Shown: piece by piece, positions 1-64,000 of the stretch
How positions within the stretch are numbered: the first letter of the stretch is position 1
How the letters are laid out: every line of letters starts with the position of its first letter
From: Candidatus Bathyarchaeota archaeon
GTDB lineage: Archaea; Thermoproteota; Bathyarchaeia; Bathyarchaeales; Bathycorpusculaceae
Direction of reading: 5' to 3'
Length of the DNA: 64,000 nt
NCBI GenBank assembly: GCA_963826715.1
Contig: CAWGYA010000002.1
Span: 320,001-384,000 of the forward strand
Program-made: the position numbers and the translations under genes
Notes under the pieces: model-generated
What the model saw: only the letters and a program-made list of their open reading frames with translations
What the model was told of the DNA's origin: nothing
Databases searched by the model: none

Positions 1-1
1 A

Positions 2-148
2 CTAGCTAAAAATATCCATAAAGAGTTGTCGTCAAATTTCATGTTTGCTATGGTTTGGGCAAAGCGACTTCCCTTCAGTCCCAAAAAGGTTGGGGTAAAC
101 TTTGTTTTAGATGATGGCGACATTGTTGAGATTCACACTAGAACCTAA
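2..148 (+). CDS. 3' end of a TGS-domain GTPase (DRG/OBG family), partial
   Basis: Manual translation LAKNIHKELSSNFMFAMVWAKRLPFSPKKVGVNFVLDDGDIVEIHTRT* matches the C-terminal TGS domain pattern (IHK...VW...VG..F.L.DGD.VEIH). Confidence 0.85.
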   Translation, partial: LAKNIHKELSSNFMFAMVWAKRLPFSPKKVGVNFVLDDGDIVEIHTRT

Positions 149-206
149 AACAGAAATAGATTTTTTAAAAAATAAAAAATAAAAATAATTAAAAGAAAAA
201 AGTTGC

Positions 207-794
207 TTATCTGCTGGATTGTGCAACACGTTCGATTTCGTTACGCTTGGCTATTGCAACACTCTTGATGTCTTTGCTAGCTGCTAAGATGAGTTCGTCT
301 GCGAGAGTTTCTTGTATGCTTTTTGGGGTATTGATTGAGGATGCTTTTGCACCTGCAGTTATGTGACGTACCGCAAGATCTATTCTACGTTGTGGTGCAA
401 CGTCAACTGAGAGGTGATAGACAACTCCACCGTAGCTAACACGTGTAGTATCTTCAGCTGGAGAACAGTTCTCTACTGCTTGAACAAGAATGTCAATAGG
501 ATTTTTGCCAGTGCGCACATTAATAATTTCGAATGCTTCTTTGACAAAGTTAGTTGCTTTGGCTTTTTTGCCTGCGTTTTTACCGCCGCGCATAAGACCG
601 TTGATTAGACGTTCAACGATGTTAACTTTGGCTTTGCGGAATCTTTGGTGTTCATGACGACCCATACTATGGGGTGCAACCATTGGAGTAAGGTTTAGGT
701 ATCTTTGCAGTCCTATGTCTTTAACCGTAATATCTTTAAAACTCCATTTTTGGAAGAGCAGGATTTCTTGGGGTTGGGAAACTGTTTGTGACAT
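207..794 (-). CDS. rps7: 30S ribosomal protein uS7
   Basis: Archaeal S7 motifs (IVERLIN, GGVVYHLSVDVAPQRR, ERVAQSSR); directly downstream of rps12. Confidence 0.98.
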   Translation of the reverse strand: MSQTVSQPQEILLFQKWSFKDITVKDIGLQRYLNLTPMVAPHSMGRHEHQRFRKAKVNIVERLINGLMRGGKNAGKKAKATNFVKEAFEIINVRTGKNPIDILVQAVENCSPAEDTTRVSYGGVVYHLSVDVAPQRRIDLAVRHITAGAKASSINTPKSIQETLADELILAASKDIKSVAIAKRNEIERVAQSSR

Positions 795-799
795 AGTTT

Positions 800-1240
800 T
801 TACCTTGCTGGTTTCTGTTTACGACCATACACAAGCTCGTTGAGTGATGTGCCGTTGATTTTGACTACTTTCCATCTTACACCGGGAATGTCGCCCATGG
901 CGCCACCTCGGGTACCGCCGATTCCTTCCACCACGACCTCGTCGTGTTCATCGACAACGTTTAAAGCACCGTCGCCTGGGAGGAATGCGGTGATGGTTCT
1001 ACCGTTTTTGATCAATTGTGTGCGAACGCATTTACGAATGGCGCTGTTGGGCTGCTTGGATTCAATACCGACCTTCTCAAGCACAATGCCCCGCGCCTGC
1101 GGTGCACCTTGCATAGGGTCAACTTTCTCGTCAAGCATCAACATACGTCGATTGAAGTATCTATCGTGCCAACGGAAATTCTTCCGTTTCTTAGCCAGTT
1201 GCCTTGCGGCGAATTCGCCTCTTGGTGACTTGGAACCCAT
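800..1240 (-). CDS. rps12: 30S ribosomal protein uS12
   Basis: [10 protein letters not shown] and GDIPGVR motifs. Confidence 0.98.
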
Positions 1241-1436
1241 ATCTAAGTTATTCCTTCTTTTTGCACATGCATAGTCATAACACTCATATTTAAAGGAAAC
1301 TAACCGAAATCACCATTACCCACAGATTTTGCTGTCTAGTCTGTAAAGGATTTATCAATGAAAATTTGGGATATTGCTGCGATGGCGATTAAGAAAAAGA
1401 CTTACCATATTACAAATTATCAGTTAAAGCGCCCTG

Positions 1437-1724
1437 CTATCGGTTTTTTTCTTTTTTAGCTTCTGCTTTAAGCGTATAGACAAAAGCAATAAACCAGAAT
1501 GCTACTGTACCCCAGCCGAAGATAAAGCCAACAACATTTCCAAGAAGATGATAGGCTAACTCAAACCCTACAATGGAGATAAAGGTAAGAAAAGAGCCAA
1601 TAACGCTAAAACCCCGCAAGTAATTTCGATTTCTTATAATTGCTCGCAACATCCAAAGAAGTGCCAAAAAATTTGTTATACTAGCCACGTCTAAAAGCAA
1701 ATTTGCGAAAGCTAAAGTATCCAC
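1437..1724 (-). CDS. small 3-TM membrane protein (possibly PQ-loop/SemiSWEET-like fold)
   Basis: 95 aa, three hydrophobic segments, basic tail; no PQ motif visible. Confidence 0.6.
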   Translation of the reverse strand: MDTLAFANLLLDVASITNFLALLWMLRAIIRNRNYLRGFSVIGSFLTFISIVGFELAYHLLGNVVGFIFGWGTVAFWFIAFVYTLKAEAKKEKNR

Positions 1725-2164
1725 GTATCATTCCCAATGCACCAAACAGGATGCACCCAAACTTAAGGGTACCGCAGAGGCGAGCTCTAAAGGAAAAATA
1801 ACCACGAACTCAAAGCAACCTCATTTTTGATGAGCGCTAAAAGAAAGTGAAAAAAGTGATTAATTATATTGCGTTTAATGCGGATGATAAAAGTCATGAA
1901 TTAAAAAATACCTAAAAGTTAGTTAGGCAAATTGCAGCCCAAATAAAATAGAAAAACGGGTGAACTATCAAACGTACTTCAAACATAAAAAAGCAAAAAC
2001 AAATTGGGTGTAAATATTCAACGCTATTATAAAATTTTTTTGTCGTTAGCTACAAACCAAATTGTCAAGATTTTCTATTAATCAACTTACAACCATAAAG
2101 GGAATTATGGTAAAATCATATATAGTTAATCAGACTATGAATTTCAAATTATCGGAGGGTTTAG

Positions 2165-2843
2165 GTGAATACTCGGCACATCACAGTTGTAATAGGTATA
2201 ATAGCAATCATAGTTCTTTCTAGCGGCTTTGCAGCTGCCAACATTAATCAAAACGATTTAATTGCACATGCAACATGGTCAAAAACCGACCTTGCCTCAG
2301 GGAAGCAGTGTAATTGTTACCATAACACTACAAAGCGAATCAGATCAACAAATTCAAGTATACTTCTTCGGAGTACACTTTGATTGGATGGCAGCAGATA
2401 CATTCGCAGGTCAAAATCTACAAAGTGCCCCCGTCACCATACCCAGCGGAGGCAGTTACCAATTTACCCCTTCAATAATCAATATTCCTCAAGGAACAAC
2501 CTCAGGCTCACACACCTACACTATAGGCATCGACGGAGAAGATAGCGATGGACAAGCCTTCTCATGGACCTCCACAGAGGCATCAATACAAGTAGTCGCC
2601 TCGTCAACAACCCCAACATCAGGCGGAAACAACAACCCAGGCGAACAGAACTCAGATTGGACAATTGGCATTGCAATCATAGCCGCAACCGCAGTCATAA
2701 TGATAGTAATAATCCTCATTGTATTGCGAAGGAAACGAAGCGCTCAAACAACAACCCAAACCACAGAGCCAGAAACAAACCAATCAGAACCGCAAAAACC
2801 TCAAGAAGAAAAATCCAAACCCGAACAGGAATTCGACATCTAA
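2165..2843 (+). CDS. secreted, C-terminally anchored Ig-like surface protein, split by a frameshift at about 2281-2285
   Basis: Signal peptide in ORF 2165 (SD GGAGG upstream). Removing one A from the A5 run gives ..WSKPTLPQGSSVIVT.., continuing into ORF 2262-2843 with a TM helix and RRKR. Confidence 0.7.
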
Positions 2844-2919
2844 ACTCTTTTTCCTACAGCTAAAGGTTGGCTGAATTACCAGAGGCTAAAAAACCTTATA
2901 GCCTATCTTTAATCATATC

Positions 2920-3594
2920 TTGCCAGCAGGCGTTGGCGTAACTATGCGTGGCATGGCATTCAAAACTGGGTTGATAGGAACGTTATTTCTATTATCAGCC
3001 TTTGCTTATGCACCAACGATAAAGTGTGATAATGCAATAGCCTTCAACACCGCTGATCAATTCACGATCCCAAATAGCGATGGATCAGTCAGGTTTGCCT
3101 TTAACGGAACTTACTCATCTGCGATATTGAACGGTATTTTTTGGCAGTTCAACGATTTAACCCTCAATGGAACGCAGAGACTAGGAAATCTCAAAATCTC
3201 AACTGAAAATTCTAACATAACAATCCTCTCCTACCGGACAGGCAGTCTACTTCTGCGAAGTGCCAGGTTGATGTATTCAGTAGAGGGTATTGGAAACCAA
3301 ACCATTAACTTCTGCATCAACAATACACAGCCAACCCATTCTAGCGAGTGGAGCGTTATCGTACCGGACAGCATTTTTCTTGCAGAAGGAGAAGGTTGGA
3401 ATCTTCTACCAGACGACTCTCTAATTATTAGTGGAATCGCGGGCAATGTGACAGTGGTCCATTATAGCTTCCAAGCGCCAAATGATTCCGACCAACCCTT
3501 TTATGTGCAGCATTCCGCAGGATTGGCTGCAGCGGCGATAGTGGCAGCTACATTCTCGGCGACGTTGGTTATTAAATACAGGATGAGAAAGTAA
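2920..3594 (+). CDS. secreted protein with C-terminal membrane anchor
   Basis: Signal peptide, many N-x-S/T sequons, C-terminal TM plus basic tail; stop overlaps next start (TAATG). Confidence 0.75.
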   Translation: MPAGVGVTMRGMAFKTGLIGTLFLLSAFAYAPTIKCDNAIAFNTADQFTIPNSDGSVRFAFNGTYSSAILNGIFWQFNDLTLNGTQRLGNLKISTENSNITILSYRTGSLLLRSARLMYSVEGIGNQTINFCINNTQPTHSSEWSVIVPDSIFLAEGEGWNLLPDDSLIISGIAGNVTVVHYSFQAPNDSDQPFYVQHSAGLAAAAIVAATFSATLVIKYRMRK

Positions 3595-4802
3595 TGCCTA
3601 CAGAGAATTCACCCTTCATTGTGTTGCCCCTATATGCTTTGATAGTTGCAGTCGGCATAATTCTCATTCTTAAATTCTCCAAAGATAAAACCCGAAAAAT
3701 CAGCACACTCCGCCTCTTCATTCAAACCGTTGCACTCGTCGCTGTTTTCATGGGATTAATTTTAGGGCCCTTCAACGTGCCCATTTTTGAGCCATTGGGG
3801 GCTGCTCCGCGAGATCGCCTAATCGGAGCCGATTTTTTAGGCAATCAGATGCCAGACGGACTGCCTTTGCCGATTCTGGCATGCTACTACCCTAACGGAC
3901 GGACAGTCACTTGCCCAATCTGGCAACTTCAAGCCTACATTTTCCCTTTTTGGAATTATCCAAGGGGCTATGAGGTTTTCTACTCAACCCTTGGAATTGA
4001 AAAAATCGCAATTGTACTAGGGTTAGTTGCAACTGCTGCAGTGATTCTCGGGAGGTCGTTCTGTGGGTGGCTTTGCCCATTCGGATTATATCAAGACATC
4101 CTAACGCGAATACGAAAAGCAACTCGACGCCGCCACCTGAGCTTCTCAGAAAAGACCAGCTCCAAACTGAGCCAATCACGCTACATAATAATTGCTGTAT
4201 TCCTAATCCTAAGCGTCATCTTCGGCTCCTATGCAATCTTCGGCACCCAGCTTATTCCCGGGACAATACCTGGAGGACCTGAGGGAACCGAAGCTGGAAT
4301 CGTAGGCAACATCAACGAACCCTTCTGCCTTGTCTGCCCTGCAAGACCTCTCTGCGTACTGGCTGAATGCGCAATTGGAGCTATGAAATACAGCTATGTC
4401 TCGCAGATAACCTATGGCCCTCTTTGGATAAGTGGTGGATACATAAGCTCCATAAATATAGCAGTCTTAATCGCCGTCTCTATCCTAGCCTTTGCATACA
4501 GACGGTTTTGGTGCCGCATCTGCCCCCTTGGAGCGTTAACCGCTCTTTTTAGCACTTTTACACCGTTTAAACAGATTGCATTAACAAAGCTGGAGAAAAA
4601 CGAGGAGAAATGCACTAAATGCGGCGTCTGCAAAAGAGTCTGTCCAACCCAAGCCACAGCTATGTATGAAAAGAAAGGGGGAGACGTTACCGAGTCGAGA
4701 TGTATGCTATGCGCTAGATGTGTGGAAATTTGCCCCTATGAAGATGCCTTAAAATTGAAGTTTGCCGGGAAAACAATAATGCGATCAAGAAACTGGGCTT
4801 GA
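3594..4802 (+). CDS. membrane 4Fe-4S protein, NapH/MauN/YccM family
   Basis: GRSFCGWLCPFG and RRFWCRICPLG motifs, two CxxCxxCxxxCP ferredoxin motifs, multiple TM helices. Confidence 0.9.
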   Translation: MPTENSPFIVLPLYALIVAVGIILILKFSKDKTRKISTLRLFIQTVALVAVFMGLILGPFNVPIFEPLGAAPRDRLIGADFLGNQMPDGLPLPILACYYPNGRTVTCPIWQLQAYIFPFWNYPRGYEVFYSTLGIEKIAIVLGLVATAAVILGRSFCGWLCPFGLYQDILTRIRKATRRRHLSFSEKTSSKLSQSRYIIIAVFLILSVIFGSYAIFGTQLIPGTIPGGPEGTEAGIVGNINEPFCLVCPARPLCVLAECAIGAMKYSYVSQITYGPLWISGGYISSINIAVLIAVSILAFAYRRFWCRICPLGALTALFSTFTPFKQIALTKLEKNEEKCTKCGVCKRVCPTQATAMYEKKGGDVTESRCMLCARCVEICPYEDALKLKFAGKTIMRSRNWA

Positions 4803-4874
4803 GAACATAAAGACCCAGAATCAGAGTAAAGACTGCCGTAAAGGTTAATATTATTTTGTTGCCCATCTGAAGGC

Positions 4875-5366
4875 ATGTCATTTCATGTTAGACGTAAAGA
4901 CCGAGAAATAACCGACCCAGACGAGATACGGAAGGTCCTTAAATCCACAAAATATGTTACAGTTGCCTTATGCATGAATGGCGAACCCTATCTTGTTTCT
5001 TTGAGCCACGGTTACGATCAACTCCGCAATTGCCTCTATTTTCACTGCGCCCCAGAAGGCAAAAAACTCGTGTATGCAGAAGCCAATAATCGAATCTGGG
5101 GACAAGCAGTACTTGACTACGGTATAACTGATGAGTGTGACTATGCCTATACTTCAGTACATTTTGGCGGTAAACTATACCTCATCGATGACTTGACAGA
5201 AAAGCAGCATGCCCTAGAAGTTCTTGTGTATCAGACTTCAAAAGCACCTGAAGAAAAAATATCCAAGGTCAAGACTGAAAAACTTGCCAAAACCACTATG
5301 GGGAGAATTGACATTACCTACCTATCAGGTAAGAAACATCAAGCGCCACCTAAGACACAGAACTGA
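4875..5366 (+). CDS. pyridoxamine-5'-phosphate oxidase-like flavin-binding protein (NimA-like)
   Basis: RRKDREI, PYLVSLSHG, YFHCAPEGKK, YTSV and SGK motifs. Confidence 0.88.
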   Translation: MSFHVRRKDREITDPDEIRKVLKSTKYVTVALCMNGEPYLVSLSHGYDQLRNCLYFHCAPEGKKLVYAEANNRIWGQAVLDYGITDECDYAYTSVHFGGKLYLIDDLTEKQHALEVLVYQTSKAPEEKISKVKTEKLAKTTMGRIDITYLSGKKHQAPPKTQN

Positions 5367-5477
5367 GAAAAAAGAATTTTATGGTTCTAACGGAATTCAT
5401 TTTTCGCCAAACAAAAATGTGACCACAACGAGTATAATCGCCAGAGGTATCTAACATCTATTAACAAATCTGATTCG

Positions 5478-7392
5478 TCAACCAGACATTTCCGCTAACT
5501 CCACCCGATAAACATACAAGCCATTGTCGGAATATACGTGCGTCAACCAGCTCACGTCATTTAAATAAGCTACACACTCTGGGTAATTACGCAATTCATC
5601 ATTTCCGACATACACATAACTCACATTAAATTCGCGGACAACTTCTGATAGTTGGCTCACGTTCCCATTATAAGCATCATCAATGGCATGCTCGCGCCTA
5701 TTTACTTCATTGAGAGGTTCACCATGCCCATAGGGCCAATACACATACGATGAAACACGAAGGCGCCCCGCAATCATCGATGGCGGGCACTGAATACTAT
5801 AATAGGTTAGAAAAACCGAATTCTGAGGGGTGTTATCCTTTATCCATGTGCCAACTTGGTATTCACTCCAACTAACGCCTGTGTAGTCTGTCCCAACATT
5901 GTAAATGATTACACTTGCCGAAGTTATAACCGAGAGCAAAACGAGTGATATAACAAAGATCTTTCCTCTTTTCGACAAAATTATCCCACTTAACACGGTA
6001 ATTGGCACCCAGGCGAAGATGAAGAATTTGTACATGTCCCAGTTCCAAGGCGTCAAGAGAAGAATATTGGGAATGAAGAAGAGAAACAGAAAAGTGACTT
6101 TAAGGTTTTCATGACCTGGCTTAACAAAGGAAATTATTGCTAAAATGAAAGGGATACCTAGATTGAGGAAGTAGTAAATCCAGGGGTTCACAGCGAAGTC
6201 AATTACAAACTCGGAGCTAACACTGATGGAGAAGGATGGTCCACCTGAAAAGATAAATGGCAAGGCGAAAATACTTGGCACCAGAAAATATAGAAAGCCC
6301 CAGTTAATTTTACGCGCACTAAAAATTAAGACAACCGCGAAAGCGACATAACAGCAGAAGAACGCTACGTTATGAAACTGAAAAACCAGTCCAGTGAGGA
6401 TGCCAGCAAGTAGAAGACGGTTTTTGTCACCAGAGTCACGTAGCAACGCCAAAACCAACGCGAACACAGGCAGCCCCATTAGAAGCGGACGCTGTTGTAG
6501 CAAATTATCGAATATTGAGGGTAGCCCAAACTGTTGTCCAAATTGGTAAATATAATTGGTAGTCGGCGTGAAGGTACCGTTAAGGAGCGCAGAGAATAGC
6601 CCAAAGTAACTCAAGCCCCAGCCGAAAACAGCTAAAACCGTTGCAACAACCGCAGCTCGTCTACCGTAGGGGCGCGCCAACGCATACATGGCGCCTGCAA
6701 ATACCAAAATAAACACGGCGTTAAGCACGGGAAGAAGCGTTGGTAAGTAGCCGTAGAGTTTCTCTATAAGGGCAGTATGGAAATCAACAAAGTAATGATA
6801 CGTCAGGGGGGTGCCGACATAGTTGGGGGTTTGAGGAGGAAAGTTGCCGTTGTTTATGCTTTCGATTATGTCAAAGTGGTAGGGAGTGTCCTGCCAGTTT
6901 GATCCAGTGATAACAATTCCGTATTGGTTGCCCCGCCAGACGCTGTAACAGAGCACGCTAAGCGATAACAAAAAAATAACTGTGAAGACGAGTAAGGTAG
7001 ATTTTTTAAGCTTAAGAATTTTGAGTAAACTTTGTGGCTGTAGCGGTTCACCTTTTTTGTAAACAACTAAGGCATACATTGCTGTTAACACAAAAAAACT
7101 CGCAACAATTAGAAGCCTAGAATATCCAAACTCTAAAGACAAAAAATATATGAGAAATACCGAAACCAACACGCTAAAAATTGGAACAAAAACCCAAGTT
7201 TCATGGGATTTTAAATTGAAGAAACGGTAGCCGATTAAGCCAGGAACAAGAAATGTGAAGATGAGCCCCATCGCCACTGCAATGTAGCCACCAATAAAAG
7301 TAGCTGTAGCTAAGATCAGAAGCACTAATGATAGCCAATATTTTTGCAGAACACCGCAGGCTATTTTTGAAGCGATTTCTCTGTCCCCTCAA
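5478..7392 (-). CDS. polytopic membrane protein, GT-C glycosyltransferase-like; probable frameshift near 7325
   Basis: Many TMs, D-x-P-Y-H and L-x-YHY-F loop motifs, C-terminal YVYVGxxE domain. The true start is probably TTG at 7392 (SD-like GAAGGT) joined by a 1-nt indel. Confidence 0.7.
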
Positions 7393-7553
7393 GCTACCTT
7401 CAGAATTAAGTGATTTTGGCGTATTAAGATTACTGCCGACGCGCGTTCTACAAGGTAAAATTGGAGTTTGCCCCTTTGGAGTTGATGATTAACCCAAAAT
7501 CCGAGAAAGCTTAATTAACCGAATTATCGTGTATTGATGCGGCGCATCAGTTT

Positions 7554-7631
7554 GCCCAGGTAGTATAGTTCGGTCCAGTATATGCGGCTGTCGCCCGCAG
7601 GACCCGGGTCCGAATCCCGGCCTGGGCGCCA
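7554..7631 (+). tRNA. tRNA-Asp(GTC)
   Basis: Acceptor GCCCAGG/CCTGGGC, anticodon arm TGCGG-CTGTCGC-CCGCA, encoded CCA; T-loop reads TCCGAAT. Confidence 0.93.
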
Positions 7632-8149
7632 CTTCTCATTAACTCATATTATTTCCGTAGTCCTTTGATTCTATTGACGACTTTTTTCAGAAGTAATATG
7701 AATTAAAAAAGTCTCCACCAGCTAGCCAAGTAGTTGACCCTAAACCAAAAACCGAAATACCACAAACTCAATCATTGATCAGAAAAACTCTGTTTTTAAA
7801 ATTAACATCATATCGCAAAAATGAGGTCAGCCTTGAGCCAGAAAATGGTAACCCCAATTCGCTTTCTCATATCATCAACAAACTCCTTATTCATCTAACG
7901 CCAAATCCTACTCACCGCAAGAGAAAAGAAACCCACCATATTTAGACCTAATAAGTACATATCGCTTATCAACTGTATTTTGGCTATTGCTATCTTCTAT
8001 CGTTTTTGCTTTTTAGAAGCTATTGAAAAATTGCTAGTTCCCACGCTTAGCTATAACCCGAACACGAGAATCAAGTTGCCACAATTTTCAATTAATGGGC
8101 AGAAGGTGTCGGAGGAAAAGACACTGCGTTAGTGAGGTTTGTAATCAAT

Positions 8150-9391
8150 TTATCCAAAAAGGGGTGTATAATCAGCTATGTATCCCAAGACGCCTGCAAC
8201 ATAGGAGAGTACCCATAAAATAACCGTTAACTTAACAATCCGTCTGCTTTTAGCTGGAAACGTTTGCGAGTTGGAGCGCCAAATAGCCACTAATAATACT
8301 CCAAATGCTATTGCCGGAATAGAGAGAACGCTGTGTGCAACAATTTCTGCCACCTTCAACGGAGAGGTGAAGTATGAGGTCATTGAGCCACCACTAGGCG
8401 GAGACATAAGCAAAACCAAAGAGAACCCCACAACAGTTGCGATGACAACTACAGCCATCACTACACCGTGTAGAAAGTAATTACGTGCTTTCCTAAAACC
8501 CATGCTTGCTACAATTAACCCCATCCAGTAAGACTGAATAATCAAGTTAATTTGGGCATCGCTGAGCCCGATTTCATTCCAGAAAAAGAATATTAGGGCT
8601 ACAAATGCCACACCCAACAGAAAAACCGTAAAAGCCCCGACTACTATCTTTTTCCCGAGTATAGGGTAACGTAATGTTAGCTTCCTTATTGCTTCCTTTT
8701 TATAAATCACTACTGCTGAAGTCAGTATCACCCCAGCCGTCACTACGCCTGACATAACCAAGGCAAATATAGCTTGGTTACCCATAATTTGGGGAATCCA
8801 TATGTTGGTGGCGACTGCTTCGGTTGTAACAGTTAAGTCTTCATTGTAACTGCCATCCTTGTTTGTAACGTTTTGGATGACCTCTGAGGAGCCGATAAAG
8901 AAGCCCGTGGTTTTGTCCCATTCTTTGATGTGTCTTATCGAGTCGTTTCCATATGTTACAGTTCTAGTTGCGCCCAGAACAATTTTTTGTTCCTCCCGTT
9001 GTATGGTTATATTGGCGGGTGTATTGTTGTGAATTGAGAAATCATAGAACATTTCGCCAGGGCTGAGATTGGCTGGAATAATTGTCCATCCACCGACGTT
9101 ACCTTCTGTGAAGTTGTATTTCCATACGGCGCTTCCCACAGTTCCGTTGGCGTATCTAGCGGTGAGGTTCACCGAGAACGCATCTCCATCAACTTTCAAA
9201 ACTTCCATCCGCATCCATCTCACGTCATGTGTCGGCGGAGCAGTACCGATGCCCTCTATAGTGATGTTGTATTCGACCCAATCGCCTTCTTTGACTCCCA
9301 CATGGAGTTCGTTAGAAGCAAATACAGGCGAAACAATCAAAGAAATGGATACAATTAAGATTGCCAAGACTAAGACTGCGTAAGCTTTCAT
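8150..9391 (-). CDS. secreted N-terminal domain fused to a multi-TM membrane domain, hypothetical
   Basis: Signal peptide, GVKEGDWVEY beta-rich domain, about 6 C-terminal TMs with His residues. Confidence 0.75.
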   Translation of the reverse strand: MKAYAVLVLAILIVSISLIVSPVFASNELHVGVKEGDWVEYNITIEGIGTAPPTHDVRWMRMEVLKVDGDAFSVNLTARYANGTVGSAVWKYNFTEGNVGGWTIIPANLSPGEMFYDFSIHNNTPANITIQREEQKIVLGATRTVTYGNDSIRHIKEWDKTTGFFIGSSEVIQNVTNKDGSYNEDLTVTTEAVATNIWIPQIMGNQAIFALVMSGVVTAGVILTSAVVIYKKEAIRKLTLRYPILGKKIVVGAFTVFLLGVAFVALIFFFWNEIGLSDAQINLIIQSYWMGLIVASMGFRKARNYFLHGVVMAVVVIATVVGFSLVLLMSPPSGGSMTSYFTSPLKVAEIVAHSVLSIPAIAFGVLLVAIWRSNSQTFPAKSRRIVKLTVILWVLSYVAGVLGYIADYTPLFG

Positions 9392-9771
9392 TTTTCATCG
9401 AAGAAACTCTAGCAGCTTTAGCCTTAAAGTTCTTTTTATCAAGAAACCTTTACTAAGCTTAGTCAACAAATCTTGACAAATATTCTTTTATCTAAAACTA
9501 TTTCAACTTTAACTATGAGAAATTGAAGCCATAATAATTCTGGCCTAATAGTTGTTCTGACAACAGTTCTTGTTCGAAGATACTAATCGTTAAAGTACAG
9601 CCAATTCGTTTCGGATTATTTCAATCGGTTTATATTGAAAAGGTACCGTTTATTCGGTTTCTTACTTTTGCAACATTCTTTATTGCAAAAGTATGGTAAA
9701 ACACATACCTAACACTTTTAAATAAACAAGTGCAGAAAAGATATGAACACATATATCTATCTATTTTAGAA

Positions 9772-11127
9772 ATGACTTTAACCGAAAAAACATCCACAGA
9801 CGTCGGTAATTCGAAGAATTGGCTAGAGGATATAATAAGAAAAGTCAATAGTAGTGCTTTGGAACAGCAAGTAATCACCCGCGGTAGCAATAGTCTCTGC
9901 GTTTTATGCAAAGGCGCTCGGTTCCTATGTGGGAAAACCCGTTGCCCAATAATGCTTAAAGTTAACACTTTCCTCAAAAGCGTTCCTTTAATGGAAACTG
10001 AAGATATTGATGGTATGTCGCCACCAAGTGTCTTCATCGGCAGAATAGGCTACCCACATGTATACATCGGACCGTTAGTGCCACCGGTGCATGAAAACAC
10101 AAGCATTTATGACATGCCCGAAAAATGGTTTGGGAAATCAATGGATGAAATCGTAGGGTTTCGCAGCCTACTTATCAGGGGCAAACACCTCGTTAATGTA
10201 ACAAAAATCAGTGAAGCAGGCAAAATCTTTGACGATACCCGCGAGTTGGCGCTTGCCGATAATAGTGTAGAAACTGAACTCAACTTAACCAAGAAACCTC
10301 GAGGCTCCATAACTCTTAGTGATGACGTGCAACCGTTTGGTCCCTCGGCACCAATCCGCGACCTTCACGTTGGCAACGCACGATATAACCAAAAAATTGA
10401 GAAAGCATATTATGATACAGACCTTAAGGCAACTAACGCAGTTGTTGAACTCTACAGCAAGGGCGTTACGGTGACCAAAATCCAGAAAGCCTTTAGCGTC
10501 GGAGCTTTTGGAGTTGAAAAGAAGCGGCGACTAGTCCCTACAAGATGGAGCATAACCGCTGTTGACGACATCCTTTCAAAGAGCCTCATGAATAAAGTAA
10601 AGACTTTTCCCGAAATCAACGAGTACCGTGTCTACGAATCAATCTATCTTGATAATGTTTTTGAGATTTTGATGATTCCGATGCAATGGAGTTATGAATC
10701 CATGGAAGCATGGTATCCAGGTACTGTTTGGAATCCAAACGGCTCCTCTGTTGCCATATTCTCAGACTGGGAGTCTAACAGTGGGCGCACTACTTACGCA
10801 TCAATAGGAGGTTGCTATTATAGCGCCCGTTTAGCTATATGTGAGCAACTTCAAAAAGAACGCCGCCAAGCCACCGCGATAGTACTTCGGGAAGCTCGCC
10901 CTGGTTATATCATGCCTATAGGCGTCTGGCAAGTTAGGGAAAATGTGCGTAATGCCATGCGGCAGAAACCTTATACTTTCAATACACTGGCGCAATCACT
11001 AAAGTTCTTAAGCGGCAAATTTGAAATTCCCCTACAGCGCTGGATTCGGCAGAGTGAGCTTTTAAAGAAGGCTCTGTTTCAGAGGCGAATAAATGATTTC
11101 TTCTCAACCACAACGTCAAATCAATAA
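9772..11127 (+). CDS. nreA: archaeal DNA repair protein Nre
   Basis: CxxCKG...LCG...CP N-terminus, SPPSVFIG, LVPTRWSITAVD, GGCYY, C-terminal PIP box QRRINDFF. Confidence 0.93.
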   Translation: MTLTEKTSTDVGNSKNWLEDIIRKVNSSALEQQVITRGSNSLCVLCKGARFLCGKTRCPIMLKVNTFLKSVPLMETEDIDGMSPPSVFIGRIGYPHVYIGPLVPPVHENTSIYDMPEKWFGKSMDEIVGFRSLLIRGKHLVNVTKISEAGKIFDDTRELALADNSVETELNLTKKPRGSITLSDDVQPFGPSAPIRDLHVGNARYNQKIEKAYYDTDLKATNAVVELYSKGVTVTKIQKAFSVGAFGVEKKRRLVPTRWSITAVDDILSKSLMNKVKTFPEINEYRVYESIYLDNVFEILMIPMQWSYESMEAWYPGTVWNPNGSSVAIFSDWESNSGRTTYASIGGCYYSARLAICEQLQKERRQATAIVLREARPGYIMPIGVWQVRENVRNAMRQKPYTFNTLAQSLKFLSGKFEIPLQRWIRQSELLKKALFQRRINDFFSTTTSNQ

Positions 11128-11407
11128 GTTTCTCATTGGGAATCGAGCAAATTGGGTTTGGAAATAAACTTCAATCCATAACCACTTTAGTCAAGTTCAT
11201 AGAATCCAGACTAGAAGGTGTGTATGTGGTTACTTATTTTTTGCCCGGTGATCATGTACTTATGATGAAAAATGATAACTTTGTGTGGTCATCAAACTAA
11301 ATGATGGAGCAGCAATCAGCACTTGAAAGCAATCAAAAATAAAACATATGCATACTTTTTTGGAAAATTTTAAAAAAGCATGCCCTTTATACCTAACCTG
11401 ACTTTCA

Positions 11408-13018
11408 ATGTTAACCACCCCCGTTAAATGTTTCATGCTGCCATTCGCAACCAAGAAAAACCAAGACCCCAAGATTGAGGAAGCTGCGGTCTTTGCCATC
11501 TCAGAACTTCAGAGAAATAAGGGCGGAGGTTTACTTTTAAAGCAACCACAAGAAAAACTGTCTTTCGTATCAAGAGCGGCGTATCCCGTTTGGGTGTATC
11601 CCAAAAACAATTCGGCGTTAATCTTTGATGGCTTAAACGATTCAAGATATACCGCCTCATATAGTGAGGCACCTTCTGCGGGGGTTTTTTTGGATAATCT
11701 CCAATTAAATCAACGCCCAAGAGAAAACTACGCCGCATTCCTATCGAAGAATCAGTACTATTTTCAGAAACCACTCAAAGAAAAAGAATTCACCCTACAA
11801 GGCATAATAACCGACACAGTCTTCAAAGCAGAGTTTAACTTATACCGCAAAGAAGCCGATGATTTAAGTGTACCAGCAACGGTTCTTGAGCCTTTGCTTG
11901 AGGCAAATGAGATTGCGGCAATACTTAGTGAGTTAGATAAACTTCAGACTTATATTAATAACGACGCACAAAAACTGACAGAGTGCCTCAGAGCCCTCAC
12001 TAAAACAACCAGTCAATACATATCTGAAATAGACTTTGAAGCCAACGCAACTAATGAAGAAGCTGAAGCAAAAATAAAGGCACAAGGTGAATTCACTAAC
12101 CCCCAAATAACCAAACTCAACAAAGAGTATCAACGTGAAATCAAAAAAGTAACCCAGGACTTTGAAAGTAAAATAAAAAACCAGCAGAAGCAGAAAATAA
12201 AAATATTGAAAGACATATTGAACGCTGAAGCAAAAAGCCATAAATATGAACGTGAAGCAAAAGCACAGAGCAAGAAGGGGAATGAATTTTATGAGAAGCA
12301 TTGGAAAGAAAAAGTTAAGGTTACCGAGAAAGATCTCGCTACCCTTAAAAAAGAAAATAAAAACATAGAAAATAACATTAAAACACTTTCCAAACAAAAA
12401 ACCCAAGATATCTCCAAACTTAGTTTTGATTTGGACTCAAAAATCAAACTGGCACGTCAACCCCTCAAAGACCTGGCGGAAAACAGAGAAGATAAAAACT
12501 TTGCATATAAACAAGAAAAAAACAAGTTACTGGCACTTGAGAAAACCATAGTATATGGAATCAATAAGAGCATCAAACTACGAGAAACAATCAATACAAA
12601 TTTTGAGGGCTTAGGAACTCAAAATACTCAAATTAAGAACCCAACCCTGTTCTATATACCTTTTTATTTAGTCTGTTACGAAAACGATTCAGCCAGACGC
12701 TACACTTACGTTTCCCCATCTTCAGTTAGTTCGATTGATTTTTCAACTAAAATCAAAGGAGCATTGGGCATCCCTAAAATTAAGGACCTCCTTACACCCC
12801 GCTTTCAAGCTATAGCCGATCTCATAACCAATGTCGAAACACTCTCACGCCAAGACAACTGCTTTGAAGAGACCATTTGGAATTTTGGAGTGAAAAACAA
12901 CTTAATAAAAAACAACGCCTTCCAAAGTAACGTTGCCGAAGGTCTGCATATTCTTAGAACGCAAGGCTGGCTCTCAGAGAATGAAACATCAGACCTAAGC
13001 AGCCTATTGCATTCTTAA
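11408..13018 (+). CDS. coiled-coil hypothetical protein
   Basis: 536-aa ORF with a long K/E/Q heptad-rich centre flanked by globular YPxW and YIPFY segments. Confidence 0.8.
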   Translation: MLTTPVKCFMLPFATKKNQDPKIEEAAVFAISELQRNKGGGLLLKQPQEKLSFVSRAAYPVWVYPKNNSALIFDGLNDSRYTASYSEAPSAGVFLDNLQLNQRPRENYAAFLSKNQYYFQKPLKEKEFTLQGIITDTVFKAEFNLYRKEADDLSVPATVLEPLLEANEIAAILSELDKLQTYINNDAQKLTECLRALTKTTSQYISEIDFEANATNEEAEAKIKAQGEFTNPQITKLNKEYQREIKKVTQDFESKIKNQQKQKIKILKDILNAEAKSHKYEREAKAQSKKGNEFYEKHWKEKVKVTEKDLATLKKENKNIENNIKTLSKQKTQDISKLSFDLDSKIKLARQPLKDLAENREDKNFAYKQEKNKLLALEKTIVYGINKSIKLRETINTNFEGLGTQNTQIKNPTLFYIPFYLVCYENDSARRYTYVSPSSVSSIDFSTKIKGALGIPKIKDLLTPRFQAIADLITNVETLSRQDNCFEETIWNFGVKNNLIKNNAFQSNVAEGLHILRTQGWLSENETSDLSSLLHS

Positions 13019-13057
13019 ACAGTGATGCCCCAAAAAGCTTATTGAACTCCCAACACT

Positions 13058-13077
13058 GAATATTCAATGCAATATTC
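13058..13077 (+). promoter_or_regulatory. candidate metal-regulator operator
   Basis: Inverted repeat GAATATT-N6-AATATTC about 30 nt upstream of the metal ABC ATPase. Confidence 0.45.
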
Positions 13078-13108
13078 GCATTTATAACATATGAAAAGTT
13101 GAGTCGCA

Positions 13109-13804
13109 ATGGTTGATAGTAACAATTACATCTTGAAGGTTTCCAATCTTGGCGTTAAAATGCAAAACCAAACCCTGCTGGACCACATAAGCTTCAACGT
13201 TAAAAAAGGAACAACCCTCGCGATTCTAGGTCCAAACGGCGCAGGTAAAACAGTCCTTTTACGCACATTACTTAATCTTGTTCCACATACAGGCCAAATA
13301 GAATGGACAGAAAAAGTAAAAATCGGTTATGTCCCTCAATATGTTACAGTTTCAGATGTTCCTATGACTGTCAAAGAATTTCTCTCAATCGGAAACGGCT
13401 TTAACGTTCAAAACGCGTTGAACATGGTTAGGTTAAAAGATTCAAGCATCCTAAACAAACGATTAGGCGTTCTTTCAGGCGGGCAGCTGCGACGGGTATT
13501 GATTGCATGGGCACTTAACGATCATCCTAACGTGCTCCTCCTTGATGAACCAACAACAGGTGTAGATATGGACAGCGAAGAACCCATCTACCTCATGTTG
13601 AACGACATCAAAAAAACCCATAAAATCACTATCCTTCTAATCACACATAACATCCATATAGTTCAAGAGTACGCCGATGATCTACTTGCCATAAACAAAT
13701 GCGTAACCTTTTCTGGACCATCCGCTGAGTTAGGGAAGCCCAATGTTCAGAGACAAATTTATGGTGAACCTGTCTGCGTTGAAACCATTCGGGGAGAAAA
13801 ATAG
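13109..13804 (+). CDS. Zn/Mn ABC transporter ATPase (ZnuC-like)
   Basis: Walker A GPNGAGKT, GYVPQ, LSGGQ, LLLDEPT, ITH. Confidence 0.93.
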   Translation: MVDSNNYILKVSNLGVKMQNQTLLDHISFNVKKGTTLAILGPNGAGKTVLLRTLLNLVPHTGQIEWTEKVKIGYVPQYVTVSDVPMTVKEFLSIGNGFNVQNALNMVRLKDSSILNKRLGVLSGGQLRRVLIAWALNDHPNVLLLDEPTTGVDMDSEEPIYLMLNDIKKTHKITILLITHNIHIVQEYADDLLAINKCVTFSGPSAELGKPNVQRQIYGEPVCVETIRGEK

Positions 13805-13805
13805 A

Positions 13806-14606
13806 ATGACTGATACATTGCTCTTTAGCCTCGTCTTATCCATCTTCGTGGGGATAGCCACTGGATACTTGGGCTCCCTGATGGTTCTAGAGAAGATGGC
13901 ACTTGTAGGCGATGCCCTCTCGCACGTTGCCCTACCAGGTTTAGCAATAGGCATAACTCTAAATTTTAATCCCTACATAGGCGCCTTCGCTTTCCTCTTT
14001 GTAACTGCAGCGATTATTTGGCAGATTCAGCGAACCACAAAAATTTCATTTGAAGCTCTAGTCGGTGCTATGTTCACTTTAGCCTTAGCTATAGGCATTC
14101 TTTTGTACGGTGACAACTTAGACGCACTTGAAGCAGCACTTTTCGGCGATATTTCACAAGTTTCCTTGTTAAGCACCGCAGTGGCTGCAACCGTTTGTGT
14201 AGTGGCAATCCTATTAACCAAATTCATCTACAAACGCCTAGTATTAGCAATGATATCCGAGGACCTTGCAATTTCAAAAGGAATCAACGTCGCCCGAACC
14301 AACCTGCTCTACCTATTTCTAGTTTCAGTTGTTGTCGCCATTGGAATCCAAATAGTTGGAACCTTACTTGTAGGTTTCTTAGTAATTGTGCCCGCAATAG
14401 CCGCTAAAAACTTAAGCAGCCATATTAAACGCTATTCAATGCTCAGCGCAGTGTTCGGTGCCACGGCAGGATTCTCAGGGGTTCTAATTTGGAGCCTTTT
14501 CTTCAGATTATCAGTACCTTTTCCGGGACCAATCGTGGTATTTGCCGGAATCATAATTTTCGTAATTTCATTGATAATTAACTGGAGATTAAAACTTACG
14601 ACCTGA
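13806..14606 (+). CDS. Zn/Mn ABC transporter permease (ZnuB-like)
   Basis: MALVGDALSHVALPG and LFGDI motifs; ATG at 13806 with SD GGGGAG. Confidence 0.92.
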   Translation: MTDTLLFSLVLSIFVGIATGYLGSLMVLEKMALVGDALSHVALPGLAIGITLNFNPYIGAFAFLFVTAAIIWQIQRTTKISFEALVGAMFTLALAIGILLYGDNLDALEAALFGDISQVSLLSTAVAATVCVVAILLTKFIYKRLVLAMISEDLAISKGINVARTNLLYLFLVSVVVAIGIQIVGTLLVGFLVIVPAIAAKNLSSHIKRYSMLSAVFGATAGFSGVLIWSLFFRLSVPFPGPIVVFAGIIIFVISLIINWRLKLTT

Positions 14607-14615
14607 GGCTTTAAA

Positions 14616-15032
14616 ATGAAGAAGTATACTGGTAAAACTTCAACCGCAATAATACCTTATCACAACGATAAAGTTCTGCTAATTAAAAGAAATACGATCC
14701 CCTTTAAGGGCTACTGGGCATTACCCGGTGGCAGAATGGACCCCGGCGAAACCATCGAACAAACAATCATCAGAGAAGTTAAAGAAGAAACTGGACTCAA
14801 CATCATTGTTATCCAGATAGTGGGCGAATACATAGAGAAGGGCGTAAAAGATGATATCGAATATGAGTACTACCCAACCTGCTTTGTCGTCAAACCAGTC
14901 GGCGGAGAAATCAAAAAACAAGAAAGTGAAATCCAACAAATCCAATGCTTCAGCTTAAACGAGTTGCCCATACCATTGGCTTTTGAACACGACAAAATGC
15001 TAAGTGATTATCTAAAAACCAAAAAACAGTAA
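14616..15032 (+). CDS. NUDIX hydrolase
   Basis: Nudix box GG...GETIEQTIIREVKEETGL; LAFEH. Confidence 0.92.
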   Translation: MKKYTGKTSTAIIPYHNDKVLLIKRNTIPFKGYWALPGGRMDPGETIEQTIIREVKEETGLNIIVIQIVGEYIEKGVKDDIEYEYYPTCFVVKPVGGEIKKQESEIQQIQCFSLNELPIPLAFEHDKMLSDYLKTKKQ

Positions 15033-15251
15033 CAAAGAAAACCGGAAACTGATCGACAATTAAAAGATTAGGGCATTCAATTCTTAACTAGAATAATGTG
15101 GTGGCAACAAGAACTGTTTAATCTTGAAAAGCTCGCTTTCTGATCACATTTTTGAAGGTAGATTCGGCTTCAGAAGGTATATTAAAGTCAATCTCAAAAA
15201 TATATTTGCTGGATTTATTTTTATATGAAGTTTTAGGAGGTGGAATATTTC

Positions 15252-15644
15252 ATGAAGTTTGGTGATTTAATTCAAGAGTCAGATTGGAAAGTTGAGAAGC
15301 ATGTACCTGTTATCGATTGCCCTGACGAGGTTACAAAAGGGGAATTTTTCGAAGTTACTGCAAGCATAGGAAAAGAGGTTGCCCATCCAAACACTACTGC
15401 ACATCACATTAGCTGGATATCACTGTTTTTCCTTCCCGAAGGAGAAAAGTTTCCATACCAAATAGGAAAAGTAGAGTTTAATGCACACGGAGCTTCAGCT
15501 CAAGGACCAGACACTAGCACAGTGTATATACACCATAAATCAATCGTATGGATGAAAACAGACAAACCGGGCTCCATATTTGCCATGTCTCTCTGCAACA
15601 TTCATGGTCTCTGGCAGTACTCTAAACAAATTAAGATCAAATAA
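15252..15644 (+). CDS. sor: superoxide reductase (neelaredoxin / class II SORL)
   Basis: EKHVP, HPNTTAHHI and CNIHGLW iron ligands; SD AGGAGGTG upstream of ATG 15252. Confidence 0.92.
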   Translation: MKFGDLIQESDWKVEKHVPVIDCPDEVTKGEFFEVTASIGKEVAHPNTTAHHISWISLFFLPEGEKFPYQIGKVEFNAHGASAQGPDTSTVYIHHKSIVWMKTDKPGSIFAMSLCNIHGLWQYSKQIKIK

Positions 15645-15826
15645 TTTCACCTACCTTTTTTCGGTTCTATAAAATTTTTTTTGTTAAAGAAGAGAAAAAA
15701 TCGAAAAATACAGGGCTCTTTAAAAAGAGTGATTTCGCACAAATGCAGATTAATCATCATTTGAAAACAAAATAAAAAAGGATCAAATTGGATTGCTCAA
15801 AAACAATTCAGAATCTGAAGTTGATC

Positions 15827-16084
15827 TTATTTTATCATTTCAGCCTTGGCAGTTTTTCCGTTAACGTAGATTATTTTGATTTTTATGTGGTTCCCAGGTT
15901 TTGCATTCGGTACATACACCACTAGACCCTGAACTTTGGCTATACCTTCCTCTTTTGGACTTATCTCTGTAATGTCCACTTCTAATTCTTCTCCCAACTC
16001 AACGGGATAGCGCTTAAAACCCTTGCCATGACCACGCCTTCCCTCATAACTGCCACCTTGCCTTGATTTACTCATAAACACCAT
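15827..16084 (-). CDS. single TRAM-domain RNA chaperone
   Basis: PVELGEELEVDI...EGIAKVQGLVVYVP pattern with a G/R-rich N-terminus. Confidence 0.88.
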   Translation of the reverse strand: MVFMSKSRQGGSYEGRRGHGKGFKRYPVELGEELEVDITEISPKEEGIAKVQGLVVYVPNAKPGNHIKIKIIYVNGKTAKAEMIK

Positions 16085-16228
16085 CTTTTCGATAGATTAA
16101 ATATTTGTATATACATGCTTAAATTTTTCGCATAGACGTATTCAAATTTATTTTTCCCTGTAAATTTGTTATTACATTTTACTTAGGTTTTAAATAACTC
16201 TGCCTCATTATCTAAAAAGAAGTCCTCT

Positions 16229-16621
16229 CTATTCAGTGGCGGTAAGTATTACAGATTGCCTGTCGTTGTTTTTCCTGTTTGTCATAGCGCTTTCGCGTTT
16301 TTTTCTGAAACTTTCAAACCATTCTGAAACGTTTTGCCCTGTCAAACGATCAATACAATCGTTTCCCACGCGTATCGTCTTGCCATCTTCGTTTTCAATA
16401 ACAGAAACCTCGTAGGTTGGATAATTACCACACACCGCACATTTCATGTAGGGTACTGCAACGTAATTGTCAATTAACCGCCATTTCATGTTTTTATATT
16501 CGAACCTGGGAACTTTGTTAATAAACCTAGCGACTGTTTTATTCAACTCCAATAAATTATCATCAGTTTTTGTCAAATTAATCCACTCCAAATCTGAAAA
16601 ACTAGTGTTGCCAATTAACAT
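16229..16621 (-). CDS. hypothetical protein with CxxC...VGxDC zinc site
   Basis: CAVCG and VGNDC motifs, 130 aa. Confidence 0.65.
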   Translation of the reverse strand: MLIGNTSFSDLEWINLTKTDDNLLELNKTVARFINKVPRFEYKNMKWRLIDNYVAVPYMKCAVCGNYPTYEVSVIENEDGKTIRVGNDCIDRLTGQNVSEWFESFRKKRESAMTNRKNNDRQSVILTATE

Positions 16622-16742
16622 TAACCCTTAATATATGGCAGCTTCCCTTACTACCTATTACCCTATAACCTATACAGCACACTATTACTTAATGTTACTG
16701 AAGCATTTCCACCTTTTCACTGCCAAACTGAGGCGAAACTTA

Positions 16743-16821
16743 TGGCGGGCCCGGTGGGATTTGAACCCACGATCTCCGGCTCCGAAGGCCGACACCTTAA
16801 TCCGTGCTAGGCTACGAGCCC
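16743..16821 (-). tRNA. tRNA-Arg(TCG)
   Basis: Reverse complement GGGCTCG...TCGGC-CTTCGGA-GCCGG...GTGGGTTCAAATCCCAC-CGGGCCC-G-CCA. Confidence 0.95.
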
Positions 16822-16933
16822 ATTTACATGCTTTTTCACTAGTATACGGTGCTAAATTAGTCCTCTATACTATTGCATTCCACTATGGATTTCTTGTTTT
16901 AAAGTGCAGACGCTATATTTAGACTTTACATGT

Positions 16934-17184
16934 TTAGTCCGTCTTGATTTTACGGTAAAAGTGAACACCATTCATCTCGTCGAATTTTCGTATCCTTTCC
17001 GAGCGACTTCTCTTAGTTCCTGTGGAGTTCTAACCTCTACCATGTCAAATTCTTGGTCGCCGAAGCATTGAGCTGCCAGTTGCGGATAGATTTGAACGTA
17101 CGCCAATGAACTATGACCTATCAGGTATTGCACTGCGTCTGAGTTGCCTTTAACGTGTCGCTCTTTGGTTGCTCTCCAATATCT
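16934..17184 (-). pseudogene. tyrosine recombinase/integrase C-terminal remnant
   Basis: Manual translation RYWRATKERHVKGNSDAVQYLIGHSSLAYVQIYPQL...ARKGYE/FDEMNGVHFYRK* contains the R...LxGH...Y catalytic box; 5' part missing and one frameshift. Confidence 0.8.
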
Positions 17185-17381
17185 TTCGCTATAGGTGGGA
17201 TTTTTAGCAGAATTATAACTAACCTTTTAGAAACAGATTCAAAAAATATGGGTGCATGAAAAAAAAGTATATGCCCACCTGAGCAATTCTCCTCTGAACT
17301 AAGTTTATTAATGATTAGTATCTATATAATATAGGGTTTCTTACGAAAGTCACTAATTCATCTGCTCAAGCCCATGGAGAC

Positions 17382-18395
17382 ATGGGCAACCAGAGAATTT
17401 CAGATTTATTTGAGAGTTTTGATGAAGCTTACATAGCCGTCAACTGGGATTTAAACATCATATATTGGAATAGAGCAGCTGAAAGAGTAACTGCAACCAA
17501 AGCAAAAGATGCACTTGGAAAGAAGATATATGAAGTTTTACCTGAGATGATTTCGGTCGATTTTTCCCCATATTTGACTCTACTCCAAAATAAACAACGC
17601 AATCGATTTATGATGGAAGTAATCAGTAGGGAAACACACAAACCATCTGTTTTTGAGGTTTCAATGTATCCTTCTGAACAAGGAATAATAATCGTTGTTG
17701 AAGACAAAACTGAAGAAGAACAAACAAAAAGATTATCTGCAATCGGCGCTACCGCAGGAATGGTAGGGCACGATATACGAAATCCACTCCAAGCCATAAT
17801 ATCAGACGTTTTTTTGATCAAGCAAAGCCTAAAAACTGTGCCTGAATCAAAAAATAAAAGCGAAGTCACCGAGAGTTTGGATAACATTGAAAGTAATATT
17901 AACTACATCAACAAGATTGTGGCTGATTTACAGGATTATTCCCGAGAATTAGTCACTCAATACCAATCCATCAATTTCTCCGGTTTAGTTAAAGATATTT
18001 TGCAGTCTATTAATCGTCAAAGCAATATCAATATCTCTGTTGATATTGACAAGTCATTTGACATAGTTTCCGACAAGCTCATTCTTAGACGAATCTTGAC
18101 AAATCTTATTATCAACGCTCTTCAAGCAATGCCAAACGAAGGAAAACTCAAAATTAGCAGTTTTCTGAGTAATAGTAGAGTATTGATTATTGTAGAAGAT
18201 ACAGGTTTAGGGATCCCTGAAAATATTAAATCTAAATTGTTCATGCCTATGATGACTACAAAGGCAAAAGGGCAAGGACTCGGCTTAGCAGTAGTCAAGC
18301 GGCTGACAGAAGCAATAAAGGGAACCATAAGTTTTGAAAGCCAGGAAGGGATTGGTACAAAATTTATTATTTCCCTCCCCCAAAAGCCTGAATAG
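17382..18395 (+). CDS. PAS-domain sensor histidine kinase
   Basis: N-terminal PAS (YWNRAAE), H-box HDIRNPL, N-box NLIINA, DTGLGI, GQGLGL. Confidence 0.93.
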   Translation: MGNQRISDLFESFDEAYIAVNWDLNIIYWNRAAERVTATKAKDALGKKIYEVLPEMISVDFSPYLTLLQNKQRNRFMMEVISRETHKPSVFEVSMYPSEQGIIIVVEDKTEEEQTKRLSAIGATAGMVGHDIRNPLQAIISDVFLIKQSLKTVPESKNKSEVTESLDNIESNINYINKIVADLQDYSRELVTQYQSINFSGLVKDILQSINRQSNINISVDIDKSFDIVSDKLILRRILTNLIINALQAMPNEGKLKISSFLSNSRVLIIVEDTGLGIPENIKSKLFMPMMTTKAKGQGLGLAVVKRLTEAIKGTISFESQEGIGTKFIISLPQKPE

Positions 18396-18481
18396 ACTCT
18401 AGCGAACAGCATATAGGTAGTATTTGAGAAGGAAATAGACGCACGCCAAAGTTTTCAGCTATTAACACCTATCGTGTAGGT

Positions 18482-18900
18482 TTATACATTAGCGAAACAG
18501 CGACTCTTTTTCCACTCAAGCTACATTTTTAATTCCTTGTTAATTCTTGTATTGATTCTTCCATGACTTGAGTGCTCCAAATCTAGTTATTTCCCAACCA
18601 ATTAAGCCGCCCCCAATTATCGGGGGAATTACTTGATAGAATATAGAAGGGCAATTTGGGCTGCGTAGTATACATCTCAACGACAAAATTTAGAAGCGTC
18701 TTCCTGATGCTTATTCCCTGATAATCAGGCAAGACAACTAATCGACTAACCCGATAATACGTCACTTTCATTCTTATGCAGGCTACAGCTATGAAAGTAT
18801 TGGCTCGCTTTGGTAGAAGGTAACGTAACATCGGACTCCTGCGCCTAGTTTGCTGTTTAGACAGTAATACTACCGAAACATGTCCATATGTTCTTGCCGC
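18482..18900 (-). pseudogene. GNAT acetyltransferase remnant
   Basis: YRVSRLVVLPDYQGI acetyl-CoA motif; continues through frameshifts as PFYILSSN..ITRFG.HSSHG..INKEL..VSLMY. Ends approximate. Confidence 0.65.
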
Positions 18901-18983
18901 ACCGATTGATTTTGAGTTTAATGAGTGGCCGAACTCTTTTAACTGAGAATTTGGCGTGTCCAATCAAAATAGTAATTTCTTTT

Positions 18984-19295
18984 TTACTCATACCTATTTT
19001 GACTCTTGAAAGCGTCTTCAATAATGGGTAATGGTTTGAGTTCATTGAAGTATCTCAAAATATTATTACCTCGTTTAGTGACTACATAAACTGGCTTAGC
19101 TTCATGAACAGCTTGTTCTTCAACTATTCCTTGTTTAGTTAAGAAGTCCAAGTATTTTTCTAATAAACTCGAACTAAGATCGGCTTTGTTAATTATATTT
19201 GCAGACTTCAAAGGACCTTCCTGTGAAAGTACTTTGATTATTTGAATGCATATTTCGAGCCGCGTTTGCCCCACTGAGGTATATCTCCTTTTCAT
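18984..19295 (-). CDS. winged-helix transcription regulator
   Basis: RLEI..II..L...KYLDFL...G.V...YVVTKRG wHTH pattern. Confidence 0.85.
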   Translation of the reverse strand: MKRRYTSVGQTRLEICIQIIKVLSQEGPLKSANIINKADLSSSLLEKYLDFLTKQGIVEEQAVHEAKPVYVVTKRGNNILRYFNELKPLPIIEDAFKSQNRYE

Positions 19296-19673
19296 ATATC
19301 GACAGACTTGGATTTATAAACATTCTTATTCTTAATTCAAGCAATTATGCTTTTCATTAACAAAAATTCAAATAGACTCACATATTAACTTTAAATAAAT
19401 ATTTTTAGTTAAAATTTATATTAGATTAAAAGAATAAAAAAATCCTAGTTTACCATTATTAGTCTTTTTTCAAAAACCTTTCTTGCTGGTATGAAAGATG
19501 ATCTCTTTCAAATGTGCGGCAATACACTTTTAAAGTGCTCCAAATTTAAAATCCTAAGCAAAAAAGTTTTTAGCGCTGTTTATTCTGGTAAATTTAGATC
19601 CTGTCGGTTCCTTTATGTGAATTAGTAATAGATAATAACTACATATTTCATAAGGATTATCAAGACATATGAG

Positions 19674-20468
19674 TTGGTTCTATTGGATTATCTTTCCCCA
19701 CTAAGATCAGAACTTAAACTAAAAATTTTGTTAAGTCTCTTAAATGGCGAGAGAAAAATATCAGACCTTAGACGCGCTACCGAAACTCGAGACACCACAA
19801 TATTTCATGTTCTTGAAGATTTTGGAGACCTTGGTCTCACAATAAAGGCGCAAGGGGTTTACAAATTGTCAACACTCGGCATCATCGAAGCCAAAATAAT
19901 AAAAGAGACTATTTCCTCCGCTGAAGTTATTGAAAAATTTAAGGCCTTCTGGTTATCCCATAATGTAGATGATATACCTTCACACCTTCTTCTAAATATT
20001 GGTGCGTTAAAACAAGCACATTTAGTTCAGGCACAAGCAACAGAAATAGGGATTGTTCACCAGAAATTTATAGAAACCATTAGAACCGCTAAAAGAATAA
20101 AGGGTATATCACCTATATTTCACCCAGACTTCACATCTTTGTTTGGACAATTGCTAGAGCAAGGAAGCACAATCGAGCTTGTAGTTAGTAGCGATGTTTT
20201 GAGCAAGATAGCGGGTTTTATAGATTTTGAAATATTAAAGAAGTACTTCGCTAAGGATACGTTAAGAGTTTTTGTTAAAGACGATTTGAAAATTGCTCTC
20301 GCATTGAGTGAGCACAGTTTCTCTCTTGGGCTTTTTGATCAATCAGGATCTTATGACGACCGTATGGATTTGCGATCAGATTCAGTTGAGGCAATAAATT
20401 GGGGTGAGCGTCTTTTCGAAGGTATAGTAAAAAATAGCACAAGACTTGAAGCAGATTTATCAATTTAA
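19674..20468 (+). CDS. wHTH + DUF1724 regulator (FilR1-like, no receiver domain)
   Basis: N-terminal HTH, FWxxHxxxxIP, GISPIFHP, LGLF..G.YD, AINWG motifs. Confidence 0.85.
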   Translation: MVLLDYLSPLRSELKLKILLSLLNGERKISDLRRATETRDTTIFHVLEDFGDLGLTIKAQGVYKLSTLGIIEAKIIKETISSAEVIEKFKAFWLSHNVDDIPSHLLLNIGALKQAHLVQAQATEIGIVHQKFIETIRTAKRIKGISPIFHPDFTSLFGQLLEQGSTIELVVSSDVLSKIAGFIDFEILKKYFAKDTLRVFVKDDLKIALALSEHSFSLGLFDQSGSYDDRMDLRSDSVEAINWGERLFEGIVKNSTRLEADLSI

Positions 20469-20604
20469 CACTATTTAGGTTTTTATTTTTTTTTTCTAAC
20501 AAAAGTTCAATTTTTTTGATTAGGATATAGTCATTTTAGATCTGAATTAGTGCTTCATAAGCTTGATTACTTTTCTAAATCCATATTCGATTGAGAGAGG
20601 ATAG

Positions 20605-21504
20605 GTGGAAAAAGGAAACTTTCACGTAAGATCAATAAGTATTCTGAAAGCGATCGTTTTATCGAAAACACACCTCTCAATAATCAAAGCTCTAAAATTC
20701 ATGGTGTCAAGTTCTCTTCTCTTGGCTTTGAATGGAGTTATGGTGGTAATCTTTGGTTTTCTTTTAGAGGGCTCCACATTTTTGCCGCCCGTACTCTTCT
20801 CTGCATTTTTGGTTACTTTTGCAGTCTACGGATTAAACAAGTTCACCGACAAGAAGGAGGATTCGATTAATCGACCTGAAACTTTGCCAAAAGCTCCGGG
20901 GTACTATTTGTTTTTCTCAATCGTTTCAATGATAATTGGTTTTTTGATAGGATTATCGGAAGGTATTTGGTATTTTTTTGTTCTTTTAACACCTGTAATG
21001 ATTGGCATAATTTACAGTGTAAGGATTTCAAAATCGATCCCAAGACTAAAGGAAATTGTAGGTGTGAAGAGTCTTGTCGTTGCTTTAAGTTGGGCATTGA
21101 CAGGTTGTCTTCTGCCAGACCCCTTTTGCACAATGAAATTTCAGGTGATTATTGTTGTTTTTGTTTTTATTTTTATTCGAGTATTTGTAGGAGCGACTTT
21201 ATTCGATGTCTTGGATAAAGAGGGTGATTTAGCTTCAGGAGTCCAAACAATACCCTTGAAGCTGGGAAGAAAAAAAACTAAAGCACTTTTAATAATTCTA
21301 AACACCATAGGTATACTCTTACCGGTCTATTGTTTAGCAGTTGGGCTTCTTCATTTAGTACCTGCTCTGATATTCGGAGTTCTGTACGGATATTTTACGA
21401 TTTGGCTTCTATTTAGAAACAAATGTAACAGATTTACCGCAGGATTAATGCTAGATGGCGAATGGTTGCCCATCATCATTTTAGTTTGGTTACTTATCAG
21501 ATAA
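20605..21504 (+). CDS. UbiA-superfamily prenyltransferase
   Basis: NKFTDKKEDSINRP and FDVLDKEGD..GVQTIP aspartate-rich motifs, PRLK motif, about 8 TMs. Confidence 0.88.
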   Translation: MEKGNFHVRSISILKAIVLSKTHLSIIKALKFMVSSSLLLALNGVMVVIFGFLLEGSTFLPPVLFSAFLVTFAVYGLNKFTDKKEDSINRPETLPKAPGYYLFFSIVSMIIGFLIGLSEGIWYFFVLLTPVMIGIIYSVRISKSIPRLKEIVGVKSLVVALSWALTGCLLPDPFCTMKFQVIIVVFVFIFIRVFVGATLFDVLDKEGDLASGVQTIPLKLGRKKTKALLIILNTIGILLPVYCLAVGLLHLVPALIFGVLYGYFTIWLLFRNKCNRFTAGLMLDGEWLPIIILVWLLIR

Positions 21505-21567
21505 CAATTTGATCTAGTATTCTTATGAAGACCTTTCTTTTGCGTTAAAAAGCAAGTAATATTTTGG

Positions 21568-21906
21568 ATGAAACATCTATCTTTCAGTCAGGAATATTCT
21601 TATGTGGGAAATAATTTCCTTTGTTATTCTTTATTCATACTTAGCTTAAAAAAGGTTTTAGATTTGAGTACGATATCAGAAAATGGCCTGAAAAATAAAA
21701 AAGCGCCTTTCGTTAGGTGTGAGTGTGGTTTTGAAATTTTGTTGCTTCCTGATTTGAAGATGATAGTCAAGGCGATTGAAACTCATGGCGTTCAACATGG
21801 AGTAAGAGAAAAAGACGCTGCAAAAGCGGCTTCTGAACAACAACGGATCGAAAATGACCTATCTGCCAATACCCTGAAAGCAACTGCGAGCTTTACTGAA
21901 AAATGA
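21568..21906 (+). CDS. small Zn-binding hypothetical protein (start probably further downstream)
   Basis: CECG...LLPDL...AIETH..QH pattern. Confidence 0.6.
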   Translation: MKHLSFSQEYSYVGNNFLCYSLFILSLKKVLDLSTISENGLKNKKAPFVRCECGFEILLLPDLKMIVKAIETHGVQHGVREKDAAKAASEQQRIENDLSANTLKATASFTEK

Positions 21907-21979
21907 ACTGTATTTGAAAATCATTTTACATTTTCCCTTAAAGGAAATGTAATTGTTGTTAAGAAAAACCATCTTTCAG

Positions 21980-22200
21980 CTGGCGTAACTTGCATAGAAA
22001 CCGTCAAGAGTTCTTGGCTTCGGTTGCTTTTAATTTCTGTGTTTATTTTTGAATTATCTTTTCCTTTACTTGCATGTCCGCAGCGTGTAATTCGCCAACT
22101 CTTCATGTGCCTCTAATAATTTGAGGGTTACTTGTTAGTTATAGAAGGGCATTTTCGTTTGCGAACTATATAGGTCGGCGATGAAGTTTTCATAAACGTT
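21980..22200 (-). pseudogene. second GNAT-like remnant, paralogous to 18482-18900
   Basis: FIADLYSSQTKMPFY..SNPQIIRG..WRITRCGHASKG..INTEI..TVSMQ aligns by eye to the first remnant. Ends approximate. Confidence 0.55.
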
Positions 22201-22336
22201 TTTACGAGTTGCCTTTGATGTAAAGATGTTATTGGGCTCTATTGAGAGTATAGCGTCTCAACTCTTCAACTTTGCCCAAGCTTTACTGTGCCTTCCCTGA
22301 GTTTAACTCCAACACCTGGAGAATAGACAACAAAAC

Positions 22337-22517
22337 GAGTTAACTCTCAAGACAACACAAAACAAGACAACACATAATTTGTATTGATTCTTAGAAAAAT
22401 AATTATTGGTTTTAGAGGGGTTTGCTGGGGTTCTGGCGTTTTCTTTAGGAGAAAAGAACTCAAATGCAAACACGATGAACTATGACGTTTCACCGTTAAC
22501 CAGAGCCCTCTCAGCCC
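22337..22517. repeat. ~180-bp structured repeat, copy 1
   Basis: Colinear and highly similar to 26351-26535; begins about 70 nt past the stop of the PQQ-propeller gene. Confidence 0.9.
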
Positions 22518-22587
22518 AATTAATAATTCCTTCAATTACTTGTTATTGGTAAACTTAAAAAAGGGGGGATAATTTTTTTGTATTCGC

Positions 22588-25203
22588 CTACTTTTTCCGA
22601 AGAATCAGAACGCCAATTATCGCGATTGCTATTACGATGACAACTACGCCCGCAATTAAAGCAGTCATCAGAGTGTTGGTTGTGGAATCAAAGGTTTGTG
22701 GAGTTTGAGTTGGAGGTTGTGTTGCCGCATAGCTTACCGTTGCGTAAGTTGTTGCCCAAGAACTACCGTATGATTCATCACCGGCAAATGTCGCAGTAAT
22801 CTTGTATTGCCCTGCAATGTCGGGTGTCCATGTGTAGCCAAAGTTTCCCTTCTCATCACTGGTAACTGTTGCGATATGGAAAAAGTTGTTGTTGGGGTCT
22901 ATGACATCTATAGAAACTGGAACGCCTGTTACTGTTACGTTGTGGTAAAAGCCATCGATTGGTCGCTGCATGTGCAGGTACTCCATATAGGCAGACATTG
23001 AGTCTTTCGATACGCACGCGGCACCTATTTGAGCTGGAGATTGATCTAAAACAGTGCCTGAAATTACTGCGCTTTCTCCTACAATGATACCTGTTTGAGG
23101 AGATGCTACGGTTGTTTGACTTTCTCCTTTACCGAATACGTACATGTAGCCATCGTATTTGTTGTCGTAGGTTAAGTATCCATCCGCGACTGCGCCTGCT
23201 GAGCCTCCGCCTGAGATGTCCCAGAGGTATTCGCCGGTTGTTGCGTTAAGTGCCCATAGTCTCCAGCCTCTTGCGAGGGGTTCTGTGGGTGAGTGTTCTC
23301 CGTTCGCATAGTAGAGTACGCCATCTGCGATTTGGGGTGAGTTGCTAAACAGTGTTGAGGAGGGATATGTTGCTGATTCGAAGGGCGCCGTGGGTGTAGA
23401 GAAATTCCAGACTATGTCTCCTGTGTTCCAATCAAGTGCGTAGAAGCCTGCGTATGAAAAGTCATAGATTAAGCCGCCGTATGAAGCTATAGTGTAGGCT
23501 CCGAAGTCTCCCCAGGGATATTCTTCGCCGCCGGGAGTTCCGGGTTTGTTGCTTTGCCATAGTTGCTGTCCTGTTTGTAGATTCCAGCAGTCCCACCATC
23601 CGCCTAAAACGCGTACTGTGACTTTTCCATGGTCAGCGCAGAGTCCTGTGGGGAAGAAGATGTCATCGGTTGTTACGTTCCAAAGGAGTTGGCCAGTTAT
23701 TATGCTTGCTGCCATAAGGTTTTGGCCAAGTGCATGTCCTGCGCCTGCAGGTATTATTGAAGCTGAACTTACAGCAATGTTTGATTCGTAGTCAACTGAG
23801 CCTAAACTGCTGAATGGATATGAAACATTGCTTATAATTCTGGTGCTAAAGTCTGTGCTGGTGCCTGTGGTTGTCCAGTTTATGAGTTGGTACTTACCAC
23901 CACCCATGTTTTGTGTACTTAGAACATAAGGGTCGTTGTATGTTGTTGCTGATGTAACTGGCAGCGAAATGTTGGCTTTTACTGCACCACTCCAAGGATC
24001 GTATTTTATCATCCTTGATGATCCAATATATACCAGCGAAAATGTGCCAGTACCCATGCCTGTCTGGTCGGCACCTGGAACTGAGGTACCGACTTCGTTA
24101 AAGGTTATGAATGTTGGCGGTTGTGTTATGCCTGTTTGTTCCCAATAGATTTCTCCAGTTCTAATGTCGTAACATTGCCATACGCTTGTGGTCTGAATAA
24201 CTGTGTTACCGCTTACAGTAGTAGTCATTGGTTTGCTGATTGTTTGGTATCCTCTGCCTTGGAATATAATGTTTGGTGTGCCTGCATATGTACTTTCACC
24301 GGGTCCTACTGAGCGGTAGCCGAATTGTCCTCCTGCTATACCTGCGAGTGCACCCTGCCTCAACCATGCTATGTGGGAGGTTTTTGGTCCTTGGACGTAT
24401 GGGGTGAATTTGTAGTTGCTTGAATATGCGTTAGTGTCTGCTGGCCAATCAGTTCCGCCCCCTACACCAGTAAAGGGGTAGTGTCCGCCAATAGTCCACC
24501 ATTCGCGGTTTTCTATGGGTATGGGGCGTGTCCAGAAGTCACTTGGAAGAGGTGCTGCTGGCCATGAATAGACTAAGTCTTCCTGTACTGTCAGCGATAC
24601 TTCTTTGCTGGTTGAGCCTTGATACCATGCTGATTCTAGATTTGCTGGTCCACCAAATCCCATGCCACCTGTGTTTGTTCCTGGCGGAAGATCTGCTGTA
24701 GTTGCATAGTATACACCATTATAATACCATCCTGCTGCGAAGTAGTTGCCTGGGAAGTTGAATTTGAATTTGTATGTACCCACTTGATCTACACTGTATT
24801 GTATCCATGCTGTTGAATCGCCTTGATATGAGTTTAAGGGTCCGATAGTTTCAGTTGCGTTGTTTGGTTTTGTGACTGTTATGGTGTATCCTGAAAAGTA
24901 TCTGTTGTATTGTACCGGGGGTTCAAGCCACAAGTTTATGAGCGCTGATTGTCCCTGGCCTAATGGGTTTGGACTGACACTGATGAAAGCGGTTGTTGCG
25001 ATTGTCACATTTGGAGTAATACCTGACGGAGGTGATATAGGCCAAGATGTTAGTTGCGGTGCGCCGATCTGTTCAACTTCTGCATTTGCAGGAAAAGATA
25101 CGATCATTGAGGGAACTAAAGCCATCAGTAAAAAAGCAATTAATATTGTTTTAACTTTAGATGTTCTCATCGGGATATGCCTTCTTATTATTTGTTTTTT
25201 CAC
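22588..25203 (-). CDS. secreted PQQ-like beta-propeller surface protein with C-terminal TM anchor
   Basis: Signal peptide, repeated A(L/I)DxxTGxxxW propeller motifs, WTRPI, Ig-like C-domain, TM plus RKK. Confidence 0.92.
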   Translation of the reverse strand: MKKQIIRRHIPMRTSKVKTILIAFLLMALVPSMIVSFPANAEVEQIGAPQLTSWPISPPSGITPNVTIATTAFISVSPNPLGQGQSALINLWLEPPVQYNRYFSGYTITVTKPNNATETIGPLNSYQGDSTAWIQYSVDQVGTYKFKFNFPGNYFAAGWYYNGVYYATTADLPPGTNTGGMGFGGPANLESAWYQGSTSKEVSLTVQEDLVYSWPAAPLPSDFWTRPIPIENREWWTIGGHYPFTGVGGGTDWPADTNAYSSNYKFTPYVQGPKTSHIAWLRQGALAGIAGGQFGYRSVGPGESTYAGTPNIIFQGRGYQTISKPMTTTVSGNTVIQTTSVWQCYDIRTGEIYWEQTGITQPPTFITFNEVGTSVPGADQTGMGTGTFSLVYIGSSRMIKYDPWSGAVKANISLPVTSATTYNDPYVLSTQNMGGGKYQLINWTTTGTSTDFSTRIISNVSYPFSSLGSVDYESNIAVSSASIIPAGAGHALGQNLMAASIITGQLLWNVTTDDIFFPTGLCADHGKVTVRVLGGWWDCWNLQTGQQLWQSNKPGTPGGEEYPWGDFGAYTIASYGGLIYDFSYAGFYALDWNTGDIVWNFSTPTAPFESATYPSSTLFSNSPQIADGVLYYANGEHSPTEPLARGWRLWALNATTGEYLWDISGGGSAGAVADGYLTYDNKYDGYMYVFGKGESQTTVASPQTGIIVGESAVISGTVLDQSPAQIGAACVSKDSMSAYMEYLHMQRPIDGFYHNVTVTGVPVSIDVIDPNNNFFHIATVTSDEKGNFGYTWTPDIAGQYKITATFAGDESYGSSWATTYATVSYAATQPPTQTPQTFDSTTNTLMTALIAGVVVIVIAIAIIGVLILRKK

Positions 25204-25346
25204 TTTCTTTTCTTGAAAGAAGTATTCTTAAGAATACAATCATTCAAAAACAGAGTTTCTGCATTTTAATTATTTAAAATAGAGCCGTAAGGTGAACTTA
25301 TGACAATAAGTTAATTTTAAATGCATTCCAGAATAATATAACAACT

Positions 25347-26159
25347 ATGCAACAAATCTCTGAAAAAGAGGATGCTCAGATTCTCTCAGAGTTGGGATTA
25401 ACTAATAACCAAATTAAAATTTATTTTGCACTTCTTAAATTAGGCACATCAGCTAAGGCAAGCACGATATGTCAAGTTTCAGGTGTTCCGCGGCAAGATG
25501 TTTATCGAGTGCTACTTGAACTTCAGCAAATAGGTATTGTTGAGAAAATATTAGCAATACCAAGCGAGTTTATTGCTGTTAATCCAAAAAAAGCCGTGCA
25601 GATCCTAATCCAAAATAAAATTCAGCATATTTCTGAGTTAAATGATAAATCAGAAATATTTATTAGAAATGCAACAAAACGCTACACCAATATACCGCCA
25701 TTACAGAATAAAGACAAGTTTACTTTAATTACGGAAAAACAAGCAATAATACAAACAATTAAAGAGACTACTGAAAAAACGAAACATACTTTTTACTGTA
25801 TTGCTCCAAAAAGAGAATTTTTATCCTGCTTAGCTATCTTATCAGAGTCTCTAAGCATGATTAAAAGCAGAGGCGTGATCATAAAATGGGTAACACAAAT
25901 ACCAGACCGAGAAAACACTCAAAAATTTTTTAGTATTTTGCCAGAAAACCGCGATTTTAAGGTAAAATATATCGCTAAAAGACCTACTGTAAAATTTGCC
26001 TTAGCTGACGAGAAAGAAATTGTCCTGGCGGCGTTTGAGGAAGGCAACTTTGCTGAAACGCCGGCTTTAGTTACAAACAGTCCAGCTGTTATATCCTTAG
26101 CAAGAAATTACTTTAATACATGCTGGAAACAAGGAAAAGAATTAAATCATGCTACATAA
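25347..26159 (+). CDS. TrmB-family transcription regulator
   Basis: LGLT...IYFALL...SGVPRQDVYRVL..L...G.VE HTH; C-terminal PLD-like effector domain (D.KE...TNSP...YF..W). Confidence 0.9.
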   Translation: MQQISEKEDAQILSELGLTNNQIKIYFALLKLGTSAKASTICQVSGVPRQDVYRVLLELQQIGIVEKILAIPSEFIAVNPKKAVQILIQNKIQHISELNDKSEIFIRNATKRYTNIPPLQNKDKFTLITEKQAIIQTIKETTEKTKHTFYCIAPKREFLSCLAILSESLSMIKSRGVIIKWVTQIPDRENTQKFFSILPENRDFKVKYIAKRPTVKFALADEKEIVLAAFEEGNFAETPALVTNSPAVISLARNYFNTCWKQGKELNHAT

Positions 26160-26350
26160 CCAAAAAATTGTACTCTTAGTTCCTTCACTTTTTCAGCCTC
26201 GGAAAAGCCTAATAATTCGAGCTTTTACAATTCTAAGCGCCTAATAGTTGCTTCCATGCTTTGCCGCTCCCCTGAAATTGAAGTCTTCCTTCAATCACAA
26301 TATATCCTCATATCTGATATTGAGACTATAAACAGGCTGCGGATTCTAGA

Positions 26351-26535
26351 GAGATAGCTATCTAAGACAACCCAAAACGAGACAACAAATAACTTGTATG
26401 GATTCTAAGAAAAATAATTATTGGTTTTAGAGGGGTTTGCTGAGGCTCTGGCGTTTTTTTTAGGAGAAAGAACTCAAATGCAAACACGATTACTATGGCA
26501 TTTCATCGTAATGCTAATCAGAGCCTTCTCAGCCC
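26351..26535. repeat. ~180-bp structured repeat, copy 2
   Basis: Similar to 22337-22517; begins about 60 nt past the stop of the second PQQ-propeller gene. Confidence 0.9.
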
Positions 26536-26594
26536 CCATTTTTTGCCAATGCATATAACTAAAAAAGGGAAGATAGTTTTGTTGTTTGGTTTGT

Positions 26595-29117
26595 TTATGG
26601 TCGTTTTCGAAGCATCAAAATTATCGCTGCGCCGACTAATACGATCACAACAATAATTGCCGCTATGCCTGGAAGTATGAATGTGTCAGCCATTGATGGT
26701 GCTATTGTTGGTGCTGCTGTGGGTGTTGGTGCTGCTGGATCAACTGCGAAAGAAGTTACAGCATGCGATGGCCAGTATGATTCACTGCCGCCAAAGCTTG
26801 CATATACGGTGTATTGTCCTTCGATGTCTGGTTTCCAGTTGAATGTGAAGAAGCCATCGGAAGTTGTGGTGGTGCCGATTTCTCGATAGTTGCCGTTAGC
26901 ATCAACAACGCTTAGAGTAATGGGGACGCCGATTGTGTCTGTGGGTCTTGCCTGCTGCATATAGAGGTACTCCATCCAGCTGCTCATGCTTTCGTCCGCA
27001 ACTACTGGAACGCCGCTTGGGAATCTCAATGTTAGTTCGCTTTGTTTTGTGCCTGGTGATGTATCGGTTACTGTGCCACGTATTGTAACTGATGAACCTA
27101 AGGTTGCTGAGACGAGGGGTGCTTCGGCTGTGACTGCACTTGTGCCTTTGCCGATGTTGTAGAGGTCTCCATCGTAATTGTTGAATTCAATCAGGTTCCC
27201 ATCTGCGACAACGGTACCTGTTGCCCACGATGATATATTCCAGACTGATGTGCCGTCAGTTGCGTTAATTGCGAAGATTTTTGCTCCACGATAAAGCGGG
27301 TCATTGGGGGTGTGCTCGTTTACTGTTGCAAAGACTACGCCATCAGCGATTGTAACTCCGCCATAGAATGGATAGTGACCATATGCTGTGTCGATGGTGG
27401 TTCCACTATAGAATTCCCACACCGTTTCGCCTGTCTTAATGTCGATTGCGTGGACAACGCCGTCATAGCCTACAGTGAAAATTTTGCCGTATGCAACTTG
27501 TGGGTTTGGTGCGCCTGCGCCTGCAAATGAAGCGCTGTACATACCAAAGGAGTCATTGTATGCTTCTGTTGGACCCCAGATTTTTTCTCCTGTTCGTGCA
27601 TTAAATCCATACCATTGCGTAGCTTCTTGCTTGAACCAAGCAAAGCAGCCCTCAGATACTGGGCTAAAGTTGTATTGTGGTCGAATTGTGTAATCGGTTA
27701 GGTTCATAACCCAAAGGTTCTCGCCTGTTTTTGCATCATAGCCTATAACGGTTCTGACTGGTGGGTTAGCTTCTCTAAAAGCAGCAGCAGTGATTAATAC
27801 ACCGTCGCCAAATGAACTGATTGTCTGACCGGTTATGTTCGGGATTGTTACGTTCCACATTAAGCCGTCAGCCCAATTGTATGTGCGTGTAAGGCTAGAT
27901 GAGAAGGTAAAGCTGTTGGTTGGGTTGGTAGCTTTAGTAGAATTCCAAAGAGTCATCCAATTCGCGTTAGTATTTATTGTGTAGATTAATACGTCACCAG
28001 TTTCTGACATTGCAACTTTAGTAGCAGCTTGGCATCCAGTAACCGTTAGCAACGCATTACCGGTGTAAGCATCATACAATGTAGCGGTACCGCCAAAGCT
28101 GGGGTAATTCCAAAGGTAAGCATCGACCCCGTGAGCATTAATGTTCTCAGTCGCCAGAAGCTGACCAAACCTGATTGTTGTACCATTTTTGAACCAGAGT
28201 TCTTCGCCAGTAGCCAAGTCAACACATGACAAGCCTTGCACCATAGCAGAGGCGGCGAATGTTGGGTGATAATAAAGTCTGCCGTTGAGAACAACTGCGC
28301 TTGTTCCATAGTTAAATTTCGCTTGATAGGATAAGCCTGTGTAGTAGTCTGATTGATTAAAGTTGTCACCTACAACGCCAGCGAAAGACTGTGGAATAGT
28401 CCAGAGAATGTGAGAAGTTTTTGGAGCTGCAGAGTATGGGTTAAAGGTTCCGTCCTCATTGCAACCTGATGCAAACTGCAAGGGTAGACCAAGCCAGTTA
28501 CCACCTAGTACGTGCCATTCATAATTTTGTGCATTGATTGGTCTGGTCCAGTATTCTGTTGGGAGTGGTGCGCCTGGGGTTGAATAAATTGGTTCTTCCT
28601 GCACGGTTATTTTTACTAAGTGACTTACACTGGGTCTATAGTAATCCGTAGTTTGGGGAGCTCCTGCTAATCGTGCACCAGTTAGCCATTCACCGCCATA
28701 GAAGAATTGGAAGGTGTATTCGCCTAATTGGTCAGGTATATAGCTGGTTGCAGTTGAACCGGTCGAATCAGAAGTGAAAGGACCCAAATTTTCAATGTGA
28801 CCATCAGGTCTTGTGACTTGCAATGAAAAGTTGGTGTAGGGGATAGCACGTTCAGTTGTAGTTTGAACAGTTGGCACTGGCGGAGGTTTATCTAGCCACA
28901 TAACTACAACAAGTTTCTGATCAACACCGACGGGATTAGGTCCAACAGAGAGTAATGAATAGGTTTCAATAGATATACTATCAGCTGCGATGACGGTCTG
29001 AGGTAAAGCCAATATTGGAATAGCGATAGATAATGCCAAAATCAATGTGAGAAAGACTGCATAGCAATTTCGAGATTTCTTGGTTGTTTTTATTGTGTTT
29101 AGAGTGTTTTGTGTCAT
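26595..29117 (-). CDS. secreted PQQ-like beta-propeller surface protein with C-terminal TM anchor
   Basis: Same architecture as 22588-25203 (YWTRPI, CVDLATGEELW, AINATDG, WMEYLYMQ, TM plus RKRP). Confidence 0.92.
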   Translation of the reverse strand: MTQNTLNTIKTTKKSRNCYAVFLTLILALSIAIPILALPQTVIAADSISIETYSLLSVGPNPVGVDQKLVVVMWLDKPPPVPTVQTTTERAIPYTNFSLQVTRPDGHIENLGPFTSDSTGSTATSYIPDQLGEYTFQFFYGGEWLTGARLAGAPQTTDYYRPSVSHLVKITVQEEPIYSTPGAPLPTEYWTRPINAQNYEWHVLGGNWLGLPLQFASGCNEDGTFNPYSAAPKTSHILWTIPQSFAGVVGDNFNQSDYYTGLSYQAKFNYGTSAVVLNGRLYYHPTFAASAMVQGLSCVDLATGEELWFKNGTTIRFGQLLATENINAHGVDAYLWNYPSFGGTATLYDAYTGNALLTVTGCQAATKVAMSETGDVLIYTINTNANWMTLWNSTKATNPTNSFTFSSSLTRTYNWADGLMWNVTIPNITGQTISSFGDGVLITAAAFREANPPVRTVIGYDAKTGENLWVMNLTDYTIRPQYNFSPVSEGCFAWFKQEATQWYGFNARTGEKIWGPTEAYNDSFGMYSASFAGAGAPNPQVAYGKIFTVGYDGVVHAIDIKTGETVWEFYSGTTIDTAYGHYPFYGGVTIADGVVFATVNEHTPNDPLYRGAKIFAINATDGTSVWNISSWATGTVVADGNLIEFNNYDGDLYNIGKGTSAVTAEAPLVSATLGSSVTIRGTVTDTSPGTKQSELTLRFPSGVPVVADESMSSWMEYLYMQQARPTDTIGVPITLSVVDANGNYREIGTTTTSDGFFTFNWKPDIEGQYTVYASFGGSESYWPSHAVTSFAVDPAAPTPTAAPTIAPSMADTFILPGIAAIIVVIVLVGAAIILMLRKRP

Positions 29118-29529
29118 TTTATTTTTTTCCTTTATTTTGTAATTAGCAGTTACGCTATCAATCGCTAATAAGACTCACGAACAATTTGTATTGACAAAAA
29201 AATTAAAAAAATGAAAGAAAACAAATTAATTATTGCTGTATTTTTACTTCATTCATCATGAAGTTATATTAATTCATGAAGATAGCAGTTCAACATCAAG
29301 TTTATTCTTTCTGGGATGACTTTAACTATCTTCTACAATAATCAAATCGAATTTTCTACACCCCATAAAAAGCAGGTGACGATATATCAAAATAGAAAAC
29401 TAAAATCTTTAACCATTGGCTTTGTTTAGAGAAGTATCAACAAATACGTATATTACAAAAAATTTTCGCTTAGGAACAAACGATAAAGGGAAAAGAAAAT
29501 AAGGCGAGACTGAAAAAGGTGTAGATGAA

Positions 29530-30198
29530 ATGATAGATCCCTTAGTAAGACTTATAATAGAACCTGCCTCAGCAATTATTTGCTTCATATTGGTATGGTA
29601 TATGGCAAAACCATTCCGCCTCACTGGCAAAGCCATTTTCCTCGGCTTACCACTTGGATTTGGCATTTTGGGCATATCACATGTTATCGCTGCATCTGTT
29701 GCATTTTCTACAGATTTGTCTTGGTTAATGCTTTTATTTAGAACATTCTCCTTCGTATTTCTCGCAACAGTCTATCTGTTTTCAAGTAGATCTTCAAAAA
29801 AAATACAACAACTATGGAACATATCCATTAGTGCAACAATCGTTACTCTTATCGCGTTATCGCTGCTATTATTTATCGCTCCACAAAATATCTGGCAAAA
29901 TTTTAGTACTGCTCAAATTTATTGCAGACTCTTTATGTTAATTTTCCTTTGCTACATTATTTTCCACACATTTAGAAGTCATGTTAGAACCCCAGATCCG
30001 ATGACAATTTGGATTCCTTTCGGATTTATCTTTCTTGCCTTAAGCCAGTATTCATTTTTTATGTGGTCTTTTGATTTCACTGACGCTGCTTTCTGGGGAG
30101 GAGTGGTTTTTCGTTTAGTAGGACTAGCCATTTTCCTTGTTGTCTCTTATCGAACTTTTAACAGTCCAAAGGAAATCAAAAATGTCAAAGATCCGTAG
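29530..30198 (+). CDS. 7-TM membrane protein, putative stand-alone sensor
   Basis: About 7 hydrophobic helices; overlaps the downstream wHTH gene. Confidence 0.75.
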   Translation: MIDPLVRLIIEPASAIICFILVWYMAKPFRLTGKAIFLGLPLGFGILGISHVIAASVAFSTDLSWLMLLFRTFSFVFLATVYLFSSRSSKKIQQLWNISISATIVTLIALSLLLFIAPQNIWQNFSTAQIYCRLFMLIFLCYIIFHTFRSHVRTPDPMTIWIPFGFIFLALSQYSFFMWSFDFTDAAFWGGVVFRLVGLAIFLVVSYRTFNSPKEIKNVKDP

Positions 30199-30457
30199 AG
30201 ATAGATTAAAAATCTATGGCGATCTGCTGGCCGTGCTCAACGAAGAAGCTAAAAACGAAAAAATAGTACTATCGTGGGTTCAAGTAAGAACCAATTTACC
30301 CTTCACTCGTTTAAAGAGCTTCATTCAGGACCTAATCAAACTTGGATTAATTGAAGACGAAGATACACTCAGACTTACCGAAAAAGGCAAACAATACATC
30401 AAAGAATATGGCAAAGTGCTAGAATTCATTAAACGCATGGGAATAACCTACAAATAA
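30182..30457 (+). CDS. winged-helix transcription regulator
   Basis: MSKIRRDRLKIYGDLL...TNLPF.RLK...L...GLI....LTEKG. Confidence 0.85.
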   Translation: MSKIRRDRLKIYGDLLAVLNEEAKNEKIVLSWVQVRTNLPFTRLKSFIQDLIKLGLIEDEDTLRLTEKGKQYIKEYGKVLEFIKRMGITYK

Positions 30458-30591
30458 AAACATCATTTAATGAAGCTACATTTTTCACAGACTTAGAAAA
30501 CATTTTTTTGTTGCAATTATAACTCTACATTTGATATTTAACAATCAACGACTTAAGGTAAATTTGTTTTTTAAAAAAGGAAAGAGATTGC

Positions 30592-30660
30592 TTATTCTTC
30601 GTCTTCGCAGTCGCAATCTTCATCGCAACAGCAGTCATCGTCTTCTTCTTCAAAAATCAT
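30592..30660 (-). CDS. 22-aa acidic, Cys-rich micro-protein
   Basis: ATG..TAA ORF MIFEEEDDDCCCDEDCDCEDEE; AGGT upstream, T-rich tract downstream. Confidence 0.5.
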   Translation of the reverse strand: MIFEEEDDDCCCDEDCDCEDEE

Positions 30661-30963
30661 AAGGCAAACCTACTCTGAAATCAATTTTGAGTTTAATAGC
30701 CATTTCGATACACGCAACAATTGGACATATGACCTGTCGCCGATTGAGACGATAGAGAGAATCAACCCAGATTTTATTTATTATTGTTTAAATATTCTGA
30801 TAAGAAGATAAAATCAAGAAACCTTTCCTAATATAGCCCAGATTTTGGAAGGGCCTTCACCAAGATAGTCTGGAAGGAGTTGAGCAAACAGGCAGGACAA
30901 AATCCTATACTCCGGAAAAGAATATAATAATGCCTCACAATAGCTGTAAAATGAGGCTTTAGG

Positions 30964-31317
30964 TTGTCTCTTAGTCAAACAGAATATGAATTTACCCTGC
31001 CTATTGGTTTTGTTGACGAAACCGGAAACTTGCACAGGAAAGGCGTGATGCGGATAGCAACTGCCGCAGATGAGATCCTACCGTTGAAGGATTCACACGT
31101 CCAACAAAACCCCGCCTATCTCTCCGTCATCATTCTATCAAGGGTAGTAACGAAACTTGGAGATCTGAGCTCAATAAGCACCAAAACGATCGAAAATCTA
31201 TCCGCTTCGGACTTTGTGTTTCTGCAAACATTGTACAACCGAATAAATGGTGAAGGCGTCAAGGCACCACAGTCCACAAGAAAACGCCCGCCCCACGAAC
31301 AAACGCGTCGCCTTTAG
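30964..31317 (+). CDS. phage/eCIS tail assembly chaperone-like protein
   Basis: TEYEFTLPIGFVD..G.LHR.GVMR.ATA.DEI.PL.D..V..NPAYL..ILSRV...LG pattern recognised from contractile injection system loci. Confidence 0.82.
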   Translation: MSLSQTEYEFTLPIGFVDETGNLHRKGVMRIATAADEILPLKDSHVQQNPAYLSVIILSRVVTKLGDLSSISTKTIENLSASDFVFLQTLYNRINGEGVKAPQSTRKRPPHEQTRRL

Positions 31318-31389
31318 CAGCTGAAATACAGCTAAAACCTATTAAGTTGATAATATTAAGTTTAATCTCGTATAGGTAAACGGTCTAAA

Positions 31390-32147
31390 ATGGAAAAGAA
31401 ACATTTAGCGTTTGCAGCCTTGCTTGTGATGTTGTCCGCTTTTTTAATAATAGGTCTCATTAATCAAACCGATCAGACCAACAGAAAAGAATCAATCAAA
31501 CGCTTGTTTTAGATGCCGCCAATCTTATCAATGTTAAGGGTGAAGCTGCCTTTTCTGATTTCAGACAGAACGGAACCAAATGGTTCCAAGGCGACAGGTA
31601 CATCTTTGTCTGGAAGACCGATGGGCTCCGACTTGTTTATCCACCCGACAGGACCGGTGAAGGCCAAAACATGAGCACGTTGGTGGATGTAACAGGAAAA
31701 CCGATTGGGAAACTGTTTATAGATATAGCCTTGAGTGAAAAAGGAGAAGGCTGGATAGACTACCAATGGCCTAAACCTGGAGAAACAGAGCCATCAACCA
31801 AACAAACCTTCATCAAAGGTGTCCAAAGCGGTGAAGAGGTTTTACTCGTCGGGTCAGGTCTCTACGTTGAAACATTCGAGGATGTTGTATCTCCGCTGCA
31901 ATATGTTGCCATAATCATAGAAGGCGCAATCGCGGCGGTTGGGTTGTTAATAGCGGTTCGACAGAAAAGAATTCTTGGTTACGGCATATTCCTGACTTTC
32001 ATTCTCTATATTTTCTACGATTTGGCGCGACTGACATCGATTGAAATCTCAGATCTCATTCTCTACCCAATCTTCTTTATAGCTACACTGTCAATGCTCT
32101 GGGTCATCATACTGATTTACAAAGAAAAAGCAGGTACAACTTCCTAA
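31390..32147 (+). pseudogene. Cache-domain membrane sensor, frameshifted near 31500
   Basis: TM N-terminus from ATG 31390; a second frame carries KGEAAF..F...YIFVW, GWIDYQWPKPG and VGSG.Y. Adding one A joins the frames, so this may be a sequencing error. Confidence 0.6.
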
Positions 32148-32151
32148 GTTT

Positions 32152-32181
32152 GGATCAAGGGTTCAAATCCCTCTCTGCCCG
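32152..32181 (+). other. tRNA 3'-half-like fragment (possible att scar)
   Basis: GGATCAAGGGTTCAAATCCCTCTCTGCCCG resembles variable loop + T-arm + 3' acceptor strand; no 5' half nearby. Confidence 0.55.
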
Positions 32182-32325
32182 TTAAGAAAACCTATGCCAC
32201 AGTCCAGGCACAGGTATGTTTGGGTCTTACCTTTACACTTTCCGTTCTTGCATATTCTCTGGCTACCACATCTGGACAGAGATTATTTTGCCGCAATGTG
32301 GACAGTTAATGATCTTATGGTCCAT
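32163..32325 (-). pseudogene. InsA/IS1-like zinc-ribbon remnant
   Basis: SD AGGAG + MDHKIINCPHCGKII, then after a frameshift CP.CGSQRICKNGKCKGKTQTYLCLDCGIGF. Confidence 0.55.
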
Positions 32326-32631
32326 CTTGATTCAACTCCTGGAACAATGCTCTCAAAAAAATGGTGAACTTACGAGTGACGCCTCGAGGGGGTGGTATGT
32401 CCCACCGAACAATAGTTGTGTCTTTTTTGAGGTGAACAGATCTGCTTGAGCGATTTTGATATTTATGTTTTGGCGAAAACGCTTGCTGGAAGGAAGAAGG
32501 AGAACGCGGGAGATGTCACTAGTCAACTATTGCTAGTGCATTATTCATTGTTTCTTTGGTAGTTTAAAAAAAGGGGAGGATACGTTTCGCTGAGAGAAAG
32601 CCTGAAGGTGATATCCCTTTTGAGGTTATGA

Positions 32632-32650
32632 CGTGCTAGGCTACGAGCCC
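32632..32650 (-). repeat. att duplicate of tRNA-Arg nt 1-19
   Basis: Identical to 16803-16821. Confidence 0.9.
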
Positions 32651-32754
32651 GAAATATAATAAACTAAACAACACAATAATGGTGTTGCATTAAAAGATTT
32701 ATGGTAATTCTTATAAACCCACATTAATATTAGAATCAGTCACCTCAAAAATGG

Positions 32755-32832
32755 GGGCCGGTAGCTCAGCACGGCTGGAGCGTTCGACTGATAATCGAAA
32801 GGTCGGCAGTTCAAATCCGCCTCGGCCCACCA
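32755..32832 (+). tRNA. tRNA-Ile(GAT)
   Basis: GGGCCGG/TCGGCCC acceptor, TTCGA-CTGATAA-TCGAA anticodon arm, encoded CCA; one A-C mismatch in the T stem. Confidence 0.95.
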
Positions 32833-33058
32833 TTGTACCCACTTTTAGCTATTTTCCATCCATGTTTCTCGCTGGCTTTGTTTTTTACTTCAATTTCAAC
32901 ACTATTTCCCTAATTCTACAGTATAATTTGTGGATGCAGCGTTTCTTCTAATATTGATTTGACTTCGATTAAACCTTATTTCAGATTCTAAATATTCGAA
33001 TCAGTGAATTAACTATCTCATCTAATAGCCTGATCTGGCACTAACCAACAATTGTTTT

Positions 33059-33925
33059 TCATTCAACCACAGTTAAATGCATCTGTGAATGGGTCCCTAC
33101 AGTTTTAGCATAGACTTTTGAGACTTCGGCGCCGAAAAGCACGATTTCGTTTAGGACAAAAATCCAAAGCAAAATAATTAGCAAAGACCCAGCAGCACCT
33201 GTGACGGTGGTTATTGCAAATGTTTGAATGTAGAATCCAAATATGTAGTTTGTCACGGTGAAAGCAATGCCAGTCACCAATGCGGCTAACGCTACATCTC
33301 GCCAGTGGACTTTGGCTTCTGGAAGCATCTTGTAGATTATCGCAAAAAGCAGAGTAACCACCATAAACGAGAGCATAACCTGAGTTATGGTAAGCACCAT
33401 GTTGGTTAAGATTTCGTTAATTGAAAGCAGCCTAATGGCAGTAAATATGCTGCCCGCAAACGCCGTCCAAGCAACCACAATTAACCCGAGCAAAGAAACC
33501 ACAACGAAAGGCACAATTTTCTGCCGGATCCTCTTCAGAAGTGGCAACCCCTTAGGCATTTTAAATTCCCAGATGCAGTCCATTGCGTCCCGCAGGACCG
33601 AAAATGCACCAATTGCTCCACCAATCGAAAAAGCAATCACAACCACAGCCGTCCACACCGAAGTGAAAAGACCCGTATTCAAAAGTAACTGACTAAACAA
33701 ATCTGCCACAGCCGGTCCTACCACAGCGGTTATTTGCTGAACTATTATCTGAACGGCTTGGGCTTCGCCAACGAAATATGTTAAGATAATGTTAATTATC
33801 AACAATAAGGTTGGTAGGGGCAATATGATGAAGAAGCTAAGGGCTGCTGCCCGTAGAGTGGTGTTGTCATCTATCCAATCAATAAAGGCGGTCTGGAAAA
33901 TAGTGTAAAGTTCCCGTTTAATCAT
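33059..33925 (-). CDS. YihY/BrkB family membrane protein
   Basis: AAALSFF...P, IYKMLP..V.WR, GAAGSL...LLW...LFGAE. Confidence 0.92.
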   Translation of the reverse strand: MIKRELYTIFQTAFIDWIDDNTTLRAAALSFFIILPLPTLLLIINIILTYFVGEAQAVQIIVQQITAVVGPAVADLFSQLLLNTGLFTSVWTAVVVIAFSIGGAIGAFSVLRDAMDCIWEFKMPKGLPLLKRIRQKIVPFVVVSLLGLIVVAWTAFAGSIFTAIRLLSINEILTNMVLTITQVMLSFMVVTLLFAIIYKMLPEAKVHWRDVALAALVTGIAFTVTNYIFGFYIQTFAITTVTGAAGSLLIILLWIFVLNEIVLFGAEVSKVYAKTVGTHSQMHLTVVE

Positions 33926-34073
33926 TTTATAGTTCCGTTTTTGTTTTGGAATGAGAGTTATGTGTGAATCTTTTCCCAGCTAATAATTTTTGGATCTATA
34001 AGTGTATCACAATAAATGAGTTTGCCATAGTTTTTTAAGGTGGCGGTAAGAATACCAGTTAGGGGTAAATGTT

Positions 34074-34442
34074 TTGAGTAAAGAAGAAGAAATGTTAGCT
34101 GAATTAAAAAAAATCAGAGAAGCTCTAGAGAAAGCGCCTCCACCTCAACCACCTAAAGGTTTATGGAACGAATTCAAAGACTTCCTCTCGAAATACAAGA
34201 TTTTCGGATTAGCTGTTGCTTTCATAATTGCCTTATACGTGGGTACGCTAGTTCAGGCGCTAGTCAAAGACATCTTGCTGCCTCTGATTGGCTTGGCAAT
34301 TCCAGGCATTGACAACCTAGCAACCACCACTGCAGGACCATTTGCTATCGGAGACTTCCTTGTCGCTTTGATTACTTTCCTAATCGTTGCCTTGCTAGTG
34401 TTCATTGTTGTTAAGGCAGCAAAGAAATTAAACATCGACTAA
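34074..34442 (+). CDS. mscL: large-conductance mechanosensitive channel
   Basis: EFKDFL...LAVAFII...LVKDILLPLI...GDFL.ALI.F.IVA. Confidence 0.9.
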   Translation: MSKEEEMLAELKKIREALEKAPPPQPPKGLWNEFKDFLSKYKIFGLAVAFIIALYVGTLVQALVKDILLPLIGLAIPGIDNLATTTAGPFAIGDFLVALITFLIVALLVFIVVKAAKKLNID

Positions 34443-34643
34443 AAGGATCTATTCAAAATCAGATCCTCCCTTATTTTTTATTAAACTACGACACAGTTCC
34501 CGGCACACCCAATCTTTCACAGTTCTCTAAACCCTTACTAAAGAGAGCCAAACTGGTTATATTCACCCGTAGTTACCCATATCTCGATCTTTTCACGAAC
34601 GGTTTATATCAAACAACCGTTTTTCTTTATTAGAGGAATTGTA

Positions 34644-34967
34644 ATGAGCAGCGAACCTTTTCATGTAACAGATGCAAATTTTGAGCAAACCATCAAAAAC
34701 AACAAGCTTGTGCTAGTAGATTTTTGGGCTAACTGGTGTGGTCCCTGTAGGGCCCTAGCGCCTATCATAGTGGAGATTGCGCAGGAATACAACGGCAAAA
34801 TGGTGGTAGGTAAACTTGACGTGGATGAGAACCCTGCGACTGCGGAGCGCTTCCAAGTTTTCAGTATCCCAACTATGATACTGTTCAAGGATGGACAAGA
34901 AGCGGAGAGACTAGTTGGGCTTTGCCCAAAAAACCGAATAACTGATGCTCTACAAAAACATCAATAA
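34644..34967 (+). CDS. trxA: thioredoxin
   Basis: DFWANWCGPC and SIPT motifs. Confidence 0.96.
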   Translation: MSSEPFHVTDANFEQTIKNNKLVLVDFWANWCGPCRALAPIIVEIAQEYNGKMVVGKLDVDENPATAERFQVFSIPTMILFKDGQEAERLVGLCPKNRITDALQKHQ

Positions 34968-34971
34968 CACA

Positions 34972-35610
34972 TTATTCGCCATTCATTTTTTCAAACATTT
35001 TCTCAAAAGTCCAGCGTATGCTTGATTTAAGCTCTTTTAGCCTCTCTTCATCAACATTTTTTATAATGATTTCGCGGATTTGATCGCCTTCGCGCACGAT
35101 GTTGTAGCTAAACATTCTATCTGGCGTTAGTTGCCCTAGCCTAACAAGTTCTTTATCTTTTTCCTGCATCTTCGAGAAAACTTTCTCGACTAAAAAGTTG
35201 CTAAACGGGGGGATGTTTACACTGAAGTCCTTGCTCTCATCTGGCATAACATGAATTGTGTGTTTATCAAAGTACATAATCGCCAATGGTTCATCAGTCA
35301 TTGTTTTTAGCGGTATCACAGTTTCTAACGGGGCAGTTGATTGAGCGGAAGGTTTTGGTTCAGCTGCCGGTTTGGGTAAAACCACTTCTTTAGGCATCGA
35401 ATCAGGCACCGTGGGGACCTCTTTTATATCGCCACGTTTGAAACCCTTCTCCAGCAGAATAGTATTAACGGTATCTAGCGTCGCCTGGACTTCCTGTGTC
35501 TCAGTCATTAATTTTTCAAGCTGTTCTTCCAATCTTTTTTTGAAAGCAATCATGGATTTCATTTTTTCAGAGTCTTGAGCCAAACCAATCCCACGCCATA
35601 CAATGCTCAC
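34972..35610 (-). CDS. conserved hypothetical protein (coiled coil + C-terminal domain); start may be about 35583
   Basis: N-terminal coiled coil, Pro-rich linker, PPFxxF and RLKELKSSIRWT motifs. Confidence 0.75.
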   Translation of the reverse strand: MSIVWRGIGLAQDSEKMKSMIAFKKRLEEQLEKLMTETQEVQATLDTVNTILLEKGFKRGDIKEVPTVPDSMPKEVVLPKPAAEPKPSAQSTAPLETVIPLKTMTDEPLAIMYFDKHTIHVMPDESKDFSVNIPPFSNFLVEKVFSKMQEKDKELVRLGQLTPDRMFSYNIVREGDQIREIIIKNVDEERLKELKSSIRWTFEKMFEKMNGE

Positions 35611-35636
35611 TTGTAGCTTATCAGTTTTTAGCTATG

Positions 35637-37406
35637 CTAAGATCCTGAGGAACCGATTTTTTTAAGCTGCAAATTATACATCTCCACAATTTCTTTGGAG
35701 GTAGTAGCATCCTGAGGACTCTTATCAATGCGGTATTTTCCAGTGAATCGTGGAAAACGGATTGCCATTCCACTTCCTTTGCGGATTGAATTCATTGCAG
35801 CCATATGAATAGGACTCAAAGTGACTTCAGCGCCTAATATTTCCAGAACCACCGCCGGTTCAAACCATACGTCTGCCTCCAAGGTGGATTGGACCCGATT
35901 GTTTTTGCGTGGAACTACATGTTTTTGGAGCATTTCGTGAAGCTTGGCAAGATCTTTGTCGGTGAAACCCGTACCGCATTTGGTAACGGTTTCAAAAATG
36001 TCAGAGCCAGGATTGTATGTTGCCAGCAACAGTGCACCATACGCTCCCACACGTTTACCTCGCCCATGAAAAGCCCCTACAACAACTAAATCCACTGTAT
36101 CAGTCATTTCGCTTTTGTAGTCTCGCTTATATTTTATCCAAAGCCAGCCTCGGTTACCAGCCTGATAAATAGAGTCTTTGCCGACTGATTTACATATCAA
36201 TCCTTCGCAACCATCTTCGATAGCTTCCTCAAAAAAGTCCTCGAGAGCCTTCAGGTTTCTCACAAGTTTCTGAGTAGCCGGTCGGATGCGAATGTTTTCT
36301 TTAATTATTTCCTCCAACCTTTTGCGGCGTTCAGGAAACGGTTTCTGAGTCAAATCTACCCCATCTACATAAAGCGCATCGAAGGCGAATAACGAAATGG
36401 GGTATTGGTTAATGGCTTCCTCTACACCGTATTTACGTCTGCGATGCATCAGCTCTTGGAAGGGGCGCATATCACCTGTTTCAAGGTCCATGGCGACGCA
36501 TTCAGCTTCAATAATAATGTCTTTGGCGCTTATTTGGGTACGGATTAAATCAACTGCATCAGGGTACTGCCCTGAAATGTTTTCCAGACGCCTTGAGTAC
36601 AATATGACTTTGTCTCCACTTTTATGCGCCTGAACACGCTCGCCATCATACTTGTATTCGGCTATGCATTTGCCGGCAAATTTGTCGAGTATATCTTGAG
36701 GCTCGCCTAAGCGCTCTGCAAGCATGGGACGGATGGGCTCAAAAACTATCACTTGGAATTTCTCGATGCCTACTAAGCCTTCCTTAGCAACGACATTAGC
36801 GACTCTGCCAAGGTCCGAGGAAATGTTGTAGGCGCGCTCGATTTTTTCGCGGGTTTCTTTACCGCCGCCATACGCAACCGCTAACGCATCCAGCACAGTC
36901 ATATCTGCGATGCCTAATCGTAAATTGCCTGTAACCGTGCGGATAATCCACTTAGCCTCAGTGGGAGAAGCATCTGTGAGAAGCCCTGAGAGCAACGCCA
37001 TCTTGGTGTCTACAGTTCCGCTTCCAGAGGTTTTAGCCAGTTTATCAAGGGTCTCATAAACTCTCTCAATTGTGAGTTTTTTGGTGAAAAACGTAGATTG
37101 CTTGCGTTTAGACAACTGTTTTTCAGCGGTTTCGCCTATATCACCACTTTTCTGAAGATCTTCCTGAATGCTACTTTCACTGCAGCCTGATGCCCGCTTC
37201 AATGCTTTAATCGCTAGTTTCTCAGCAACACCCATCTCGACGCCTTCAAAGTCGGGGTAGAGTTTACCCTGCGTCAAATACACCACCTTGGCAATCACAT
37301 CTTTAGGCGTCCTCTTTAGGAGCTCAACGAGGTAGTCAGTCATCTCCAGCCGCTTAGCAGTTGCTTCGATTTTCTCATAAGAATCAGCGATTACTGCATA
37401 ATCCAT
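35637..37406 (-). CDS. lig: ATP-dependent DNA ligase
   Basis: EYKYDGERVQ adenylation motif, EGLICK, WIKYK, IRFPRF. Confidence 0.97.
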   Translation of the reverse strand: MDYAVIADSYEKIEATAKRLEMTDYLVELLKRTPKDVIAKVVYLTQGKLYPDFEGVEMGVAEKLAIKALKRASGCSESSIQEDLQKSGDIGETAEKQLSKRKQSTFFTKKLTIERVYETLDKLAKTSGSGTVDTKMALLSGLLTDASPTEAKWIIRTVTGNLRLGIADMTVLDALAVAYGGGKETREKIERAYNISSDLGRVANVVAKEGLVGIEKFQVIVFEPIRPMLAERLGEPQDILDKFAGKCIAEYKYDGERVQAHKSGDKVILYSRRLENISGQYPDAVDLIRTQISAKDIIIEAECVAMDLETGDMRPFQELMHRRRKYGVEEAINQYPISLFAFDALYVDGVDLTQKPFPERRKRLEEIIKENIRIRPATQKLVRNLKALEDFFEEAIEDGCEGLICKSVGKDSIYQAGNRGWLWIKYKRDYKSEMTDTVDLVVVGAFHGRGKRVGAYGALLLATYNPGSDIFETVTKCGTGFTDKDLAKLHEMLQKHVVPRKNNRVQSTLEADVWFEPAVVLEILGAEVTLSPIHMAAMNSIRKGSGMAIRFPRFTGKYRIDKSPQDATTSKEIVEMYNLQLKKIGSSGS

Positions 37407-37994
37407 CTGGGTCACAAGGAAAATACAGCAATGCAACTATTAAAATCAAATCTCGACAACACCCGCTAGCAGCATCAGTTCAACTTGAAAAACAAATGCA
37501 CAAAAAGAAAAAAAGGTTGATTCGCCATTTCGCTAGTATGTATAGCCGAGTTTTCTTCATTCATTCGATAGTCAAAGCATTTACTTGGGTAAACTTTTGG
37601 GAGAAAAAATGTTTAGACCTAAATAAAAAAGCAACAATTATCTCTGACAAACAGACTTCAATTCTATACATACCTAACCCATTCTCATCCCATCCCAACA
37701 AACATAGCACAACATACCATTTGAAGCAAAAAAAACAATTTTCCCCATTTCAACAGCAGCTGAAAAAAAGCCTAAACCAAAAAACCAAACAGCCCCACAA
37801 CCCACCATGGGATGGGAAAAACCAAAACCGCCCCATCCCCACACATTAAGAAAAAAGAAAAGCACACACTATAAAACAGAAGCATACAAAACGGTAACCC
37901 CAATTTCGGGGCTAATTTGTGTTTTTGTGCAGTGTGTCTGCGTAGCTTTTATTAAGGCACAACTCCTTTAGATGCCAAACAAGGTGCACCAAGT

Positions 37995-39047
37995 ATGCCA
38001 TCAGTTAAAGTTGCATTAATCGGTGTAGGAAACTGCGCTTCATCATTCATCCAAGGCATCCAATATTACAGTAAACTTGAGAAACCCCAAGATAACATTG
38101 GGCTACGCAACCCCCAACTTGCTGGAATATACCCCAAAGACATTGAGGTTGTTGCAGCATTCGATATAGATAGAGAAAAAATTGGCAAAGACCTCTCAGA
38201 AGCCATATTCTCCAAGCCCAACAATGCACCCAGAGTCTGCGAAATCTCGGAAATCGGGATTAAGGTTACGAAAGGTCCCTTACTTGACGGCATAAGCGAC
38301 TCAGCCAAAGCCATAATTCAAGTTAGCAACGAAACAGACGCTGACGTTGCTCAAGTACTCAAAGAGTCAGGTGCAGAAATCGTCATAAACCTGTTACCAA
38401 GCGGCGCAGCCCAAGCGACCCAATACTATGCCAAACAGGCAATAGATGCTGGATGCGCATTCGTGAATGCCACTCCAAACTTCATCGCAAGTGATCTCAA
38501 CTGGGCAAAAAAATTCGCAGATGCAGGCTTACCCCTTGTGGGCGATGACCTCGTGGATCAAGTCGGTTCAACCTCACTCCACAAAACTCTCCTAAAACTC
38601 CTAAGCAACAATGGAGTTCATATAGACGAAACATATCAGCTTGACGTCGGCGGAGGAACTGAATCCGCAGAAACCATGGAACGTTCACGCGACGCTAAAC
38701 GCAACATCAAAACCGAATCCGTCGCATCTGCACTGCCTTACAAAACCGAAGTTGTTGCAGGCTCAACTGACTATGTGGATTTTCTACAAAACAAGCGAGA
38801 CAGCTACTTCTGGATAAGCGGCAACTACTTCTGCAACACACCCATGAAAATTGACCTCAAATTCCAAACTGTAGATGCTCCAAATGCAGGGTCGGTACTT
38901 TTTGATGTGGTCCGAGCAGTGAAAGTAGCAATAACAAAGAAACAGAGCGGTGCAGTGGATGCAGTTTGCGCCTATGGATTTAAACATCCCCCAAAAATCC
39001 TACCGCTGGACTCTGCAGAAGCAGAATTCACAAAATTCCTCGCTTAA
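37995..39047 (+). CDS. ino1: myo-inositol-1-phosphate synthase family
   Basis: GVGNCASS, GDD...QVG, YQLDVGG, D.PN.G motifs. Confidence 0.9.
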   Translation: MPSVKVALIGVGNCASSFIQGIQYYSKLEKPQDNIGLRNPQLAGIYPKDIEVVAAFDIDREKIGKDLSEAIFSKPNNAPRVCEISEIGIKVTKGPLLDGISDSAKAIIQVSNETDADVAQVLKESGAEIVINLLPSGAAQATQYYAKQAIDAGCAFVNATPNFIASDLNWAKKFADAGLPLVGDDLVDQVGSTSLHKTLLKLLSNNGVHIDETYQLDVGGGTESAETMERSRDAKRNIKTESVASALPYKTEVVAGSTDYVDFLQNKRDSYFWISGNYFCNTPMKIDLKFQTVDAPNAGSVLFDVVRAVKVAITKKQSGAVDAVCAYGFKHPPKILPLDSAEAEFTKFLA

Positions 39048-40144
39048 AAACCGTCAAGACCAGCAATTATTTTCTCTTTTACCCCATTATCTTTCAAGGT
39101 ATCTTTTAGCAAATCTATGGTCCGCACAGGCGTAGGATCCACACCGCGAAGAATCGCCAAATAAACACTCACAAAATCCCCAAGAACCACAGTTGAGAGC
39201 ATTCTAGCCAAAAGACTTATCCCCTGTGCTTCAACCTCAAACATCATCAAACCAGCTTTCTCCATAATTTGCTTAGTTATCTCAATGCGACTCTCAATCT
39301 CCACAGACTCATCGATGTCACGGATAAAAATAATAGAGAAGTACCGAACGCATTCGCCACGGTTTTCCCATCCAACAATTTCGTTGTGGTCAAGCTCTGA
39401 GAAATACTCCCATTTCGCCGGGGATTTACTGTTTTCATTAAATTGAGTCTTAAAACGCTGCGCTACACTTCGGTAAACCCCAAAGCCATAGATTATGGGC
39501 ACAGTTTCATCGATATGCTGAGCCAAATCCTTTGAAGGATTATCTAAAACCGCAATTTCAGGCCCGTTATCTTTACAGACCTTCGCTAAAACCTTCACTG
39601 CTTCATCAAGTTCCATAACTGAACCTGAAACTACACCAATCTTATCCATTAAAACCAAAAGCGGCACAAACAAATAAGGTAACGCAGCACGCGGCGGCAT
39701 TCCACCCGGAACCTGCAGATAGGACACATTATGCTTCCGCGCATACTTGAGCAAGGCACCACCACTACTAATACAGTAAACCATACATTCACGTTCGAGA
39801 GCATCATGAAATGCACTAAGTGACTCCTCAGTATCTCCTGAATAACTAATAACTACCACCAAAGTTTTCTTATCCGCATAATCTGGCAAAGTATATTCCC
39901 GGTACACCTCAATAGGAACTTCTGCCTTGTTTTTAGCCCAATCTTTTAACAAATCCCCACCGATAGCTGAGCCACCCATTCCCGCAACAACAATATTATC
40001 CGGAATAGGAATGTTAAATGTGATTTTCTGCGCTATTTCCAAAGCCTTCTGGTAATGAATTGGTGCATCAACACAGTAATTTAGCATACCACTTCTATCT
40101 ACAGAGCGGATTCTTTCAATATCATCTAAAACAGTTGTGGTCAA
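39044..40144 (-). CDS. bifunctional phosphoglucose/phosphomannose isomerase
   Basis: GMGGSAIGG, SYSGDTEE, PRAA, QFNENSK, ELDHNEI, VDPTPV. Confidence 0.95.
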   Translation of the reverse strand: MTTTVLDDIERIRSVDRSGMLNYCVDAPIHYQKALEIAQKITFNIPIPDNIVVAGMGGSAIGGDLLKDWAKNKAEVPIEVYREYTLPDYADKKTLVVVISYSGDTEESLSAFHDALERECMVYCISSGGALLKYARKHNVSYLQVPGGMPPRAALPYLFVPLLVLMDKIGVVSGSVMELDEAVKVLAKVCKDNGPEIAVLDNPSKDLAQHIDETVPIIYGFGVYRSVAQRFKTQFNENSKSPAKWEYFSELDHNEIVGWENRGECVRYFSIIFIRDIDESVEIESRIEITKQIMEKAGLMMFEVEAQGISLLARMLSTVVLGDFVSVYLAILRGVDPTPVRTIDLLKDTLKDNGVKEKIIAGLDGF

Positions 40145-40234
40145 GTCATATAGCCTCCACGTGACCCGCAGTTTTATATCTCAATCCACCCTTTTAAGCA
40201 CAACGCAGTCAACACAGAGTAAGGAGCAAGGGTC

Positions 40235-41089
40235 ATGGTTAAAAAGAAAATCTCCATCGCTATTCCAACATCAATCATCTCAGATACCCCTCATTTACGT
40301 GAGAAAACCTCCAAAATTGGGTTAATTGCTCGCTCCGCCGCTATTTTCAGAGTTGACCAAATCATCGTTTACCCAGACACCCCAAAAACAAACCAAAAGC
40401 GAGACCAAGAATTCATCGCACTTCTGCTTAACTACTTAGAAACCCCCCAATACCTACGCAAAACGCTCTTCAAACTTGAACCTGACCTGCAATACGCCGG
40501 AATTCTGCCCCCACTACGTACCCCCAATCATCCCCTCAGCGGTAAAACCAAACATCTCAAAGTCGGCGAATACCGCGAAGGCTTGGTGATATCCGAGAGC
40601 AAAGAAGGATTAGCCGTAGATATTGGGGTACAACAACCTGCACTTCTTCGGGAGAAACAGTTCCGTGCCAGGGAACGCTTAACACTACAAGTGGTTAGTT
40701 GTGGTGAATTAATAGAGGTGCAACCAGTTAGCCGTGACGAGGTACCGTTTTACTGGGGCTACTGTGTGAAAGTGGAAGAACACACGTTTGGGAAATTCTC
40801 CAAAACTGGCGATTTCGATTTGAAGATTGCAACAGCAAAGGTAGGAGCCAATTTCGCTGATGTTTCAAATAAGATAAGCAAAAAATGGCAGAGCAGCAAC
40901 AATATACTGATTGCATTTGGTGCACCATCCCGCGGTTTGCACGAAATAGCCGCTGACGAGGGCTTGGAACTCTGTGAACTATCAGATTTTGTCGTGAACA
41001 CTGTCCCAAATCAAGGTACGGTAACTGTTCGAACTGAAGAAGCTCTTTTGGCAACGCTGGCGCTCTTCAACATCTACTTCGTCAACTAA
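40235..41089 (+). CDS. SPOUT RNA methyltransferase (DUF171)
   Basis: ETPQYLRK, GILPPLRTP.H, YWGY, NTVPNQGT.TVRTEEA. Confidence 0.93.
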   Translation: MVKKKISIAIPTSIISDTPHLREKTSKIGLIARSAAIFRVDQIIVYPDTPKTNQKRDQEFIALLLNYLETPQYLRKTLFKLEPDLQYAGILPPLRTPNHPLSGKTKHLKVGEYREGLVISESKEGLAVDIGVQQPALLREKQFRARERLTLQVVSCGELIEVQPVSRDEVPFYWGYCVKVEEHTFGKFSKTGDFDLKIATAKVGANFADVSNKISKKWQSSNNILIAFGAPSRGLHEIAADEGLELCELSDFVVNTVPNQGTVTVRTEEALLATLALFNIYFVN

Positions 41090-41140
41090 GACAAAAGTTG
41101 TTTTTACTTTGTGTTTTGACTAAAGGAATAAATTCTCCTT

Positions 41141-42280
41141 TTGGTTATTGGTGGGTTTATGCCCTCACTCGATATTGCTATGCCCATCGCCCTGTTAGTT
41201 GTTATAACCGTTGCCATGCTTCTAAACAAGCGTGTAGAGAACAAATTGATGGCAACAGTTGAGCAAAAAGAATTCAAAACTCGAGATATAGTTCTCCTTG
41301 TTGTTTTCATGGTGATTATGATATCCGTCATCGCCTATACCTCAATGATTAATCCAGGAGGCATAGTACCTAACATCCTACTTATCCTCTTTATGGGATC
41401 CTACACTATGCTGCTCTTCACTTTCTCCTACGTCTTCACTAACATGACTAAAGTACGGGCAAAACAAGTTTCAACAGTGTTTGGGATCAGCAGCTTGACC
41501 GCGGCTATAGCCAGTTTTCTAGGTCCACTTACCGACGCCTACACAATTCCCCGTGCAGCAACATTCTTTTTGCTTGCAGCCCTCTGCTTTAGCGTTGTAG
41601 CATATGAACAGAAAAAAACCATAACAAAAAGTCGCTGGTACGTTGCTGCACAGCCACCTGCACTATTTGTTCTACTATTCCTCTTCTTTGCAGCTCTTTA
41701 TGATGGAACAGTTAATTTGTGGTTCCCAATTCTTATGGATGCCTTTGCTTTCACATTTGCACTCTTGATTATCATGTATCTTTCGTCGCTATTTAACTGG
41801 AAAACAGTCTGGGTCTTCGCAGCTCTACTACCGATCATAGATGTAATACTAGTTTTCACCGGACCAATGGTTGCTGCAGCGCACACATTCACAGGTCTCG
41901 GGTTACCAGTGTTGGTTTACCTACCGAATATTCCAGTGATTTTAAGCACTGCAGGCGAGATTGGCCTTCGGGGACTAGGACTTGGAGATTTCTTCTTTGC
42001 AGGCATACTTGTTGTTCAAACTTACAAAAAATTCGGACAAAAAACAGGACTCATAGCAGCTGCCGCGATAGCCTTATCGTTTGGCATCTGGGAAGCTTTC
42101 CTTCCAGACATATTCAACATCTTAAAAATCGAAGGCTTCCCCGCTACAGTTTGTATTATCACTGGGTGGCTACCAATTGTTGCCTGGAAACTATTAATAT
42201 CAAGAAAAGAACCCCCTGCAGTGGTTGTTGTAGAGCAAACACAACACCCATCGGAAACCCCAACAACACAACCACTATAA
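41141..42280 (+). CDS. presenilin/SPP-like intramembrane aspartyl protease
   Basis: GLGLGDF (GxGD), upstream TM Asp (IIDV), PAL-like FPAT. Confidence 0.85.
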   Translation: MVIGGFMPSLDIAMPIALLVVITVAMLLNKRVENKLMATVEQKEFKTRDIVLLVVFMVIMISVIAYTSMINPGGIVPNILLILFMGSYTMLLFTFSYVFTNMTKVRAKQVSTVFGISSLTAAIASFLGPLTDAYTIPRAATFFLLAALCFSVVAYEQKKTITKSRWYVAAQPPALFVLLFLFFAALYDGTVNLWFPILMDAFAFTFALLIIMYLSSLFNWKTVWVFAALLPIIDVILVFTGPMVAAAHTFTGLGLPVLVYLPNIPVILSTAGEIGLRGLGLGDFFFAGILVVQTYKKFGQKTGLIAAAAIALSFGIWEAFLPDIFNILKIEGFPATVCIITGWLPIVAWKLLISRKEPPAVVVVEQTQHPSETPTTQPL

Positions 42281-42592
42281 ACTTAATTAATTATTTTTTT
42301 AAAGTGAAAAGAGATTGGGGAAAAAGTGATTAAAAATAAGAGGTGAGGCTTTTACCCGAATAAGGCATCCGTTAACGTCCGTATTATTATTTTTATATGT
42401 CAATTTGGTAACTGGAGGTTGGTAATATGTATGCAAACCAATTCCTTAAAGTCTAAACGGGAAAGGGAATCGCACCTCAACTCAAAAGCCCATCCCCAGT
42501 ACAAATACTGACATGGATGTTTAGGGTTCGGTTCCCCAGCGAGCCCGCCACCCCCCGTGCGAATATGTACTTTTTTGATTTGGGTTAGATTC

Positions 42593-42663
42593 AGTCAAGA
42601 AACTTTTGCGACAAGAAATAGTCAAGAAATCTGAACTAAAAAAGTAGAGCCTAGTCAAGAAAC
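42593..42663 (+). repeat. three AGTCAAGAAA direct repeats
   Basis: Copies at 42593, 42620 and 42653, plus a partial ACAAGAAA at 42611. Confidence 0.75.
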
Positions 42664-42708
42664 CTGTACAAAAAGGTTTTTTTACCGATACAACTCTTTC
42701 AGATTTAA

Positions 42709-43689
42709 ATGAAACCGCTCAAACTGTTAGGTCTGCTGATTATCGGCGTGTTTTTGGCGTCCACCCTAACAGCGACTGCTCAAATGTACCCAAAGGCATT
42801 GAACCCGACAGTTTACGGGGATACAACCATTTACGAGTTCAATGGTAACCCTATAAACCTAACCGCAGTCATCGACTCTTTGGAAATCAGAAACAACCAC
42901 ACCGAAGTCGCTTTTACCTTGACGCTTAACTCGCAGACATTTGATATGATGGGCGAAGAGATGAATTCGAGCCAATACCACAAACCCGAAGAAACAGGAG
43001 TCCTTCAATACTATTTGTGGTCAGGTTTGACATTTGATTTAGACAGAAATTTCACCATAAACGCTGTTTGGGTCAACTGGTTAGCTGGAAGTGGAAAAGA
43101 CATTGAAAATGGTTACACAACACTGGATGCATATAGCCACTATTTTTCATTAAATCAATCAGGAGACAGCTTCCATGGCAACGCTGTTTTGCCAAAGCTC
43201 TCAGAAGGTGTTCATAACGTTACTTTTTGGGTTACAGCTAGGCAGAATTACATCTCATACTTCAATCCCCTTTGGGCGGTTTTCTCCAAAACTGTCATAT
43301 TTACTGCGGATACCACAGCCCCAACCGTCACTGTAATGTCTCCTGCAAACCAAACCTACGCTGCCGATAGGGTTCCGCTGGATTTCTTTGTTAACGAATC
43401 CAGCCCCAGAATGAGTTACAGTTTAGACGGAATGGAGAATGTTAACGTCTCAGGCAACACTACACTAGCAGAGTTGTCCAATGGCGTACACAGCATAATA
43501 ATCTATGCTGAAGACGCGTTTGGTAACGTCGGTGCCTCAGAAACAGTCGCCTTCACCGTTGCAAAGCCTGATACTTCACTAACAACATTAGTAATAATTA
43601 TCACGGCGGCAGTGGTGACAGGCGCAGGCTTGCTGCTTTACTTCAAGAAACACAAACACCCGAAAAATTCACTTTTTAATGCGTCTTGA
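42709..43689 (+). CDS. secreted Ig-like surface protein with C-terminal TM anchor
   Basis: Signal peptide, DTTAP.V...SP.N.TY, YSLDG, L.NG.H....YA.D..GN, TM plus KKHK. Confidence 0.85.
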   Translation: MKPLKLLGLLIIGVFLASTLTATAQMYPKALNPTVYGDTTIYEFNGNPINLTAVIDSLEIRNNHTEVAFTLTLNSQTFDMMGEEMNSSQYHKPEETGVLQYYLWSGLTFDLDRNFTINAVWVNWLAGSGKDIENGYTTLDAYSHYFSLNQSGDSFHGNAVLPKLSEGVHNVTFWVTARQNYISYFNPLWAVFSKTVIFTADTTAPTVTVMSPANQTYAADRVPLDFFVNESSPRMSYSLDGMENVNVSGNTTLAELSNGVHSIIIYAEDAFGNVGASETVAFTVAKPDTSLTTLVIIITAAVVTGAGLLLYFKKHKHPKNSLFNAS

Positions 43690-43825
43690 ACCAGTTATGG
43701 CGTCATAGATTTTTTTGATGCTGGGATAATTCAAGTATTCTCTAGCGAACTTGCGCATAAGTGTTGCCTAAAATGAATAAGGGGAAAAAGAAGTATATAA
43801 AATAATACACCCGTTAACGGGGTGC

Positions 43826-44140
43826 TTACCCGAATAGGGCGCCTAATCCTTCTAATGCTGCTTCTTCTTTGGCTTTTTCGTCTTCTGCTTTCTTCTTCTT
43901 GTCTTCTGGAGCTGCTGCTGCGGGTTTAGATTCTGCCGCTGCAACTGGAGCTGCTGCCATCATAGTTGGTGCTGCTTTAATGGCTTCATCGATGTTAACT
44001 TCGCTAAGGGAAGCTACAAGAGCTTTAACTTTAACTGCGTCAACTTCGAGTCCTGCTGCTGCGAGAACTTTTGTTACGGATTCTTCGTTGATTTCTTTAC
44101 CTGCCTTGTGAAGGAGCATTGCTGCGTAAATGTTTTCCAT
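43826..44140 (-). CDS. rpl12: 50S ribosomal stalk protein aP1/L12
   Basis: YAAMLLH..GKEI, Ala-rich hinge, EGLGALFG C-terminus. Confidence 0.97.
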
Positions 44141-44187
44141 ACCTTTTCACCTCTTCATTCGAGTATTTTAACCTTTTTAGTTAGCAT

Positions 44188-44249
44188 GACCCACTTCCAT
44201 TGGAAGCTGGCCGTTACTGAATTGGCAGTTCGGTCCGCCGAATCTTGCC
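44188..44249 (-). promoter_or_regulatory. structured 5' leader of rpl12 (two hairpins)
   Basis: GGCA-AGA-TTCGG-CGGA-CCGAA-C-TGCC and GGCCAG-CTTCC-AAT-GGAAG-TGGGTC downstream of TATA-like TTCTTAAG (~44271-44278). Confidence 0.5.
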
Positions 44250-44581
44250 GTTTAGATGAATACCCAATACCTTAAGAACCTTTCGTCCATATAATAACAG
44301 GTAAAATTTAGATATTGACTGTTTTTCATTAGTTACCTATTCGCAATCAACACGTACTGCGAATGCAAAAAATTAACTATACCTTGACACTGAGGACAAA
44401 AGCAGAAGAAGTTCATGGTGTCTCGTTGGAGTTTTCGGTTTTTTCTGATTATTCCCGTTCAGCAGGATTTGATGAATTAGAAAACCCACCTCTTTTCTAT
44501 TGAAGCATAAAGAAAACAAACTGACTCTCATAACACTTATCTTATAGACAACCCACATGCCCTTATCTACAGGTCATACCC

Positions 44582-45541
44582 ATGGGAAATATAACCATCG
44601 CCATACTTGGCAAATTGGACTATGGCAGTGCCCTCGCTAAAAAAGGCACCTCAACTGACATCACACTATATAACCTCAAAAAAGGCGAAGCGACTATAAC
44701 TTTTATCGAACCTACCAGATACCCCGAACGACTTGCACCTCTCTTCTATGCCTGCGCCCTAGCTAAAAAAGCACTAGTCATTGTAGATGAACTTAACGCA
44801 TCGTTCGGTGAACAACTAGTTATGCTCCAATGTAGCGACATCAAAAGCGGCTACTTTGTGCTCCGCAACTACATCCCAAAAGAAAAAATCGAGCCGCTTC
44901 TTAAAGGAACTAATCTAGAAAATTTTGAGTTTCTTGAAGACGACCCTAACCTAATACGTGAAAAGCTCCTAACAGAAGCGGACCAACAAAAATCCCCTGA
45001 ACCCTCAACTGTTGGATCAGTGCCCATTGACCACGCGTTTAACGTGAAAGGGGTCGGAGTAGTTGTCTTAGGCATAGTTATCAATGGAATCGTGCAGAAA
45101 CACTCAACTCTCAACGTCCTTCCAGGCACAAAAACCTCTCAGGTCCGCTCTATACAAAAACATGATGACGAATTTGACATAGCAAGCGAAGGAGACCGGG
45201 TAGGATTGGCACTAAAAAACGTTGTTGTGGAAGATTTGGACCGCGGTAATGTATTAACCAATGATCCAGCCATTAAGACCTCTAACAAGCTTCAAACAAC
45301 TGCTTCGCTGGTAAAATATTGGCAAACGCCAATAAAGGCAGGAATGGTGATGCATGTGGGGCATTGGACACAGTTTATAACCTCTAAAGTTGAAGCTATC
45401 ATAAAAGAAGATATTAGAAATCCCACCATCATGTTATCGCTAGATAAACCCTTGGTATATCGCCCAGGCGACAAGGCTGTTTTAATGTATCTTGAAGGCA
45501 CTAAGCTACGTGTAGCAGGAACCATAGAGCTATTTGCATAG
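44582..45541 (+). CDS. SelB-like / EF-Tu domain II-III protein with degenerate G-domain
   Basis: IDHAFNVKGVGVVVLG, RSIQKHD, GDRVGLALK; no GxxxxGK P-loop. Confidence 0.88.
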   Translation: MGNITIAILGKLDYGSALAKKGTSTDITLYNLKKGEATITFIEPTRYPERLAPLFYACALAKKALVIVDELNASFGEQLVMLQCSDIKSGYFVLRNYIPKEKIEPLLKGTNLENFEFLEDDPNLIREKLLTEADQQKSPEPSTVGSVPIDHAFNVKGVGVVVLGIVINGIVQKHSTLNVLPGTKTSQVRSIQKHDDEFDIASEGDRVGLALKNVVVEDLDRGNVLTNDPAIKTSNKLQTTASLVKYWQTPIKAGMVMHVGHWTQFITSKVEAIIKEDIRNPTIMLSLDKPLVYRPGDKAVLMYLEGTKLRVAGTIELFA

Positions 45542-45654
45542 AAACATGTAGTCAACATCTTGAGTACAGGTTGTTCAATTGATCGAGGCATTAAGGTAAA
45601 TGCGGTCTGCGTTGGTACCCTAAGTGGTAAACAAGGAATTTCTGCATCTATCGC

Positions 45655-46296
45655 TTGTGCCACCCAATACAAATTCTTAAAACATACAATCGCCATAACC
45701 TTTTACTGATTATGATGCCGTTCTCAAGAAAAGTCGGAGCCGCTGCAGGAATCGCTACACCAATATTCGCCTTCACCTGCATCTTTATAGCCATCGCCAT
45801 TACCCCTCACTTTAGCTGGACCAACAACGCACTCAGTGATCTAGGGGTAATCTCAGGCATAACGGGTCCGCTATTCAACGTGGGTCTAATCATAAGCGGA
45901 GTTTTAGGATGCGTATTCGCAATTTTTGGCTTGCTCGACTATGCGGGAAAAACTTGGGTAGGCAAGTTCGGCGCGGTGCTTTTTAATTTTGCATCATTAG
46001 TGCTTGTTTTGATAGGCATATTCAACGAACACTTTTCACCCATACACTACATTGTTTCAGTTGCGTTTTTCAGTTTGACGCCAATTGCCCTTTTCATTCT
46101 AACATACGCGTTCTATCTCAACATCAACCGAGGTTTAGTTGCGTTTACAGTCGCAATTGCGCTTTTCGCAGCCGTACCCTGGGTACTTCAATTAACCGTT
46201 CATTATGTACCCAATGTCGCTATCCCTGAAACATTATCTGCGCTTGCGGTTTCAGCCTGGGCAATTGTACTTTCCGCAAAAATCCTCCGACATTAA
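45655..46296 (+). CDS. DUF998 membrane protein (start probably about 45712)
   Basis: FSWTNNALSDLG, LIGIF.E, H..VS..FF, AIPE. Confidence 0.88.
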   Translation: MCHPIQILKTYNRHNLLLIMMPFSRKVGAAAGIATPIFAFTCIFIAIAITPHFSWTNNALSDLGVISGITGPLFNVGLIISGVLGCVFAIFGLLDYAGKTWVGKFGAVLFNFASLVLVLIGIFNEHFSPIHYIVSVAFFSLTPIALFILTYAFYLNINRGLVAFTVAIALFAAVPWVLQLTVHYVPNVAIPETLSALAVSAWAIVLSAKILRH

Positions 46297-46305
46297 TCAT
46301 TAAGG

Positions 46306-47295
46306 TTAAACAACATCCAAATACATTTGGGCGCAACAAGATGATGAAAAAATCGACTGATACCCTTTGCATTTTGCATAATCTATTGCTTCGGGGCTTG
46401 GAAACGCAATGGCATCCACACCTGCCTTAAGCGCCAAAATATCAATTTCTGAGCGAAGTTTACCCTTGGGACGCATACAGCCTAAAGCCAATGGTGCCTT
46501 AGGAAACATTATCCGCGCAGCGGAAACGACTCTAACGATATCAAGCGAAGATGGCGGTAGAGTCTGACCCATTTCTGTACCTCGGATAGGCATGAAAGCA
46601 ATAATCACAACTGCTGCCGGCTTGATGGTTTGTGATATAATTTCAAGAGCATGAAATTCACTGTCTAGTTCTCCATTATTTAAGCCAACCAAAATATGTG
46701 GCACAACTTTGAGCCCTGCATTATCAAGTGCAAGGAGCGATTGCATATAATCTTCAACTTGAACGTCTAAATTAAGGGCTTGCAAGGCTGTTTGACGTGA
46801 ACCCAAAATATCAATTAACGCTGCATCAACCCCTGCCTTCTTCAAAGCTAAAGCTGTAGAAAAGCTGATTACGCCCGTATGAACAAACACAGTTAATTCT
46901 AGCTCCTTCTTAAACCGTGCCAAAACAGGGGTGAAATCGTCCAGCGGAACAGAACCGTCTGGGAGACATCCACCACTAACCAGCACCCCCCTCGCTCCAT
47001 CGTTTTTGAGCTTTAACCCCAAATTCCAAAGTTGTTCCGGATCAATCGCAGGATGCATTGTTTCCAACACTCTGCCGCCACAGTGCTTGCAGTTAAGTGC
47101 ACAAGCGTTGCCTGTAACGGAGATAGTCGGGAACTCGTTGGTTGACGGACAGAACCGAGAGTCTTTATAGTAGCTAAAACTTGGCACATAGAAACGGATA
47201 ATATCACATCGGGGTTTTAGATAACCTGAATCCAATAAATTCTGAAGCTCAGTTTTGGTGCAGTTCCAGATAGTTTGAGGATTTATTTTTTGCAT
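46306..47295 (-). CDS. lipS1: radical SAM protein, archaeal lipoyl synthase subunit LipS1-like
   Basis: SVTG..CALNCKHC, SGG, LGCMRP and C-terminal CC motifs. Confidence 0.8.
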   Translation of the reverse strand: MQKINPQTIWNCTKTELQNLLDSGYLKPRCDIIRFYVPSFSYYKDSRFCPSTNEFPTISVTGNACALNCKHCGGRVLETMHPAIDPEQLWNLGLKLKNDGARGVLVSGGCLPDGSVPLDDFTPVLARFKKELELTVFVHTGVISFSTALALKKAGVDAALIDILGSRQTALQALNLDVQVEDYMQSLLALDNAGLKVVPHILVGLNNGELDSEFHALEIISQTIKPAAVVIIAFMPIRGTEMGQTLPPSSLDIVRVVSAARIMFPKAPLALGCMRPKGKLRSEIDILALKAGVDAIAFPSPEAIDYAKCKGYQSIFSSSCCAQMYLDVV

Positions 47296-47660
47296 AGACT
47301 TTATAGATAGAATTCAGCATCTGCCTTAATAGTTTACGTAAAAAATTGACGAAGCAAAAAAACTAAAGTTAGGAATCAAATAGTCACTCCAAACCAACGC
47401 GCTCCATCACTTTCAGCGCCCATAAAGCAGCCCTAAGAATCGCAGAATTGCTACAAATCACGTGGTCTCCTAAAAGACTAACCACTTCCAATCGCTTCAC
47501 AATTCTAGAAAATAAAACGCCATAAAAGGATAAAATGCTTGCTAAAAACATCGAACTTTGAGGATCAGTGAAAGGTAATAGTTTTTTAATTCTGTCTATT
47601 TAAAGTCTTGAGCTTTACAATGTTTAAATTCTACTTATCCCAATTGAGATTAGTGATTCG

Positions 47661-48842
47661 ATGTCTTTATCAGCAACTGTTAAGGATGTATATTCCGGAA
47701 AATTTAATACCGTATTAGAAAACGATAGTGCATCAAAATGCCTGGAAGGCTTCAAAAAAGGGTTACCACCAGTTTTAGCGGTTCTAGATGACCATGGAAG
47801 ATATGTTGGCATGGTTAGTCGCCGTTCAATTCTGCGGTCTCGCCTCGATTTGAGTCGACTTAAAGTTAAGGGTTTAATGGTAAATGCCCCCGAAGTTACC
47901 TTAAACGATTCGCTGAGTCGGGTAGCAAAGTTGATGATTGGAAGCGGAGTCCGGCAACTTCCAGTATTTGAGAAAAACATGATTGTTGGTTTCATTACTG
48001 ATGAAGACGTAATTCACGCCGTTGTCCTTTGTGAATGGGGCAACAACTCGATTGAAACGATTATGACTCGCGCACCACATACAATGGAGTCAAATCGCAG
48101 CGTTGGCGCTGTTTTAAGTTTAATGCGTGAATCTGGTGCCTCTCATGTTCCCATCATGGAACATGGACACCTTACAGGATTGATAAGTGATGAGGACATT
48201 TTGGAAAGTGTCTATTACCCACCTAAACGTATGGGCAACAAAGACGTGGTAGGCGAACAAATTGACACCTTGGGCATCGCAGCAAAGGGCATTATGCACA
48301 GTCCCGTAATTACTGTTGAGCCAAAAAAGAGTCTGCGTGAATGCGAAAAAATGATGCATGATCAGGATGTTTCAAGTTTATGCGTGATTGATGGCGAACG
48401 CTTAATGGGGATCGTAACGAAACTTGATTTCCTCGAACCAATTAGTGAATTCGAGAAAGCCGAACGCAAGTTCACCGTACAATTCGGTGTAAAAGAAGTT
48501 GACGTCAGCCAAGATCAAAAAGAGTTTATGATGAACGAGTTTGATTCATTTACTCATCGCTTCCAAGAAGCCTTCCAACTTGGCACATTATTTGTTTATA
48601 TGAAAAGCCATCGCGGAACCAACATGCGCGAAACTCCAATGGTTCAATGTCGACTACAGTTCCGAACCACACGCGGCAACTTTTATGTTTCAAGCGAGGG
48701 TTGGGGGATTGAGCCAACCTTCAAAGTTGCACTTGAACGCTTAGAACGACGTTTACTGCGCAGTAAAGAGTTGCTGGCCTACAATCCACGGTTTGCACGA
48801 GATTACCTCCGTCAAATGGGGTTACCAGAGGAAGAAACTTAG
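47661..48842 (+). CDS. 4xCBS protein with C-terminal HPF/RaiA-like domain (Hib-like)
   Basis: Four CBS repeats, then a ~100-aa domain ending S.EGW....F..AL.RLERRL, resembling the HPF fold. Confidence 0.75.
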   Translation: MSLSATVKDVYSGKFNTVLENDSASKCLEGFKKGLPPVLAVLDDHGRYVGMVSRRSILRSRLDLSRLKVKGLMVNAPEVTLNDSLSRVAKLMIGSGVRQLPVFEKNMIVGFITDEDVIHAVVLCEWGNNSIETIMTRAPHTMESNRSVGAVLSLMRESGASHVPIMEHGHLTGLISDEDILESVYYPPKRMGNKDVVGEQIDTLGIAAKGIMHSPVITVEPKKSLRECEKMMHDQDVSSLCVIDGERLMGIVTKLDFLEPISEFEKAERKFTVQFGVKEVDVSQDQKEFMMNEFDSFTHRFQEAFQLGTLFVYMKSHRGTNMRETPMVQCRLQFRTTRGNFYVSSEGWGIEPTFKVALERLERRLLRSKELLAYNPRFARDYLRQMGLPEEET

Positions 48843-49041
48843 CTGAGAACAATTTTTTTCTTTTTTCACCCTCATTTGTGATATAACAACTAAAACAAGA
48901 CACCTTCTTTTTTATCAACAGCCTCCTGCTGAAAAAATGCTTGATTTATTATGTGTAGAGAATCAAAAGCTGAAACTACCCATAAATCTTGTAACAAAAA
49001 TAGAAATGGAGCTTTGAGCACAGCACCACTTCTCAGGTACA

Positions 49042-49860
49042 TTAAACTGAAATTCGAGAGCCGTCAAAACCAATCTTTGAAATTCCAAGCTCATCTCTCA
49101 CATCGCGAAGTTGCGCCGAATTAAACACAGGGCCATCTCGACAAACACGGTATTTGCCTATAACGCAACTACCACAAAGACCAATGCCACAACGCATTAA
49201 CCTTTCCAAACTCGCCTCCAAAGGCAATTTCCGCTGCTCAGTCATCTCAAAGATTTTCTTGACCATAACTTCTGGTCCACAGGTGTAAATCATGTCAAAA
49301 GATTCTTTGTCAAGGAGATTAGCAAGAGGCTGCGTTACGAGACATTGTAATCCAGCAGTACCATCTTCAGTAGTTGTTATGATATTTTTTTCTTGGCATA
49401 CCCCTTCAAGTTCCTGCACAAAAAGTAGGTCATTTTTTGATTTAGCACCTTCTACAAATGACAACCGCTCAGTTTTAGCCGCGAGTTTCTTGGCTAGAAA
49501 GAGCAGGGGGGCAGTTCCTGTTCCGCCGCCCACTAAAAGAACTCTGCCTCGGCTTTCTGTAAAGCAGTTGCCGAACGGTCCACGCACCCCCACGGTAGCG
49601 CCAGTTTGCAAAGTGTGCATGTGCCGTGTGGCATCCCCAACAGCTTTAACGGAAACTGAAACCAGCCCATTTGAAACATTCATTATACTCAATGGAATTT
49701 CATCGATACCTGGAATCCATAACATCAGAAACTGCCCTGGCTTAGCCTTAGAGCAGAGGCGATCGAATAAAACAAAGGTTTTCACTGAGGGGCTTTCAGA
49801 ACGCATCTGCACCACACTCGTGGTTCGCATAGTGTTATTTGCGGTGAGCAAGCCCAACAA
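49042..49860 (-). CDS. pyrK: dihydroorotate dehydrogenase electron transfer subunit
   Basis: PGQFLMLW, RGPFG, GGGTG.AP, CGPE, M.CG.G.CGSC...C.DGPVF. Confidence 0.95.
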   Translation of the reverse strand: MLGLLTANNTMRTTSVVQMRSESPSVKTFVLFDRLCSKAKPGQFLMLWIPGIDEIPLSIMNVSNGLVSVSVKAVGDATRHMHTLQTGATVGVRGPFGNCFTESRGRVLLVGGGTGTAPLLFLAKKLAAKTERLSFVEGAKSKNDLLFVQELEGVCQEKNIITTTEDGTAGLQCLVTQPLANLLDKESFDMIYTCGPEVMVKKIFEMTEQRKLPLEASLERLMRCGIGLCGSCVIGKYRVCRDGPVFNSAQLRDVRDELGISKIGFDGSRISV

Positions 49861-50753
49861 TATCTTTTACACTCCTATAATGTTTCTTTCTCAAGTACAT
49901 CTCCACGCCCTTGGTCACATGTCTAAAAACTTCTATATCATATGCAACTGCCGTACCAATCTGGACAGAGGACGCCCCAGCCAAAAAGAATTCAACCGCG
50001 TCCCGCCAGGTCTGTGATACCACCGCAGCCAATAATAGGCACCTCAAACTGCTCGGCGATGTCGAAAACACAACGCAGTGCCACAGGCTTTATGGCTGGA
50101 CCTGACAAACCACCTTTAATATTAGTCAAGATAGGCATTAGGGTTTCCGCGTCTATCGCCAAGGCTTTTAGGGTATTAACGACTGTTAATGCATCAGCTC
50201 CAGCCTCTATAGCTACCTGGGCTAGCACTGTAATATCAGATACATTCGGTGAAAGCTTCACAATCAGAGGCTTGCCTATCACGGCTTTTACCTGTTGAAC
50301 CACTTCGGAGAGAAACTCGGGGCTTTGCCCAATCTCCGCACCCGTCTGCTTAACATGTGGACATGAGACATTAAGCTCGATTGCATCTGCACCAGCATCC
50401 GCCGCCTTCTTCGCTACTACGGCATACTCTTCCGCAGAATAACCGAAAACGCTAACGATTAGGGGCACATGCAGCACTTTCTTTGAGAACTCGATCTCCT
50501 CTTTGAAAAAGTCTATACCTGGGTTAGGTAAGCCCATGGCGTTAATCAAGCCTGCATCCGCTGCCACCAAGGTAGGGTTACTGTAGCCAACCCGCGGCGA
50601 CAAGCCAACAGATTTCGTAACCACTGCTCCCGCGCCTGCTTTTACAATACGCTTCATCGATTGAGAAGAGTATCCCATGATGCCTGAGGCAAGCATAGTA
50701 GGATTGGGCAGCCGTAGCCCAGCAAAGCTTGTGCTCAACATGTTGCTCTCCAA
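49835..50753 (-). CDS. pyrD: dihydroorotate dehydrogenase catalytic subunit, frameshift at about 50010
   Basis: NAMGLPNPG, NVSCPH, KLSPN, GGLSGPAIKP. Removing one C gives GGITDWRDAVEFFLAGASSVQIGT (ORF 49835-50071). Confidence 0.92.
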
Positions 50754-50923
50754 ATAATTTCACGCTTCAATCCAAGCTTAATACGCCTTGAAAGATAAAG
50801 TTTCGTTTCAATCAATGTGATGATGGTAGCGTTCGTTTGTATGTTTTTATGTCTATTTTTAACATACCAAAAAAACGACTGTATAAAAAGAAAAATGAGG
50901 GTAAAGCCAGACTGATTTGGGCT

Positions 50924-50975
50924 TTATTTCTTCTTTTTAGCCTTTTTCAGTAGTCTTTTTAACAGCTTTAGCCAC
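50924..50975 (-). CDS. Lys-rich micro-protein (12 aa as read; 16 aa if one A is spurious)
   Basis: TATA TTTAAATA, SD GAGGT, GTG start; MAKAVKKTTEKG* or MAKAVKKTTEKAKKKK*; T-tract downstream. Confidence 0.45.
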
Positions 50976-51395
50976 GCTAATAACCTCAAAGATCTTTATC
51001 GCCACAAATTATATTTAAAATTTGCTAAAAGCTAATGCGTCTGCCTCGATAAGTCAATCAACCCAAAAACACCCTCTAATAGCAAAATAACTGTAAAATC
51101 AAGCTATAAAAATAGGCCTTTTTCCATGAATAGTCTCGAAATTCAAATTATACATTTAGATGTAAAATATTAAATCTTTCATAAGCCGAATCAAGAGTAT
51201 CCGTCACGAGGACACAACAAAGTAGATACACGCCTGACTTCCAAATTCTGCGCTATTCTGCAGATTTTTAGGTATGACATTGAAATGAGGATCGTATAGC
51301 GGTTTCGTTGAAATCAACTTGAGGATGTTTTTTGCAGGCTTAACTTTGGAGGTTGCTAATGGAAAAATCTACATAGCAAATCTTTTATAGTGTGA

Positions 51396-51414
51396 TGTAA
51401 TGTAAAAAATTACA
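51396..51414 (+). promoter_or_regulatory. candidate operator upstream of ECF S component
   Basis: TGTAAT-N7-ATTACA just downstream of TATA-like TTTTATA. Confidence 0.4.
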
Positions 51415-51448
51415 CAACGCTGAAGAAAAGTACACGGAGTTATAAACC

Positions 51449-52213
51449 ATGAACAACATAACAGCCCGTCAAGTCGCATTAGCAACCATCTTTGCAGCAT
51501 TATACGTCGTAGTAAACGTCACTACTCCCCCAATTCCAGTTGGGGTCGGCGGCTTAACAATCACCATATCAGCCCTCCTCGCAACCCTCTTAGGCATTAT
51601 CATAGGACCCTACCTCGGAACCGCCTCAGCCCTCCTAGGCGCAGTTGTCTCATTTGCCCTCACCGGCATGTCACCGCTCAACCTGCCCTTCCTATTATCT
51701 CCACCTCTGAATGCTTTTGTTTCAGGTTCACTATTCTACAAGAAATGGATACAAGCTACAATCCCATTTGTCGTTATAATGGTGGCCTTCGTCTTCACTC
51801 CGCCAGTATTCTCCTTTGGAAACCCCCAAGTAGCAATTTGGGTGCTTTGGGACAAAATTATCGCAGTGGCCCTCATCTTACCGCTAATGATGTTTAAGAA
51901 ACGCTTGGCCATCGGATATGGTTCAGCCTTATTCTTCCTCGTAGCATTCATCGGTAACCAAGCAGACAATATCTGGGGGTCTTTCGCCTTCGCATTACCA
52001 CAGGTTTACAACGGAATCTATGGCATGCCAATAGAAGCCGTTCAAGTAGCATTCCTTGCAGGACCATTCCTCTATCCAGCGATACGTCTCCTACAAGCTT
52101 TCATCATAACCCTTATCGCCGTACCACTCATCCCAGTGCTATCGAACAGCAACTGGCTTTGGAGCAAAAACAACATCCTAACGCCAGATGCCCCTAAACC
52201 CTCGAAAGCGTAG
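51449..52213 (+). CDS. ECF transporter S-component-like membrane protein
   Basis: A.FAALY.V...P.P...GIIIGPYLG pattern; multiple TMs. Confidence 0.75.
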   Translation: MNNITARQVALATIFAALYVVVNVTTPPIPVGVGGLTITISALLATLLGIIIGPYLGTASALLGAVVSFALTGMSPLNLPFLLSPPLNAFVSGSLFYKKWIQATIPFVVIMVAFVFTPPVFSFGNPQVAIWVLWDKIIAVALILPLMMFKKRLAIGYGSALFFLVAFIGNQADNIWGSFAFALPQVYNGIYGMPIEAVQVAFLAGPFLYPAIRLLQAFIITLIAVPLIPVLSNSNWLWSKNNILTPDAPKPSKA

Positions 52214-52403
52214 TCAAGTAAATCACTTTTCTTTTTTTATTTTAGGCAGCAAAAGCCATCGGGTTTAGAACCTATTCTCGATAGTTAAAAACGCCAAATA
52301 AAGAACAAAATAATAAAGGTCACTTGCGGAACAAAGAGTAATGAGAAAATGTCGCTCAAAGGGGCTTCAAAAGAAGTAAAACAAAATCATGAAGGGGTAA
52401 ATA

Positions 52404-52973
52404 ATGAAGAAGAAAAGCCTAATTCCCCAAAGCATAAGCACAATACGATTAGCAACCTTGCCGCTTATCCTCTACTTCTTTATCACCGGAGCTCAAGTTT
52501 GGTGCCTATTGGTTTTCGGAATAGCAATTGTCACCGATTTAATAGATGGTTATATCGCCAGAAAACTCAATGCCGCCACAAAGTGGGGCGCCTACTTTGA
52601 CGCAACCATTGACTTCACATTCATAATTGGCATCTTCATCGCTTTCATAATAAAGGGTTACTATCCGGCATGGATTATGCTACTGATTGTCCTCTCGTTT
52701 GGACAATTTATTATCTCCAGCCGGTACTCCAAAAAAATTTATGACCCTCTGGGAAAGTACATTGGCAGCGTACTCTATATCGCCATTGCTTTAACATTAA
52801 TCTCACCCATAAATGTCATCTTCACACTGGTAAAAGTGGCTTTTCCAGTTTTTATCGCTGCATCATTTGCCTCGCGTATGACACCCTCCACCATTAATTA
52901 CAGAAAAAATATCTTGGCACACAAAAATAAATTAGACATCCTCAAACGTGCAAAATTTAGGCCAAGGTCGTAG
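52404..52973 (+). CDS. CDP-alcohol phosphatidyltransferase
   Basis: TDLIDGYIARKLNAATKWGAYFD..ID signature. Confidence 0.92.
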   Translation: MKKKSLIPQSISTIRLATLPLILYFFITGAQVWCLLVFGIAIVTDLIDGYIARKLNAATKWGAYFDATIDFTFIIGIFIAFIIKGYYPAWIMLLIVLSFGQFIISSRYSKKIYDPLGKYIGSVLYIAIALTLISPINVIFTLVKVAFPVFIAASFASRMTPSTINYRKNILAHKNKLDILKRAKFRPRS

Positions 52974-52979
52974 AGCAAA

Positions 52980-53972
52980 ATGCTGCAGACAAACAGTTTA
53001 CCCTCTAAAATTCGTGTGTCGATTGGCACCGCCATTACTCTTGGACTAACCCAGGGGAAAATTGATGTGGCTCCTACCACCGCCTACCTCATGACTTACC
53101 GCGAGGGCAAGTGCACATCAAAATGCGACTTCTGTCCTCAAGCAAACACAAGTAAAAGTAGCAGCCAATTACTCTCTAGGGTCACATGGCCAACCTACCC
53201 AATGATTGATGTACTTTCGGCACTCCCCGTAGCTGTGAAGCAGCAGAAAATCCATCGTGTTTGCATTCAAGCACTAAACTACCCGCAGGTCTTCAACAAT
53301 CTAAATGCAATGGTAAGAAAAATTAAAGCATCGACAACAGTAGCGGTTTCGGTTTCATGCCAATCTAGAAATAGAATTGAAATTGAGCAGTTGAAGGACG
53401 CCGGAGTTGACAGGGTGGGGATCGCTCTTGATGGAGCAACTGAGGAAATATTTGAAAGAGTAAAGGGGAGCTGCAATAACTGGAATATGGTTTTTGGGAT
53501 GCTCAGGGAAGCTTTGACAATTTTGGGCAAGGGCAATGTTAGCACCCATTTGATTATAGGATTAGGTGAATCAGAATGGGAAGCTATAGAAACTATTCAG
53601 AAATGTGCTGATTTGGGTGTTTTGCCAGCACTTTTTGCGTTTACACCGATAAGGGGAACTGTTTTAGAGAAAAACGCACCGCCTAAGCTGGAGTCGTATA
53701 GACGCTTGCAGCTTGCTAGATTCCTAATAGTCACTGGCAAGACTAAAGCGCAAAACATGAGTTTTAGTGCTGATGGAAAAATCATTTGTTTCGGGTTAAG
53801 CAACGAAGCTTTAGAGCGCATAATATTCAGCGGAGAACCATTTCGCACTTCAGGTTGCCCAGAATGCAACCGTCCCTTCTACAATGAGAAGCCAAGCGGA
53901 CCAATCTACAATTTCCCAGTTAAACCAACAACAGAAGAGATAATGAAAATAAAAAAAGAACTAAGTAATTAG
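52980..53972 (+). CDS. lipS2: radical SAM protein, archaeal lipoyl synthase subunit LipS2-like
   Basis: PTTAYLM, CTSKCDFCPQ, LSRVTWP, TSGCPECNRP motif. Confidence 0.82.
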   Translation: MLQTNSLPSKIRVSIGTAITLGLTQGKIDVAPTTAYLMTYREGKCTSKCDFCPQANTSKSSSQLLSRVTWPTYPMIDVLSALPVAVKQQKIHRVCIQALNYPQVFNNLNAMVRKIKASTTVAVSVSCQSRNRIEIEQLKDAGVDRVGIALDGATEEIFERVKGSCNNWNMVFGMLREALTILGKGNVSTHLIIGLGESEWEAIETIQKCADLGVLPALFAFTPIRGTVLEKNAPPKLESYRRLQLARFLIVTGKTKAQNMSFSADGKIICFGLSNEALERIIFSGEPFRTSGCPECNRPFYNEKPSGPIYNFPVKPTTEEIMKIKKELSN

Positions 53973-55304
53973 CTCATCTGCATTCGCAGATTTCTTTGAG
54001 GGCTTAGAAAGCTTTGGTCGCTGTCGTGTGACTTGCTCAACTAACCGCCAGAACTCATCCATCGTGTAGCCTTTCAACAGTTCCTTCATAAGCTTCTTGA
54101 CTTGATAATAAGTCATCTGAGCTTCACCTTTGTCGAGGCTCTCCTGTGGACCTTTAATGCGACGGAAAAGTTCATCCATTTGCCGAGGAGATGCACGAAT
54201 ACCAGCATTTTCCAGAAGTTTCTGGATAAGGGTTTGCCCAGTGTTTCTCCCTATGAAAATCATGGTTTCTCTTCCGACGATTTCCGGTGGAAACGGCTCA
54301 AATACCAACGGCTGCGACATCATTTCCTCGACTTCTTCTTCGACTTCATGAGTGAATATGTTTTCACCAATTATGGGTTTATGGAATTGGATGGGCATAG
54401 CAAACGCTTTTTCAGCGGATTGAGCGATACGATAGATTTTGCCCATATCGATACCTGTGTCTATGTTGTAGAGGAGTTCTGCCGCAGTCACGACTTCCTC
54501 AAAGGGCGCTATTCCTGCGCGTTCCCCAAACCCAGCGATACAGGTATGAAGGTAGGATACACCTTCCTCCATGGCGGCTAAGGTGTTGGCGGAAGCTAAC
54601 CCAAAGTCGTTATGACAATGAATGGCTAACGGGGCATTCTTTTTTACAACCTCAGATAAACCATCCCGGACATGAGAAATCAAGTAACGCATTGAGAGTG
54701 GGCGTATGAAACCGACGCTGTCAGCAATAGCTAGTCGGCAGGCACCTACTTTTGCAGCTTCTTCAAAAACTTGAATAATATCCTCCAGAGGGGTGCGGGT
54801 TCCATCCTTCAAAGTGAAGTTTACAGTTGCACCGTGCTTTTTGGCGTATTCGATACCTTCAATTATTCGTTGAAGCGCTTGGTCTTTCGTGATTTTTAGT
54901 TTGGACTGTAAGTTTAATCCATTAATGGGAGATTCAATTGTTATCTCTTTTATGCCGCATTCCAAACAAGCATTAACACTGTTTTTAGTGGGTTCAGCGG
55001 AGGCAGTAAGTTTGGCTTGAGTAAAGCTTTCATTGACTATGCGTTTAACTGTGCGTTTTTCGTCTTCGGAGATTGCAGGAAAACCCATGTTTATGACGGA
55101 AACGCCTGCTTCATCCATAAGTTTGGCAAGACGAACCTGCTCCACGTATGTTAAGTAAACCGTGGGTGCCTTGAGACCTTCCCGGAACGTTTCATCCCAG
55201 ATGAAAACTCGATCTGGAAGTTTAGGTGGGAGATTCTTGCGTAATCGGTTATAATTTGCAATTAGCCCCTGTGCTTCAAGTTTTTTGAATATTGTCTTCC
55301 TCAT
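53961..55304 (-). CDS. isopropylmalate/homocitrate/citramalate synthase family, divergent
   Basis: DETFREG, HCHNDFGLA.AN, G.GERAG, KPIIG.N.F.HE. Confidence 0.85.
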   Translation of the reverse strand: MRKTIFKKLEAQGLIANYNRLRKNLPPKLPDRVFIWDETFREGLKAPTVYLTYVEQVRLAKLMDEAGVSVINMGFPAISEDEKRTVKRIVNESFTQAKLTASAEPTKNSVNACLECGIKEITIESPINGLNLQSKLKITKDQALQRIIEGIEYAKKHGATVNFTLKDGTRTPLEDIIQVFEEAAKVGACRLAIADSVGFIRPLSMRYLISHVRDGLSEVVKKNAPLAIHCHNDFGLASANTLAAMEEGVSYLHTCIAGFGERAGIAPFEEVVTAAELLYNIDTGIDMGKIYRIAQSAEKAFAMPIQFHKPIIGENIFTHEVEEEVEEMMSQPLVFEPFPPEIVGRETMIFIGRNTGQTLIQKLLENAGIRASPRQMDELFRRIKGPQESLDKGEAQMTYYQVKKLMKELLKGYTMDEFWRLVEQVTRQRPKLSKPSKKSANADELIT

Positions 55305-55326
55305 TTAGACACAGTCCAACAATACG

Positions 55327-55352
55327 AGCAAATTAGTCATGTCTAATTTGCT
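55327..55352 (-). promoter_or_regulatory. palindromic operator upstream of the leuA-like gene
   Basis: AGCAAATTAG-N6-CTAATTTGCT perfect 10-bp inverted repeat between a minus-strand TTTTATATA box and the ATG. Confidence 0.6.
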
Positions 55353-55491
55353 ACAACCTATATAAAACTGCATCTATCAAAGGCACGCGCACATTCTAAT
55401 TCTTGAAAACTTTGAATGAACTCAGCTATGAATCAACAATACATAAATCTTAAGTGCAAAAACAACCAATTTACTAAATACAAGGGAACTA

Positions 55492-55701
55492 TTGATGAGC
55501 AGCCTAAAGAGCACCATAGATAAAATCAAGAGTTTAGAAGCAGAAAAAAAGAGCCTTCTTTTAGAGATTGAAGCACTAAAAAAGATGGCTGATACAAAAG
55601 CAAACACACTCGAAAACGAAGTTGGTGCTCTGAGGGATGAAGTTAAATCGATTAAAACAATAATCGGGTCCGAGCCCACCATTGACAAAATCCAAATCTA
55701 A
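55492..55701 (+). CDS. small coiled-coil protein
   Basis: 69 aa of heptad repeats. Confidence 0.65.
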   Translation: MMSSLKSTIDKIKSLEAEKKSLLLEIEALKKMADTKANTLENEVGALRDEVKSIKTIIGSEPTIDKIQI

Positions 55702-55917
55702 CAATTTTTTGTTCAAAGGAAAGAAGAGGACATTATTTGCTTTAAAGGTCTAATAACTAGTAATCAAGTCAAAGGGCTTAATTAACAATGGATAGACCCG
55801 TCATTAACTGGTAATCTTTAGTAGTTAACGATCAATGTTGCTTTAAACTGATATTTGAATCAGTAAATGTTAAAGCACAAACGGAAAAATAGAAGCGGTT
55901 AATTGAAACGGCACCAA

Positions 55918-56763
55918 TTAATTAGAATGAGGAATTCGTTGAAATAGATCATTGATAGCTTTTGTGAGTGCATTACAAGCGATTTGCCTTGCCTCCACGG
56001 AGGTATCTGTTTCAAGTTTCTCGAGTTCCTTATTCAAGCGATTTGAGATTTCGAACAAGTCCTGTTTACGTTTTTCGTAATTGTCATGCAATTTATCTTG
56101 TTCCATAGCAAAGTTCTGAAGAATAACTTCGAGCTCGTTTTTGGCAGTTTCTAAATCGTGTGTGGTTTTGTACAATTTTTCTGCCGCTAAGCGTTTCTCT
56201 TTAAACTTGAAGAATCCTAGTTTAAGATCTTGTTGCTGTGTCAAGTCGTCTTCAAGCTGGTGTACATTGTTACTAAGGCGTTGTATGTCACTGTTGCGCC
56301 TTTTGCTTAATTCACGGGTTTGCTCAGCGTATTCTTTGTCTGCTTCAACGATTTTATGGTTATTATCTGATAAAGCTTTAGCTTCATCAGTTAAATAGGA
56401 TTCCACAAGCCGTTTTTCAGCAAGAGAAGCTTCAACATCGACAAAGATCTGCGCCCGGGTCTTCTCGAATAAATCGTCAACTTTTATCGCTGGATTAATT
56501 TCAAATTCAGAAACAATTTGGCGAAGATTAACCACCCAATCATCATAGTAATGACTAAATGGAGAGAGCGCAAAGATTTGACCACCCAATCTAGTAATGC
56601 CCCCAAGAGCACGCGCTGCAACTTCTGCAGAGGAAGCCTGTGGTGTTTCCACCTGAAGATACTTTGCACCTTGACGCGACTTCTTAGCTTTAGTTTTTTT
56701 TTCACGGGTGCTTTTAGCAAAATTTTTGCTAGCGCCTTTACGGCCTTGTGTTCTAGAACTCAT
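55918..56763 (-). CDS. coiled-coil hypothetical protein with basic N-terminus
   Basis: LGGQIFALSPFS..YDDW motif followed by a long coiled coil. Confidence 0.75.
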   Translation of the reverse strand: MSSRTQGRKGASKNFAKSTREKKTKAKKSRQGAKYLQVETPQASSAEVAARALGGITRLGGQIFALSPFSHYYDDWVVNLRQIVSEFEINPAIKVDDLFEKTRAQIFVDVEASLAEKRLVESYLTDEAKALSDNNHKIVEADKEYAEQTRELSKRRNSDIQRLSNNVHQLEDDLTQQQDLKLGFFKFKEKRLAAEKLYKTTHDLETAKNELEVILQNFAMEQDKLHDNYEKRKQDLFEISNRLNKELEKLETDTSVEARQIACNALTKAINDLFQRIPHSN

Positions 56764-56837
56764 AATAAAACCAGTGGGTTAAGGAAATATTTAAAGAATA
56801 GCACTCACTGCGATGTCTTTGTTACAAGGCAGAAGGC

Positions 56838-57821
56838 TTATTTCCTTTTGGCTTTTGATTTGCGGCTCAGACTCTTTGAAGAGGACTGGGTCTCGCCAGT
56901 TTGTTTGGGTCTTTGGCGACGTGTTAGCAGCAACAAAGCAGCCACCACAATAACAATAACAACAACGATGCCTATGGCCAAAGTTAAGTTTTGTTCAGAA
57001 CCTGTCGCTCCGCTTCCATTGCCGTTGTCAGAGCCTGAAATTGGACTGGGTGTTTCGATAACAACAGGTCCTGGAGCAGGTGTAGCAACTGGAACAGGCG
57101 CAGAGCCTTCGAGCAGTGGACCGCTAACTTGGAGAAGAACGTTGTAGTTAGCTATTTTTTTTTCGGATGGCGCATCCGTTTGGTTGAGGTCAAATGCTCC
57201 TGCTCTGAGAAACACTGTATCGCCTGGGGCTATATCAGTTTGGTTTGAGTAACCGACTGCCACCACCTGCCCGGTGGAGTTATAGAAGGCGACTGACATG
57301 ATTGTTCCTGAAGCTAAATGACTGCCTGTGTTTTTAATTTGGCAGTCAACAAAGTATTCCCCAACAGTGGTTTGAGTAGGGTGTTGACTGGTAATAGCTA
57401 AATCTGGATACTGGTACTCAGCGGTTGCAGGGGCCTCGCTGATTTCGAGGCTAATGTCAGATATTGTTAAACCATAAAATGTTCCTTCAGTGTTACTTTG
57501 AGAATGGAATTCCAGATAAAAAGGAGCTTTCTGGTTGGGTGTTAATTGGAACCCCCAAGCGTTGACGCCTGAGTTAACCTGAACGTCATCAGTAGTGGTC
57601 AGAGTTCCCGTGACCAAGACGTGGTCAATTATATTGGGTCCAATATTTTGGATTTCCCCTACTACAACCAGATAACCAAGTGAGTCAATGTAGTAACTGT
57701 AACTGACGATTTTCACTGTGCTAACTTGGCTGGTTCCATTTGGAACCAGAGTTAAACTTAGGGAGATAGCTACAAGAAAAACAATTAGACACACATATAA
57801 TTTCTTCATTACCGTATGCAC
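56838..57821 (-). CDS. secreted FxLYD-like two-domain surface protein with TM anchor
   Basis: Signal peptide, VVGEIQN.G, IKNTG...FYN..G.VV, Pro/Thr linker, TM plus basic tail. Confidence 0.8.
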   Translation of the reverse strand: MHTVMKKLYVCLIVFLVAISLSLTLVPNGTSQVSTVKIVSYSYYIDSLGYLVVVGEIQNIGPNIIDHVLVTGTLTTTDDVQVNSGVNAWGFQLTPNQKAPFYLEFHSQSNTEGTFYGLTISDISLEISEAPATAEYQYPDLAITSQHPTQTTVGEYFVDCQIKNTGSHLASGTIMSVAFYNSTGQVVAVGYSNQTDIAPGDTVFLRAGAFDLNQTDAPSEKKIANYNVLLQVSGPLLEGSAPVPVATPAPGPVVIETPSPISGSDNGNGSGATGSEQNLTLAIGIVVVIVIVVAALLLLTRRQRPKQTGETQSSSKSLSRKSKAKRK

Positions 57822-57960
57822 CTTTGCGTTTGTTTTGACTCATCAATGCCACGTGTGGTATAAAATGGTTTTTCCAAATTAGTATTTCCTGTGTTATCAG
57901 TTGCCAATGGTAAAATGTACGAAATTTTTAAATGCAAATTTGCTCCTTATGCAAGTAAAT

Positions 57961-58449
57961 ATGGTGCAAGCGATGGAAAAGTTACGTCCATATGTAGTTT
58001 TTCTTCCTATGGAAAAAAAAGACAAAATCTTATCTGCTATTTTCGGCTCCAAAGCAGGTGTTGACATCCTTCGCTTCTCTCTAAAGCAGGGCATAGCCAA
58101 AAACATCTACCAAAAAGATTTAGTGAACAAACTAAACTACTCCAACAAAACTATTATCGCAAACCTCAAATCGCTTACAACTCTGGGCGTCTTAAATGAA
58201 AGTATGGAGAAAAACGATAAGGAAGGACGCATAATCTGGATCAAAGTCTACCAGCTCACTAACCTTGGACGTTGGTTTGCTTTGCTCTTGGCAGAGGAGC
58301 ATGAAATCAGCGAGCATGAAAAAAGTGAGATTCTGCAGAGTCTTTTTCGAACCTATGTTAAACAGGTAAAGCGGCTAGCGGAGGAAATTGGCATAAACAA
58401 GAAAATGCTCGAGGAAACTTTCCGTGAAGAAATGAAAAGCGTTTCGTAG
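57961..58449 (+). CDS. winged-helix regulator-like protein
   Basis: YQKDL...LNYSNKTII..LK.L...GVL...YQLT.LG; start uncertain (57901-57972). Confidence 0.75.
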   Translation: MVQAMEKLRPYVVFLPMEKKDKILSAIFGSKAGVDILRFSLKQGIAKNIYQKDLVNKLNYSNKTIIANLKSLTTLGVLNESMEKNDKEGRIIWIKVYQLTNLGRWFALLLAEEHEISEHEKSEILQSLFRTYVKQVKRLAEEIGINKKMLEETFREEMKSVS

Positions 58450-58803
58450 GTTAAGTATTTGTTAGTTACTCGTCACTACTTACAAAGTACTTATTGATAT
58501 CATTATCAACTTGCTCGATAGTGTATTGAGTCCAAAAGTTATCTTCTGTTGAAAATCACTTTATTCCTAAACCAGGTGTATTTTGAGTGTTATATGCTGA
58601 ACAGTTTTGTCTATCTTTGTTGCGCAAAACGAAAAAGAGGCATGTTTAATTTATTTCAAAAACTGTCATGCTTTTTTGAGCGCTAAATTTTTGGGTTGTG
58701 GGGTTTGGAGATAGTTTGAGGGGGAGAAGGGAGAGCGTACAAAAATTATTGTTCTCCAAACCTTTCCACCCAACCCGTTTTTCGGTTTCTTTTTTGCCCT
58801 CCA

Positions 58804-59994
58804 TTAAAGTGCCTTGAACGCTTCGAACCAGCGATTATACATCGACAGCATATCAAGTGAAACACTGGGTTTGCGTTCCTCAAGTATCTGGCGAAAATCA
58901 GCCATTGTCAAAGGACGGGGCTTAGCTTCTTTATCCATTGCTTTACCTGACTCGAAGAATTCACCTATGAGCTTAAGTTGTGCTGATTGACAAACGTCCC
59001 GTATGTCGCTACCGGAAAAGCCCTCGGCTAGCCGCGCAAGTTCATGCAGATCTACGTCTCGAGCAATCTGCAAAGTGCTCGAATATAGCTTTAGCATACT
59101 AAGACGAGTGGAATGGTCTGCCAGCGGAACCAAGATACGTTTCTGGAATCTTCGAATAAACGCCCAATCCAAATCCCATGGCTTATTAGTTGCGCCAATC
59201 ACGTACACGTGCAATGCTTTGCCTTTATCCATTATGCCATCCATTTCTTTAAGGAACTGGTTGCGAACACGGATTTCGCCACCAACCTCGTTGGTATGTG
59301 CTCCCATAAGCGAATCCAATTCGTCAACGAATACTATGGCAGGTTTGCCTTCGTTGCTACTTTTGCGTGCAGAACCAAAAAGTTTCGCTACATTCTGTTC
59401 AGCTTCTCCTAGCCACTTTGACATAATCGATGCTGCATCAATTGAGTAAAAATTCGCCTCGATTTCAGTTGCTACTGCCGCCGCTAGCAAAGTTTTACCA
59501 CACCCCGGCGGGCCAAAAAGCAGAATGCCTCGTGGCCACCCAAGCGGGAATAGGTCGGGGCGTTGAACGGGATAAACTATAGCTTCTTTGACCGCTTTTT
59601 TGGCGGTGTCTAAACCCACAACTTCATCCCAGTTAACTTTAGGTTTCTCTGTCATTACAAGTTCTTCATTGTTTGGTTTTCCTACTGCGTTGGTTCCGTT
59701 TCCATCCATCGTTGCTGCTCCCCCGTTATCGCTATCTTCATTACTTGCTTGATTCATCTCCATTGGCGAAACGGCTCCCTGAAGCGCTTTTATGCGTTCT
59801 TGGTATGCGATTGCCCGTTGAACGTAAACTTTATTCAAGCCGTACTCTGGGTAAAGCTGCACAAGCTGCAGAAGACTCTCGATGGCTTTCTGGTAGAGAG
59901 TTATAGCTCTACCTTTTTGTCCCTGCTTATCTAACCGCACAGCATCTAAAGCGTAAGCTGTTGCTGCTTTTTCTAATTCATTTGACGCGCTCAT
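58804..59994 (-). CDS. cdvC: Vps4-like AAA+ ATPase CdvC
   Basis: N-terminal MIT domain, GPPGCGKT, SKWLGEAE, VDELD, ATNKPW.LD.AF.RRF. Confidence 0.96.
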   Translation of the reverse strand: MSASNELEKAATAYALDAVRLDKQGQKGRAITLYQKAIESLLQLVQLYPEYGLNKVYVQRAIAYQERIKALQGAVSPMEMNQASNEDSDNGGAATMDGNGTNAVGKPNNEELVMTEKPKVNWDEVVGLDTAKKAVKEAIVYPVQRPDLFPLGWPRGILLFGPPGCGKTLLAAAVATEIEANFYSIDAASIMSKWLGEAEQNVAKLFGSARKSSNEGKPAIVFVDELDSLMGAHTNEVGGEIRVRNQFLKEMDGIMDKGKALHVYVIGATNKPWDLDWAFIRRFQKRILVPLADHSTRLSMLKLYSSTLQIARDVDLHELARLAEGFSGSDIRDVCQSAQLKLIGEFFESGKAMDKEAKPRPLTMADFRQILEERKPSVSLDMLSMYNRWFEAFKAL

Positions 59995-60015
59995 GTGATT
60001 TTCTCTCCTTCTCTC

Positions 60016-60924
60016 TTATTCAGGTGAACGTAACTCGATTTTGATTTTGCCCTTTGTTCCTAAACTTTCTAGGGCACGCTCAATTTCTTCATTGGAAGTC
60101 TGCAATTCATTAGAGCATCTACTTAAATCGATTTCCCCGTTGGTTTTGCGCACATATTCTAAAAGCAGAACTTCTAATGCAGGCTTCTCAACTTTAAGTG
60201 AGAACTCTTTAATTTCAGATTTCTTGTAGGTGAACAAAGCTTTTTCTGGGTCAAAGCCAGATTCCTCCACGGTTTTCTTGCCGAATACCTGCGATGAACT
60301 TGCCGTTAACGCTACCATTTCACGGATCGGTGTAGGAACTTTTTCTTTAGCTGGTGAAGATATTGAAGACAAAGGTGGTTCTGGTAATTCTTCAGCTATT
60401 TTTTGCTCCATGAAGCAGGAGACTTCCTTAAGGATTTCTTCGCCCGCTTCAGTTTTCTTTCCTACTGGAACCAAATTTTCGTCAGCTGTCAATTTGGTTG
60501 CGTGAAGGGTTTCCTGTATTGTTGAGTTAACATTGTTAAGTTCAGTGCTAACATCAGGTAGCACCTGGAAAAGTTCTTGGGATACACCTTGGAGTAGTCG
60601 CAACGCGGGTTTGAGATCGGCAACTATGTCGCCGAGTTCTTTGATAGTTTCAAGGCGCATAACAACCCTTTCAATTGCTAATTGGACATTGTAAAGGAAT
60701 TTTACAAGTTTGCGGACTTCCGCAATTTCGGTGGCACACATGGCGGCTTTTTCTTTGTTGTTTTTTTTGAGTGCGCTCATGCAAGTTTCAAAAAGAATAC
60801 GGTCTCGCTCTTTTAGGCGATAGTTTGCTTGCTCCAGCTTGTTTTGCTGGGTTTTTAGTGTATAAATCGATTTAGTGGCAACTTCACGTATAGGGGGAGG
60901 GGTTTGGTTGGTGAAGCTTTTCGT
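60016..60924 (-). CDS. cdvB: ESCRT-III CdvB with C-terminal wH domain; inferred ACG start at 60924 (first ATG at 60780)
   Basis: Snf7 core (EIAEVRKL..LAIERV..RLET), MIM2-like ELPEPP, wH C-terminus. The frame upstream of the ATG aligns to the paralog's helix 1. Confidence 0.88.
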   Translation of the reverse strand, partial: TKSFTNQTPPPIREVATKSIYTLKTQQNKLEQANYRLKERDRILFETCMSALKKNNKEKAAMCATEIAEVRKLVKFLYNVQLAIERVVMRLETIKELGDIVADLKPALRLLQGVSQELFQVLPDVSTELNNVNSTIQETLHATKLTADENLVPVGKKTEAGEEILKEVSCFMEQKIAEELPEPPLSSISSPAKEKVPTPIREMVALTASSSQVFGKKTVEESGFDPEKALFTYKKSEIKEFSLKVEKPALEVLLLEYVRKTNGEIDLSRCSNELQTSNEEIERALESLGTKGKIKIELRSPE

Positions 60925-60960
60925 GTCTTGTCCCTCCGCCCATTCGTTTATTTTTAGATC

Positions 60961-61686
60961 CTAAATGCTTGTTTTTCCGATTTCTTTAACGTAGACGACA
61001 ACTGGGGGTTCAGGTAGTTTTGTGGCCGTGTTACTGACTTGTTCCGCATAGACCTTGTTTGCAATTGGTTTGGGTGCCATTTGGGATTGCTCGCCCAAAA
61101 GCACACTTGAAAGCCTACTTTTTGTCAGTTCAAAATCAGTTTTTTCTGAGGTTGCGCGTCGAAGTGTTTCTTGGAGTAAACCAAAGGCTACTTTGTAGTT
61201 TTCTTCGTCAACTTTGCCGATCTCATGCTCAATTTCTAAGTTAGCAATCGCGTAACTTAGTGAGGTGATTTCTTCTTCACATCTTTCGATTTCTATTGCG
61301 GATTCGTCAATGATAACTTGGGCTTCTTTTTTGAGTTGGGAAAGGACGCTTTCGAAGCTGCTGTGAAGATCCTGGTAGATTTCAGGGGTGATTTTCTTTT
61401 TGTCTACTAGGTCCTTTAGGGCTTCATCTTTGCGCCAGATTAGGGGAATATGATCACAAAGTACACCTGCTTGTGATTTGATTTTTGATATAAATGTAAT
61501 TTCAGCGCCACCAAAACATAAGCTTTCCATGGGCTGTTTTGAGAATTGACCGTCGCCAAATTCAATGTATACTGCGTCGAATTTGCCGTTTGGTGAGAGT
61601 GCGAAGGAAGCAACTTTACCGATTATACGTCCGTATTCGTTCTTAATGGGTTTACCGATAGAAAGAAAAAGATTGGAGTTAGACAT
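60961..61686 (-). CDS. cdvA: cell division protein CdvA
   Basis: PRC-barrel N-terminus (IGK.IK.EYGR.IG), coiled coil, C-terminal PEPPVVVYV ESCRT-III-binding-like strand. Confidence 0.9.
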   Translation of the reverse strand: MSNSNLFLSIGKPIKNEYGRIIGKVASFALSPNGKFDAVYIEFGDGQFSKQPMESLCFGGAEITFISKIKSQAGVLCDHIPLIWRKDEALKDLVDKKKITPEIYQDLHSSFESVLSQLKKEAQVIIDESAIEIERCEEEITSLSYAIANLEIEHEIGKVDEENYKVAFGLLQETLRRATSEKTDFELTKSRLSSVLLGEQSQMAPKPIANKVYAEQVSNTATKLPEPPVVVYVKEIGKTSI

Positions 61687-61707
61687 TTTTGTTTTTTCCT
61701 CCTTATC

Positions 61708-62367
61708 TTAGAACGTTGTTTTCTCTGCCTGTGAAGCTGGGGTTGATGGCATTCCTGCGGGTAGATCTGGGAACTTGTCTTTTATCTTCTGCTCTGCAAC
61801 TGTTGCTGCTTCGGTGAGTATCTTTGATGCATCTTCGTTAACAGTGTCGAAGTTTAGTGTCATACCGCTGCCTTGGCCTGCTTCAATCATGATTCCGCTG
61901 AGCATGTTACCTATTTCGCCAAGTTCATTTTCGGCTTCTGGGAATACACTTACTAAACCTGCTCTGACCGAACGTAGCACACCGACGGCTGGGCCGAGTG
62001 TTGAGACTACGTCACCTAATTCTGAGACTGTTCGTAATCTTAATGTGATCTGTTCTAAGGCTAGTTTAGCATTCATGATTAATTTTGACATTTTTCTAAC
62101 TTCAGCTAGTTCGTTGGCGAAAACATTGGCACGTGCACTATCATGTTTTGTATATGCGTCGACAATGCGGGCGAAGATCGCTTTGTCTCGTTGGCTGAAT
62201 CTTTCGTTTGCTTGATCTAATTTTTGAACTTGGAGTTCGATACGTCTGACGGCGAAGTCAAGGCGTGGTTTAAGTGGACCCGGTGGCTTTACTGCATCTT
62301 TAATACGGTCCCCGAATGCTTGTTCATCACGTTTTGCTTCCCACTTTTTAGCGAATCTTTCTGACAA
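61708..62367 (-). CDS. ESCRT-III CdvB paralog (CdvB1/2-like, Snf7)
   Basis: PLKPRL...KLD...RD..IF...ANELAEVRKM..ALEQI.LRL.TV.ELGD; FPDLP C-terminus. Confidence 0.93.
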   Translation of the reverse strand: MSERFAKKWEAKRDEQAFGDRIKDAVKPPGPLKPRLDFAVRRIELQVQKLDQANERFSQRDKAIFARIVDAYTKHDSARANVFANELAEVRKMSKLIMNAKLALEQITLRLRTVSELGDVVSTLGPAVGVLRSVRAGLVSVFPEAENELGEIGNMLSGIMIEAGQGSGMTLNFDTVNEDASKILTEAATVAEQKIKDKFPDLPAGMPSTPASQAEKTTF

Positions 62368-62593
62368 TTTGATTACCTCTATTCAGGCGTAGAGTGTAGG
62401 AAAATGAATTATACATTGTTAATATGTTGGAAATATGTAGGTATATATGTACGGATATACGTCGCGTCAAATTGTCAATGAAGATTTAAATTTTGCAGTT
62501 AAACATGGGCTTGATGCTTGTTGTTTTAGACATAAACATGTTAGTTACACTAAAAAGAAGCGTTAACGCATCGGTTAATAAAAGGTGAATTAA

Positions 62594-62818
62594 ATGAACA
62601 GTAGATTGAAAGTATTCGGTATAATAGCCATTTTGGGTTTCCTCGCAGGTGTAATCGCACAACTTACTGCAACAGTCGTTCTACCATGGCTCGTAACTAT
62701 TTTGCCTCTGCTTGGCGGCGCTACAAACTATCTCATTTCCGGGTTTGCAGGCGCATGCTTAACTGTCGCTCTTGTCAGCGTTTGGGTGTACATGACAGGC
62801 AAAAAAGACCCCTACTAA
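62594..62818 (+). CDS. small 2-TM membrane protein
   Basis: SD AGGTGA, two hydrophobic helices; divergent from the cdv operon. Confidence 0.75.
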   Translation: MNSRLKVFGIIAILGFLAGVIAQLTATVVLPWLVTILPLLGGATNYLISGFAGACLTVALVSVWVYMTGKKDPY

Positions 62819-63117
62819 ACACAATAAATTCCTTCCGCCTCTTTCTTTCCCAAAATATAAATCACCATTTATTTGTTTAAAAATGAGTTTGAGGAATTAT
62901 AGTGGTGTTTTCGTTGTTGGTTGAGATTATGTCAGTTACAATTTTTCCTGTTTGTCCACTAATAACTGAGCCTATTATTAGATAGTTTTAGACTCACTTA
63001 TGCGACATATTGTATGTTGCTAGTTGATAGTGTAAATAATCCATTGCTTTCTCTTTCCTATTCTTAAAATAGTTGAAAATTATAGAAAAAAATTAAAAAC
63101 TTGCTAGAAAAAATTTT

Positions 63118-63675
63118 TTATTGACCGTTTTCTTCAGGCACAAATACAGCCGCCGCAACAGTTGTCGTCCAAAGACCGTTTTTATCCCCTGAAGCCGACT
63201 GGGTTATGTTAGCGGTTTTTATGATAAGCCCCGTGGTTTTAAAGAGTTGCTTGCGTTCATCCCAAGCAGTTTCAGAGTCAAACTGGATACCCATAGTTGT
63301 TGCGAGCATGGTGGCAGCGAGATCTTCCGCATAGTCACCCGCAGTTTCATCAGTTTGTCCAAATGAGTGGTGCTCAGATAAATAGCCATATTGATTTTTG
63401 CCGCTAGGAATAGCAACACCGACAGATGACGCCACTAGACGATGGGGTTCGTTGGTTGCATTACGTGCTATGACTACAAATGTAATTTCGCCTGGCTGAA
63501 TCATCTTCAAACCTTTTTCGCGCGTTAAAAGCTCACAGCCGGGGGGTACTATGCTTGATACACTGACTAGATTGCACATTTGAATGCCTGCATCTCGAAG
63601 GGCTAATTCGAAGGATTGGAGTTGCTCTTTGTGTTTCCCAACTCCTTTGGTGAAGAAGAAGTATTTTGGTATCAT
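63118..63675 (-). CDS. pdaD: pyruvoyl-dependent arginine decarboxylase
   Basis: [21 protein letters not shown] (SS cleavage site), GYLSEHH, AEDLAA.MLA. Confidence 0.94.
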
Positions 63676-63912
63676 ATTTGGTTTCGGAAAATATGGATTA
63701 CAGTATTCATTTATTAGGGTTTTGTTTAAAAATTAAACTCTGACATCCAATCTTTAAACCGTTTTCTCGGGTTATCTTTTGTATTTTTGGCGACTAAACA
63801 CCAATAAAAATGGAGAAGTATTTTTGCTTTAGTTTTAAGTTAAACCTTAATAGTCGTCAATTTGAAAGGTAATATCTAAAGTAGTTGTAATAACTACTAA
63901 GGACGTAACCTG

Positions 63913-64000
63913 TTGCCCCATCAAACCGTATTCAAAGATGAAACGAAACTAGACATAAACTTCATACCGCTGAGACTACCCCATCGAGAAACTCAACAAA
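63913..64000 (+). CDS. cdc6: Orc1/Cdc6 replication initiator, 5' fragment
   Basis: TTG start, MPHQTVFKDETKLDINFIPLRLPHRE matches the Cdc6 N-terminal VFK....L...(Y/F).P..LPHRE motif. Confidence 0.85.
   Translation, partial: MPHQTVFKDETKLDINFIPLRLPHRETQQ

Follow-up and report, generated by a model that had tools for sequence, protein, structure and literature searches.

The window, by which we mean the whole stretch of 64,000 nucleotides analysed here, contains two genes for PQQ-propeller surface proteins, each of which is followed on the same strand by a copy (c1 or c2) of a short structured element (Table 1). The first-pass annotation had recognised these two copies and had described them as more alike than the genes that they follow. 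Both are present, and c1 and c2 share 92% identity over 106 nt and 86% over 181 nt, while the genes preceding them are only 28% identical in amino-acid sequence. The similarity of the DNA stops abruptly at the stem of the element, and the gene-side DNA beyond it cannot be aligned. The closing stem, the inner hairpin and the AGGAG...ATG of that description are all found in c1 and c2; its 'invariant' AGAAAAATAATTATTGGTTTTAGAG is likewise common to these two, but is only partly present in a third copy, c3, and does not occur in the others.

Table 1. Features of the two loci, in window coordinates; c1 and c2 are the element copies.
Feature	Position	Strand	Details
Terminal ~110 nt of the 2.8-kb repeat family	22264..22373	.	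three AGACAAC repeats and GAGTTAACTC palindrome; outside the RNA element
c1, covariance-model match	22413..22523	-	gene-sense; E 1.6e-18
c1 3' side	22419..22427	-	central helix CAGC 22424-22427; bulge AAA 22421-22423; outer CC 22419-22420
c1 predicted end of excised RNA	22422	-	within second bulge
c1 3' strand of helix h'	22428..22436	-	
c1 interior	22437..22499	-	variable hairpin, then complement of AAATGCAAAC, then complement of AGGAGAAAAGAA
c1 complement of AGGAGAAAAGAA	22447-22458	-	ribosome-binding site
c1 complement of AAATGCAAAC	22462-22471	-	start-codon region
c1 5' strand of inner 9-bp helix h'	22500..22508	-	
c1 first 3-nt bulge AGA	22509..22511	-	predicted cut after second base, excised RNA start 22509; cut position inferred from the genome's own tRNA intron
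c1 outer helix and 5' strand of central 4-bp helix	22512..22517	-	outer GG 22516-22517; central GCUG 22512-22515
T6 run between gene 1 stop codon and c1	22557..22562	-	likely gene terminator
Surface-protein gene 1	22588..25203	-	871 aa; PQQ_2 propeller, Ig-like domains, C-terminal membrane anchor ...LRKK
c2, covariance-model match	26428..26541	-	gene-sense; E 1.7e-19
c2 predicted excised RNA	26437..26527	-	91 nt
c2 bulges	26527-26529 and 26436-26438	-	
c2 central helix	26530-26533 and 26439-26442	-	
c2 helix h'	26518-26526 and 26443-26451	-	
c2 interior blocks	26462..26499	-	complements of AGGAGAAAGAA 26462-26472, AAATGCAAAC 26476-26485 and ACTATGGC 26492-26499
T6 run between gene 2 stop codon and c2	26561..26566	-	
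Surface-protein gene 2	26595..29117	-	840 aa; PQQ_2 propeller, anchor ...LRKRP

The unit of about 180 bp that had been taken for a single element is a composite. Its right-hand ~105 bp form the structured, multi-copy element; the left ~80 bp, with the AGACAAC repeats and the GAGTTAACTC palindrome, are the end of an unrelated 2.8-kb repeat, of which a shorter remnant adjoins c2 at about 26364-26395. The palindrome and the AGACAAC repeats are absent from 7 of the 10 element copies in the source genome. This number of copies, obtained by covariance-model search, replaces the two of the first description, and the genomes of relatives together hold hundreds; the element is present in 40 of the 151 genomes sampled from the order, with at most 25 copies per genome.

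All ten copies in the source genome follow a same-strand, anchored surface gene. Overall, at 35 of 39 loci the element comes shortly after the T-run that follows a PQQ-propeller surface-protein gene with a C-terminal anchor, on the same strand, with a stop-to-element distance of 39-72 nt in 33 loci and 207 nt in one; one element follows a frameshifted copy of the gene. The intervening T-run resembles the terminator of the gene. In related genomes and species that have no element, the gene family and terminator are retained, and the element is therefore dispensable. Whether copies consistently follow PQQ-propeller genes had been raised as a check on the earlier proposal of a conserved structured RNA linked to these genes, and the proposal is supported by this non-random placement, by the many copies and by covariation in the stem. 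A search of Rfam, with E values of up to 10 admitted, gave no match to the element. Miniature inverted-repeat transposable elements (MITEs) are expected in either orientation, at many unrelated sites and as copies near-identical over their whole length. We reject a MITE or other small transposon here, given 35 of 39 loci behind one gene family in one orientation, and an alignment of copies in which interiors vary and ends are kept.

Both in tRNA introns and in rRNA precursors, the structure cut by the archaeal tRNA-splicing endonuclease (EndA) is the bulge-helix-bulge (BHB). On the gene-sense strand the ends of the element pair in this form, GG-GCUG-AGA-(9 bp) ... (9 bp)-CAGC-AAA-CC, and all 100 distinct copies, from some 40 genomes, keep the layout of 3 nt, 4 bp and 3 nt. 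The first bulge reads AGA in 63 of these copies, AGU in 23, AAA in 13 and AUA in 1, and the second reads AAA in 96. Pairing across copies reaches 98.8% in the central helix and 95.1% in the inner 9-bp helix, while slid-register controls pair at 20-54% against 93% for the true stem. The covariation that the first-pass annotation had asked about is present, with changes on both sides in 14 of 17 pairs; none of 500 shuffles reaches the observed pairing values, and a set of 39 sequences gives the same outcome. The outer helix has at least 2 bp in 90 of the 100 copies (median 3 bp) and extends in one genome, G052, to 8 bp with compensatory changes. The source genome encodes two EndA-domain (tRNA_int_endo) genes, with frames of 184 and 185 aa, and one RtcB gene. 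What the sequence can provide for an EndA substrate is thus present: the BHB spacing, its handedness on the gene-sense strand, both flanking helices, and genes for the enzyme and an RNA ligase.

The handedness of the motif is canonical only on the gene-sense (window minus) strand, where each bulge lies 3' of its central-helix strand, as in the tRNA intron (GA-CUCA-AGA-UC / GA-UGGG-AAA-UC) and the 16S processing stem (UCC-CUCC-AAA-UCC / GGA-GGAG-CAA-GGA) of the source genome. The first-pass annotation had favoured the plus strand from G-U compatible differences in the stem, an argument that holds for c1 and c2 but fails over the 100 distinct copies, in which the 15 inner pairs contain, on the minus strand, 39 G-U and 30 A-C, together with 28 other mismatches. 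Since the 30 A-C would be G-U on the plus strand, wobble counts pick neither strand, and the folding energies of the whole element do not differ between the two (p 0.25). T-runs are an archaeal termination signal, and at least five T within 25 nt past the element are found in 48 of 99 copies on the strand opposite the gene against 16 of 99 on the gene-sense strand. These T-runs favour the plus strand, against the handedness of the BHB; in our judgement the element is probably read in the gene sense. A TATA-like box was not detectable on either side of the element and this, with the T-run that separates it from the gene, counts against a gene-sense transcript.

Between these ends, the interior is antisense to the translation starts of this gene family, covering ribosome-binding site (Shine-Dalgarno), start codon and first codons; AGGAG...ATG...ACTATGG reproduces the 5' end of the surface genes themselves, and the best-conserved blocks are the complements of ribosome-binding site and start codon. 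In antisense, the interior is homologous to the 5' ends of the paralogs at C8:122569-125139 and C8:125724-128108, with 27 of 32 aligned columns identical (ribosome-binding site, ATG and codons 2-4) and ACTATGGC further on. Paralog 5' ends outscore 1186 control ORF starts in alignment (Mann-Whitney p 2.4e-5), with 5 of the 18 paralogs in the source genome above the control 99th percentile; only about five thus match well, and the best match of an element among gene starts is not its own gene. The first-pass annotation had overlooked both this origin of the interior and the 3-nt/4-bp/3-nt BHB nature of the stem. Between two genera the interior changes in step with the 5' ends of the family: elements of G003 have a mean best score of 37.1 against G003 gene starts and 21.9 against those of G052, and elements of G052 score 38.8 against their own and 27.1 against G003 starts (same-sense controls, 20-26). 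One G052 element contains a 17-nt exact match to the signal-peptide codons of a G052 gene. Predicted duplex energies are not enriched, with medians of -25.2 kcal/mol for paralog 5' ends and -25.1 kcal/mol for 120 control genes (p 0.37). Relative to the genes the interior carries lineage-wide deletions, which create the hairpin, and it is thus not a fresh gene copy. On the plus strand, AGGAG with a downstream ATG occurs in most copies, the ATG being absent in about 7 of 39, and the frame that follows is unconserved (MQTR*, MQTMAI*, MQTQNSLWL* and a 26-aa read-through).

The BHB ends, coupled with an interior antisense to the gene starts of the family, suggest an excised antisense regulator. We propose, with about even confidence, that the element is an RNA of about 75-109 nt that is excised by the splicing endonuclease, probably circularised, and acts on the translation starts of the family. 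The conserved core of ~105 nt would be an RNA module on the same strand as the preceding surface-protein gene, transcribed by read-through beyond the gene's T-run or from an undetected promoter. EndA would cleave after the second base of each bulge, and ligation of the ends by RtcB would give a stable, probably circular RNA of 75-109 nt (88 nt for c1, 91 nt for c2); the route from BHB through EndA and ligase to circular RNA is described as established (PMC7714728, PMC12558985). Once released, the RNA would pair with the translation-initiation regions of family members and lower their translation or stability, with family-wide feedback as the outcome; alternatively, the unspliced element might silence its own mRNA from the 3' UTR until it is removed. 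A more specific version, which we advance tentatively, is that the 3' end of each expressed surface gene may yield an EndA-made circular antisense RNA masking the ribosome-binding sites of its paralogs, so that up to about 25 variable surface proteins would be under family-wide feedback or would exclude one another. As read from sequence, the element has the look of an antisense regulator that is excised and probably circular, a kind without previous description. If true, this would be the first class of regulatory RNA with a biogenesis dependent on the BHB pathway, and hundreds of BHB-framed modules with antisense cargo would extend EndA from RNA maturation to gene regulation. It would also open a first way into the control that uncultivated Bathyarchaeia exert over their surface proteins, a large family that evolves fast, and would be the natural counterpart of the engineered BHB-based circular-RNA expression systems reportedly under construction (a 2026 preprint).

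The opposite strand allows a different reading, in which a small RNA of ~95-105 nt, convergent with the surface gene, has a terminal 5'-3' stem and a T-run terminator, and its interior mimics the leader, ribosome-binding site and start codon of the surface mRNA as a decoy for ribosomes or for a leader-binding regulator, or else holds a tiny ORF. The excess of T-runs on this strand, the G-U pairs of c1-c4, the minus-strand A-C that become G-U here and the frequent AGGAG and ATG all agree with it, and the lineage-specific match to gene 5' ends suits a mimic as well as an antisense RNA. We nevertheless consider it rather unlikely: each bulge would sit on the 5' side of its central-helix strand, a mirror image of all the EndA substrates examined in the source genome, the exact 3/4/3 spacing of all 100 copies would be left without explanation, the ORF is unconserved and at times lacks its ATG, and no promoter-like box was found upstream. 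The evidence for a BHB serves equally well an intron of the surface-gene 3' UTR whose sole role is its own removal or the processing of the mRNA 3' end, the likeness of the interior being a relic of origin with no regulatory pairing. The unenriched duplex energies, the match to just a subset of paralogs and the dispensability of the element point the same way. This seems improbable to us, as the most conserved blocks are precisely those complementary to ribosome-binding site and start codon, and differ between genera in step with the genes, for which an unselected relic would need repeated re-copying.

Most doubtful is a role at the level of DNA, where an inverted copy of the gene 5' end within an imperfect palindrome would be a substrate for recombination, whether by inversion, gene conversion or cassette exchange, and surface genes would thereby be shuffled or switched, with the RNA-like structure as a by-product. 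Mismatches without clear G-U preference on either strand are what paired DNA would give; c1-c4 are 80-92% alike beside genes of 28% identity, which suggests copying between loci; similarity begins sharply at the stem, several genomes hold tandem duplicates of the element (for example at locus L067), and the interior varies with the 5' ends of genes in its own lineage, a pattern that gene conversion would leave. Orientation is nonetheless fixed in all 35 gene-linked loci, with no inverted state seen, and solo half-sites are absent beside gene 5' ends in the source genome, where one stray half-site lies at C7:269270. The lineage-wide deletions that create the hairpin, a BHB geometry that is exact and has no known function in DNA, and the lack of visible attC-type core sites also speak against it.

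Integron attC sites have the core sites RYYYAAC...GTTRRRY at their ends and are accompanied by a linked integrase and promoterless cassettes. The element resembles them in being an imperfect palindrome that contains unpaired bases, has a variable centre and lies at the 3' end of each arrayed gene. It differs in its ends, which read GGGCUGAG...CAGCAAACCC, in agreement with the earlier remark that canonical attC ends are lacking, and in its 3-nt bulges set 4 bp apart; unlike integron cassettes, its genes are 2.6 kb long, are interleaved with opposite-strand regulator genes and occur also without the element. On its ends and on the occurrence of its genes, the element does not qualify as an attC or gene-cassette site, and the mobilisation site put forward in the first-pass annotation finds no support in a gene family and terminator that exist without the element, a fixed orientation, ends unlike attC and no half-sites at gene 5' ends in the source genome.

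Antisense small RNAs that mask ribosome-binding sites are known in bacteria and archaea, and the element shares with them a stretch rich in pyrimidines that is complementary to the region of Shine-Dalgarno and start codon, and a further complementary block in a hairpin loop; its predicted release by a tRNA-splicing enzyme, its probable circularity and the position of one copy behind each gene of the target family set it apart. In archaeal 16S and 23S rRNA, a BHB lies in the helix formed between leader and trailer, and the segment that is cut out becomes a circle. The 16S processing stem of the source genome matches the element in handedness; the predicted product of the element, of about 90 nt, is unrelated to rRNA, and its outer helix is short. 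The guide RNA of the tRNA-Trp intron is a functional small RNA freed by BHB excision, which is found as a circle and acts by base pairing. This intron encodes a C/D box guide RNA (PMC12558985). Delivery of a base-pairing small RNA by BHB excision would be common to both; the element lies outside tRNA, and its proposed target is an mRNA start region instead of a methylation site. A C/D box small RNA was rejected for the element, whose copies have no conserved RUGAUGA C box (the D-box motif CUGA occurs only within GCUGAGA) and no Rfam match.

One account limits the known substrates of EndA, beyond tRNA and rRNA, to two single introns (PMC7714728): one of 46 nt in the 5' UTR of HVO_1309 in Haloferax volcanii, and one in the cbf5 mRNA of Crenarchaeota. 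Like these, the element is a short BHB-flanked RNA in or near an mRNA, from which EndA cutting and release of a circle are expected, though for the element the cutting is only predicted. The two introns, as described there, are single-copy and lie in a 5' UTR or coding region, whereas the element reaches 25 copies per genome, follows the stop codon and T-run in a single gene family and, unlike them, has an interior antisense to that family's translation starts.

The element that follows each of the two PQQ-propeller surface-protein genes of the window is real, widespread and strongly structured. Its two copies there, c1 and c2, are more alike than the genes they follow, as the first-pass annotation had noticed; pairwise identity is 92% across a 106-nt core and 86% across 181 nt, while the gene products are only 28% identical in amino-acid sequence, and the DNA similarity of the two loci ends at the stem edge on the gene side. 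The minus strand of the window encodes both genes, which places the elements 3' of them. The ~180 bp originally assigned to the element must be divided: the right ~105 nt stands as the core, and the left part, where the AGACAAC repeats and the GAGTTAACTC palindrome lie, corresponds to an end (~110 nt) of a repeat family 2.8 kb in length and is missing beside seven of the ten core copies in the genome. At least three long copies of this repeat and several fragments are present in the genome. Its ORFs include those of a GNAT acetyltransferase and an ABC-type ATPase as well as two without a Pfam match, and its loci have no Rfam match.

By profile search the genome contains ten core copies (E <= 5e-5; next match E 0.015), and a covariance model built from them recovered the same ten (next match E 0.13). 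Each of the ten comes directly after the stop codon of a surface gene on the same strand; these genes belong to one family, which has 18 close paralogs in the genome, eight of them without the element. Matches were found in 31 of 61 relative genomes and, when the order was sampled evenly, in 40 of 151 genomes at 1-25 copies per genome; by family these fall in 20/35 genomes of f1, 18/35 of f7 and 1/25 of f6, with no match in the other nine families of this sample, and genomes outside the order in the class sample gave two single weak matches only. The copies collected number about 360 in all. The expectation that copies consistently follow genes of the PQQ-propeller type is borne out, with the element behind an anchored surface gene in 35 of 39 loci (a frameshifted gene copy in one of the 35) and not so placed in four; the distance from the stop codon to the element is 39-72 nt in 33 of the 39 and 207 nt in one. 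In the complete genome G052, from another family of the order, 14 of 15 paralogs are followed by the element. Five same-genus species gave no model match, though 7 to ~40 protein matches are retained, and six loci inspected in these species have the same anchor and T-run at the gene end with no element-like sequence after it. Since gene, anchor and T-run are thus retained without it, the element is an add-on to the surface gene and not a part of it. Several genomes carry tandem arrays of two or three elements head to tail, mostly spaced 25-40 nt apart (maximum ~570 nt), and at one locus, L067, elements at 650-781 and 917-1020 lie behind a gene outside the surface family.

In gene sense the ends of the element read GG-GCUG-AGA-AGGCUCUGG ... 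CCAGAGCCU-CAGC-AAA-CC and form a bulge-helix-bulge (BHB) layout, made up of an outer helix, a central helix of 4 bp, an inner helix of 9 bp and one 3-nt bulge per strand. The spacing of bulges and helices is constant in 100 of 100 distinct copies, in which the first bulge is AGA (63), AGU (23), AAA (13) or AUA (1) and the second is AAA in 96. Pairing occupies 93.0% of cells, a value reached by none of 500 shuffles (87.2% in shuffles), and falls to 20-54% in a slid-partner control. The stem also covaries, with two-sided changes in 14 of 17 pairs among the 100 copies and a similar picture in a set of 39 sequences. An alternative RNAalifold register with a 2x2 internal loop was rejected, as two further copies in the genome, c7 (ACUG/CAGU) and c9 (GUUG/CAAC), compensate in the BHB register only. 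The genome encodes RtcB and, at C2:176528-176785 and C2:207049-207303, two proteins with the domain of the archaeal tRNA-splicing endonuclease (EndA), and has BHB motifs of its own in a tRNA intron and the 16S processing stem; the bulge sequences of this intron are identical to those of the element. ARAGORN calls the tRNA Ser(CGA) with an intron; an anticodon CAA (Leu), with G37 and a canonical 37/38 intron, fits better, to judge from the BHB and from an anticodon loop of seven bases.

Features of the window, the genome under study (contigs C2, C4 and C8; G000) and relative genomes (other G numbers)
Feature	Location	Strand	Details
Surface gene 1	window 22588-25203	minus	871 aa, PQQ_2 propeller, Ig-like domains, C-terminal membrane anchor ending LRKK
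Surface gene 2	window 26595-29117	minus	840 aa, PQQ_2 propeller, Ig-like domains, C-terminal membrane anchor ending LRKRP
Predicted excised RNA, c1	window 22509-22422	minus	88 nt
Predicted excised RNA, c2	window 26527-26437	minus	91 nt
Intron-bearing tRNA, BHB	C2:400566-400689		outside the window; GA-CUCA-AGA-UC / GA-UGGG-AAA-UC
16S processing stem, BHB			genome's own; UCC-CUCC-AAA-UCC / GGA-GGAG-CAA-GGA
2.8-kb repeat, full copy	C4:8862-11633		within L162, G000:C4:8700-11800
2.8-kb repeat, full copy	C8:470256-473024
2.8-kb repeat, full copy	C2:410181-412873
2.8-kb repeat, deleted remnant	window ~22028-22373		both ends joined
2.8-kb repeat family, window site	window 18713-18931
Head-to-tail elements	G013:C3:47909-48819
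Head-to-tail elements	G093:C15:7269-7538
Head-to-tail elements	G062:C8:5025-5282
Head-to-tail elements	G108:C37:12604-12863
Head-to-tail elements	G074:C1:4351-4631
TrmB-family regulator gene	window 25347-26159	plus
TrmB-family regulator gene	G000:C8:31038-31856
TrmB-family regulator gene	G000:C4:19543-20343
Ordinary tRNA gene	window 7554-7628
Ordinary tRNA gene	window 16746-16821
Ordinary tRNA gene	window 32755-32829

The interior of the element holds three blocks conserved on the plus strand, AGGAGAAAAGAA, AAATGCAAAC and ACTATGGC. Two surface-gene paralogs (C8:122569-125139 and C8:125724-128108) start TTTAGGAAATAAGAA-AAATGCAAACACGA...ACTATGGCT, encoding MQTRKNKTMAI, and 27 of 32 columns are identical in their alignment to the element, with the 8-mer coming further along. 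When aligned to the element, the 18 paralog starts outscore 1186 control ORF starts (Mann-Whitney p 2.4e-5); five of them score above the 99th percentile of the controls, two of these above every control. Genes of G052 start GAAGGAATGAAAAAATGAAAAAA...GCTACTATCAC, and the elements of that genome hold the complement of precisely these, including a 17-nt exact match. Mean best scores are 37.1 for elements and genes within G003 and 38.8 within G052, against 21.9 and 27.1 across lineages and 20-26 in same-sense controls. The BHB frame is thus common to the lineages, and the cargo follows local gene starts. The best match of a G052 element is not its own gene, and targeting of the own gene was rejected in that genome, where own-gene scores are not the top ones; by sequence, the elements look like antisense of a family consensus.

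The first-pass annotation favoured the plus strand, and a plus-strand decoy RNA is one rival reading. Runs of at least five T within 25 nt after the element are found on the opposite strand in 48 of 99 copies versus 16 of 99 in gene sense, an excess for which a convergent small RNA would account. The wobble pairs do not decide on a strand (39 G-U versus 30 A-C and 28 other mismatches, near expectation for unselected mismatches), the two strands do not differ in folding energy over the whole element, and by the archaeal TATA consensus no clear TATA-like box lies on either side of the element on either strand. A search for RNA runs that cover window 22000-29400 found none. In both the tRNA intron and the 16S stem the bulge comes after the central-helix strand on each side, a handedness that the element shares on the gene-sense strand and of which the plus strand is the mirror image. 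We weigh this handedness and the invariant 3/4/3 geometry more heavily than the counter-points and tentatively favour the gene-sense reading. The element might instead be a DNA recombination substrate, but the solo half-sites that would be traces of inversion amount to one stray half-site only. A further rival is a 3' UTR intron with inert cargo; predicted duplex energies are no better for paralog starts than for control genes, and the alignment scores set the paralog starts apart from the controls.

The anatomy of the element points to BHB excision of antisense cargo. A gene-sense transcript, arising from read-through of the T6-run or from an undetected start, would fold into the BHB; EndA would cut both bulges and RtcB would then close a circle. 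This route from BHB through EndA to ligation is an established one for rRNA precursors, introns of tRNAs and a single intron in a 5' UTR (PMC7714728, PMC12558985). The cut is predicted to fall after the second bulge base, as modeled on the seven-base anticodon loop of the intron-bearing tRNA, and would release RNAs of 75-109 nt across the family (median 89). On such a circle a pyrimidine tract and the anti-start block would be exposed beside a hairpin with a third complementary block in its loop, and the circle could pair with mRNAs of the family at their ribosome-binding sites and lower translation of these mRNAs; in a variant of this scheme, the unspliced element would silence its own mRNA until removed. 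Translation of the circle was rejected, as just 18 of the 100 predicted circles have a stop-free frame. The element would join two known kinds, BHB introns and antisense RNAs, and the open full-text literature searched gave no description of a BHB-framed antisense element or of such an RNA in Bathyarchaeia.

The element has no Rfam match, either at the gathering thresholds or with E relaxed to 10. A small protein was rejected, as ORFs on both strands vary in frame and length among copies; C/D box, K-turn and H/ACA RNAs were rejected by eye, since their defining boxes are missing. Outside the window, an 84-nt intron of tRNA-Trp (G000:C2:265292-265467) holds GGGTTTGCTGA, equal to 11 nt of the element plus strand and thus the complement of the gene-sense RNA at its 3' end; this intron was not reported as an element relative by the profile search, and the match may be chance. 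A lone 5' half-element (GGCTGAGAGGGCTCTGG) at G000:C7:269270-269286 (+), with no 3' partner nearby, is probably a decayed copy. Some 5-25 nt upstream of the stem in gene sense the sequence is conserved as a GCAUUGG-(A/G)-rich leader, which frequently reads GGAGAAAAG (for example at window 26543-26556). It is complementary to the internal pyrimidine tract of the element, and this alternative pairing could compete with the BHB or hide the antisense block. Finally, a gene of ~270 aa for a TrmB-family regulator adjoins several surface genes on their 5' side, lying on the opposite strand in two of three cases, so that regulator, surface gene and element may form a repeating unit.

What the first reader, a model, noticed from the sequence alone, without database searches (positions are those of the whole stretch)
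42352..43840. Transposase-less mini-element at the rpl12 3' end with casposon-like architecture
Seen: the last codons of rpl12 (Ala-Leu-Phe-Gly-stop, GCCYTATTCGGGTAA) are duplicated 1.47 kb away, and the distal copy is followed by a T-rich terminator-like tract. Just inside lie ~25-32-bp imperfect inverted repeats centred on CGTTAACG. The only intact cargo is a secreted Ig-like protein. Established: casposons have TIRs, long target duplications and insert at the 3' ends of conserved genes (tRNA, aEF-2). Inference: a non-autonomous or collapsed site-specific element using a ribosomal-protein gene as target, which I do not recognise as described. A recombinase att with inverted arms is the alternative, since the single mismatch is synonymous.
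Basis: partly seen in the sequence, partly recalled or inferred. Interest (0 to 1): 0.85.

Follow-up and report, generated by a model that had tools for sequence, protein, structure and literature searches.

The report
Decayed integrase element at rpl12 end
The 1.47-kb insert behind the ribosomal stalk gene rpl12 is the gutted remnant of a tyrosine-integrase mobile element that repeatedly targets this gene's last codons in Bathyarchaeia; it is not a casposon-like transposon, and the kind of element is well known although this target seems new for archaea.

Summary
A 1474-bp insert lies exactly between the rpl12 stop codon and rpl12's native downstream region. It is bounded by a 15-bp direct repeat with inverted arms just inside. 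Same-genus relatives, and one contig of a ~99%-identical strain, have the precise empty site.

The casposon reading fails. The genome has no Cas1. The insert still carries the first ~27 codons of a tyrosine integrase. Relatives carry 14-16-kb elements at the same site with the intact integrase (XerA-like, catalytic residues conserved) and an MCM-type helicase.

The "target duplication" is an att core. Only TATTCGGGTAA (11 bp) is shared by all elements. The base 5' of the distal copy is T in 5 of 5 elements but C in rpl12. The "TIRs" are 24-30-bp inverted attP arms around a likely 6-bp overlap, TTCGGG.

Elements occur in both orientations. Fifteen of 110 genus genomes have the site occupied, and ten of those show no distal repeat where the sequence allowed a look.

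The window's copy is an integrase-less, att-bounded relic, like bacterial CIMEs. It carries a host-type surface-protein gene and a multicopy ~150-nt non-coding module.

Verdict: new member of a known kind; moderate interest.

The parts
43826..44140 (-). rpl12 (archaeal stalk protein aP1), intact, ending ...EGLGALFG*; its last codons are the integration target
   Evidence: PF00428, E 1.4e-13; same C-terminus in 36 of 41 relatives searched
43826..43840 (.). attL core: 15-bp direct repeat. The 11 bp at 43826-43836 (TATTCGGGTAA on the gene strand) are the block shared by all elements
42352..42366 (.). attR core: distal copy of the repeat. The base 5' of the 11-bp block on the gene strand is T (element-type) instead of the C of rpl12
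   Evidence: T at attR and C at attL in 5 of 5 elements
43794..43825 (.). integrase-side inverted arm (palindrome CACCCCGTTAACGGGTG), followed inward by a TATA-like box that would serve the integrase gene
   Evidence: (same layout upstream of the intact integrases of G092, G013, G086, G131, G132)
42367..42398 (.). distal inverted arm (CCGTTAACG...GTATTATT)
43678..43758 (-). truncated integrase gene: codons 1-27/28 only (MRKFAREYLNYPSIKKIYDAITGSRR), then out of homology and a stop
   Evidence: tblastn to G013 Int residues 1-28, 71% identity, E 3e-5; blastn 77% over 83 nt; frame read; G092 region 82% identical at DNA level
42709..43689 (+). 326-aa membrane-anchored surface protein with an Ig-like C-terminal domain; the only intact gene of the insert
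   Evidence: paralogues in the host chromosome at G000 C2:252477-252848 and C2:305812-306297
42649..43651 (+). cassette (promoter region plus most of the ORF), 91% identical to metagenome contig L083. There the orthologue sits among other surface-protein genes, with no rpl12 or integrase on that 2.4-kb contig
42593..42675 (+). three direct copies of (T)AGTCAAGAAAYYT upstream of the ORF; probably operator or promoter elements. Two copies are also seen upstream of the L083 orthologue
   Evidence: (families D4, D5)
42389..42541 (+). multicopy conserved non-coding module: a TATA-like box plus about 125 nt, followed by a T-run at about 42570
   Evidence: 3 further copies in the genome at 80-82%; many copies across the genus; no Rfam match; little covariation
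42290..42351 (-). native rpl12 downstream, terminator-like T-rich region, displaced 1474 bp from the gene by the insert
   Evidence: matches the sequence that directly follows the rpl12 stop in 22 of 23 same-genus loci

Best explanation
The 1474-bp insert (42352-43825) is the deletion-derived, integrase-less remnant of a site-specific integrative element, a cryptic plasmid-like element that encodes a XerA-like tyrosine integrase and an MCM-type helicase.

This element family integrates into the last codons of rpl12. The element's attP carries its own copy of TATTCGGGTAA (Leu-Phe-Gly-stop), flanked by 24-30-bp inverted arms. The integrase exchanges strands within this core, probably across the 6-bp overlap TTCGGG. 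The result is that rpl12 is rebuilt intact (attL) and a second core copy lies at the far end (attR).

Because the arms are nearly symmetric, only the asymmetric core sets the direction. Sub-lineages whose core is flipped relative to the integrase gene sit in the opposite orientation.

In this genome, the element interior from integrase codon ~28 onward was lost, most simply by one internal deletion. What remains is both att junctions, the integrase promoter and stub, a host-type surface-protein gene and a small non-coding module. The genome has no cognate integrase, so the relic cannot move on its own. It is the archaeal counterpart of a bacterial CIME.

Shown: the insertion, the empty sites, the integrase stub, full elements at the same site, the variable repeat length, the arm symmetry, and both orientations.
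Inferred: the crossover position, the deletion history, and present immobility.
For: (1) Empty sites. In 22 of 23 same-genus loci the rpl12 stop is followed directly by the sequence that in the window follows the distal repeat. A 251-nt contig of run X5 joins window 42351 to 43826 exactly, skipping 1474 bp with 11 ambiguous letters and 3 differences in 251 nt. Other species of the genus are only 86-88% identical in rpl12.

(2) Integrase stub inside the insert.

(3) Full elements at the same site. G013 has 14.3 kb and G086 15.9 kb, each with both repeats. They share the integrase (75% identity), an MCM-like helicase (79%) and 3 more ORFs. All 5 integrases that are at least 72% identical to G013's lie at rpl12.

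(4) The integrase is a tyrosine recombinase. PF00589 E 1.9e-7; PHROG integrase E 4.8e-15; a profile hits archaeal XerA-type structures 4a8e (E 2e-10) and 5hxy. R156, H273, R276, H297 and Y306 are invariant in 7 sequences; their assignment as catalytic residues is recalled.

(5) att, not TSD. The identical block is 11-13 bp in intact elements and 11+3 bp in the window. The base 5' of it is T at attR and C at attL in 5 of 5 elements.

(6) Arm symmetry. 18-23 of 30 positions pair in 5 of 5 elements, against a shuffle mean of ~8 and a maximum of 17.

(7) Both orientations. The integrase abuts rpl12 in G000 and G092; G088 has the same type of end next to rpl12 but no integrase homologue was found there. 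The integrase abuts the distal end in G013, G086, G131 and G132.

(8) Erosion is common. Of the 15 occupied sites among 110 genus genomes with rpl12, 10 show the proximal end only. In the 8 I followed to the conserved neighbour gene there is no distal repeat and no integrase.

(9) No cognate integrase in the genome: the best other matches are 25-27% identical.
Against: No excised circle or free attP was found. The attP-specific pattern gave 0 of 332 family genomes. Its 39 IMG/VR matches had no integrase or helicase homologue and look like chance. An integrase profile found nothing in IMG/VR.

Recombination at this site has never been tested, and the crossover position is inferred only from symmetry.

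The insert's interior (surface-protein cassette, non-coding module) has no counterpart in the full elements I could read. Loss by a single deletion therefore assumes an unseen ancestor that carried this cargo.

An exact empty site in a ~99%-identical strain fits a recent integration or precise excision of the mini form as well as it fits a relic.

A site occupied in both orientations is what transposons typically show and is unusual for one integrase family.
Confidence: 0.85

Rival explanations
1. The mini form is itself a working non-autonomous element. It is a short att-bounded circle that integrated, or can excise, in its present 1.47-kb state, using an rpl12-specific integrase supplied in trans by a co-resident full element, or in cis by accretion as for bacterial CIMEs.
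For: Both att junctions and both arms are intact: 22 of 30 arm positions pair, as good as in full elements. A strain ~99% identical across the junction has the precise empty site, so presence or absence is polymorphic within a species. 151-nt contigs 100% identical to two parts of the cassette occur in another run, X1.
Against: It is single-copy. The arm motif occurs only at its own two ends in the genome. None of 119 other genus genomes holds the insert as a unit; hits are to sub-modules only. This genome has no cognate integrase. The integrase stub shows it arose by deletion from an autonomous element. Most other small inserts at the site have lost their distal end, which is the pattern of decay and not of spread.
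Confidence: 0.12
2. A casposon-like or other transposon: the terminal inverted repeats are recognised by a Cas1 or DDE enzyme that makes a staggered cut in the rpl12 end, giving a ~15-bp target-site duplication.
For: A direct repeat of 15 bp with inverted repeats just inside it; insertion at the 3' end of a conserved translation gene; both orientations occur. That casposons have 14-15-bp duplications and use tRNA or EF-2 gene ends is partly recalled and partly from PMC6563490 (passages read).
Against: No Cas1 in the genome, while the control search rang in 7 of 14 known genomes. No Cas1, PolB or transposase family among the 18 ORFs of the G013 element that were scanned. The identical block is only 11-13 bp in the intact elements, with an element-specific T next to it in 5 of 5. 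The gene that travels with the ends, and survives as a stub in the window, is a tyrosine integrase.
Confidence: 0.03
3. There is no element: the repeats are chance or a local duplication of the rpl12 end.
For: The repeat is short (15 bp) and the region is A+T-rich.
Against: 0 of 100 shuffles gave two copies. The sequence beyond the distal copy is the conserved native rpl12 downstream region. A contig skips exactly the 1474 bp. Homologous ends flank 14-16-kb elements elsewhere.
Confidence: 0.01

Closest known systems
Archaeal integrated mobile elements with non-split (not SSV-type) tyrosine integrases, including those inserted in the 3'-distal part of protein-coding genes (Thaumarchaeota survey, PMC6563490; review PMC8371274)
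   Same: A tyrosine integrase lies next to one att site. [quoted passage not shown] The target gene is rebuilt. Empty sites occur in relatives. The replication module has an MCM-type helicase.
   Different: The target is rpl12 (stalk protein aP1). No ribosomal-protein target is named in the passages and section I read: 'ribosomal protein' occurs 0 times in the main text of PMC6563490 and 'ribosomal' 0 times in PMC8371274. The supplementary table of targets could not be opened. The long, nearly symmetric attP arms and occupation in both orientations are not described there.
Streptococcal ICEs and IMEs whose tyrosine integrases integrate into the 3' end of rplL (bacterial L7/L12) (PMC4701971, passages read)
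   Same: Same logic and the functionally analogous gene. A site-specific tyrosine integrase uses the conserved last codons of the ribosomal stalk protein gene. [quoted passage not shown]
   Different: Different domain of life. aP1 and bL12 are analogues, not shown here to be homologues. The integrases are unrelated as far as tested. There is no conjugation module.
CIMEs (cis-mobilizable elements): decayed ICEs or IMEs that lost their integration and transfer genes but keep attL and attR (PMC5704250, passages read)
   Same: The window's insert keeps both att sites and has lost its integrase and backbone. The site could be re-used by an incoming element.
   Different: CIMEs are defined in bacteria and their mobilisation by accretion has been shown experimentally. 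Nothing of that is tested here. No tandem arrangement was seen at this site.
Casposons (Cas1-dependent self-synthesising transposons)
   Same: Inverted ends, a direct repeat of similar length, and a liking for the 3' ends of translation-related genes.
   Different: No Cas1 and no PolB. The repeat is an element-borne att core of variable length. The associated enzyme is a tyrosine recombinase.
lox/FRT/dif-type recombination sites (inverted arms around a 6-8-bp asymmetric spacer)
   Same: The deduced attP has inverted arms around a 6-bp asymmetric centre (TTCGGG). In G131 the inner arms TGTTTA/TAAACA are perfect. Direction would be set by the spacer alone.
   Different: The arms are about twice as long (24-30 bp) and each contains its own small palindrome. 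The partner site attB (the rpl12 end) shares only TA...TA(A) of the arms. Cleavage positions are not known.

Membership tests
Tyrosine-recombinase integrative element (att-site integration) | Encodes a tyrosine recombinase with the catalytic R...HxxR...H/W...Y set | tested here: met
   Full elements: PF00589, PHROG integrase, XerA-type structures; R156, H273, R276, H297 and Y306 invariant in 7 sequences. In the window only codons 1-27/28 survive, so the window copy itself no longer meets this.
Tyrosine-recombinase integrative element (att-site integration) | Direct repeats are an element-borne copy of the target (att core), not a duplication of host DNA | tested here: met
   The identical block varies from 11 to 15 bp. 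The base 5' of the block is T at attR and C at attL in 5 of 5 elements.
Tyrosine-recombinase integrative element (att-site integration) | Precise empty site in relatives, with the target gene reconstituted | tested here: met
   the rpl12 C-terminus is unchanged.
Tyrosine-recombinase integrative element (att-site integration) | Excised circular form carrying attP | tested here: not met
   The attP pattern gave 0 of 332 family genomes. IMG/VR matches are chance only. The searches cover assemblies, not raw reads, so this is weak negative evidence.
Casposon | Cas1 casposase | tested here: not met
   PF01867 absent from the 96%-complete genome while the controls were positive; absent from the 18 scanned ORFs of the G013 element.
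Casposon | Family B DNA polymerase | tested here: not met
   No polymerase family among the 18 scanned ORFs of the G013 element. The replication protein is MCM-like. The G086 and G131 interiors were compared only by BLAST.
Casposon | Terminal inverted repeats | tested here: met
   they are equally expected for separated attP arms.
Casposon | Fixed-length target-site duplication (about 14-15 bp) of host sequence | tested here: not met
   11-13 bp in intact elements, with an element-specific flanking base.
CIME-like relic (att-bounded element without recombination genes) | attL and attR retained, integrase and backbone lost | tested here: met
CIME-like relic (att-bounded element without recombination genes) | Mobilisation in cis or trans by a related element | not testable with these tools
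   The only indirect hint is the within-species presence/absence polymorphism.

The most novel reading that the evidence does not exclude
The rpl12 elements use an unusually long, lox-like palindromic attP (24-30-bp arms around the 6-bp spacer TTCGGG). Its spacer has been flipped between sub-lineages, perhaps by inversion between the arms in situ, so one integrase family can occupy the same gene end in either orientation. In this reading the window's 1.47-kb insert is not a dead relic but a miniature att-bounded element that still integrates and excises with an integrase supplied by a full element. That would explain the exact empty site in a ~99%-identical strain. It would be an archaeal, integrase-dependent counterpart of MITEs or CIMEs, carrying a surface-protein gene between strains.
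Probability: 0.12. Interest if true: 0.6.

Novelty: new member of a known kind. Interest (0 to 1): 0.4.

Why it matters
It corrects an attractive but wrong lead: there is no casposon relative and no new transposition mechanism here.

What remains is still useful.
- It is a previously undescribed (as far as my searches reach) family of Bathyarchaeia integrative elements.
- Its attachment site is the universally conserved C-terminal codons of the ribosomal stalk protein. This is a striking convergence with bacterial ICEs that use rplL.
- The site is a hot spot, occupied or scarred in about one genome in seven of this genus. It is therefore a handy marker for finding mobile DNA in uncultured Bathyarchaeia.
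- It is also a natural series showing how integrated elements erode, from 16 kb to 0.25 kb.
- The symmetric attP with an orientation-setting 6-bp centre is a simple, testable model for how archaeal integrases choose direction.

Tried and rejected
Casposon reading: rejected.

Chance repeats: rejected.

SSV-type split integrase: rejected. The stub starts at its own ATG about 65 nt from the core and reads inward, and the full integrases are intact after integration.

tRNA fragment inside the insert (the GGGTTCGGTTCC motif at about 42524): ARAGORN finds no tRNA there and Rfam finds nothing at E up to 1. The motif is the 3' strand of a predicted long-range helix of the multicopy module.

Coding reading of that module: no long ORF ends at the other three genomic copies.

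A structured-RNA claim for the module is not made. The single-sequence fold is no better than shuffles (z = 0.69). Only 1 of 31 predicted pairs shows a compensatory change in 7 sequences.

Free or viral form. The attP pattern gave 0 of 332 genomes and 39 chance matches in IMG/VR. The integrase profile found nothing in IMG/VR.

Same mini-element elsewhere: not found as a unit in 119 other genus genomes. The metagenome scan gave one contig (L083) with the surface-protein cassette only.

Right end of a full element with the integrase next to rpl12 (G092, contig C15): it shares nothing with the window's interior beyond the core and flank. In G088 no distal core was found within 10.5 kb of the neighbour gene.

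Sequencing runs. No run holds more than 0.10 of the sampled words. Apart from the bridging contig of X5 and the pieces named above, uncovered parts say nothing.

Rfam on three loci of the sister integrase clade: no match.

Papers.
- PMC10541130 (passages): no att site at rpl12 is mentioned.
- PMC8371274 (passages and section 18): tRNA targets dominate.
- PMC6563490 (passages): 14 of 68 elements lie in 3'-distal parts of protein-coding genes. Its Table S2 could not be opened because supplements are closed, so a ribosomal-protein target there cannot be excluded.
- Searches gave no paper on an archaeal rpl12 attachment site.

Full report
THE OBSERVATION

rpl12 (stalk protein aP1; PF00428, E 1.4e-13) lies at 43826-44140 on the minus strand. 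Its last 15 bases including the stop recur at 42352-42366 with one synonymous mismatch, 1474 bp away. These are the only two copies in the window (expected 0.21; 0 of 100 shuffles reached two) and in the 2.64-Mb genome.

Just inside lie inverted arms 42369-42395 and 43794-43820 (27 nt, 78% complementary). This is the longest inverted pair in the region. The 20-nt arm motif occurs nowhere else in the genome.

Two things were missed: a truncated integrase gene and a multicopy non-coding module.

IT IS A REAL INSERTION

In 22 of 23 same-genus loci, the rpl12 stop is followed at once by a conserved T-rich sequence (A/GCCTC...CTTATTTTTAACCAATTTTTCCC). In the window this sequence follows the distal repeat instead.

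A 251-nt contig from a wetland metagenome run (X5) joins window 42351 directly to 43826. It skips exactly 1474 bp, with 11 letters fitting either side and 3 differences in 251 nt. The species representatives of the genus are only 86-88% identical in rpl12. The empty site therefore exists in a strain of about the same species.

Gene order rpl12 - 379-aa membrane protein - 284-aa protein - 366-aa protein is conserved in the genus.

WHAT MOVES INTO THIS SITE

One relative, G013, has a different sequence after the stop. Following it gave a 14.3-kb insert that ends in ...TATTCGGGTAA plus the native downstream sequence. It encodes:
- a 427-aa tyrosine integrase next to the distal end (PF00589, E 1.9e-7);
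- a second integrase;
- a 730-aa MCM-type helicase;
- mostly unknown ORFs, with no Cas1, polymerase or capsid family among the 18 ORFs scanned.

G086 has a 15.9-kb insert with both repeats. It shares the integrase (75%), the helicase (79%) and three more ORFs with G013.

A search of 332 genomes of the family found 37 with integrase relatives at E <= 1e-20. The five that are at least 72% identical (G013, G092, G086, G131, G132) all lie at the rpl12 end.

A profile of seven integrases keeps R156, H273, R276, H297 and Y306 invariant. It matches archaeal XerA-type structures (4a8e, E 2e-10). Record titles name the relatives as Bathyarchaeia or Bathyarchaeota MAGs.

THE WINDOW'S INSERT IS A GUTTED COPY

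On the minus strand at about 43758-43678 the insert reads MRKFAREYLNYPSIKKIYDAITGSRR and then leaves homology. This is 71% identical to residues 1-28 of the G013 integrase. It is closest to G092, whose N-terminus was read. It sits behind the same arm-plus-TATA layout that precedes the intact integrases.

The rest of the interior is not element backbone:
- 42649-43651 is 91% identical to a metagenome contig, where the orthologous surface-protein gene sits between other surface-protein genes.
- The protein's C-terminal domain has paralogues in the host chromosome and homologues with Ig-like domains.
- 42389-42541 belongs to a ~150-nt non-coding family found many times in the genus.

The genome's other integrase-like genes are only 25-27% identical.

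ATT CORE OR TARGET DUPLICATION?

The block identical at both ends is 12 bp in G013, 13 bp in G086 and 11 bp in G131. In the window it is 11 bp plus 3 after one mismatch. Only TATTCGGGTAA is common to all.

The base 5' of that block is T at the distal end and C (the rpl12 codon CTA) at the proximal end in 5 of 5 elements with both ends known. A duplication of host DNA would copy the C. An element-borne core with T, and a crossover to its right, explains the pattern.

Cas1 is absent from the genome, while the same search rang in 7 control genomes.

THE 'TIRS' ARE THE attP ARMS

I took the 30 nt left of TTCGGG at the distal junction and the 30 nt right of it at the proximal junction. Of these, 18-23 of 30 positions are complementary in all five elements, against a shuffle mean of about 8 and a maximum of 17 in 2000 shuffles. 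In G131 the inner arms TGTTTA/TAAACA are perfect around TTCGGG.

The deduced attP is thus a long, nearly symmetric site with a 6-bp asymmetric centre. The rpl12 end shares only TA-TTCGGG-TAA. That the crossover lies at the borders of TTCGGG is my inference from this symmetry and from what is established for dif and lox-type sites (review PMC8371274, passages read).

BOTH ORIENTATIONS

In G000 and G092 the integrase end abuts rpl12. G088 has the same type of end next to rpl12, but no integrase homologue was found there. In G013, G086, G131 and G132 the integrase end abuts the distal junction.

In both classes the repeats are direct. So the core is flipped relative to the integrase gene and the arms, which is possible because the arms are symmetric. 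How the flip arose is speculation; inversion between the arms is one possibility.

A HOT SPOT THAT ERODES

rpl12 was found in 110 of 120 genus genomes. The site is occupied in 15:
- G000;
- G013, G086, G131 and G092, with integrases;
- G088;
- G054, G057, G075, G077, G147, G066, G070, G122 and G135.

G106 is ambiguous. The other 94 show a native-type junction. Of these, 30 were read directly. The rest were judged only from the short pattern match.

Of the eight inserts I followed to the conserved neighbour gene, none has a distal core or an integrase or helicase homologue. Their sizes are about 0.25, 0.25, 0.25, 0.45, 0.75, 5, 5 and 17 kb.

G132 has an empty rpl12 on one contig and a filled distal junction with the integrase on another. 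This is either a strain mixture or a binning effect.

WHAT COULD NOT BE SHOWN

No excised form was found. The mini-element was found nowhere else as a unit. No recombination has been assayed.

The exact empty site in a near-identical strain leaves three possibilities open: the relic is recent, it was excised there, or it moved in its mini form. I give the last about 0.12.

COMPARISON WITH WHAT IS KNOWN

Integration of tyrosine-integrase elements into the 3'-distal part of protein-coding genes is documented in archaea: 14 of 68 elements in Thaumarchaeota (PMC6563490, passages). Integration into the 3' end of rplL is documented for streptococcal ICEs (PMC4701971, passages). Integrase-less elements that keep attL and attR are known as CIMEs (PMC5704250, passages).

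I found no report of an archaeal rpl12 attachment site (searches; passages of PMC10541130, PMC8371274, PMC6563490). Supplements were closed.

VERDICT

A new member of a known kind. The casposon-like reading is not supported.

Noticed in passing
window 42389-42541; also G000 C2:449874-449962, C4:308-417, C5:148850-148941: A conserved ~150-nt non-coding module: a TATA-like box, then about 125 nt ending in GGGTTCGGTTCCCC. In the window a T-run follows it at about 42570. It is present in several copies per genome across the genus, often clustered 2-5 kb apart in the same orientation. 88 of 120 genus genomes matched the insert, nearly all through this part. It has no Rfam match, no consistent neighbouring gene and little covariation. 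It could be a small RNA gene family or a short repeat element.
   Followed up: partly
loci L039-L048, L050, L052, L053, L056, L057, L060; empty copy at G000 C2:120121 (outside the window): The sister clade of the integrase (51-64% identical in the full-length copies; some loci hold only fragments) always lies about 100 nt downstream of a conserved small-RNA-like gene, GCCGGATGATGAGAAGGCATTAG...GGATGAAA...CTCAGACGGCA. This gene has box C/D-like motifs and a terminal stem, judged by eye from recalled motif definitions. The window's genome has one unoccupied copy. A box C/D sRNA gene as an integrase target would be unusual. There is no Rfam match.
   Followed up: partly
G132: contig C9 (L066) and contig C11 (L069): The same MAG holds an empty rpl12 site on one contig, and a distal junction with the integrase plus the same neighbour genes on a 7.9-kb contig. 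This is either a strain mixture or a presence/absence polymorphism inside one population.
   Followed up: no
L033 (G013 element) 7083-7532 minus strand and 11500-12549 minus strand: The 14.3-kb element also encodes a retropepsin-like aspartyl protease (PF13650, E 4.4e-6) and a second, unrelated tyrosine integrase (349 aa). It may be a composite of two elements.
   Followed up: no
window 43794-43825 and the proximal ends in G013, G131, G054, G057, G075, G077, G147: The element end that comes to lie behind the rpl12 stop always provides a hairpin followed by a T-tract, for example GGGCAATTTATTGCCC plus ...AATTTTTCATTT. It may replace the displaced native terminator of rpl12.
   Followed up: no
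window 44141-45541: rpl12 stands alone. No rpl10 lies upstream, and the next gene (44582-45541, plus strand) is a 319-aa protein with EF-Tu domain 2 (PF03144). The same neighbour is conserved in the genus.
   Followed up: partly
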